Shown: positions 1 to 8,605 of the stretch, piece after piece
Layout of the letters: the number at the start of each line of letters is the position of its first letter
How positions within the stretch are numbered: the first letter of the stretch is position 1
DNA from: a virus
Lineage: Duplodnaviria; Heunggongvirae; Uroviricota; Caudoviricetes
Reading direction: 5' to 3' (one strand)
DNA: 8,605 bases
Virus record (IMG/VR): IMGVR_UViG_2695420564_000006
The notes under the pieces: generated by a model
What the model was told of the DNA's origin: nothing
Database searches by the model: none
Seen by the model: only the letters and a program-made list of their open reading frames with translations
Program-made: the position numbers and the translations under genes

Positions 1-436
1 GCTTGCTGCTTTTCCGTAAGCACCGCTCACGGCGCGCCAGAAAATTGTTTCGTTCTGACTGGGAGTGGCTTTCACGGAATGCCGCCATCCACACGGTTGC
101 AGCACGACGGTATAAGCCCCTGGACTCCAGTTCTTCAGCCTGGCGGGTCAGGCACAAAATTACCCGGGGATCGTTAGTGCCGACATAGAAATTGCGCACA
201 GGTCTGGTTTCACGAACTGGTTGTGGTTCCGGCTCCTGCGCTCTCTCAGTCAGGCGCGGGAAATGTCTACGTGTATCTCCTTCACAACGGTGAGCCACAC
301 GCCCACTCTGACGTAACTTGCTTGCTGACTGCAGAACGCGCTGCCGTGAGTAACCTGCAAAAGCATCCGCAATGTCTCCGGAAGTACACCCCGGATGGGC
401 TTCAATGAATTTCTGAACGTCATTCAAAAGACTCAT
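1..436 (-). CDS. PerC-family-like transcriptional regulator with an N-terminal extension; 5' complete, 3' end runs off the window start
   Basis: ATG at 434-436 (minus), 2 nt after the stop of the upstream gene, preceded by a G-rich SD-like stretch. Open frame of 145 codons to position 2 with no stop; absent from the ORF track because it leaves the window. Translation ends ...AEELESRGLYRRAATVWMAAFRESHSQSERNNFLARRERCLRKSSK, matching the PerC/Pch pattern (LE-x-x-GL-aromatic-RRAA-x-x-W ... RR-x-x-CL) as I recall it. Confidence 0.45.
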   Translation of the reverse strand, partial: MSLLNDVQKFIEAHPGCTSGDIADAFAGYSRQRVLQSASKLRQSGRVAHRCEGDTRRHFPRLTERAQEPEPQPVRETRPVRNFYVGTNDPRVILCLTRQAEELESRGLYRRAATVWMAAFRESHSQSERNNFLARRERCLRKSSK

Positions 437-438
437 AA

Positions 439-1257
439 TCACCCCCTGAATCCTGCCGGGATCTGGCTGTAGTCCACATTGTCGTAACTGGCTTTGAAGT
501 ACGGGTCCTCGCGTCTGGCTGCAGATACTGCAGGAACTTCCCAGGATTCTTCGAAATGACGATCCGGACCAAAGAACGTGACAGCCTGTTTCACAAATTG
601 TGTGCCGCTGTTACCCATCGCAGATACCCAGCCCGCGTAGCGTTTCACACCTTCCAGCAAGGTTTCGGGGTTTACCCCCTCATTCAAACGGGCTTTCCAG
701 GCTTTGAAGGCTGCAGATTTTGAATTGCCACCAGCACGTTTGGGATAGGCCAGCCATGCCTGCTCAAACTCCGGAGAGTATTCCGGTCGGTTTGAACGAA
801 CTCGCACAGACTCATCAGCAGATGCACCAACAGCTATTGGTTCATTGACTGGTTCTTTGACTGGTTCAAAAGAGTGACTGGTTCTGGGTGAATCTCCTGC
901 ACTACCCCCTGGTGCAACTCCTGCACTATCTGGTGAATTTGCTGCACCAGATAGTGAATTATTTGCACTACCCCCTAGTGAATCTCCTGCACCATCAAGA
1001 TGAAGGAGATAGATATTACTTGAGTTACCTTTTTCACCTTTCCGGGTGACTTTTTTTACCAGCCCGGACTCACAAAGGGCCGCAATATGATTCATCACAG
1101 AACGTTTGCTAATCTCGCACTGGTCAGCAATATGCTGGTAGCTGGGCCAGCACTCACTCTGATCGCTGGCATTATCAGCCAGCTTGATCAGAACCAGTTT
1201 TCGCAATGGATTACCCACTCGAATTTTCATCGCTTTAACCATCAGCTCCATACTCAT
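439..1257 (-). CDS. phage-type replication initiation protein: N-terminal helix-turn-helix domain, repetitive Gly/Ser/Ala/Pro linker, C-terminal domain
   Basis: 272-aa ORF in the track. N-terminal region has an HTH-like segment (SYQHIADQCEISKRSVMNHIAALCESGLV). Central low-complexity linker (GAGDSLGGSANNSLSGAANSPDSAGVAPGGSAGDSP, EPVKEPVNEP) is encoded by tandem DNA repeats. Start overlaps the stop of the upstream ORF (ATGA at 1254-1257). Sits between Rha-like and PerC-like prophage genes. Confidence 0.6.
   Translation of the reverse strand: MSMELMVKAMKIRVGNPLRKLVLIKLADNASDQSECWPSYQHIADQCEISKRSVMNHIAALCESGLVKKVTRKGEKGNSSNIYLLHLDGAGDSLGGSANNSLSGAANSPDSAGVAPGGSAGDSPRTSHSFEPVKEPVNEPIAVGASADESVRVRSNRPEYSPEFEQAWLAYPKRAGGNSKSAAFKAWKARLNEGVNPETLLEGVKRYAGWVSAMGNSGTQFVKQAVTFFGPDRHFEESWEVPAVSAARREDPYFKASYDNVDYSQIPAGFRG
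887..994. repeat. iteron-like array: five imperfect ~18-bp direct repeats at 21-24 bp spacing (candidate replication origin inside the initiator gene)
   Basis: Units at 887-904 ggtgaatctcctgcacta, 911-928 ggtgcaactcctgcacta, 932-949 ggtgaatttgctgcacca, 953-970 agtgaattatttgcacta, 977-994 agtgaatctcctgcacca. Each is bounded by GGTG...CACC-type inverted ends. Three copies of (t)tgactggttc lie just upstream at 845-884, and a moderately AT-rich stretch follows at 996-1060. Confidence 0.5.
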
Positions 1258-1478
1258 GCTGCACCTCCGAGATGCTTCATGTTTTTTCCGGAGCGAAAGG
1301 CTATAAGCGGCATACTGACGCGGTAATTACGGCCCAGCGGTTCACAAATCACCTTCTGACATTCACGGTCAACCAGGCTAACACGTAGAACATGCCCTGC
1401 AGGCGTGGTGTACCACTGACCCGGACGAGGACAACAGAAAGTATGATTGGTAAACCGTTTGAAAATATTCCGGATCAT
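1254..1478 (-). CDS. small hypothetical prophage protein (74 aa), Cys-containing, possibly metal-binding
   Basis: ORF in the track. Start overlaps the stop of the upstream Rha-like ORF (ATGA at 1475-1478) and its stop overlaps the start of the replication gene. Cys residues at 15, 16, 40 and 45 (CC-x23-C-x4-C). No family recognised. Confidence 0.35.
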   Translation of the reverse strand: MIRNIFKRFTNHTFCCPRPGQWYTTPAGHVLRVSLVDRECQKVICEPLGRNYRVSMPLIAFRSGKNMKHLGGAA

Positions 1479-1855
1479 TTGCGCCCCCTTACCTCTGAAG
1501 GGTTCAGCGACAAATTTATGAGGCAGGCCAGTGCCGAAGCATCATTAATATAGTCATACAAGCTAACAGCCAGCGGAGATTCGGCTTTTGCCAACATAGG
1601 ATAAAGCTGCTGCAGCCAGACCTGATGAATTGATGAAATGTAGGAATAGAGAACGCTGGCGTTATGTGCAACGTCGCTCAGTACAGAGGGATTTGAAAGC
1701 TGTTTCTCCATCTGGTTAAAGGCATTTATGTATGCCTCTTTGAACCGGGCAGCACGTTTACCAGTGAAGCCCATAGCAAGGAACGCGAAGCCATCGCGGG
1801 TGATTTGATAGCAAGGTAGTTTGCGGCCTGTGCAATCGGTGTAATCACTNANNGA
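1475..1855 (-). CDS. Rha-family phage regulatory protein, C-terminal part only (5' end lost at the N-run 1850-1853)
   Basis: Translation contains [51 protein letters not shown], matching the conserved C-terminal end of the Phage_pRha domain as I recall it. The expected N-terminal part of the domain is absent and the in-frame upstream sequence beyond the N-run is unrelated. The track ORF 1475-1909 uses a TTG in that unrelated sequence. Confidence 0.5.
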
Positions 1856-1973
1856 AGTTATCGACAACGACCGCGAAGACTGGAAGCGTATCTCGGCATC
1901 AATGCGCAAACAGCCTGATGCCCTTCGCTACAACCGCCAGACTATTTTTGGCCTTGTCCGTAAACGTCCGATC

Positions 1974-2378
1974 ACCCGCCGCGCATTGGGCAAAAAAGCG
2001 TGGCCCGGCGTGTGGACCAACTCGGTTTGCGGCCACCCACAGCAAGGAGAAAGTAATGAAGAGGCAGTGATCCGCCGTTGCCGCTTTGAACTGGGCGTGG
2101 AAATAACGCCCCCCGAACCGATCTATCCAGACTTCTACTATCGCGCCACCGACCCGAATGGCATTGTCGAAAATGAAGTCTGTCCGGTATTTGCCGCGCG
2201 AATTACCAGCGCGTTACAGCCCAACAATGATGAAGTAATGGATTATCAGTGGTGTGATTTAGCGCAGGTATTACGCGGTATCGATGCCACGCCGTGGGCA
2301 TTCAGCCCATGGATGGTAATGCAAGCGACAAATAGCGAAGCCAAAAAACGGTTGTCTGCATTTGCCCAGCGTAAATAA
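1974..2378 (+). CDS. idi: isopentenyl-diphosphate delta-isomerase (type 1, Nudix fold), C-terminal ~134 codons; 5' part not idi-like
   Basis: Translation [48 protein letters not shown]...[30 protein letters not shown] matches enterobacterial Idi. Convergent with lysS as in E. coli. The 38 in-frame codons upstream (1861-1973) do not resemble the Idi N-terminus. Confidence 0.8.
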
Positions 2379-2402
2379 AAAACCCCGACGATTGCCGGGG
2401 TT
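2379..2402. terminator. putative bidirectional intrinsic terminator between convergent idi and lysS
   Basis: GC-rich hairpin ccccg-acgattgc-cgggg (2383-2400), flanked by an A-run on the plus strand (2373-2382), which is a T-run for the minus-strand lysS transcript. Confidence 0.4.
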
Positions 2403-2420
2403 GTAAGCGTAGCGTAATGC

Positions 2421-3263
2421 TTATTTTACCGGACGCATCGCCGGGAACAGAATCACGTCGCGGATGGTGTGGCTGTTGGTGAACAGCATCACCATACGAT
2501 CGATACCAATCCCCAGACCCGCAGTTGGCGGTAAGCCATGTTCCAGCGCGGTGACGTAATCTTCGTCGTAGAACATCGCTTCGTCGTCGCCCGCCTCTTT
2601 CGCGGCAACCTGATCCTGGAAACGTTGCGCCTGATCTTCTGCGTCGTTCAGCTCGCTAAAGCCGTTACCGATTTCACGACCACCGATGAAGAATTCAAAG
2701 CGGTCAGTGATTTCCGGGTTAACGTCGTTACGGCGTGCCAGCGGAGAAACTTCTGCCGGATATTCAGTAATGAAGGTCGGCTGAATCAAATGTGCTTCTG
2801 CCACTTCTTCGAAGATCTCAGTTACGATACGGCCCAGTCCCCAGCTCTTCTCAACGTGAATGCCAATAGATTCAGCAATCGCTTTCGCAGAGTCGAAGTT
2901 ATCCAGATCCGCCATCTCAGTTTCCGGGCGGTATTTTTTGATCGCTTCACGCATGGTCAGTTTTTCAAACGGCTTACCGAAGTCCAGCGTCACGTCGCCG
3001 TAGGTTACTTCCGTCTTACCGAGAATATCCTGTGCCAGAGTACGGAACAGCGATTCGGTCAGCTCGATCAGATCTTTGTAATCTGCGTAAGCCATGTAGA
3101 GTTCCATCATAGTGAACTCTGGGTTATGGCGTACGGAGATACCTTCGTTACGGAAGTTACGGTTGATTTCGAACACACGCTCGAAGCCGCCAACCACCAG
3201 ACGCTTGAGGTACAGTTCCGGCGCGATACGCAGGTACATGTCGAGATCCAGCGCGTTATNNAN
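2421..3263 (-). CDS. lysS: lysyl-tRNA synthetase, C-terminal catalytic (class II) domain, ~280 codons; N-terminal anticodon-binding domain missing
   Basis: Translation ...[51 protein letters not shown]...[32 protein letters not shown] matches LysS. The frame hits a stop two codons beyond the N-run at 3260-3263, so the gene is truncated there. Confidence 0.9.
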
Positions 3264-3362
3264 GTTTCATGCCCGCAGCCAGGTGTTGTTACCCGATGAC
3301 GATGGTAGATTGCAGCCATTGACGCATCCACAGGGGATGACGCCATGGGACGAGGCTATCGC

Positions 3363-4604
3363 CCACNGGCANNNNTGAGCGAAACCCTGTTCAAACCCCG
3401 CTTTAAACATCCTGAAACGTCGACGCTAGTCCGCCGCTTTAATCACGGCGCGCAATCGCCTGTGCAGTCGGCCCTTGATGGCAAAACCATTCCCCATTGG
3501 TATCGCATGATTAACCGTTTGATGTGGATCTGGCGCGGCGTTGACCCGCGTGAAATCCTCGGCGTCCAGGCGCGTATTGTGATGAGCGATGCCGAACGCA
3601 CCGACGATGATTTATACGATACAGTAATTGGCTACCGCGGCGGCAACTGGATTTATGAGTGGGCTACCCAGGCGATGGAATGGCAGCAGAAAGCTTGTGC
3701 GGAAGAAGATCCGCAAGTCAGCGGGCGTCACTGGTTGCATGCAGCCACACTGTATAACATCGCCGCCTATCCGCATCTGAAAGGGGACGATCTGGCGGAG
3801 CAAGCCCAGGCGTTGTCAAACCGCGCTTATGAAGAGGCAGCGCAACGTCTGCCAGGAAGTATGCGGCAAATGGAGTTCACTGTTCCAGGCGGTGCGCCCA
3901 TCACTGGTTTTTTGCATATGCCAAAAGGCGATGGGCCATTCCCGACAGTATTAATGTGTGGCGGGCTGGATGCGATGCAAACAGATTATTACTCCCTTTA
4001 TGAGCGCTATTTTGCACCGCGCGGCATTGCAATGTTGACTATTGATATGCCTTCGGTCGGTTTCTCTTCAAAATGGAAGCTCACCCAGGACTCCAGTCTT
4101 CTGCATCAGCATGTTTTAAAGGCGTTGCCGAATGTGCCGTGGGTAGATCACACGCGCGTCGTGGCCTTTGGTTTCCGTTTTGGCGCTAACGTTGCTGTGC
4201 GTCTGGCTTACCTTGAATCACCGCGTTTGAAAGCGGTGGCTTGCCTTGGTCCGGTAGTTCATACCTTGTTAAGTGACTTTCAGTGCCAGCAACAGGTGCC
4301 GGAAATGTACCTTGACGTTCTGGCGAGTCGTTTAGGGATGCACGATGCTTCAGACGACGCTTTGCGCGTAGAGCTGAACCGCTATTCGTTAAAAGTGCAA
4401 GGGTTGCTGGGGCGTCGCTGTCCAACGCCAATGTTATCAGGTTACTGGAAGAACGATCCTTTTAGCCCGGAAGAGGACTCGCGGTTAATCGCTTCGTCAT
4501 CTGCTGACGGTAAATTGTTAGAGATTCCGTTCAATCCGGTGTATCGGAATTTTGACAAAGCGCTTCAGGAAATCACCAACTGGATCGAAAAACGATTGTG
4601 TTAA
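3363..4604 (+). CDS. frsA: fermentation/respiration switch protein FrsA (alpha/beta hydrolase); native ATG absent
   Basis: Translation from codon 2, (T)[30 protein letters not shown]...NWIEKRLC, matches FrsA over its full length. N's at 3367 and 3372-3375 fall in codons 2-5. The bases where the ATG should be (3360-3362) read cgc. An in-frame ATG at 3345 lies in unrelated upstream sequence. Confidence 0.9.
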
Positions 4605-5063
<459 letters not shown>

Positions 5064-5073
5064 CTGACATGTA

Positions 5074-5103
5074 CCGGGTTAGATGCTCGTACATCTAACC
5101 CGG
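5074..5103. terminator. perfect 12-bp-stem hairpin downstream of crl (possible terminator or RNA structure)
   Basis: ccgggttagatg (5074-5085), loop ctcgta, catctaacccgg (5092-5103), exact reverse complements. No immediate U-run; a T-run follows at 5116-5121. Confidence 0.45.
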
Positions 5104-5121
5104 CCTGGAATATTAGTTTTT

Positions 5122-5155
5122 GTAGGCCGGATAAGGCGTTCTCGTTGCATCCGGC
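5122..5155. repeat. REP (repetitive extragenic palindromic) element
   Basis: The reverse complement gccggatgcaacgagaacgccttatccggcctac fits the E. coli REP consensus (GCCGGATGCGGCG...CGCCTTATCCGGCCTAC). Lies in the crl-phoE intergenic space. Confidence 0.7.
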
Positions 5156-5163
5156 AATATTCG

Positions 5164-5976
5164 TTAAAATTGATATGTCATTCCAACCGCGACAATATCA
5201 TCATTATTAATATTCAACTTGTTATTGCTATCCAGTTGGTTGATTTTATAATCAACAAACGCTGACATATTTTTGTTGAAAAAATATGTTGCACTGACAT
5301 CAATATAATTGACCAGATCCTCATCACCGATGCCTTCAATATCTTTTCCTTTTGATAATACATAACCTAACGATGGACGCAGACCAAAATCAAATTGATA
5401 TTGCGCGACGGCTTCAAAATTTTGTGTTTTATTAGCAAAACCGCCAGAAATTGGCGTCATGTTACGTGTTTCAGAATAAAAAGTTGCCAGGTAAATATCG
5501 TTGGCGTCATATTTCAGGCCTGTTGCCCATGCTTCTGCGCGCTTGCCTGTACCACGGCTTTGCAGGTTTTGCTCATTGGTGCGGTCAGAATTAGTATAGG
5601 CTCCGCTGATGGCAAAATCGCTGCCGCCAAAGTCATAACTCAGTGAAGTACCGAATCCATCACCGTTTTGCTTTTTCACATCGCGATTTTCGTTTTTTCC
5701 TTGATATTGCAGGGTTAAGTTCAGGCCATCTACAATGCCGAAGAAGTCGGTATTACGATAAGTTGCCAGTCCGCTGGCGCGCTTGGTCATAAAGTTGTCG
5801 GTTTGTGCGGAGGAATCGCCACCAAATTCCGGGAACATATCGGTCCAGGCTTCTACGTCATATAACGCGCCCAGGTTACGACCATAATCAAAAGAACCCA
5901 AATCTTTATATTTCAATCCGGCAAACGCGAGGTGCGTTTTTTGCTGTGTGGTATCGCTTTCAGCTTTATTCCCGGC
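5164..5976 (-). CDS. phoE: outer-membrane phosphoporin PhoE, C-terminal ~270 codons; N-terminal ~90 codons including signal peptide missing
   Basis: Translation [53 protein letters not shown]...VAVGMTYQF, with the porin C-terminal F, matches PhoE. The frame breaks at the N-run 5977-5983 and sequence beyond is unrelated. The track start at 5916 is a TTG inside the gene. Confidence 0.9.
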
Positions 5977-6027
5977 NNNCNGNGGCGATGAGTACCGCTA
6001 ACAACAATGTTGGCGGCGCTGCGCCGG

Positions 6028-6111
6028 GGAACCTGCAAGATCAAAGCAATCGGCGGCTTCGCAGATCCCCTTTATAAACATCAGGCAGATTACTAACATC
6101 CATTTTTTCAT
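6028..6111 (-). CDS. N-terminal fragment (~27 codons) of an F-like plasmid lytic transglycosylase (orf169 / gene 19 family), truncated
   Basis: ATG at 6109-6111 (minus) with a GGTGGA SD-like motif 5 nt upstream. [27 protein letters not shown] matches the signal-peptide N-terminus of the F orf169 / R1 P19 family as I recall it. Similarity stops after ~27 codons and the frame ends 10 codons later. Confidence 0.45.
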
Positions 6112-6119
6112 TTTTCCAC

Positions 6120-6217
6120 CTCTGGTGACTTTATCCGTAAATAATTTAACCCACTCCACAAAAAGGCTCAACAGGTTGGTGGTTCTCACAACCAAAAGCG
6201 GCANANNCNNCGCNNNG
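6120..6217. other. F-like plasmid oriT-like fragment (nic-proximal region), partly N-masked
   Basis: ggtggttctcacaaccaaaagcggca-N-a-NN-c-NN-cgc-NNN resembles the F oriT segment ggtggttctcaccaccaaaagcaccacaccccacgc (reverse complement of the nic-site strand). It is immediately upstream of the orf169-like start, as on F-like plasmids. Confidence 0.4.
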
Positions 6218-6218
6218 G

Positions 6219-6751
6219 GGGGATAAAACCACATTTTGGCAAGCTAACGTCAGGGCCACGAACATGCTGGCACAGACGGCAGGCAGGTTGTGTATTCCCC
6301 GGTTTATCCATATCTCCACGCCCGCGGTGTATTTTGATTTTCAGCATCATTATGACCTGCAAGAAACGTATCTTGCCCGGGCATTCTCCAGCTATTACGC
6401 CAGCAGCAAATACGCTGCTGAGCAGGCTATTGCCGGGGCGGTATCTCAATATCCGACCACGACGTTTATTCTTTTGCGTCCCCGTGGTTTGTTTGGCCCC
6501 CATGACCAGGTAATTGTTCCTCGTCTGATGCGGCAGCTGCAACAAGGCGGCGGCCTTCTACGTTTACCGCGCGGTGGTGAAGCGTTATTGGATCTCACGT
6601 TCGTGCAAAATGTGGTGTATGCCATGCAACTGGCAACGCAAGTTGAAGGATTACGCTCGGGCAGTATTTACAACATCAGCAATCATCAGCCGCAGCCGTT
6701 ATCTGTGATGCTTGACGCCTTGCTGCGCCAGCAACTGGGCTTGAGTTACCA
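6219..6751 (+). CDS. NAD-dependent epimerase/dehydratase (extended SDR) family protein, YbjS-like, internal-to-C-terminal fragment
   Basis: In-frame translation from 6219, ...FWQANVRATNMLAQTAGRLCIPRFIHISTPAVYFDFQHHYDLQETYLARAFSSYYASSKYAAEQ..., carries the SDR catalytic YxxxK (YASSK) and resembles E. coli YbjS-type proteins. The Rossmann N-terminus is absent and the C-terminus changes character after the N at 6752. Confidence 0.5.
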
Positions 6752-6889
6752 NAAGGCAACTCTGAAAAAAGCGAGGAAATACTGCTACCATCAGGAAGAT
6801 GAGTCACAATCAACGGAAGAACTTCTACAACCATAATATAAATTGCAGAGAACATTACAAACTTAATGAGTGCAGTACGAAAAATAAAA

Positions 6890-7630
6890 CCANNACTGGC
6901 CCGCGCGGTGGTTGCCGGGTTAGCGCAAGCAGATACGCTGAGGATGCGTTTTACGGAAGATAACGGCGAAGTCTGGCAATGGGTCGATGATGCGCTGACG
7001 TTCGAACAGCCAGAAATTATTGACCTGCGTACCAACATTGATCCGCACGGTACTGCGCGGGCATTAATGCAGGCGGATTTACAACAAAACCTGCGTATCG
7101 ATAGTGGTAATCCGCTTGTTTTTCATAAGATTATACAGGTGGAGGATAATCGTTGGTACTGGTATCAACGTTATCACCATTTGCTGGTCGATGGCTTCAG
7201 TTTCCCGGCCATTACCCGCCAGATAGCCAACATTTATTGTGCCTGGCTGCGTGGCGAACCTACGCCTGCGTCGCCGTTTACTTCTTTCACTGATGTAGTG
7301 GAAGAGTACCAGCAATATCGCGAAAGCGAAGCCTGGCAGCGTGATGCGGCTTTCTGGGCGGATCAACGTCGTCAACTACCGCCGCCAGCGTCACTTTCGC
7401 CTGCACCTTTACCGGGGCGCAGTGCCTCGGCAGATATTCTGCGCCTGAAACTGGAATTTACTGACGGGGAATTCCGCCAACTGGCAGCGCAACTTCCGAC
7501 CGTACAACGTACCGATTTAGCTCTCGCGCTGGCGGCATTGTGGCTGGGGCGATTGTGCAACCGCATGGACTATGCCGCCGGATTTATCTTTATGCGCCGT
7601 ATGGGCTCGGCGGCGTTGACGGCTACCGGA
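6890..7630 (+). CDS. entF: enterobactin non-ribosomal peptide synthetase EntF, N-terminal condensation-domain fragment (~247 codons)
   Basis: Translation P-x-LARAVVAGLAQADTLRMRFTEDNGEVWQWVDDALTFEQPEIIDLRTNIDPHGTA...YWYQRYHHLLVDGFSFPAIT...LCNRMDYAAGFIFMRRMGSAALTATG matches EntF residues ~30-275, including the HHxxxDG condensation motif (HHLLVDG). Flanked by unrelated sequence at both ends. Confidence 0.85.
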
Positions 7631-7631
7631 N

Positions 7632-8441
7632 GAGCTGCAATTGCCCACTTCAACTTATCGTTTTGCCGATAGCGAAAGTCTTTTCCGCGAGGCGGTTGCC
7701 GACATCGGCTATCCCTGCATTGTTAAACCGGTGATGAGTTCCTCTGGCAAGGGGCAGACATTTATTCGCTCTGCCGAACAGCTTAGCCAGGCATGGGAAT
7801 ACGCCCAGCAAGGCGGTCGCGCCGGAGCAGGTCGCGTGATTGTTGAAGGCGTGGTTAAGTTTGACTTCGAAATTACATTACTGACCGTCAGTGCCGCGGA
7901 TGGAGTCCATTTCTGTGCCCCCGTAGGCCATCGCCAGGAAGATGGCGACTACCGGGAATCATGGCAACCACAGCAAATGAGTCCGCTGGCCCTGGAACGC
8001 GCGCAGGAAATTGCCCGCAAAGTGGTACTGGCGCTGGGCGGTTATGGTCTGTTTGGCGTCGAGTTGTTTGTTTGTGGTGATGAGGTGATTTTCAGCGAAG
8101 TCTCCCCTCGCCCGCATGATACCGGGATGGTGACGTTAATTTCCCAGGATCTTTCGGAGTTTGCCCTGCACGTACGCGCTTTTCTCGGTCTTCCGGTTGG
8201 CGCTATTCGCCAGTATGGTCCGGCCGCTTCAGCCGTTATCCTGCCGCAACTGACCAGCCAGAACATCACGTTTGATAATGTGCAGAATGCCGTTGGCGCA
8301 GGTTTGCAGATTCGTTTATTTGGTAAGCCGGAAATTGATGGCAGCCGTCGTCTGGGGGTAGCGCTGGCGACCGCTGAGAGTGTTGATGAGGCCATTGAAC
8401 GTGCGAAGCTCGCCGCCGGACAGGTGAAAGTACAAGGTTAA
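7632..8441 (+). CDS. purT: formate-dependent phosphoribosylglycinamide formyltransferase (GAR transformylase 2, ATP-grasp), C-terminal ~268 codons
   Basis: Translation [51 protein letters not shown]...[14 protein letters not shown] matches PurT from about residue 124 to the end. The entF frame runs directly into it at 7630 with no intergenic space. Confidence 0.9.
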
Positions 8442-8464
8442 ACCCGGCAAAAAACGCGACAAAA

Positions 8465-8490
8465 ATGCCCGATTAACAATCGGGCATTTT
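8465..8490. terminator. bidirectional rho-independent terminator between convergent purT and eda
   Basis: Stem atgcccgatt (8465-8474), loop aac, aatcgggcat (8478-8487), followed by ttt and preceded by aaaaa, so it has a U-run on either strand. Confidence 0.6.
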
Positions 8491-8495
8491 GATTC

Positions 8496-8531
8496 TTACA
8501 GCTTCGCGCCTTCTACAGCTTCGCGCGCCAG
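8496..8531 (-). CDS. eda: last 11 codons plus stop of KDPG aldolase (Eda); rest of the gene absent
   Basis: Minus-strand translation LAREAVEGAKL-stop matches the Eda C-terminus as I recall it, and eda is the native convergent neighbour of purT. Upstream of the N-run 8532-8536 the frame no longer resembles Eda. Confidence 0.35.
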   Translation of the reverse strand: MAREAVEGAKL

Positions 8532-8605
8532 NNNANTATCAGCAGGAGCTGCTGGAAGGAAAACCAAAGCCCAACAACAGCGAACTGGTGGTACGCAACT
8601 GGTAT

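Follow-up and report, generated by a model that had tools for sequence, protein, structure and literature searches.

Four minus-strand genes, packed into the first 1,855 positions of an 8,605-nucleotide stretch of DNA (the window, as the whole stretch is called here), raise two questions: what kind of mobile element do they come from, and how might that element begin its replication? The first has a plain answer, as the module is real but ordinary, already known and catalogued as the Eru6 replication type. The second leads to a putative origin inside the initiator gene and to a short tail at the end of the initiator that resembles the end of host DnaT.

A lambdoid phage fragment in a chimeric contig

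The window is the entire length of a chimeric contig from an Escherichia albertii-like draft. An assembly seam (NANN) lies at 1850-1853 and the homology to phage ends there, the match spanning exactly positions 1-1849. The 1.85-kb phage piece has been joined to unrelated chromosomal genes by faulty assembly. A preliminary description of this DNA, made from the sequence alone, had the element cut at both ends; it is, but since the contig is chimeric, the right-hand cut is the assembly seam and the left-hand cut is the contig end. The same description contrasted the module with the "housekeeping" content of its neighbours. That contrast is an assembly artefact and is uninformative on the insertion site; because the contig is chimeric, conclusions on insertion site or gene neighbourhood drawn from the window are unwarranted.

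Given a contig that is demonstrably chimeric, the phage piece might be contaminating E. coli DNA, from another organism than the rest. It is 98% identical to E. coli prophages, whereas the identity of the chromosomal pieces is about 90% with E. coli and 99% with E. albertii. However, lambdoid modules are near-identical across Escherichia, Shigella and Salmonella, with positions 827-1276 being 92-100% identical even in Salmonella phage ST64B, so a high identity to E. coli phages would be expected for an E. albertii prophage as well. Moreover, the exact 272-aa initiator (Rep) protein encoded here is on record in the source contig and in no other. Contamination is accordingly judged improbable.

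The match of 1-1849 to E. coli prophages is colinear, in a single piece and 98.3% identical. Full-length matches of 96-98% were found in phages mEp460, phiSTEC1575-Stx2k, PhiR40_1, Stx2a_WGPS2 and Stx2a_1447, and one of 84% in ST64B. The module in the window is one more copy of a common one: it is near-complete in roughly a tenth of complete E. coli genomes (475 of 5426 hold at least 80% of 1-1849) and partial in half (2821 hold some part).

What surrounds the module in these homologues identifies the element. In mEp460, cI (HTH and S24 peptidase), cro (HTH_3) and cII (Phage_CP76) are followed by the genes for Ash-Rha, orf74, Rep and PerC, and then by those for Dam, a LexA-like protein, RusA, KilA-N, Q, holin, lysozyme and Rz. 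The prophage of E. coli S88 has the gene order of mEp460 along with terminase, portal, capsid, tail, integrase, holin and lysozyme genes, and ST64B and Stx2a_WGPS2 share that order. In all four, the module stands after a divergent cI/cro pair and a cII-like gene and before nin-region genes and Q. The database entries for mEp460 (44.5 kb) and ST64B (40.1 kb) are complete phage genomes. Wherever a complete context was examined, it is a temperate phage or prophage of 40-58 kb with cI/cro/cII, Q and lysis genes; virion genes (terminase, portal, capsid, tail) and an integrase gene are present where the stretch of homologue context reached them. The same order in mEp460, S88, ST64B and Stx2a_WGPS2 bears out the lambdoid layout proposed in the preliminary description. 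Positions 1-1849 therefore very probably come from inside the early-right (PR-type) operon of a lambdoid temperate phage of the SfV/ST64B/mEp460 type. Membership in that operon rests on the homologues because the promoter, cI, cro and the genes after the PerC-family gene lie outside the window. Transcription from the cI/cro switch would run through cro, the cII-like gene, the genes for Ash-Rha, orf74, the initiator, the PerC-family protein, Dam, the LexA-like protein, RusA and KilA-N, and Q.

The preliminary description had also named a phage satellite, such as a phage-inducible chromosomal island (PICI), as a possible source. A PICI or P4-like element in place of a full-size phage would fit a window that holds no virion genes and an element cut at both ends, and the Ash domain of full-length Rha homologues takes its name from a P4 protein. 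However, all inspected contexts are phages of 40-58 kb in which the lysis and structural modules are complete, no primase-helicase (pri-rep) gene was seen, and the genes follow the order of a lambdoid PR operon. A satellite origin hence has hardly any likelihood left.

A temperate phage may also have decayed, in which case the source strain would hold a prophage remnant that no longer functions, as E. coli K-12 does in CPS-53/KpLE1. In many genomes the name that PGAP gives to the PerC-family gene is yfdN, partial copies of the module are common, as the above counts show, and in the Eru6 reference prophage IS629 splits the PerC-family gene. On the other hand, the two complete and both partial genes of the window are open, the piece shares 98% identity with viable phages, and its substitutions relative to ST64B are biased to synonymous ones; its truncations are due to the contig end and the assembly seam and not to biology. 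Decay of this copy is unlikely, and the genes are discussed below as those of a temperate phage.

Packing and gene families of the operon

The four tightly packed minus-strand genes are present where they had been placed from the letters alone. Direct reading found the two ATGA overlaps at 1475-1478 and 1254-1257 (plus strand TCAT at both) and, at 434-441 on the minus strand, the initiator stop, a 2-nt spacer and the start of the PerC-family gene (TGAttATG; plus strand CATAATCA). It also found Shine-Dalgarno-like runs (AAGGGGG, GGAGG and GGGGGTGA, one each) 5' of the three internal starts, 5-7 nt before the start codons and within the preceding gene. All three stop/start junctions are retained in mEp460, the E. 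coli S88 prophage and ST64B, the last being 84% identical overall; the TGAttATG junction is kept in mEp460 and S88, and its spacer is 1 nt in ST64B. From cro to rusA in mEp460 there are eight junctions in a row, and each is either an overlap or a gap of no more than 2 nt. Since the junctions are conserved in homologues and those of the mEp460 cro-rusA stretch are all tight, the packing is conserved in the operon and not due to chance; it is also normal for phage early operons.

A promoter scan found no sigma-70-like promoter in 1-1855, and the single antisense terminator-like hairpin there is within chance expectation. In the window, Rfam returned no RNA families and PADLOC no credible defence-system match. 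With stops and starts that overlap or abut, a Shine-Dalgarno sequence for each start and no internal promoter detected, the packed genes would be expressed from one message, and the geometry of their junctions suggests that they are likely translationally coupled.

Profile searches, proposed in the preliminary description as a check on its guesses, found Phage_pRha, an unnamed 74-aa family, HTH_36 and PerC among the four proteins. The three guessed families pass their curated Pfam thresholds and the contexts are phages, in agreement with a regulation and replication module of a mobile element. The guess of a Rha-like gene holds for the family (Phage_pRha, PF09669, 66.6 bits against a curated Pfam threshold of 29.9, E 3.1e-18) but not for a whole gene. 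What lies at 1475-1849 on the minus strand is an Ash-Rha regulator gene cut at the seam, with only its 3' third, or 124 C-terminal codons out of 383, left; this truncated gene covers positions 44-91 of the 91 in the PF09669 profile and aligns to positions 201-324 of the 324 in phrog_821. The open reading frame apparently reaching 1909 is a read-through of the ambiguous bases 1850-1853 into unrelated DNA. The full-length homologue in mEp460 has both a Phage_ASH and a Phage_pRha domain.

The next gene, orf74 (1254-1478, minus strand), encodes a conserved small protein of 74 aa in the unnamed family phrog_1153 (E 3.7e-44). It differs from its ST64B counterpart by 23 synonymous and 10 non-synonymous codons and is, from this comparison, under purifying selection. 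The family is narrow, with 40 clusters that are from Enterobacteriaceae throughout. The structure model (pLDDT 76) predicts a small SH3/KOW-like beta-barrel; searches with the model gave no significant structural match, only weak SH3/KOW/Tudor-like ones with E no better than 0.018, none of which points to a function. The preliminary description had singled out this gene for its cysteines. All four are present, but conservation is limited to C40 and C45. A zinc finger was considered and rejected: C15 and C16 are not conserved, C40, C45 and H29 alone are, and the model is the SH3/KOW-like barrel.

[quoted passage not shown] The earlier PerC assignment agrees with the match to PF06069 (34.9 bits against a threshold of 22.6, residues 98-145). 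The protein also belongs to phrog_1324, "transcriptional activator" (E 3.6e-68); its N-terminal part resembles winged-helix regulators and its C-terminal part is the PerC domain.

The initiator, its putative origin and its tail

Between orf74 and the PerC-family gene, positions 439-1257 on the minus strand encode a protein of 272 aa that had been described as an HTH_36-type initiator. It scores 41.5 bits against the curated HTH_36 threshold of 25 (E 1.1e-10) and falls in PHROG replication-initiator families (phrog_270, E 3e-87), and its C-terminal half matches PHROGs labelled "DnaD-like helicase loader" and "primosomal protein". An AlphaFold model shows a winged helix at aa 1-88; the iterons then encode a disordered linker (aa ~91-157), after which come a small helical domain (aa ~160-215) and a flexible tail. 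Foldseek with this model returned winged-helix proteins alone, DnaD-N and plasmid initiators among them, at E values of 0.01 or worse, and a PDB sequence search returned only spurious low-complexity matches.

An origin inside this gene had been suggested from the letters, and the repeats found there support one. Five direct repeats of about 20 nt with the core GTGAATCTCCTGCAC, putative origin iterons, lie at 885-994, spaced 21-24 nt apart, at aa 88-125 of the 272-aa initiator. The core has five matches at up to 3 mismatches where 0.14 are expected, and none of 200 shuffles reached five. The iterons are kept in ST64B, where they fall within the 92-100% identical block that comprises the DNA-binding domain and the iterons (827-1276), the flanks being 64-89% identical. 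Close homologues of the initiator (242-302 aa) vary in length by whole repeat units. Adjoining the iterons at 846-884 is a second set of three copies of TGACTGGTTC, which encodes an EPV(K/N)EPV linker and whose copy number also differs among homologues. As both sets code for a low-complexity linker, conservation of the repeats could partly reflect the protein level. On the other flank of the iterons, 994-1036 holds the most AT-rich 40-mers beside them and is a candidate unwinding region, although at 70% A+T the stretch is modest. A further iteron-like site, at 271-285, has no conserved counterpart at the matching position of ST64B and is probably due to chance.

These features suggest how the element may replicate. 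The 272-aa protein would be a lambda-O-like "solo" initiator, the N-terminal winged helix of which may bind the five iterons in its own coding sequence, where the origin would fire. Its C-terminal helical domain and tail would recruit the host helicase machinery. Host recruitment is invoked since the initiator gene is followed by neither a helicase nor a loader gene of the phage; no such gene is annotated in the early region, from cI to the lysis genes, of mEp460, S88, ST64B or WGPS2.

The tail offers a candidate means of such recruitment. The last nine codons of the initiator (442-468, minus strand) read SQIPAGFRG and match the end of host DnaT, SQIPPGFRG; eight of nine residues are identical and the motif is at the extreme C-terminus in both proteins. 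Sister subfamilies of the initiator have DDFGESGENLNF-type tails. Tails of the DnaT-like IP(P/A/T)GFRG form are found in initiators that are otherwise unrelated, namely Eru6 Rep, Gifsy-1 O, vB_EcoS-666R9 O and SPN1S Rep. In vB_EcoS-666R9 O and SPN1S Rep, 92-94 residues align to the DnaT C-terminal region, tail included, and in Gifsy-1 and 666R9 the tail-bearing O genes are immediately 5' of phage DnaC homologues.

The initiator of the window is like DnaT in that the modelled layout of its end, a small helical domain and then a flexible tail, resembles that of the DnaT C-terminal domain, while the N-terminal halves of the two proteins are unrelated. We considered whether its C-terminal domain is a demonstrable homologue of the DnaT domain and rejected this. 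The C-terminal half has no match to Pfam DnaT (PF17948), to which E. coli DnaT scores 75 bits; hhalign of the initiator family with DnaT gave a probability of 0.5%, which is not significant, and only the nine-residue tail is shared. Comparison of the family with the O proteins of 666R9 and Gifsy-1 by hhalign was not significant either.

We tentatively propose, as an idea with somewhat less than an even chance of being right, that IP(P/A/T)GFRG-COOH is a portable docking motif copied from DnaT by unrelated phage initiators of enterobacteria, plugging the origin-bound initiator into host helicase loading. Its docking partner would most likely be DnaC or the DnaB-DnaC complex, since the host dnaT is directly upstream of dnaC and the O genes of Gifsy-1 and 666R9 are directly upstream of DnaC homologues. 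No description of a DnaT-like tail in phage initiators was found in the literature searched, which is not proof of absence, and none of a partner for the flexible DnaT tail in the accessible literature. If the proposal is true, the motif would explain how phages with a "solo" initiator replicate without a P or DnaC gene, and it would give the flexible tail of DnaT a function.

Could the 272-aa HTH protein instead be a transcription regulator, with the repeats a slippage-prone coding linker and the origin elsewhere in the phage? The HTH_36 model is generic for winged helices, regulators account for the weak matches in NCBIfam and PADLOC, and the repeats encode a disordered linker rich in Gly, Ser and Ala. 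However, the protein strongly matches many independent PHROG families of replication initiators, and its C-terminal half matches families of helicase loaders and primosomal proteins. The gene also has the position of O in lambda and the same iteron geometry, and its C-terminal tail is common to DnaT and to bona fide O proteins adjoining DnaC homologues. In addition, no second candidate initiator is annotated in the early region of mEp460 or S88. The regulator reading is very unlikely, and we continue to treat it as the initiator.

Comparison with known systems

The closest counterparts among phages are mEp460 (gp41-gp44), SfV (orf37-40) and ST64B (sb41-sb43), with mEp460 97.9% identical and colinear and ST64B 84% identical. 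Their stop/start junctions and iterons are identical or near-identical to those of the window, which differs in holding a 1.85-kb internal fragment only; ST64B also differs in sequence outside the block of DNA-binding domain and iterons, as given above. The K-12 element CPS-53/KpLE1 has counterparts from the same gene families in yfdN and yfdO, and neighbours of the module in mEp460 are annotated as CPS-53-gene-like. CPS-53/KpLE1 is a decayed remnant, whereas the copy in the window matches intact phages. The PICIs of Gram-negative bacteria and the P4-like satellites are likewise mobile elements with compact regulatory and replication operons, but the module has no primase-helicase gene and its homologous contexts are all full-size phages.

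The function of lambda O is established, and its N-terminal domain is the DNA binder. As in lambda, the initiator gene stands in the PR operon after cII. Lambda has four iterons at aa 117-145 of the 299-aa O, and the window has five at aa 88-125 of 272; in both, iterons of about 18-20 bp are spaced by 20-24 bp in the part of the gene that codes for the inter-domain linker. The resemblance is one of architecture and of an "O-like" PHROG family, BLASTP finding no similarity of the 272-aa initiator to lambda O. The two systems differ in that no P-, DnaC- or DnaB-type gene follows an initiator of the window type, the PerC-family gene being next, and in that lambda O is without a DnaT-like tail. 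The AT-rich stretch of the window is also weaker and is on the opposite side of the iterons.

The module belongs most closely with Eru6, a replication type whose defining pair is pRha and HTH_36 proteins encoded downstream of cI (Fagerlund et al. 2022, PMC8951638). Phage_pRha and HTH_36 proteins are both in the window, with the adjacency to cI visible in homologues only. The published Eru6 reference, Stx2a_WGPS2 (AP012537.1; PMC8951638), has the same order of Ash-Rha, a 74-aa ORF, an HTH_36 "replication protein O" and a PerC-family gene, and is 97.6% identical over 100% of 1-1849. In the reference, the PerC-family gene is interrupted by IS629, while the copy in the window is open and cut by the contig end; neither stx genes nor cI are visible in the window. 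The interruption in the reference would predict the PerC-family gene to be dispensable. In the literature, the Eru6 region counts as non-lambdoid, with an unknown mechanism, and according to the paper that defined the Eru types, nothing is known on how Eru phages replicate (PMC8951638). From the comparisons made here, the region appears to have a clear lambda-O-like logic, with a winged-helix initiator and putative iterons in its own gene. The DnaT-type tail adds a concrete idea of how phages without a loader may recruit the host helicase, a matter relevant to how Stx phages are induced and replicate.

Gene organization of the module

Four minus-strand genes joined by two ATGA overlaps and one TGAttATG junction had been proposed, and this layout was borne out by direct reading of the sequence, the ORF list and the translations. 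Read on the minus strand, TCAT at 1475-1478 and 1254-1257 of the plus strand gives ATGA, and CATAATCA at 434-441 gives TGAttATG. The reading frame of the Rha fragment ends at 1475 and is followed on the same strand by orf74 (1254-1478, 74 aa), the gene for the initiator Rep (439-1257, 272 aa) and a PerC-family ORF (2-436, 145 codons) that is open at the left end of the window. All three internal starts have a Shine-Dalgarno-like purine-rich run (AAGGGGG, GGAGG and GGGGGTGA) 5-7 nt upstream, within the preceding gene, and a promoter scan detected no sigma-70-type promoter in 1-1855. The three junctions are kept even in the Salmonella phage ST64B, and at each of the eight junctions from cro to rusA in phage mEp460 the genes either overlap or lie no more than 2 nt apart. 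A terminator-like hairpin with a T-run lies at 1034-1059 (plus strand), antisense to the Rep gene and adjoining the iterons; with one such site found versus 1.8 expected, it is within chance.

Gene identities were assigned by Pfam, PHROG and NCBIfam profile searches, which confirmed the families guessed earlier (Rha-like, initiator and PerC-like). The 5'-most ORF is a C-terminal fragment, since its match to the Phage_pRha profile is confined to the second half (positions 44-91 of 91) and that to phrog_821 to the final 124 positions. Rep has an N-terminal HTH_36 domain and matched numerous PHROG families of replication initiators (phrog_270, E 3e-87); the PHROGs matched by its C-terminal half are annotated 'DnaD-like helicase loader' and 'primosomal protein'. 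In the 3'-most ORF a PerC domain (34.9 bits versus the Pfam cut-off of 22.6) follows an N-terminal region similar to winged-helix regulators. IS629 disrupts the PerC-family gene of the Eru6 reference prophage Stx2a_WGPS2 (L088 6155-7504), suggesting that this gene is dispensable for lysogeny or maintenance of that prophage. No defence-system or RNA-family matches were found.

orf74 is a real gene; its codon differences from the ST64B copy are 23 synonymous and 10 non-synonymous. The product belongs to a PHROG of unknown function (phrog_1153) and to a narrow family of 40 clusters, Enterobacteriaceae throughout and every one annotated 'hypothetical'. Conservation in the family is limited to C40, C45 and H29, thus only two of the four cysteines, which rules out a four-Cys zinc finger. 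The structural model (pLDDT 76) predicts a small SH3/KOW-like beta-barrel with an N-terminal helix, for which no significant structural neighbours were found.

A chimeric contig

The window in its entirety (8605 nt) is a single chimeric contig, CCBU01000360.1 of assembly GCA_000940615.1, the only record with the exact 272-aa Rep protein. It joins short pieces of non-adjacent loci: the prophage, idi-lysS, frsA-crl-phoE, what reads in translation as an EntF-like fragment, and purT. The joins are mostly at clusters of ambiguous bases (1850-1853, 3260-3263, 3367-3375, 5977-5983, 6204-6216, 6752, 6893-6894, 7631 and 8532-8536). In any E. coli genome at most 30% of the window is found in one place, with a median of 8 separate places per genome, and the best single block, frsA-crl-phoE, has only 89.6% identity. 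The idi-lysS part shares 99-99.8% identity with Escherichia albertii NBRC 107761, which marks the chromosome as E. albertii-like. Positions 1972-3259 and 3376-5976 both show this pattern (99-99.8% to NBRC 107761, only ~89.6% to E. coli), in contrast to the prophage piece, for which identity to E. coli prophages is 98%. NBRC 107761 also has ~146 nt more than the window between idi and lysS (window 2381-2401; L003 2631-2777), bounded by a 21-nt sequence present as a single copy in the window; either an indel mediated by repeats or another collapse in the assembly may account for the difference.

At the edge of the module, phage homology ends exactly at 1849. The Rha fragment is followed by 120 nt from a prophage exonuclease gene (1854-1973, 98-99% identical to E. 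coli prophages), after which the 3' part of idi starts from ~1972 at a further seam without N. It is therefore an artefact that the Rha ORF seems to continue to 1909; likewise, the exonuclease piece and the idi seam make the 158-aa 'idi' ORF (1902-2378) an artefactual chimeric reading frame. Since the contig is chimeric, the phage/housekeeping neighbourhood is without biological information. The contrast between the module and its 'housekeeping' neighbours drawn in the preliminary description, and the right-hand cut of the element at the N seam, are thus products of assembly.

Lambdoid phages as the home of the module

Positions 1-1849 align with E. coli prophages as a single ungapped piece of up to 98.3% identity. 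Of 5426 complete genomes, 475 contain at least 80% of this piece and 2821 contain some portion of it. Full-length matches of 96-98% were found in isolated or induced phages (mEp460, phiSTEC1575-Stx2k, PhiR40_1, PhiR55_1, Stx2a_WGPS2 and Stx2a_1447), and matches of 84% in the Salmonella phages ST64B and 118970_sal3. In mEp460, cI (HTH and S24 peptidase) is followed by divergent cro (HTH_3), a cII-like gene (Phage_CP76), Ash-Rha (383 aa), orf74 and Rep, then PerC, Dam, a LexA-DBD protein, RusA, KilA-N, DUF968/HNH, Q, holin, lysozyme and Rz. ST64B and Stx2a_WGPS2 have the same gene order, and the E. coli S88 prophage additionally encodes terminase, portal, protease-capsid and tail genes and an integrase adjoining yjjG. 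From these four contexts and the tight junctions, the module belongs to the early-right operon of a lambdoid temperate phage of full size. A satellite or phage-inducible chromosomal island had also been considered, but the homologues sit in full-size phages and no pointers to either were found in the homologous contexts inspected. Accordingly, the earlier reading of a mobile-element regulation and replication module with lambdoid layout and an internal origin stands, without its satellite option, neighbour contrast and right-hand cut.

The module is already known. The same arrangement of a pRha protein and an HTH_36 protein is catalogued as replication type 'Eru6', with Stx2a_WGPS2 as reference (Fagerlund et al., PMC8951638), and isolated phages as well as hundreds of genomes carry near-identical copies. 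According to the same authors, nothing is known of the replication mechanism of Eru phages. Overall interest is low, the DnaT-like tail of Rep being the one thread possibly worth experiment.

Putative origin and DnaT-like tail

Repeat searches, including TRF, located five ~20-nt direct repeats at 885-994, spaced 24, 21, 21 and 24 nt, next to three TGACTGGTTC repeats at 846-884. The 15-nt iteron core has five matches (at most 3 mismatches) in the window versus 0.14 expected, and none of 200 shuffles had as many. The iterons encode residues 88-125 of the 272 in Rep. In the AlphaFold model this segment is predicted to be disordered and links a winged helix modelled with confidence (residues 1-88) to a small helical domain. 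Positions 827-1276, covering the DNA-binding domain and the repeats, are 92-100% identical to ST64B versus 64-89% for the rest of the stretch; the binding domain and its presumed sites move as a single mosaic unit. The boundary of this block between the E. albertii-associated copy and the Salmonella phage is sharp. Among close Rep homologues (242, 250, 272, 278, 283, 294, 296 and 302 aa) the length changes in whole repeat units, the pattern that tandem DNA repeats should produce; the steps include 66-nt (22-aa) units (window 846-994 versus homologues P0001-P0094). Iteron position, block conservation in ST64B and whole-unit length variation support a function at the DNA level, and on this reading Rep would bind the iterons and fire the origin. 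A sixth iteron-like site, GTGTATCTCCTTCAC with 2 mismatches, lies at 271-285 in the PerC-family gene, ~600 nt from the array. It is kept in 98%-identical E. coli phages but is probably due to chance because it is absent at the homologous ST64B position.

Lambda O offers a parallel for this arrangement, with four iterons at residues 117-145 of 299 compared with five in Rep, although the AT-rich stretch adjoining the Rep iterons (994-1036, a modest 70% A+T) is on the opposite side from that of lambda. Rep has no similarity to lambda O by BLASTP. In mEp460, S88, ST64B and Stx2a_WGPS2 the initiator is not followed by any annotated helicase or loader gene, which sets the module apart from the lambda O/P type.

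Rep ends in SQIPAGFRG (442-468), and these nine residues agree at eight positions with the C-terminal nine of host DnaT, SQIPPGFRG. A tblastn search of the phage collection with the last 40 residues of DnaT returned 63 records, mostly replication initiators, and in the three opened the match ends at the initiator stop codon. SPN1S Rep matches DnaT 86-179 (63% identity, E 1e-40), vB_EcoS-666R9 O matches DnaT 93-179 (37%, E 4e-9) and Gifsy-1 O matches through a 19-residue tail; all three terminate in IP(P/T)GFRG. Besides window 442-468, the stretches concerned are L085 2501-2620, L086 2501-2557, L087 2501-2557 and L002 39174-39713. An IP(P/A/T)GFRG-COOH ending is common to otherwise different phage initiators. 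Homology between Rep and DnaT at the level of domains is unsupported. Within the Rep family, sister subfamilies retain the helical domain but end in other tails. The Rep tail may be a peptide through which the initiator docks onto the loading machinery of the host. A DnaC homologue comes directly after O in Gifsy-1 and 666R9, which parallels the host, where dnaC comes after dnaT.

Follow-up and report, generated by a model that had tools for sequence, protein, structure and literature searches.

yfdN, a PerC-family gene with a predicted N-terminal winged helix behind the replication initiator of lambdoid prophages

The window, which is the whole stretch of 8,605 nucleotides analysed here (IMG/VR virus record IMGVR_UViG_2695420564_000006), begins with minus-strand genes of a prophage, with the following features at its left end.

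2-436, minus strand: yfdN coding sequence, codons 1-145 of 162 (translation; 98-99% nucleotide identity to E. coli yfdN genes)
257-436, minus strand: predicted N-terminal winged-helix domain of YfdN, residues 1-60
170-256, minus strand: proline-/glutamate-rich variable linker, residues 61-89 (pLDDT below 50 at 64-79; homologues differ in length and sequence)
2-169, minus strand: PerC core, residues 90-145 (up to approximately residue 149 when complete), modelled as three antiparallel helices (Pfam PerC; domain model)
442-447, minus strand: Shine-Dalgarno sequence AGGGGG of yfdN, within the codons F-R-G-stop that end the initiator gene upstream
439-1257, minus strand: replication initiator of 272 residues, HTH_36 at the N-terminus and DnaD-like towards the C-terminus (Pfam, PHROG)

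The frame at 2-436 is open over 145 codons without a stop (MSLLNDVQKF...RERCLRKSSK in translation), with MSLLNDVQKFIEAHPGCTSGDIADAF at the N-terminus and ARRERCLRKSSK at the left window edge, and the 145-residue translation contains both peptides quoted in a preliminary description of this DNA. The frame starts with the ATG at 436-434; a start at the GTG of 442-440 instead would yield the form of 164 residues found in many database entries. At the left end the frame leaves the window and the 3' end lies outside. As full-length yfdN encodes 162 residues in E. coli S88, 17 residues are absent from the window copy, which represents the 5' 89% of the gene and deviates from the S88 copy by few substitutions (D6, S122).

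That this frame is yfdN, a prophage gene of the PerC family, is close to certain from sequence comparison, on which the statements on identity, family, context and dispensability are based throughout. By megablast, positions 1-1909 of the window match prophages of E. coli S88, APEC O1 and numerous others with 98% identity, and the matching genes, with a nucleotide identity of 98-99%, carry the RefSeq label 'yfdN: PerC family transcriptional regulator'. Of 5426 complete E. coli genomes, 2547 (47%) carry yfdN when the gene alone is counted at a coverage of at least 80%, and a single genome may have as many as four copies. In the CPS-53 locus (dsdC, torI, yfdT-yfdK) of a K-12-type laboratory strain, a copy of 96.8% nucleotide identity is flanked by an initiator-gene remnant (yfdO) and yfdM. 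Protein copies of 97-99% identity are encoded by the phages SfII, Kati, 2H10 and Ayreon and by Stx2a- and Stx2c-converting phages, and yfdN is also present in SfV, SfIV and ST64B. In fact, YfdN of K-12 CPS-53 (KpLE1) and its orthologues SfII gp42, SfV orf40 and ST64B Sb43 represent the same gene as the window copy, sharing the length of 162-164 residues, the layout of winged helix, linker and PerC core and the slot between the initiator gene (yfdO in K-12) and dam/yfdM; there is no substantial difference, with the window edge cutting the gene 17 codons before the stop.

The long form has been recognised before. The profile phrog_1324 'transcriptional activator' matches residues 1-145 (E 3.6e-68) and covers the N-terminal domain together with the PerC core, which, as all 145 residues are spanned, identifies the long form as an already recognised phage protein family. 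A large protein search equally recovered clusters of proteins of 162-164 residues with thousands of members, 92-99% identical to the window protein, the source-named members of which are nearly all called 'PerC family transcriptional regulator'. The N-terminal extension, considered unusual in the preliminary description, is thus the normal state of the YfdN subfamily, as judged from the thousands of long members, the abundance in complete genomes and PHROG 1324. The gene name yfdN has been in use for K-12 for decades. The gene has been termed 'the K12 unique PerC homologue' (PMC5931665), and in a 2025 preprint the entry still reads 'Uncharacterized protein YfdN'. Gene, family assignment and long architecture are already known from RefSeq, PHROGs and the literature, and the additions made here, the winged-helix fold assignment of the N-terminal domain and the dispensable, cassette-like nature of the gene, are small.

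Membership in the PerC family is established by profile. Pfam PerC (PF06069) matches residues 98-145 with 34.9 bits (E 1.9e-8), a match clipped by the window edge, and full-length YfdN (P0014) with 38.8 bits, both above the curated gathering score of 22.6. As reference proteins, PerC of the EPEC plasmid pMAR2 (89 residues), PchA of the Sakai prophage Sp4 (104 residues) and PchE of the P4-like element Sp7 (OI-51; 90 residues) were taken from annotated records. By BLASTP, full-length YfdN shows 30% identity to EPEC PerC (E 2e-6), 42% to PchA (E 6e-9) and 40% over 52 residues to PchE (E 2e-10), the best match among the short forms, with all three matches confined to the core of approximately 50 residues. 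The motif of the founding members, A..LE..G..RRAA..W ... R..C, is present in YfdN, and A100, L103, E104, G107, R111, A112, A113, W116, R136 and C139 are invariant among YfdN, PerC, PchA and PchE in a joint alignment. With the Pfam score, the ten invariant positions and the BLASTP matches taken together, the PerC-type signature noticed previously is real and not a chance resemblance.

The architecture, on the other hand, is a different one. The classical members are indeed short and begin at the core, as had been stated; YfdN does not conform to this single-domain form of approximately 90-104 residues, as it comprises 162 residues with the core starting at residues 90-98. PerC (EPEC pMAR2/EAF) and PchA/B/C (EHEC O157) share with YfdN the core at 30-42% identity, the location on mobile elements and a basic character. 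PerC and Pch, however, start at the core without a winged helix, whereas YfdN has one, and they possess approximately 40 additional C-terminal residues that appear as an alignment gap in YfdN, which ends with a tail of only 13 residues. YfdN is therefore a member of the PerC family by profile, but its architecture is not that of classical PerC/Pch proteins. When the C-terminal domain alone was used in the large protein search for short PerC/Pch relatives, only YfdN fragments were returned. Databases hold, furthermore, fusions of YfdN to Dam, RusA, an HTH_36 initiator, a baseplate J protein and a portal fragment (P0004, P0006, P0011, P0020, P0041, P0122, P0124, P0153), mostly singletons, of which most look like frameshift, gene-calling or assembly artefacts and not like real architectures.

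The domain layout derives from structure prediction. AlphaFold2, run on an alignment of 19 sequences (62-97% identity to the first sequence), predicts helix, helix, helix and beta-hairpin for residues 1-60 with a pLDDT of 85-90, a segment with a pLDDT below 50 at residues 64-79, three helices at residues 90-149 of the full protein with a pLDDT above 90, and disorder at residues 150-162; modelled separately, the C-terminal domain again folds into three helices (pLDDT 89.5). YfdN is thus predicted to consist of two confident domains connected by a disordered linker. The succession of three helices (H1-H2-H3) and a beta-hairpin wing in residues 1-60 corresponds to the winged-helix fold of solved structures, so that the additional N-terminal winged-helix domain suggested in the preliminary description is predicted with good confidence. 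Sequence identity of this domain to MarR, ArsR, MecI and the N-terminal domain of T4 MotA amounts to 5-21%, and no Pfam or NCBIfam model scores above threshold for it. In a phmmer search of residues 1-70 against 1.84 billion representatives, nearly all of the 54 hits were YfdN-type proteins or fragments thereof, the remaining few being weak hits to long repetitive proteins; no donor family for the domain was found among these representatives. The most divergent full-length relatives, with 38-52% identity in the N-terminal domain, still comprise about 160 residues and retain the PerC match, which indicates that the architecture is conserved within a narrow lineage of enterobacterial prophages. 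Both domains are basic, with a pI of 9.8 for the N-terminal and 11.3 for the C-terminal domain, and helix 3 and the wing are conserved and basic (R31, K40, R42, R46, R57, H58). A profile search of PDB sequences gave nothing meaningful (best E 0.5, YfiA), and a fold search with the PerC core retrieved only generic TPR, MIT and designed helical bundles; these matches of a predicted model are suggestive of a protein-binding hairpin and are not evidence of homology.

The surroundings of yfdN are those of a lambdoid early operon. Its ATG lies on the same strand 2 nucleotides beyond the TGA (441-439) of the upstream initiator gene, which confirms the placement immediately downstream of a replication initiator that had been pointed out, and this junction with its embedded Shine-Dalgarno sequence recurs in nine other loci. 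The initiator itself matches Pfam HTH_36 (E 1.1e-10) and phrog_270 'replication initiation protein' (E 3e-87). Promoter-like or terminator-like sites were not found on the coding strand between positions 1 and 1900, which from the sequence would fit co-transcription of yfdN with the upstream genes. In all lambdoid loci inspected (E. coli, Shigella, Salmonella, Citrobacter and Hafnia), a cI-like repressor gene adjoins cro-like and cII-like (Phage_CP76) genes, which are followed by Rha (optional), an ORF of 74 residues, the initiator and YfdN, and further downstream in the same order by Dam and a LexA-like gene, both optional, RusA, KilA-N, DUF968 and Q. YfdN directly follows the initiator in 10 of the 11 types of YfdN-bearing loci inspected, with start and stop 2 nucleotides apart or overlapping. 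This position 3' of an HTH_36-type initiator in the early operon, as in the window, is also seen in S88, the K-12-type strain, SfII, Stx2a_1447, Kati, Salmonella, Citrobacter and Hafnia.

Several observations concern the neighbouring sequence. The ORF of 74 residues (window 1254-1478, minus strand; phrog_1153, E 4e-44), which many such prophages conserve in the interval from the Rha gene to the initiator, has no match in Pfam, NCBIfam or PADLOC. The Rha-family gene is cut at position 1850, with 144 codons in the window versus 383 residues in S88. Runs of N are located at 1850-1853, 3260-3263, 3367-3375, 5977-5983, 6204-6216, 6752, 6893-6894, 7631 and 8532-8536 and part pieces that are not adjacent in E. 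coli, namely the prophage fragment (1-1849), idi with lysS, and frsA, crl and phoE, with an epimerase/reductase-like fragment, an entF fragment and purT as further N-separated pieces. The window has the appearance of a scaffold or of concatenated fragments. Within the initiator gene, iteron-like repeats at 838-996 include a tandem TGGTTCNTTGAC pair (838-861), two direct repeats of 43 nucleotides (888-930 and 954-996; 81% identical) and an inverted repeat of 24 nucleotides (912-935/945-968), and encode a low-complexity GGSANNSLSGAANSPDSAG stretch; by analogy with lambda O, these repeats are probably the phage origin.

Taking family, layout and position together, yfdN is considered, with somewhat better than even confidence, an accessory gene of lambdoid Enterobacteriaceae prophages of the SfII, SfV, ST64B and Stx2c type that is expressed from the early operon and encodes an early-phase modulator of transcription or of the nucleoid. 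A more specific proposal, by analogy with the short homologues and somewhat more doubtful than not, is that YfdN, tethered to DNA, might modulate transcription or the silencing by nucleoid proteins, being made early and acting on phage or host loci. In such a scheme, yfdN would be translated from the early rightward operon transcript right after the initiator, probably in a coupled manner. The winged helix would contact DNA with its basic helix 3 and wing and thereby place the PerC core, which might remodel nucleoprotein complexes of H-NS, StpA and Hha or otherwise tune transcription at the bound sites, as does the short homologue Pch. Made soon after induction or infection, YfdN would be neither a dedicated LEE activator nor a replication protein.

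The analogy draws on Pch, which relieves silencing by H-NS/StpA/Hha, lowers H-NS occupancy at LEE1 and is associated with DNA at many loci (PMC4764244); H-NS was not co-precipitated with PchA by Fukui et al. (PMC4764244). For YfdN, DNA binding, an anti-silencing activity and the targets are inferred; the literature consulted yielded no experiment on YfdN itself. In an ASKA screen, overexpression of yfdN in K-12 led to a glycogen-deficient phenotype (PMC2853380), and an overexpressed UTI89 fragment with yfdN2 caused filamentation, with five genes on the fragment and the causal one not mapped (PMC6206680); both phenotypes are weak signs of a host effect on overexpression. A point against a Pch-like action is that the missing C-terminal residues, approximately 40 in number, may be required for PerC/Pch activity. 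Furthermore, as members of the PerC family have opposite or no effects at LEE1, the direction of regulation by YfdN is not predictable.

An extended form of the modulator proposal sees in YfdN a natural fusion in which its own winged helix tethers a PerC-type anti-silencing module to DNA, a view that is rather doubtful at present. If true, lambdoid phages would use it at an early stage of infection or induction to strip H-NS/StpA off their own AT-rich late regions or off host loci, the short PerC/Pch proteins would represent the untethered version of the same module, and YfdN would offer a tractable, K-12-resident model for how proteins of the PerC family work.

Alternatively, YfdN might be an ANR-like anti-regulator, the core of which binds and inhibits an AraC-family activator, H-NS or a phage regulator, with repression by protein contact instead of anti-silencing on DNA. 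This is unlikely, even though the NCBIfam model ANR_neg_reg (NF033650) matches residues 96-142 with E 1.9e-5, the predicted PerC core resembles a TPR-type protein-binding hairpin and a PICI-encoded PerC-family protein silences LEE1, for which an ANR-like action was proposed by its authors (PMC11773190). The ANR match reaches 24.4 bits, short of the curated threshold of 32, whereas the Pfam PerC match exceeds its own. Equally, ANR proteins (Aar-type negative regulators of AraC-family members) have a similar short helical core but comprise only approximately 60 residues in a single domain (profile length 54), in contrast to the 162 residues and two domains of YfdN, and the conserved basic winged helix speaks for contact with DNA.

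Substantially less probable is a role of YfdN as the second protein of the replication module, in the slot of lambda P and Ren and perhaps docking on the C-terminal peptide of the initiator. Such a partnership was addressed because the loci lack a separate helicase-loader gene and YfdN occupies the lambda P/ren position: besides the position next to the initiator in nearly all locus types, the annotation of the loci examined shows no P-, DnaC- or DnaB-type gene from the initiator to Q, phrog_142 'Ren-like' matches YfdN weakly (E 0.008) and initiators of three unrelated scaffolds have the end ...PAGFRG in common. These scaffolds are the type of 272 residues, a type of 313-353 residues sharing 31% identity with the first, and a Phg_2220_C type of 324 residues; the tail reads ...DYSQ[IV]PAGFRG in the former two and only IPAGFRG in the latter (L019). 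It is borne by the window initiator (439-510, minus strand) and by the loci L002, L004, L007, L008, L013, L014, L017, L019, L020 and L021. As the tail codons differ at synonymous sites, selection acts on the peptide itself. The tail is located past the Phg_2220_C domain, shares sequence with the ribosome-binding site of the following gene and is present with or without yfdN downstream.

A required replication protein is nevertheless rejected. Phage mEp390 has an initiator with the tail motif, extended by three more residues, and no yfdN; in phage cdtI the tail is followed by a yfdN remnant only; and a divergent YfdN (P0160) resides near Q with no initiator beside it. Furthermore, nearly identical YfdN proteins are found behind initiators that are only 31% identical to one another. 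Homology of the N-terminal domain to lambda Ren is equally rejected, with a probability of 0.6% (E 0.099) in a profile comparison by hhalign and with no single stretch passing alone in the PHROG 142 match. The gene lacking in mEp390, the remnant in cdtI, P0160 and the missing similarity to Ren together show the tail to be independent of yfdN. The tail might serve to dock a host replication protein. YfdN, by genome comparison, is an accessory cassette of the early operon that is dispensable in at least two phage genomes.

The cdtI remnant (NC_009514; L021, 2578-2670) is an unannotated stretch of 30 codons (MSLLNEVQKFIEAHPGCTSGDIADAF, then YVGD and the stop) between the replication gene and dam, and contains the start annotated for dam (2625). 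P0160 comprises 159 residues with 38% identity to YfdN in the N-terminal domain and is encoded directly 5' of Q (L015, 3719-4899, and L016), preceded by a type I restriction-modification cassette and an ORF of 82 residues.

That YfdN would be an activator of LEE/ler like PerC and PchABC, and yfdN therewith a mobile virulence regulator, is very improbable. The PerC core is common to YfdN and the LEE activators, yfdN is carried by Stx2a- and Stx2c-converting phages of O157 strains, and in the work of Uhlich and colleagues yfdN was removed from MG1655 ahead of the tests of Pch proteins on ler-lacZ, presumably to avoid cross-activation (PMC5931665). However, activation of LEE1 has been demonstrated experimentally for PerC and Pch, whereas YfdN is known as a homologue by sequence, and the gene is present in almost half of the complete E. 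coli genomes including LEE-less K-12-type strains and in prophages of Salmonella, Citrobacter and Hafnia. In addition, PchD has no and PchE a minimal (less than twofold) effect on ler (PMC5931665), and PICI-encoded PerC homologues have no or the opposite effect on LEE1 (PMC11773190). PchE and the PICI-encoded PerC-like proteins, family members that do not activate LEE, are single-domain proteins encoded on satellite or PICI-type elements beside a primase and an SSB gene, in contrast to yfdN in its lambdoid early operon. Equally, pchA belongs to the late/moron region of prophage Sp4 and perC to the perABC operon of a plasmid, positions different from that of yfdN, and the C-terminal segment of PerC/Pch is absent. 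The implication of a virulence regulator in the preliminary description consequently reduces to homology, for a gene that is common without LEE, as in K-12, that lacks this segment and that has relatives (PchD, PchE, PICI members) of differing effect.

A host-takeover factor with a block of cell division or growth as its chief effect is scarcely credible either, as the filamentation, although reproducible, was caused by a 2.5-kb UTI89 fragment (C5098-C5102) with five genes of unmapped contribution, which derives from the same chromosome part as the prophage copies of S88 and APEC O1 and is linked to them by position only, and as the glycogen phenotype alone was reported for K-12 yfdN upon ASKA overexpression. 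With respect to anti-phage defence, no PADLOC family was matched at E of 0.01 or below, and an Rfam scan was negative.

As a discovery, the locus matters little: of the preliminary description, the PerC homologue, the winged helix and the adjacency to the initiator stand, but neither the unusual character nor the link to virulence does. The 60 N-terminal residues, for which there is no Pfam family, are now assigned a winged-helix fold by prediction. The name PerC should not be read as 'virulence activator', as the subfamily is common in commensal and laboratory strains and tested relatives act in opposite ways. With YfdN present in K-12, the mechanism of PerC-type proteins could be addressed in a safe standard host.

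Follow-up and report, generated by a model that had tools for sequence, protein, structure and literature searches.

The window analysed here, a stretch of 8,605 nucleotides (8.6 kb), is the full length of contig CCBU01000360.1 in GenBank assembly GCA_000940615.1. It is built of 12 pieces of 48-2,613 bp that meet at 11 junctions (J1-J11, Table 1), and each piece is collinear with a separate locus of its own, with zero or one gap apiece.

Table 1. Pieces, junctions and N positions, in order along the window
Feature	Position	Strand	Content
Piece 1	1..1849	-	Lambdoid prophage early/replication region
J1 (piece 1/piece 2)	1850..1856		NANNGAA; left native CACCGAA, right native AAATGAA
Piece 2	1854..1973	+	120-bp internal fragment of prophage exonuclease (RecE / exodeoxyribonuclease VIII type) gene
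J2 (exonuclease/idi)	1973/1974		2-nt TC overlap (1972-1973), without N
Piece 3	1972..3259	+, -	idi codons 49-182 (+, 1974-2378); intergenic region; lysS codons ~227-505 (-, 2421-3259)
J3 (lysS/kdpD)	3260..3263		NNAN
Piece 4	about 3264..3366	+	Internal kdpD fragment, codons ~542-576
J4 (kdpD/frsA)	3364-3375		CACNGGCANNNN
Piece 5	3364..5976	+, -	frsA codon 2 to stop (+, to 4604); crl, intact (+, 4662-5063); REP-like element (~5117-5160); phoE codons ~82-351 (-, 5164-5976)
J5 (phoE/nfrA)	5977..5983		NNNCNGN
Piece 6	5984..6031	+	48-bp internal nfrA fragment, codons ~754-770; 91.7% to E. coli nfrA
J6 (nfrA/plasmid)	6030/6031		1-nt A overlap at 6031, without N
Piece 7	6031..6199	-	F-like plasmid DNA; 98.8% to IncF plasmids
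J7 (plasmid/epimerase)	6200..6216		GGCANANNCNNCGCNNN
Piece 8	6198..6750	+	Accessory NAD-dependent epimerase/dehydratase gene, codons ~74-258
J8 (epimerase/DUF2523 gene)	6752		Single N
Piece 9	6753..6892	-	DUF2523 gene, codons ~13-60, from filamentous-phage-like prophage
J9 (DUF2523 gene/entF)	6893-6894		NN
Piece 10	6890..7630	+	entF codons ~42-288; 90.1% to K-12 entF
J10 (entF/purT)	7631		Single N
Piece 11	7629..8531	+, -	purT codon ~123 to stop (+, to 8441); intergenic terminator region; last ~12 codons of eda (-, ~8496-8531); 88.8% to K-12 purT-eda
J11 (eda/ybhR)	8532-8536		NNNAN
Piece 12	8537..8605	+	ybhR codons ~143-165, up to contig end; 95.7% to E. coli ybhR
Ns, part 1	1850, 1852-1853, 3260-3261, 3263, 3367, 3372-3375, 5977-5979, 5981, 5983
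Ns, part 2	6204, 6206-6207, 6209-6210, 6214-6216, 6752, 6893-6894, 7631, 8532-8534, 8536

Piece 1 encodes an HTH_36 replication protein of 272 aa and includes an ORF of 74 aa; its PerC-like gene is cut at the contig end, and its Rha/ASH antirepressor-type gene, present as the 3' part, is truncated at 1849. The piece is 98% identical to phages phiSTEC1575-Stx2k and mEp460, and 99.7% identical to prophages of several E. albertii assemblies, which keep the region in its native order and continue beyond 1849. Piece 2 is not part of idi; it is a fragment 98.3% identical to a PPompW-type prophage exonuclease gene. The plasmid piece contains the first 27 codons of an SLT transglycosylase gene (orf169/gene X, start at 6111) together with upstream DNA that reaches 19 of the 22 nt lying 3' of the oriT nic site, whose position was derived from the oligonucleotides in PMC5422253; 4,020 plasmid records match the window. 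The epimerase piece shares 85.7-86.7% identity with a gene that adjoins narI in 674 of 5,426 E. coli genomes, and the DUF2523 piece has a 100% match in 27 E. coli genomes, where it lies beside Zot-like, secretin-like and replication endonuclease genes.

The native gene pairs recognised in a preliminary description of this DNA (idi/lysS, frsA-crl-phoE, purT/eda, and the 5' end of orf169 with oriT-proximal DNA) are all borne out, as is its remark that crl is the only intact housekeeping gene. The kdpD, nfrA, NAD epimerase, DUF2523 and ybhR pieces, for which it gave no names, can now be added. The frsA gene has no start codon and holds Ns in codons 2-6. As drawn in the window, lysS is truncated and has no route to function; the stop that its frame was said to meet two codons beyond the N-run is the TGA at 3267-3269. 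The entF frame does run on into purT as described, in an ORF (6866-7672) whose final 14 codons belong to the purT piece, itself beginning at purT codon ~123. No integrase or transposase gene appears in the gene and Pfam lists for the window, and its base-composition profile holds nothing diagnostic.

Source organism and native gene order

The chromosomal DNA of the window is 99.2-100% identical to E. albertii versus 87-92% to E. coli, and the source of the chromosomal pieces, judged by identity, is Escherichia albertii and not the K-12-type E. coli named in the preliminary description. The frsA-crl-phoE block matches ten E. albertii loci at 99.1-99.5% identity (best of 5,426 E. coli genomes, 89.6%), and idi-lysS is 99.2-99.4% identical to E. 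albertii loci L027-L029 versus 91.7% to K-12. The kdpD piece agrees at 100 of 100 positions with the E. albertii type strain NBRC 107761 (87.3% with E. coli), which is its only match among 185,579 species-representative genomes. LysS is too conserved to locate a same-species lysS reference, and the reference was therefore taken by way of the E. albertii Idi protein; the best long contig from a LysS protein homology search, L025, proved to be E. coli-like (91.5%) and was rejected for this purpose. The nfrA, entF, purT-eda, epimerase and ybhR pieces were compared with E. coli only (86-96%), and for these we infer an E. albertii origin.

The F-plasmid, filamentous-phage and phage exonuclease pieces match E. 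coli records at 98.3-100% identity and yielded no E. albertii reference, as might be seen if they came from E. coli contaminating a mixed sample. Mobile elements of such kinds are, however, shared across Escherichia: piece 1 is likewise close to E. coli phages (98%) and yet is found at 99.7% in E. albertii genomes. Moreover, all of the chromosomal pieces stand at E. albertii-level divergence from E. coli. Contamination is very unlikely, and it would alter the source of three pieces only, leaving the verdict of an artefact unchanged.

On the K-12 map, the matches place idi-lysS at ~3.03 Mb, entF at ~0.61 Mb and purT-eda at ~1.93 Mb, and the remaining four chromosomal loci lie at about 0.72, 0.26, 0.59 and 0.83 Mb. 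In complete E. albertii genomes the native flanks of the pieces disagree with the neighbours found in the window, and the blocks are collinear with different, non-adjacent loci in finished genomes of the same species. The order gpt-frsA-crl-phoE-proBA, with gpt upstream and the rest of phoE and proBA downstream, occurs in all 10 loci retrieved by an exact-Crl look-up, and uacT-idi-lysS-prfB occurs in 3 loci; the window's neighbours occur in none of either set, nor beside the natively ordered prophages that match piece 1. The suggestion that the window is a mosaic of unlinked loci, produced as a chimeric or scaffolding artefact, is supported by these comparisons and applies to the draft contig as a whole. 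No record among the E. coli genomes and the plasmid and phage collections searched covers 80% or more of the window, and outside two sibling deposits (see below) none of J1-J11 was found in the collections searched. A 29-mer spanning J6 is absent from 185,579 representative genomes.

Junctions and the placement of the Ns

The window contains 32 Ns in 9 clusters. Their spans had been given correctly in the preliminary description for all but one (6205-6217, really 6204-6216), and its estimate that they sit within ~10 bp of the breaks was sound: all 9 clusters lie 0.5-4.5 bp from homology breakpoints mapped independently by BLAST, a closeness equalled in 0 of 200,000 random placements. Every N-marked junction had been recognised there, and the two joins that lack Ns, at 1973/1974 and 6030/6031, had been missed.

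The Ns themselves record a conflict between two native sequences. At all 32 positions, the sequence that natively continues the left piece disagrees with the one that natively precedes the right piece (P = 1e-4). Among the 14 called bases between Ns, 10 are at positions where both natives agree (P = 3e-4), and the other four all equal the base of the right-hand piece. Since the Ns fall at native disagreements and the called bases mostly at agreements, the junctions look like consensus calls made across pseudo-overlaps of 0-19 nt, and the two kinds of position together reveal both native continuations at the joins.

This pattern bears directly on the simplest reading of Ns in a draft genome, which usually mark scaffold gaps and would here be small placeholders between truly neighbouring contigs. 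As in a scaffold, the window's Ns lie between separately assembled pieces. Unlike scaffold gaps, they are interleaved with called bases instead of forming contiguous runs, represent no missing sequence, and occupy zones into which the native sequence of both partners extends. Furthermore, the flanks are neighbours in no reference, a result by which the reference comparisons had already refuted this reading, and its likelihood is practically nil.

Exact microhomology of 1-5 nt is present at the junctions, such as GAA, TC, CAC and CCA in the window and CAGAA in the sibling assembly. No direct or inverted repeats, repeat families or IS ends were found at any junction, and inspection by eye disclosed no restriction site or motif that the piece ends have in common, GATC being present at the end of one piece only. 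The idea that the plasmid piece ends at a physical DNA end created at the oriT nic was considered and rejected; the piece does not stop at nic, because native plasmid sequence gives conflicts up to 14 nt past it.

The sibling deposit and the origin of the joins

A second assembly, GCA_000936005.1, derives from the same or a near-identical strain. It differs from the window by one called base in a 1,398-bp stretch (plus one position that is N in the window) and by none in an 812-bp stretch; other E. albertii strains differ at 3 positions in 1,856 bp and at 10 in 1,288 bp. The sibling deposit is not independent of the window's assembly. Of the four junctions open to comparison it speaks against three, being native through J1 (for 593 bp beyond the breakpoint), J2 and J4, and it has N-marked false joins of its own at places where the window is native. 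The only join of the window that it contains is J3, on contig CDRK01000276.1, with an identical N pattern and with false neighbours on both sides that differ from the window's. Past J3 the kdpD sequence continues for 102 or 138 bp and then jumps to different loci in the two deposits. The preliminary description had named an unrelated genome in which these blocks follow one another likewise as grounds for discarding an artefact; the search for one yielded none, the sole shared join being J3 in this non-independent deposit.

Taken together, the window is very probably a contig misassembled within a deposited draft genome, with no real DNA molecule behind its order. We propose that 12 fragments were strung together, some from the chromosome of one E. 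albertii isolate and others from an F-like plasmid and from two or three prophages at the least. At each join two sequences would have been overlaid across a pseudo-overlap of 0-19 nt without real homology and a consensus written, in which the base was kept where both agreed and was usually replaced by N, or occasionally by the base of the right-hand piece, where they did not. Overlaps of just one or two matching bases would therefore give the N-free joins. The responsible program would have made a pairwise consensus, probably a quality-aware one. The four mismatches called as the right-hand base, along with the uacT/rpmF join of the sibling, in which two mismatches are called without an N, imply that the consensus rule was not simply that a mismatch gives N. 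The false adjacency is most reasonably attributed to software (an assembler, scaffolder or contig merger) and not to the test tube.

Some observations run against the misjoin reading. Besides the mismatches that were called without an N, J3 is found with identical Ns in two separately accessioned assemblies, and a random software error is not expected to recur unless the same reads or a deterministic pipeline lie behind both deposits. In addition, microhomology of 1-5 nt is also expected of template-switch chimeras in real DNA. A reproducible contig break at the lysS/lysU repeat was considered as a source of the recurrent J3, with K-12 lysU as a proxy, and rejected because the breakpoint run is 11 identical bases and longer exact runs (up to 35 nt) occur elsewhere. 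Literature searches on CCBU01, CDRK01, GCA_000940615.1, GCA_000936005.1 and E. albertii ENA projects returned no usable publication or metadata.

Physical chimeras could have been made in vitro, either when blunt ends were co-ligated or when the template switched in the course of whole-genome or PCR amplification, and then assembled faithfully, with the Ns arising from conflict with reads from the native loci. The short microhomologies and the read-sized pieces (48-169 bp for several of them) are suggestive of such events, and a common J3 with different distal partners could result if an early chimera were re-chimerised in one amplified preparation from which both deposits were made. However, a minority molecule at normal coverage would give no contig, and would not place Ns at nearly all disagreeing positions in zones of up to 19 nt; the Ns at 8 of 13 positions in J7 resemble a one-against-one consensus. 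The failure of three of four comparable junctions to appear in the same-strain deposit, and the absence of the J2 chimeric ORF from every Logan run assembly, also argue against this explanation, which we regard as unlikely.

A related view holds that the joins are real DNA formed by microhomology-mediated template switching, be it in the cell or in a preparation of amplified DNA, and we consider this highly improbable. The recurrent lysS/kdpD join would on such a view be the trace of a chimera that formed early and recombined with different partners afterwards, and the Ns would come solely from consensus conflict with the native loci.

The occurrence of J3 in two deposited assemblies could also be taken to favour a genuine mosaic, in the form of an actual rearranged island or of an extrachromosomal element composed of chromosomal, phage and plasmid fragments. 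Against this, the Ns place both native sequences in the data at each join, the kdpD segment after J3 is brief and leads to different loci in the two deposits, and the sibling keeps native sequence across J1, J2 and J4. Hallmarks of recombination or transposition and repeats at the block boundaries were looked for and none was found. Finally, genes are cut in mid-codon, complete E. albertii genomes keep the native order, and none of the independent genomes searched has the same structure. A genuine mosaic is accordingly exceedingly unlikely.

Kinds of fault and consequences for databases

In the misassembly that we favour, the window resembles the misjoined draft contigs (relocations and translocations) scored in reference-based evaluation, in which distant collinear blocks are abutted, genes are truncated at the block ends, and neither complete genomes of the species nor another assembly of the strain repeat the joins. 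It departs from the usual case in its unusually high density, with 11 false joins packed into 8.6 kb and pieces down to 48 bp, in Ns interleaved with bases that record disagreements position by position, and in one misjoin that recurs in a second deposit. Chimeras of amplification or ligation, such as those of multiple displacement amplification, are individually rare and have sharp junctions. The window is like them in joining unrelated loci at a few bases of microhomology and in its read-sized pieces, and unlike them in junction zones that hold consensus conflicts and in joins that are mostly absent from the sibling deposit.

Biologically the contig offers nothing new and is not a real feature of the genome. 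Not being a real stretch of genome, it matters solely as a warning about database quality. GCA_000940615.1 and GCA_000936005.1 are public GenBank assemblies with densely chimeric contigs, and such contigs could mislead analyses of synteny, the pangenome, horizontal transfer and plasmid integration in E. albertii. Short clusters of Ns interleaved with bases offer a simple way to screen other records for the same fault; judging from the two N-free joins, such a screen would still miss some misjoins. Artificial fusion and truncated ORFs from these contigs are already present in large protein collections. Among 153 billion gene positions, the 158-aa exonuclease-Idi fusion ORF across J2 is found in this contig only, and the truncated 272-aa LysS ORF at J3 only in the two deposits. 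Two more fusions are among the contig's gene calls, DUF2523-EntF-PurT (268 aa) and KdpD-FrsA (419 aa).

Composition of the contig

Looked up as an exact protein, the 272-aa prophage ORF led to one contig only, CCBU01000360.1 of GenBank assembly GCA_000940615.1, whose 8,605 bp match the window from end to end without a difference. The finding is therefore about one complete draft contig. This contig is a misassembly, and the preliminary description, which had proposed a chimeric or scaffolding artefact, is supported; its observation of abutted blocks is confirmed and extended here. Searches against complete E. coli genomes and against plasmid and phage sequences, followed by local BLAST against fetched reference loci, resolved the window into 12 collinear pieces with 11 junctions, numbered J1-J11 from left to right.

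Pieces of the window and their positions
Piece	Window coordinates
Lambdoid prophage replication region	1-1849
Prophage exonuclease fragment	1854-1973
idi codons 49-182 and lysS codons ~227-505	1974-3259
kdpD codons ~542-576	3264-3366
frsA (codon 2 on), crl, phoE (codons ~82-351)	3364-5976
nfrA fragment	5984-6031
F-like plasmid: orf169/SLT gene 5' end and oriT-proximal DNA	6031-6199
Accessory NAD epimerase gene fragment	6198-6750
Filamentous-phage DUF2523 gene fragment	6753-6892
entF codons ~42-288	6890-7630
purT (codon ~123 on) and eda 3' end	7629-8531
ybhR fragment	8537-8605

The window contains 32 Ns in nine short clusters, and these mark nine of the 11 junctions. The clusters lie 0.5-4.5 bp away from the BLAST breakpoints, a proximity equalled by none of 200,000 random placements. 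The two N-free junctions, at 1973/1974 and 6030/6031, were overlooked in the preliminary description, which also assigned the exonuclease fragment to idi. Its N-cluster spans hold except for one, placed at 6205-6217 and actually at 6204-6216, and its accounts of the reading frames stand: lysS meets a stop two codons past the N-run, and the entF frame continues into purT at codon ~123.

Native contexts and source organism

None of the piece-to-piece adjacencies in the window joins native neighbours. In ten loci retrieved with the Crl protein, gpt precedes frsA, and proBA comes after a complete phoE. Two E. albertii loci (L027 and L029) have the order uacT-idi-lysS-prfB-recJ with a LysS of 505 aa, and a third locus (L028) keeps idi-lysS-prfB-recJ, with IS66-family genes replacing uacT upstream of idi. 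The Rha/ASH gene that is cut at 1849 in the window is complete in E. albertii prophages, where the region runs on natively. At no junction of the window did we find repeats, inverted repeats or mobile-element ends coinciding with the join. Furthermore, in a set of 153 billion gene positions no contig but this one had the chimeric N-free ORF across J2, a 29-mer spanning J6 (at 6031) was not found in 185,579 representative genomes, and the E. coli, plasmid and phage collections contain no record extending over more than 30% of the window. A real rearrangement is effectively excluded.

The blocks had been referred to a K-12-type chromosome, which is apt as a gene map and wrong as a source, since the chromosomal blocks compared with both species match E. 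albertii far better than E. coli. Identity of the frsA-crl-phoE block is 89.6% at best across 5,426 complete E. coli genomes, against 99.1-99.5% for the ten loci with an identical Crl protein; these are taken to be E. albertii, and the other E. albertii comparisons are consistent with that assignment. The idi-lysS piece has 99.2-99.4% identity to loci of three assemblies with an identical Idi protein, labelled E. albertii at NCBI, and 91.7% to K-12. The kdpD fragment was sought with a wobble-tolerant pattern in 185,579 species-representative genomes and matched one alone, that of E. albertii type strain NBRC 107761 (100/100 identical). The prophage block has 99.7% identity to prophages of several E. 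albertii assemblies, and its 74-aa ORF is E. albertii by NCBI label. For the other chromosomal pieces we infer a probable E. albertii origin, because their 86-96% identity to E. coli is in the same divergence range.

Junction consensus and the sibling assembly

Called bases alternate with Ns inside the clusters (e.g. NANN, NGGCANNNN and NANNCNNCGCNNN); an ordinary scaffold gap is all but excluded. At each junction the window was aligned with two native sequences, the one that continues the left piece and the one that lies upstream of the right piece; references of the same species served wherever these had been obtained. All 32 Ns fall where the two native sequences disagree (chance 1e-4), and 10 of the 14 called bases between Ns fall where both agree (chance 3e-4); the exceptions, at 3262, 3370, 3371 and 5982, carry the base of the right-hand piece in all four cases. 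The N-free junctions overlap by only 2 nt ('TC') and 1 nt ('A'), free of mismatches. This pattern argues that each junction is a consensus across a 0-19 nt pseudo-overlap of two unrelated sequences, which means that the underlying data contain both native sequences. Very probably, the false joins were made in silico by a sequence-chaining step that forces overlaps and writes a consensus over them, pairwise and probably quality-aware.

The truncated 272-aa LysS ORF is recorded in exactly one other contig, the 5,803-bp CDRK01000276.1 of the sibling assembly GCA_000936005.1. This contig differs from window 1972-3369 at a single called base, at 1989, and the common stretch includes J3 (lysS/kdpD, 3260-3263) with an identical NNAN. 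It is native at J2 (1972-1973), where the region upstream of idi leads into uacT, and at J4 (3364-3375), where kdpD continues for 36 bases. It has false joins of its own, to entF codons ~514-1222 and to rpmF/yceD, and combines entF, kdpD, lysS-idi-uacT and rpmF-yceD in one contig. A second sibling contig, CDRK01000120.1 (44.7 kb), equals window 1045-1856 at every called base and is native for 593 bp beyond J1 (1850-1856); a break of its own, marked by Ns, falls at window ~1030-1037, in sequence that is native in the window. Seven N clusters occur within the 20 kb examined of its 44.7 kb. It sets hslUV, PTS genes, a Clp ATPase, the prophage and an efflux pump next to each other, and by this gene list appears to be another mosaic. 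False joins marked by Ns also abound in this second assembly.

The window and the sibling show one called-base difference over common stretches of 1,398 bp and 812 bp, far fewer than separate the window from other E. albertii strains (3 in 1,856 bp and 10 in 1,288 bp), so that both deposits represent the same or a near-identical strain. At 1989 the window has G, whereas the sibling contig, native E. albertii idi and K-12 idi have A; lying only 16 nt from J2, the G is probably an error near the join.

The deposits conflict at three of four comparable junctions, and J3 is the only false join in common. The main rival to in silico joining is that chimeric DNA molecules, from ligation or amplification, were assembled faithfully. 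Microhomologies of 1-5 nt at the joins and the read-sized pieces would fit such molecules, but the N zones look one-against-one and most joins are missing from the sibling deposit, and we judge this origin improbable. The recurrence of J3 with identical Ns in a second accession is the one puzzling feature; the simplest reading is that common reads, or a common deterministic pipeline, may lie behind both deposits. We also tested, and rejected, a lysS/lysU repeat boundary as the origin of the recurrence, and no publication or metadata on the two assemblies was found. There is no biological novelty in the contig; its value is as a warning on two faulty public assemblies, from both of which artificial fusion ORFs reach the protein databases.

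Observations on individual pieces

The 272-aa HTH_36 phage replication gene (439-1257, minus strand) encodes a protein whose exact sequence is recorded in this contig only. Within the gene, window 888-996 contains direct repeats that resemble iterons, with 43-nt units that are 81% alike, together with an inverted repeat of 24 nt; this is probably the origin of replication of the prophage. The prophage DNA differs from other E. albertii copies at 269, 660 and 1158. The difference at 1158 is also present in the sibling assembly, and thus at least that one is strain-specific and not an error. Downstream of crl, a REP-like intergenic repeat (5117-5160) has short 89-93% matches in intergenic DNA of several unrelated loci (L006, L008, L016 and L029).

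Within window 6111-6216, the plasmid piece extends to 19 of the 22 nt located 3' of the nic site in the F/R1 oriT; the site is placed by means of the oligonucleotides of PMC5422253. The window reads CAACC where these read CACC, and the nic position itself sits within the N zone.

The 140-bp DUF2523 fragment has 100% identity with a filamentous-phage-like prophage, e.g. in E. coli Z0117EC0005, which carries Zot-like, secretin-like and replication endonuclease genes. Among 5,426 complete E. coli genomes only 27 have this prophage, with a maximum of four copies per genome. This match suggests that the E. albertii isolate carries the same element. The gene behind the epimerase fragment is part of an accessory cluster that adjoins narI in 674 of the 5,426 E. 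coli genomes. Besides the epimerase, this cluster codes for a KAS III-like enzyme, an MBL-fold hydrolase, an F390-synthetase-like protein, a PAP2 phosphatase and a sterol-desaturase-like protein. Identity of the window copy to that of the E. coli cluster is just ~86%.

Follow-up and report, generated by a model that had tools for sequence, protein, structure and literature searches.

A probable lambda-type replication origin within a lambdoid prophage's initiator gene

Comparison of an 8,605-nucleotide stretch of viral DNA (hereafter, the window) with its relatives indicates that positions 834–994 probably constitute a lambda-type replication origin that lies inside the gene for the initiator of a lambdoid prophage. 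In the arrangement that we propose, dimers of the N-terminal winged-helix domain of the initiator would bind five iterons through a recognition helix (aa 49–63), on one helix face, and the resulting nucleoprotein array would be held against a comparatively AT-rich block of GAAYCAGTCA repeats (858–887, extending to 834) that is invariant across the family. The duplex would open at this block, and the replicative helicase would enter there via the exchangeable C-terminal domain together with a host (or phage) helicase or loader. Because what they encode is a disordered linker, the DNA elements would be tolerated inside the gene. Four of these steps are inferred: physical binding of the initiator, opening of the DNA at the element, recruitment of the helicase, and the activity of the origin.

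Prophage context and domains of the initiator

Positions 1–1849 of the window represent a fragment of a lambdoid prophage's early-right operon, carried on the minus strand. In gene orientation, the fragment comprises a Rha-family regulator (1475–1909), which is cut at an N-containing joint, a 74-aa open reading frame (1254–1478) upstream of the initiator, the initiator gene itself (439–1257, 272 aa, taken from the list of open reading frames) with the origin candidate embedded in it, and a PerC-family gene (2–436). The initiator belongs to the type found in SfV, mEp460 and "Eru6" lambdoid prophages: it matches the PHROG family phrog_270, 'replication initiation protein', with an E-value of 3e-87, contains a Pfam HTH_36 module at aa 17–67, and is labelled 'replication protein' or 'replication protein O' in SfV, mEp460 and Stx2a_WGPS2. 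The window is 97–98% identical at the DNA level to mEp460, phiSTEC1575-Stx2k, Stx2a_WGPS2 and hundreds of E. coli prophages. The value for Stx2a_WGPS2, the reference phage for Eru6, one of the replication types of Shiga-toxin phages (PMC8951638), is 97.6%. Among 5426 complete E. coli genomes, 4583 match some part of a 1.95-kb query and 457 hold most of it, and the module is also present in phages of Salmonella, Shigella, Klebsiella, Pseudomonas, Vibrio and Aeromonas.

The corresponding module of mEp460 has the order cI, cro, Rha, 74-aa gene, 'replication protein', PerC, a reductase-annotated gene, RusA and Q. The record of the latter reductase-annotated gene ('phosphoadenosine phosphosulfate reductase') carries the note 'similar to ... 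phage N-6-adenine-methyltransferase'. The mEp460 record contains no P-like or helicase gene in this module, and the module of the window likewise has no adjacent helicase or loader gene. The 74-aa open reading frame was considered as a conserved partner of the initiator and rejected: it is missing from all 87 species-level and distant loci, and therefore lies outside the core module. No NCBIfam model exists for the initiator, and an Rfam scan of positions 400–1950 (E ≤ 1) returned two sub-threshold chance matches only, hence no known RNA element in this region.

The AlphaFold model of the initiator, which is confident for aa 1–88 only, divides the protein into three parts. The N-terminal winged-helix domain (aa 1–88; 994–1257, minus strand) is composed of helices at aa 3–11, 17–28, 40–47 and 51–63 and wing strands at aa 67–73 and 79–85 (pLDDT 76–88), and its predicted recognition helix spans about aa 49–63 (1069–1113). 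It is followed by an inter-domain linker (aa 89–156; 790–993, minus strand), the coding DNA of which holds the iterons, the invariant element and the extension of the latter; pLDDT falls below 50 over aa 91–156, which we read as disorder. The C-terminal domain (aa 157–272; 442–789, minus strand) is helical in the model and matches the PHROG families 'DnaD-like helicase loader' and 'primosomal protein'; it is exchangeable and presumably recruits a helicase or loader.

A Pfam scan (E ≤ 0.01) of the initiator yielded HTH_36, DnaD_N, B-block_TFIIIC and HTH_20 only, and the DnaD_N match is weak (E 2.8e-4, short of Pfam's cutoff). Foldseek searches with the model retrieved generic winged helices only (E 0.02–0.08), including 4pql ('N-Terminal domain of DNA binding protein') and the DnaD-N structure 2v79, such that the fold assigns the N-domain to no specific initiator family; a PDB sequence search with the initiator gave nothing meaningful. 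At the sequence level, the window protein carries the family N-terminal motif MSMxLM...VGNPLRKLVL..ADNA.D.GECWPSYQ, the columns of which are invariant in the alignment and in about 80 species-level loci. The homologues range from 242 to 302 aa in length, the linker varying by whole repeat units.

Iterons in the linker-coding DNA

The repeat array in the linker-coding DNA is real and non-random. A repeat search identified five 20-nt repeats at 885–994, with a spacing of 24, 21, 21 and 24 nt, and TRF finds both this array and the neighboring TGACTGGTTC copies. The consensus 18-mer (up to 3 mismatches) has four matches in the window, all of them within the array, compared to 0.01 expected from 200 shuffles. 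In gene orientation, the iterons are TGGTGCAGGAGATTCACTAG (iteron 1, 975–994), TAGTGCAAATAATTCACTAT (iteron 2, 951–970, with the most degenerate spacer), TGGTGCAGCAAATTCACCAG (iteron 3, 930–949), TAGTGCAGGAGTTGCACCAG (iteron 4, 909–928) and TAGTGCAGGAGATTCACCCA (iteron 5, 885–904), the last of which abuts the invariant element with a 3-nt overlap. Examination of the copies in coding orientation shows the form T(A/G)GTGCA-N5-T(T/G)CAC(C/T), wherein no copy departs from the GTGCA and T.CAC arms and every one of the five spacer positions varies. Invariant arms about a variable spacer are the pattern expected of a dimer-bound site.

An earlier, sequence-only reading of this DNA had described five ~18-bp repeats at 887, 911, 932, 953 and 977, about two helical turns apart, within the DNA encoding a flexible linker, and had proposed them as a candidate origin placed as in lambda gene O, an interpretation that the comparisons below support. 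These are the 20-nt copies that begin at 885, 909, 930, 951 and 975, and their spacing as well as their location between the HTH_36 module and the end of the disordered segment agree with that description. Other details of the same reading required amendment. The GGTG...CACC ends that it attributed to each copy are exact only in the copy at 932–949, the general form being (A/G)GTG...CAC(C/T). Its three copies of ttgactggttc are indeed present, as exact TGACTGGTTC copies at 846, 858 and 875, but since the gene lies on the minus strand they do not precede the iterons: the order in gene orientation is N-domain, AT-richer tract, iterons and then the TGACTGGTTC copies. The AT-rich tract (about 1000–1039) has the lowest local GC content (0.325), but DNA-level constraint on it is absent across the family; its third-position conservation (0.33–0.64) corresponds to ordinary synonymous drift, and with only a shallow GC dip the tract was rejected as a family-wide feature. 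The constrained low-GC flank of the iterons is the ttgactggttc block, on the side opposite to this tract.

The relatives used for comparison consisted of 80 close IMG/VR loci and 80 loci from one genome per species, together with two recombinants, several named phages and two plasmids; all comparative counts given here are raw, the shared ancestry of the relatives being uncorrected. Among 182 non-redundant members, every gene contains 2–7 dyad iterons. Members from Pseudomonas, Enterobacter, Aeromonas, Lelliottia and other genera possess 3–7 copies of (A/G)GTGCA-N5-TTCACC, and the linker peptides differ widely among the relatives while the DNA dyad persists. The largest class numbers 332 copies, of which 33 occupy a second frame and another 18 are inverted (~15%, raw counts). 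More than 30 species have one copy in another frame, read VVQEIHQ rather than GAGDSP, and some copies are inverted (GGTGAATCTCCTGCACC) and translated GESPAP. The frameshifted pseudogenes of two loci (L105 and L114) still hold the DNA elements.

These observations bear directly on the possibility that slippage generated the array as ordinary coding repeats of low complexity, which specify a flexible Gly/Ser/Ala/Pro linker and are devoid of DNA-level function. Such an origin would be in keeping with the disorder of the encoded linker, with a copy number that varies by whole units, and with the single reading frame shared by all five copies in the window, where the array encodes aa 89–125. Off-frame and inverted copies, however, change the peptide and keep the DNA; synonymous positions are frozen and nonsynonymous ones vary; the pseudogenes retain the elements; and the iteron sequence covaries with the recognition helix, as described below. 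The frame and orientation data effectively rule out plain coding repeats, an explanation that we regard as highly improbable, and the earlier reading had likewise proposed a self-contained replicon module instead of a simple low-complexity coding repeat.

The codon positions of the iterons are consistent with this conclusion. When the last iteron is anchored by position, conservation in 24 species-level relatives is at least 0.92 at every third codon position, and the variation falls on first and second codon positions within the spacer. Because the iterons of each class were gathered by arm matching, the arm conservation of the per-class consensus is circular; the position-anchored copy avoids this circularity. 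Among 49 close E. coli alleles, variable sites amount to 7.3% in the iterons versus 8.4% in the N-domain, a comparison with too little power. Conservation at the DNA level beyond synonymous drift, which the earlier reading had named as the check on its proposal, is therefore borne out by the off-frame and inverted copies and the third positions, and the homologues display the opposite of a conserved linker peptide encoded by freely varying DNA. Taken together, the comparisons show selection on the iterons that acts on DNA rather than on the peptide.

The sequence of the iteron half-sites also co-varies with that of the predicted recognition helix, in raw counts uncorrected for ancestry. Initiators with the helix S[KR]RSVMNH are accompanied by the half-sites GTGCA/TTCAC, those with SKRSVMRH, KRSAMRH or KRTAMRH by GTGAC/GTCAC, and those with [GAS]RSTVK.H by GGGC[AG]/TGCCC. 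SRRSVI.H occurs with GTGCA/TGCAC, DRSTVR[KR]H with TGTAGGC-N5-(GCCTACA-like), CSKSAVR.H with TGCC-N7-GGCA, and MSRKTAIGH with GTGTA/TACAC. The same class of helix and half-site is found in several genera, and several classes exist inside one genus; because the classes cut across genera, the pairing is not an effect of host composition. The family thus provides a natural table that links recognition-helix variants to DNA half-sites.

Two natural recombinants, L162 and L163, are 93–100% identical to the window at the DNA level from about nucleotide 380 of the gene (the element) onward. Upstream of the element their identity drops to 33–80%; their N-domains differ from that of the window, and so do their iterons, which match these N-domains. 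In these natural domain swaps the iterons thus go with the N-domain and not with the C-domain. The N-domain of the L163/Stx2a_F403 type has the helix VSRSTVKSH and iterons of the sequence GGGGCAGGAGCTGCCC. Both the helix covariation and the co-inheritance of N-domain and iterons in the recombinants indirectly support the proposal of the sequence-only reading that the initiator would bind these repeats.

The invariant element 3' of the iterons

Directly 3' of the last iteron in gene orientation, all members share the sequence CCAGAAYCAGTCACTCTNNTGAACCAGTCA (858–887 in the window). In coding orientation this invariant 30-nt element (minus strand) reads CCAGAACCAGTCACTCTTTTGAACCAGTCA and contains two GAACCAGTCA direct repeats. 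It is extended at 834–857 (minus strand) by two more repeats at 12-nt spacing, the third being GAACCAGTCA and the fourth a degenerate GAACCAATAG; the extension is conserved less strictly. The family layout, in which the dyad iterons are followed after 0–2 nt by AGAAYCAGTCACTCTNNTGAACCAGTCA, is present in the window at 858–994 and in the 182 non-redundant members. In an exact-pattern scan of IMG/VR, all 120 occurrences of the element were situated directly behind a family N-domain and iterons.

The element is nearly invariant across hosts of 43% to 64% GC, which makes it a striking nucleotide-invariant stretch inside a coding region. Third-position conservation in its ten codons is 0.90–1.0 (about 77 species), compared to a mean of 0.61 in amino-acid-conserved codons of the N-domain. 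The ratio of synonymous to nonsynonymous differences is 8/131 in the element versus 2211/1492 in the N-domain (Fisher p 2e-40, ancestry uncorrected); per codon, the element has 0.010 synonymous differences versus 0.31 in the N-domain, and 0.17 versus 0.21 nonsynonymous ones. The codons AGA, AGT, TCT and CCA are fixed in the element even in loci of ~60% GC, whereas in the N-domain Arg is mostly encoded by CGC/CGG and Ser by AGC/TCC/TCG. The comparisons show constraint on the iterons and the adjacent element that operates at the level of the DNA rather than of the peptide.

Across the family, the element forms the deepest GC trough within ±400 nt (38–44%, versus 60–68% in the last iterons), and it is the GC minimum even in Pseudomonas of 60% GC. 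It is only moderately AT-rich, about 40% GC (44% for 833–887 in this window), and the lowest value in the window lies on the other iteron side, in the 1000–1039 tract. The distant members mEp554, Pseudomonas phage MD8 and Arsenophonus paPv8 keep degenerate GAAYCAGTCA/GAACC repeats in an AT-richer context. On the basis of its sequence and position, we regard the element at 858–887 as a candidate for the unwinding or loader-entry core of the origin. A programmed frameshift at TCTTTTG was also considered and rejected, since the two central bases vary (TT/TC/CT/CC).

Alternatively, the block at 834–887 might serve as the favored crossover joint at which N- and C-modules are exchanged, or as a site for a conserved host factor or another phage protein, rather than as an unwinding element. 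In L162 and L163 the recombination boundary coincides exactly with the element's start, the element is also where seven C-domain types are joined, and its AT-richness is modest, all of which could be accommodated by such a role. Nevertheless, recombination alone would not hold 30 nt invariant beside an N-domain with 0.31 synonymous differences per codon; the element always abuts the last iteron; the GAAYCAGTCA/GAACC repeats persist in an AT-rich context in distant members; and, with regard to a host factor, inspection of the element by eye revealed no DnaA box or convincing IHF consensus. We therefore consider a joint or a foreign binding site quite unlikely, and favor the unwinding or loader-entry function.

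More tentatively, the GAAYCAGTCA block of ~30 nt might act as a portable 'origin core', sequence-specific and common to a very large family of temperate phages and phage-plasmids of Gammaproteobacteria, and be read as single-stranded DNA by an invariant part of the N-domain or by a conserved host factor, with iterons and C-domain swapped freely around the fixed middle; we offer this as a conjecture that has somewhat less than an even chance of being correct. If true, the origin would be modular and composed of three parts, with a middle that is fixed at the nucleotide level in hosts of 43% to 64% GC, and several 'non-lambdoid' Eru types of Shiga-toxin phages would initiate replication in a lambda-like manner.

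Module exchange and comparison with known origins

The same module of N-domain, iterons and element is followed in the family by seven unrelated types of C-domain. One of these, restricted to three relatives (L098, L123 and L125), is the C-terminal domain of lambda O, with 41.8% identity (tblastn, E 2e-15) to lambda 39254–39496 and additional matches to phage 434 and the Stx1 phages. In L123 this domain is followed by a loader that we read as DnaC-like from its ATP-binding motifs. A helicase is encoded downstream of the relatives in ZF40 and in the 41-kb Klebsiella element pKPTCM2-4, and in 40-kb circular Arsenophonus phage-plasmids the relative adjoins ParM and keeps the iterons and GAAYCAGTCA repeats. 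The C-domain of the window itself falls in a different cluster from that of lambda O, and its N-domain does not match Phage_rep_O (PF04492) in the Pfam scan at E ≤ 0.01. As relatives fuse the module to the lambda O C-domain, it occupies exactly the place of the lambda O N-domain together with ori-lambda.

This placement is also relevant to the function of the sites. The comparative data describe binding-site-like behavior and are silent on what binding achieves; the sites could be bound by the initiator for regulatory purposes, as a roadblock for autorepression, in copy-number control by handcuffing, or in incompatibility with and exclusion of related phages, the origin being located elsewhere. 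Plasmid iterons are reported to do both jobs (PMC4980987). A purely regulatory role nonetheless seems unlikely in view of the distribution of the sites: iteron density is 20.4 per kb in a 200-nt linker window versus 0.07 per kb across 1.19 Mb of flanking sequence (~290-fold), and no second cluster of the same sites was found in about 1.2 Mb of flanking DNA. Moreover, the array is always joined at a fixed distance to the invariant low-GC element, its position is the same as that of ori-lambda, and the module replaces the lambda O N-domain and origin before the lambda O C-domain. We accordingly prefer an origin function for the array.

The architecture is the classical one of lambda and not a new kind of system. 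In lambda O, the N-terminal part is origin-specific and the C-terminal part contacts the helicase loader. As in ori-lambda, the origin candidate of the window lies in the central part of the initiator gene and has five dyad iterons, the copy number of which varies by whole units. Unlike lambda O, the N-domain of the window is an HTH_36 rather than a Phage_rep_O domain, and the iterons are unrelated in sequence; these are flanked by the invariant GAAYCAGTCA block of ~40% GC as opposed to the strongly AT-rich tract of lambda, and the window module has no P-like gene. The lambda origin itself has 4–6 internally dyad-symmetric iterons of ~19 bp, to which the N-terminal part of the initiator binds, and the AT-rich tract comes after them, both in the central portion of O; with additional iterons O gains residues, and the iteron copy number differs between lambda and Stx phages (PMC7466680).

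Among plasmids, two other systems are comparable. The initiators TrfA of RK2 and RepE of F are reported to bind one strand of the direct repeats of the DNA unwinding element sequence-specifically (PMC4081077), and the adjacency of iterons and short direct repeats in RK2 and F thus offers a precedent for the GAAYCAGTCA repeats. Those origins differ from the window in that they lie outside the rep gene, depend on a Rep of another fold family and contain 13-mers that are strongly AT-rich. The other system is that of the RepA_N replicons. In these replicons of Firmicutes (pSK41 and pAD1 type), the origin iterons are located in the central, poorly conserved part of rep, and the N-terminal DNA-binding domain of the protein has a DnaD-like winged-helix fold. 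The weak DnaD_N match and the generic winged-helix similarity of the window initiator recall this group; unlike it, the window protein has no Pfam RepA_N match and belongs to a gammaproteobacterial phage module.

In the literature searched, we found no description of an origin for the HTH_36 initiator family, which thus appears to be undescribed, with a passing mention in the older genome papers of SfV, ST64B and ZF40 being possible. For no member of the family did the same search yield experimental evidence of binding, of unwinding or of activity as an origin, and 18-mers of the element had 0 occurrences. HTH_36 proteins have been reported in the Eru5, Eru6, Eru8, Eru11 and Eru13 types of Shiga-toxin phages (PMC8951638). 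The Eru regions are termed non-lambdoid, and nothing was known of Eru phage replication proteins in the literature of 2022 (PMC8951638). The Eru papers mention neither iterons nor an origin.

The present assignment provides a concrete, testable candidate origin for a replication module found in most of the complete E. coli genomes searched. The replication of Stx phages drives toxin gene dosage, and a defined pair of origin and initiator would therefore be a usable handle. In this regard, the module includes the Stx-phage types Eru5 and Eru6, and the Eru5 reference phage, Stx2a_F403, contains a relative of the initiator with its own iterons and element.

Exchange of the initiator module

The invariant element, a 30-nt stretch at 858-887 that directly follows the last iteron in gene orientation, marks the point at which different C-terminal domains are joined to the N-terminal part of the initiators. 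In three of the relatives' loci (L098, L123 and L125, with gene starts at 1501), the initiators are chimeric: the N-domain of the family, the iterons and the element precede a C-terminal domain that resembles that of lambda O. The chimeric gene of L123 is followed by a product read as a putative DnaC-like loader (2421-3161). The crossover in the natural N-domain/C-domain recombinants L162 and L163 coincides with the start of the element (nt ~372-385 of the window's gene), and the element may therefore also serve as a homology patch for module exchange.

Relatives of the initiator are also carried by ten Arsenophonus plasmid records (28-104 kb, mostly about 40 kb). In Arsenophonus nasoniae plasmid paPv8 (L290; gene at 3007-3780; typed by MOB-suite as rep_cluster_2302), the relative adjoins ParM and partition genes as well as phage lysis genes, and it possesses iterons of its own, of the GTGACA type, together with GAAYCAGTCA repeats. 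These plasmids look like phage-plasmids, which may replicate from the initiator module.

Reading frames across the iteron array

Two alternative-frame ORFs cross the iteron array, one on the minus strand (834-968; …VVQEIHPEPVTLLNQ…) and one on the plus strand (888-1049; MNLLHYPLVQLLHY…); both are by-products of the repeats. The frame of the minus-strand ORF is actually used by some relatives for one iteron copy. The initiator copies of L105 and L114 (gene starts at 1501) are frameshifted and truncated; their iterons and invariant element are intact in the DNA, in a different reading frame (…PEPVTLLNQ…).

Sequence environment and composition of the record

The window's initiator shows three residue differences: Ser34 (codon at 1156-1158), where 17 of 18 aligned homologues have Gly, Leu200 in place of Met, and, between iterons 3 and 4, Asp in place of Gly. 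These changes are either strain-specific or errors of a low-quality assembly.

Beyond the prophage fragment, positions 1850-8605 form a mosaic in which unlinked fragments of E. coli genes meet at short N-containing joints (1850-1853, 3260-3263, 3367-3375, 5977-5983, 6204-6216, 6752, 6893-6894, 7631 and 8532-8536). According to NCBIfam, the fragments represent a truncated idi, the C-terminal half of lysine-tRNA ligase, frsA, crl, the C-terminal part of phoE, a reductase/dehydratase-like fragment, EntF residues ~43-287 and the C-terminal part of purT. Since these genes are not known to be neighbours on the K-12 map, the record has the appearance of a draft that was stitched together or ordered on a reference, and not of a genuine contiguous locus. 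The end of the prophage fragment is artificial, as its Rha-family regulator gene (1475-1909, minus strand) is interrupted by the joint at 1850 and the homologue in the close phage mEp460 comprises 1152 nt (383 aa).

A 74-aa ORF of unknown function (phrog_1153; 1254-1478, minus strand) was considered as a conserved partner of the initiator and rejected, since it occurs in none of 87 species-level or distant loci. It is found in close E. coli-type modules, and in the window it overlaps the initiator start by ATGA.

Follow-up and report, generated by a model that had tools for sequence, protein, structure and literature searches.

An IncF oriT arm among unlinked Escherichia albertii-like fragments in a draft contig

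A plasmid transfer origin lying next to chromosomal genes may mark a mobilisable element, an Hfr-type integration of a conjugative plasmid, or an error of assembly, and a stretch of DNA in which the arm of an F-like oriT and the start of a lytic transglycosylase gene appear between chromosomal fragments raises the question which of these applies. The stretch analysed (the window) was identified by exact-protein look-up as the entire 8605-bp contig CCBU01000360.1 of assembly GCA_000940615.1, a small, late-numbered contig (no. 360) of a draft assembly; a literature search for the assembly and WGS accessions returned no match. All three readings had been put forward in the original prediction for this locus, and only the assembly problem is supported, the window being a chain of 12 unlinked pieces (Table 1). 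Very probably, a fragment of an ordinary IncF plasmid of the R100/F type, about the size of a read, was strung into an artefactual contig with eleven further unlinked pieces from an E. albertii-like genome and its mobile elements.

Table 1. Coordinates of the pieces, junctions and oriT features in the window (strand and basis where given)
Feature	Position	Strand	Basis or remark
Prophage block (HTH / PerC / Rha)	1-1849		
Prophage exonuclease	1854-1973		
idi-lysS	1974-3259		
kdpD	3264-3365		
frsA-crl-phoE, left neighbour block, phoE truncated at 5' end	3364-5976	+	
nfrA (bacteriophage N4 adsorption protein gene), 48-nt internal fragment	5984-6031	+	91.7% identity in all E. coli genomes
nfrA/plasmid blunt junction	6031	.	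one base common to both sources, no N's; nfrA identity ends and plasmid identity starts
IncF plasmid	6031-6199		
geneX/orf169/P19 lytic transglycosylase, first 27 codons (signal-peptide region)	6031-6111	-	26/27 residues as in WP_000243715-type proteins
oriT arm 3' of nic on the T strand (-1 to -91)	6112-6202	-	alignment with F, R100, pETEC-2264
nic-homologous position	between 6203 and 6202	-	alignment and nic position in F/R100 (taken as established; PMC12117103)
Overlay zone, plasmid to +14 past nic over epimerase start	6198-6216	.	8/8 N's are disagreements and 5/5 called bases agreements (6204-6216)
Accessory NAD-dependent epimerase/dehydratase, internal fragment truncated at both ends	6198-6751	+	E. 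albertii-like
Inovirus DUF2523 gene	6753-6892		
entF	6890-7630		
purT	7629-8531		
ybhR	8537-8605		

Identity and extent of the plasmid-derived sequence

Positions 5984-6203 were compared by megablast with the 72,556 plasmids of PLSDB, of which 3962 matched 6031-6199, the best with 98.8% identity over 169 nt (E 2e-79). Nearly all of the matching plasmids were conjugative and of the MOBF/IncF type, their hosts were Escherichia, Klebsiella, Salmonella and Shigella, and the matched region lay under an annotated 'transglycosylase SLT domain-containing protein' adjoining traM. Alignment with F (NC_002483), R100 (NC_002134) and the ETEC IncF plasmid pETEC-2264 (NZ_CP023351) resolved the piece into the 5' end of geneX/orf169 and the oriT arm up to nic, and the R100 type was nearest to it. 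At this E value the match stands far above chance; the plasmid-derived sequence is genuine and already known, and the identification as F-type oriT and transglycosylase was borne out by both the PLSDB match and the three-plasmid alignment. The same alignment confined the similarity to a short stretch of 169-186 nt with a stop at both ends, an outcome that had been named beforehand as one that would speak against the prediction. As to the span originally assigned to the feature (5984-6217), the plasmid match in it begins at 6031, and 5984-6031 belongs to chromosomal nfrA.

R100, pETEC-2264 and F share with the window 167 of the 169 bases of 6031-6199, the order of geneX start, 91-nt spacer (counted from the transglycosylase ATG to nic) and nic, and the TraI helicase-mode site with its inverted repeat; their nic-proximal TraI site is compatible with the bases called within 6203-6216. 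Measured against a whole IncF plasmid, on the other hand, the window holds about 0.2%, without any tra genes. The arm that is present, 3' of nic on the T strand, is in conjugation the first DNA to enter the recipient. Two substitutions (6070 and 6190) do not occur in the best-matching PLSDB plasmids, the best matches reaching 167/169: that at 6070 changes Asn14 to Lys in the transglycosylase signal peptide, that at 6190 breaks one base pair of the inverted repeat beside nic, and both are probably read errors at 1x depth.

The transglycosylase gene begins on the minus strand with an ATG at 6111-6109, and N14K is the sole residue difference in its 27-codon stub. Past codon 27 the frame enters antisense nfrA and continues for 10 unrelated residues to a stop at 5998. 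The SLT catalytic domain with the catalytic glutamate is absent, residues 1-27 only being present, and a family scan of the chimeric ORF gave no family match. A non-functional gene cut after about 27 codons had been expected, and exactly 27 codons were found to match the plasmid protein before the sequence changes. In RefSeq annotation the plasmid transglycosylase has 200 aa and starts from a GTG directly at nic (L001 1072-1674, L029 1057-1659, L031 166-768), so that the annotated CDS spans the entire leading arm of oriT; classically, Orf169 starts at an internal ATG 31 codons downstream of the RefSeq GTG, and the same ATG is found in the window.

Composition of the contig and the rule at its junctions

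Family scans, BLAST and tiling divided the contig among 12 separate sources, the pieces measuring 48-2613 nt. All genes of the window are fragments, each of different origin and each truncated at a junction, the truncations seen in family scans including idi, lysS, entF, purT and Rha. The chromosomal members map in E. coli K-12 at approximately 0.26, 0.59, 0.61, 1.93 and 3.03 Mb. They are about 89% identical to E. coli and much nearer to other genomes: frsA-crl-phoE shows 99.3% identity with a group of complete genomes that encode exactly the same Crl protein, and the epimerase piece had its best match, among 185,579 species representatives, in E. albertii NBRC 107761 (identity 98% for amino acids and 95.8% for nucleotides, each N being scored as a mismatch). 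On these identities the chromosomal pieces are Escherichia albertii-like. An Rfam scan of the whole window gave no match.

The window contains 32 N's, which stand in small interleaved clusters at nine places; the clusters at 5977-5983, where the phoE block joins nfrA, and at 6204-6216 bracket the region containing the oriT arm. For each of the nine N-bearing junctions, the best available native sequence was taken for the left and for the right side and compared with the window. All 32 N's fall on positions at which left and right disagree (chance 0.75^32 = 1e-4), and the called bases between them number 14, of which 10 are agreements (expected 25%, p = 3e-4); the other four are the base of the right-hand piece, three of them resting on an E. 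coli proxy for E. albertii. The rule is 'N or right-hand base' and not a pure strict consensus, and eight of the nine junctions that follow it are unrelated to oriT.

Neighbouring pieces map to unlinked loci, and the conflicts at their junctions encode both sources (32/32 N's), as in an assembly chimera. Mis-joined contigs of draft short-read assemblies, in which a scaffolder or gap-closer has combined low-coverage debris, are small and late-numbered, like CCBU01000360.1, and combine unlinked pieces with genes truncated at the junctions, as the window does; here, ambiguity characters occur solely at junctions and encode both sources, an overlay-with-N footprint that is known in this case from sequence alone. 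From this footprint we infer the kind of software step responsible. An automatic joining step (scaffolding, gap closing or contig merging) would have built the contig by overlaying the end of one piece on the start of the next over 1 to ~19 bases, and would have written N at conflicts and occasionally the base of the right-hand piece.

The junctions at 1973/1974 and 6031 differ from these nine in being blunt: they have no N, and at most one base is common to both sides. They may be ligation or template-switch chimeras or abutments with zero overlap. That the joins, at least both blunt ones including nfrA/plasmid at 6031, arose as physical chimeras when the library was prepared, through fragment ligation or template switching, is unlikely: a blunt end with 0-1 nt shared and without N's fits such an origin, as does the unit 5984-6216, which at 233 nt is about one read long, but the N-bearing junctions, where the consensus encodes both native continuations, would be left unexplained. 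Whether by library chimera or by zero-overlap computational abutment, the arrangement is non-genomic. A 44-mer over the nfrA/plasmid junction had no other occurrence in exact searches of the GTDB species-representative genomes and IMG/VR, and therefore no independent genome in these two collections carries this join.

Overlay of plasmid and epimerase sequence at nic

The N's between the plasmid piece and the epimerase gene (6204, 6206-7, 6209-10 and 6214-16) lie 5' of nic, at +2 to +14, and cover recognition bases of the TraI trans-esterase. Their place over the nic-proximal bases had been recognised correctly, but the range given for them (6205-6217) was not exact, and the masking to which they had been attributed is not their cause. 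Native plasmid sequence past 6199 and native E. albertii epimerase sequence upstream of 6217 were set in register with the window; at 6204-6216 the plasmid reads CACACTACGCAAA, the E. albertii chromosome AAGTCCTCGCCCT and the window NANNCNNCGCNNN, and the N's are the disagreements between plasmid and chromosome, by the same rule as at all nine N-bearing junctions. Chromosomal identity begins at 6198, and 6200-6201 are the chromosomal GG where the plasmid has AC; thus both sources are overlaid across 6198-6216. The R100-type nic sequence CACACTACGCAAA explains 13/13 positions at 6204-6216, whereas the F-type sequence CACCCCACGCAAA fits 12/13, with 6209 then agreeing with the chromosome; since the F type fits one position worse, the hidden plasmid read was most probably R100-type. 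The original prediction had suggested that the masked bases be resolved, and the overlay does decode them, as an R100-type nic sequence with a 13/13 fit, from which the underlying plasmid read would be reconstructed as ...GCACC/ACACACTACGCAAA (slash, nic).

Deliberate or quality-related masking of nic, whether by the submitter, by a database or through sequencing trouble at a structured or nicked site, has a probability close to nil. The N's do fall on TraI recognition bases 5' of nic, but they are interleaved with called bases in such a way that 8/8 are disagreements and 5/5 called bases agreements, the pattern recurs at eight other junctions, and the N's are already in the stored NCBI record, in which IUPAC codes, had there been any, would have given both bases directly, but which has N.

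The possibility that an F-like plasmid or a mobilisable element has truly integrated, either by an Hfr-type event or by relaxase catalysis at a nic-like chromosomal site, was considered at the same junction. Hfr integration of F leaves plasmid oriT beside the chromosome, as in the window, and conjugative relaxases are able to catalyse integration into nic-like targets; plasmid sequence gives way to chromosome a few bases from nic (6199-6203), and the chromosomal sequence at the switch matches the nic region at 9/19 bases. Hfr junctions, however, are formed when IS elements or Tn1000 recombine, and they leave the plasmid whole and contiguous, whereas in the window neither junction carries an IS element, there is no contiguous plasmid backbone and both flanks are unlinked scraps: only 169-186 nt of plasmid are present, and the other end meets 48 nt of nfrA and then a truncated phoE. 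Furthermore, the plasmid runs 14 nt beyond nic according to the 13/13 fit of the N pattern, so that the join is not at nic, and the crossover lies at -4/-5; the identical N rule operates at eight junctions without any connection to oriT, and the epimerase gene is intact in native genomes, running uninterrupted through the junction point in E. albertii NBRC 107761 and in E. coli. Integration is regarded as highly improbable, and the mobilisable-element and Hfr readings fell with the finding of a plasmid piece of 169-186 nt between an nfrA scrap and an epimerase fragment.

Even less probable is a record, in the plasmid/epimerase join, of strand transfer by TraI of the T-strand leading end to a nic-like chromosomal site. 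The comparison on which it would be based is GCGGCA/AAGTCCTCGC against GCACCA/CACACTACGC, and the event would have to have been caught in a rare molecule that the assembler then blended with free-plasmid reads. In vivo nicking at nic was also considered as the origin of the plasmid fragment end and rejected, as the N pattern is that of a plasmid read extending at least 14 nt past nic. That the plasmid piece ends within ~15 nt of nic is a coincidence for which the mis-joining reading accounts only in part, and it counts against that reading.

Transfer function and use of the record

For the placement of nic we used its position in F and R100, which we take to be established knowledge, together with PMC12117103. 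At this point the T strand of the window reads 5'-...TNT/GCCGC... and the native one ...TGT/GGTGC... (over a longer stretch, 5'-NNNGCGNNGNNTNT/GCCGCTTTTGGTTGTGAGAACCACC... in the window and TTTGCGTAGTGTGT/GGTGCTTTTGGTGGTGAGAACCACC in the native R100 type). The window departs from the nic consensus 5'-...GTGT/GGTGC...-3' in that 2/5 bases 3' of nic are chromosomal and most bases 5' of it are N; the underlying plasmid read probably had an intact R100-type nic site, and the record does not. The TraI helicase-mode site and inverted repeat (-1 to -27) are present at 6202-6176 with three mismatches to F/R100 (6190, 6200 and 6201), the positions at which the oriT arm deviates from all plasmids, chromosomal bases having been called at 6200-6201. 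The TraI trans-esterase site (~+1 to +15) is not preserved, as only 6/14 bases of 6203-6216 are called and these occur in an unrelated gene as well; after 6216 the epimerase gene takes over, and plasmid similarity is over by that position.

According to a study of the F relaxosome by cryo-EM and footprinting (PMC12117103), the TraI trans-esterase site (single-stranded DNA from -2 to +9, double-stranded DNA from +10 to +15) lies 5' of nic, as do IHFa, sbyC/sbyA and the sbm sites, and the TraI helicase-mode site alone lies 3' of it; the study also notes, as prior knowledge, that IHFa and sbyA are needed both for relaxosome formation and for transfer. This + side of oriT is absent from the window: with plasmid similarity gone by 6216, the IHF sites (IHFa and IHFb), the TraY sites sbyA/C and the TraM sites sbmA-C are all absent. 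In F, R100 and pETEC-2264, traM lies 322-324 bp from nic, and none of this interval is found in the window beyond the 14-nt hybrid; the adjacent traM-traJ-traY operon is missing as well, neither traM nor traJ being found by family scans, BLAST or tiling in the 8605 bp. Judged by the site requirements described for F (PMC12117103), the DNA as written should not be open to nicking or mobilisation by an F-like relaxosome. Neither an integrated nor a working transfer origin is present, because the contig is mis-stitched and the N's are an overlay of two unrelated sequences, and as a feature of a genome the 'oriT embedded between chromosomal fragments' is not real.

The value of the finding is mainly cautionary, in that a genuine and easily recognised oriT motif beside chromosomal genes can mimic a mobilisable island or an Hfr; here the arrangement is an artefact of stitching. 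Where pieces meet, scattered N's that alternate with called bases are a useful diagnostic of such joins, and junction N's can be decoded to recover hidden sequence, here an R100-type nic region. The plasmid read presumably came from a plasmid of the isolate or from a contaminant, and at most the piece suggests the presence of an IncF plasmid in the sequenced culture or in a contaminant of it. CCBU01000360.1 is unfit for inference of synteny, gene content or mobile elements, and its chimeric ORFs ('Idi' and 'FrsA' with foreign N-termini) pollute protein databases: the 158-aa 'Idi' (1902-2378) has its first ~23 residues from the prophage exonuclease piece, the 419-aa 'FrsA' (3345-4604) starts in the kdpD piece, and both proteins are held in public protein collections.

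Some of the pieces are of interest in themselves. The 140 nt at 6753-6892 are 100% identical to a DUF2523 gene beside a zonular-occludens-toxin-domain gene (filamentous, inovirus-type prophage), and this piece occurs in only 27/5426 complete E. coli genomes. The epimerase gene belongs to an accessory cluster adjoining narI that comprises a KAS-III-like 3-oxoacyl-ACP synthase, an NAD-epimerase, an MBL-fold hydrolase and an F390-synthetase-related protein (L002 259-3535; L009); its NAD-epimerase has weak OleD-like similarity. Of 5426 E. coli genomes, 674 have the cluster; it also occurs in E. albertii and has relatives in Leminorella and Kosakonia and even in Azonexus/Dechloromonas. Between crl and phoE, a 40-nt repeat at 5117-5156 recurs with 90-92% identity between genes at unrelated loci (L009 1591-1630, L035 2177-2216, L002 98-133), and it is probably a REP-type extragenic palindrome.
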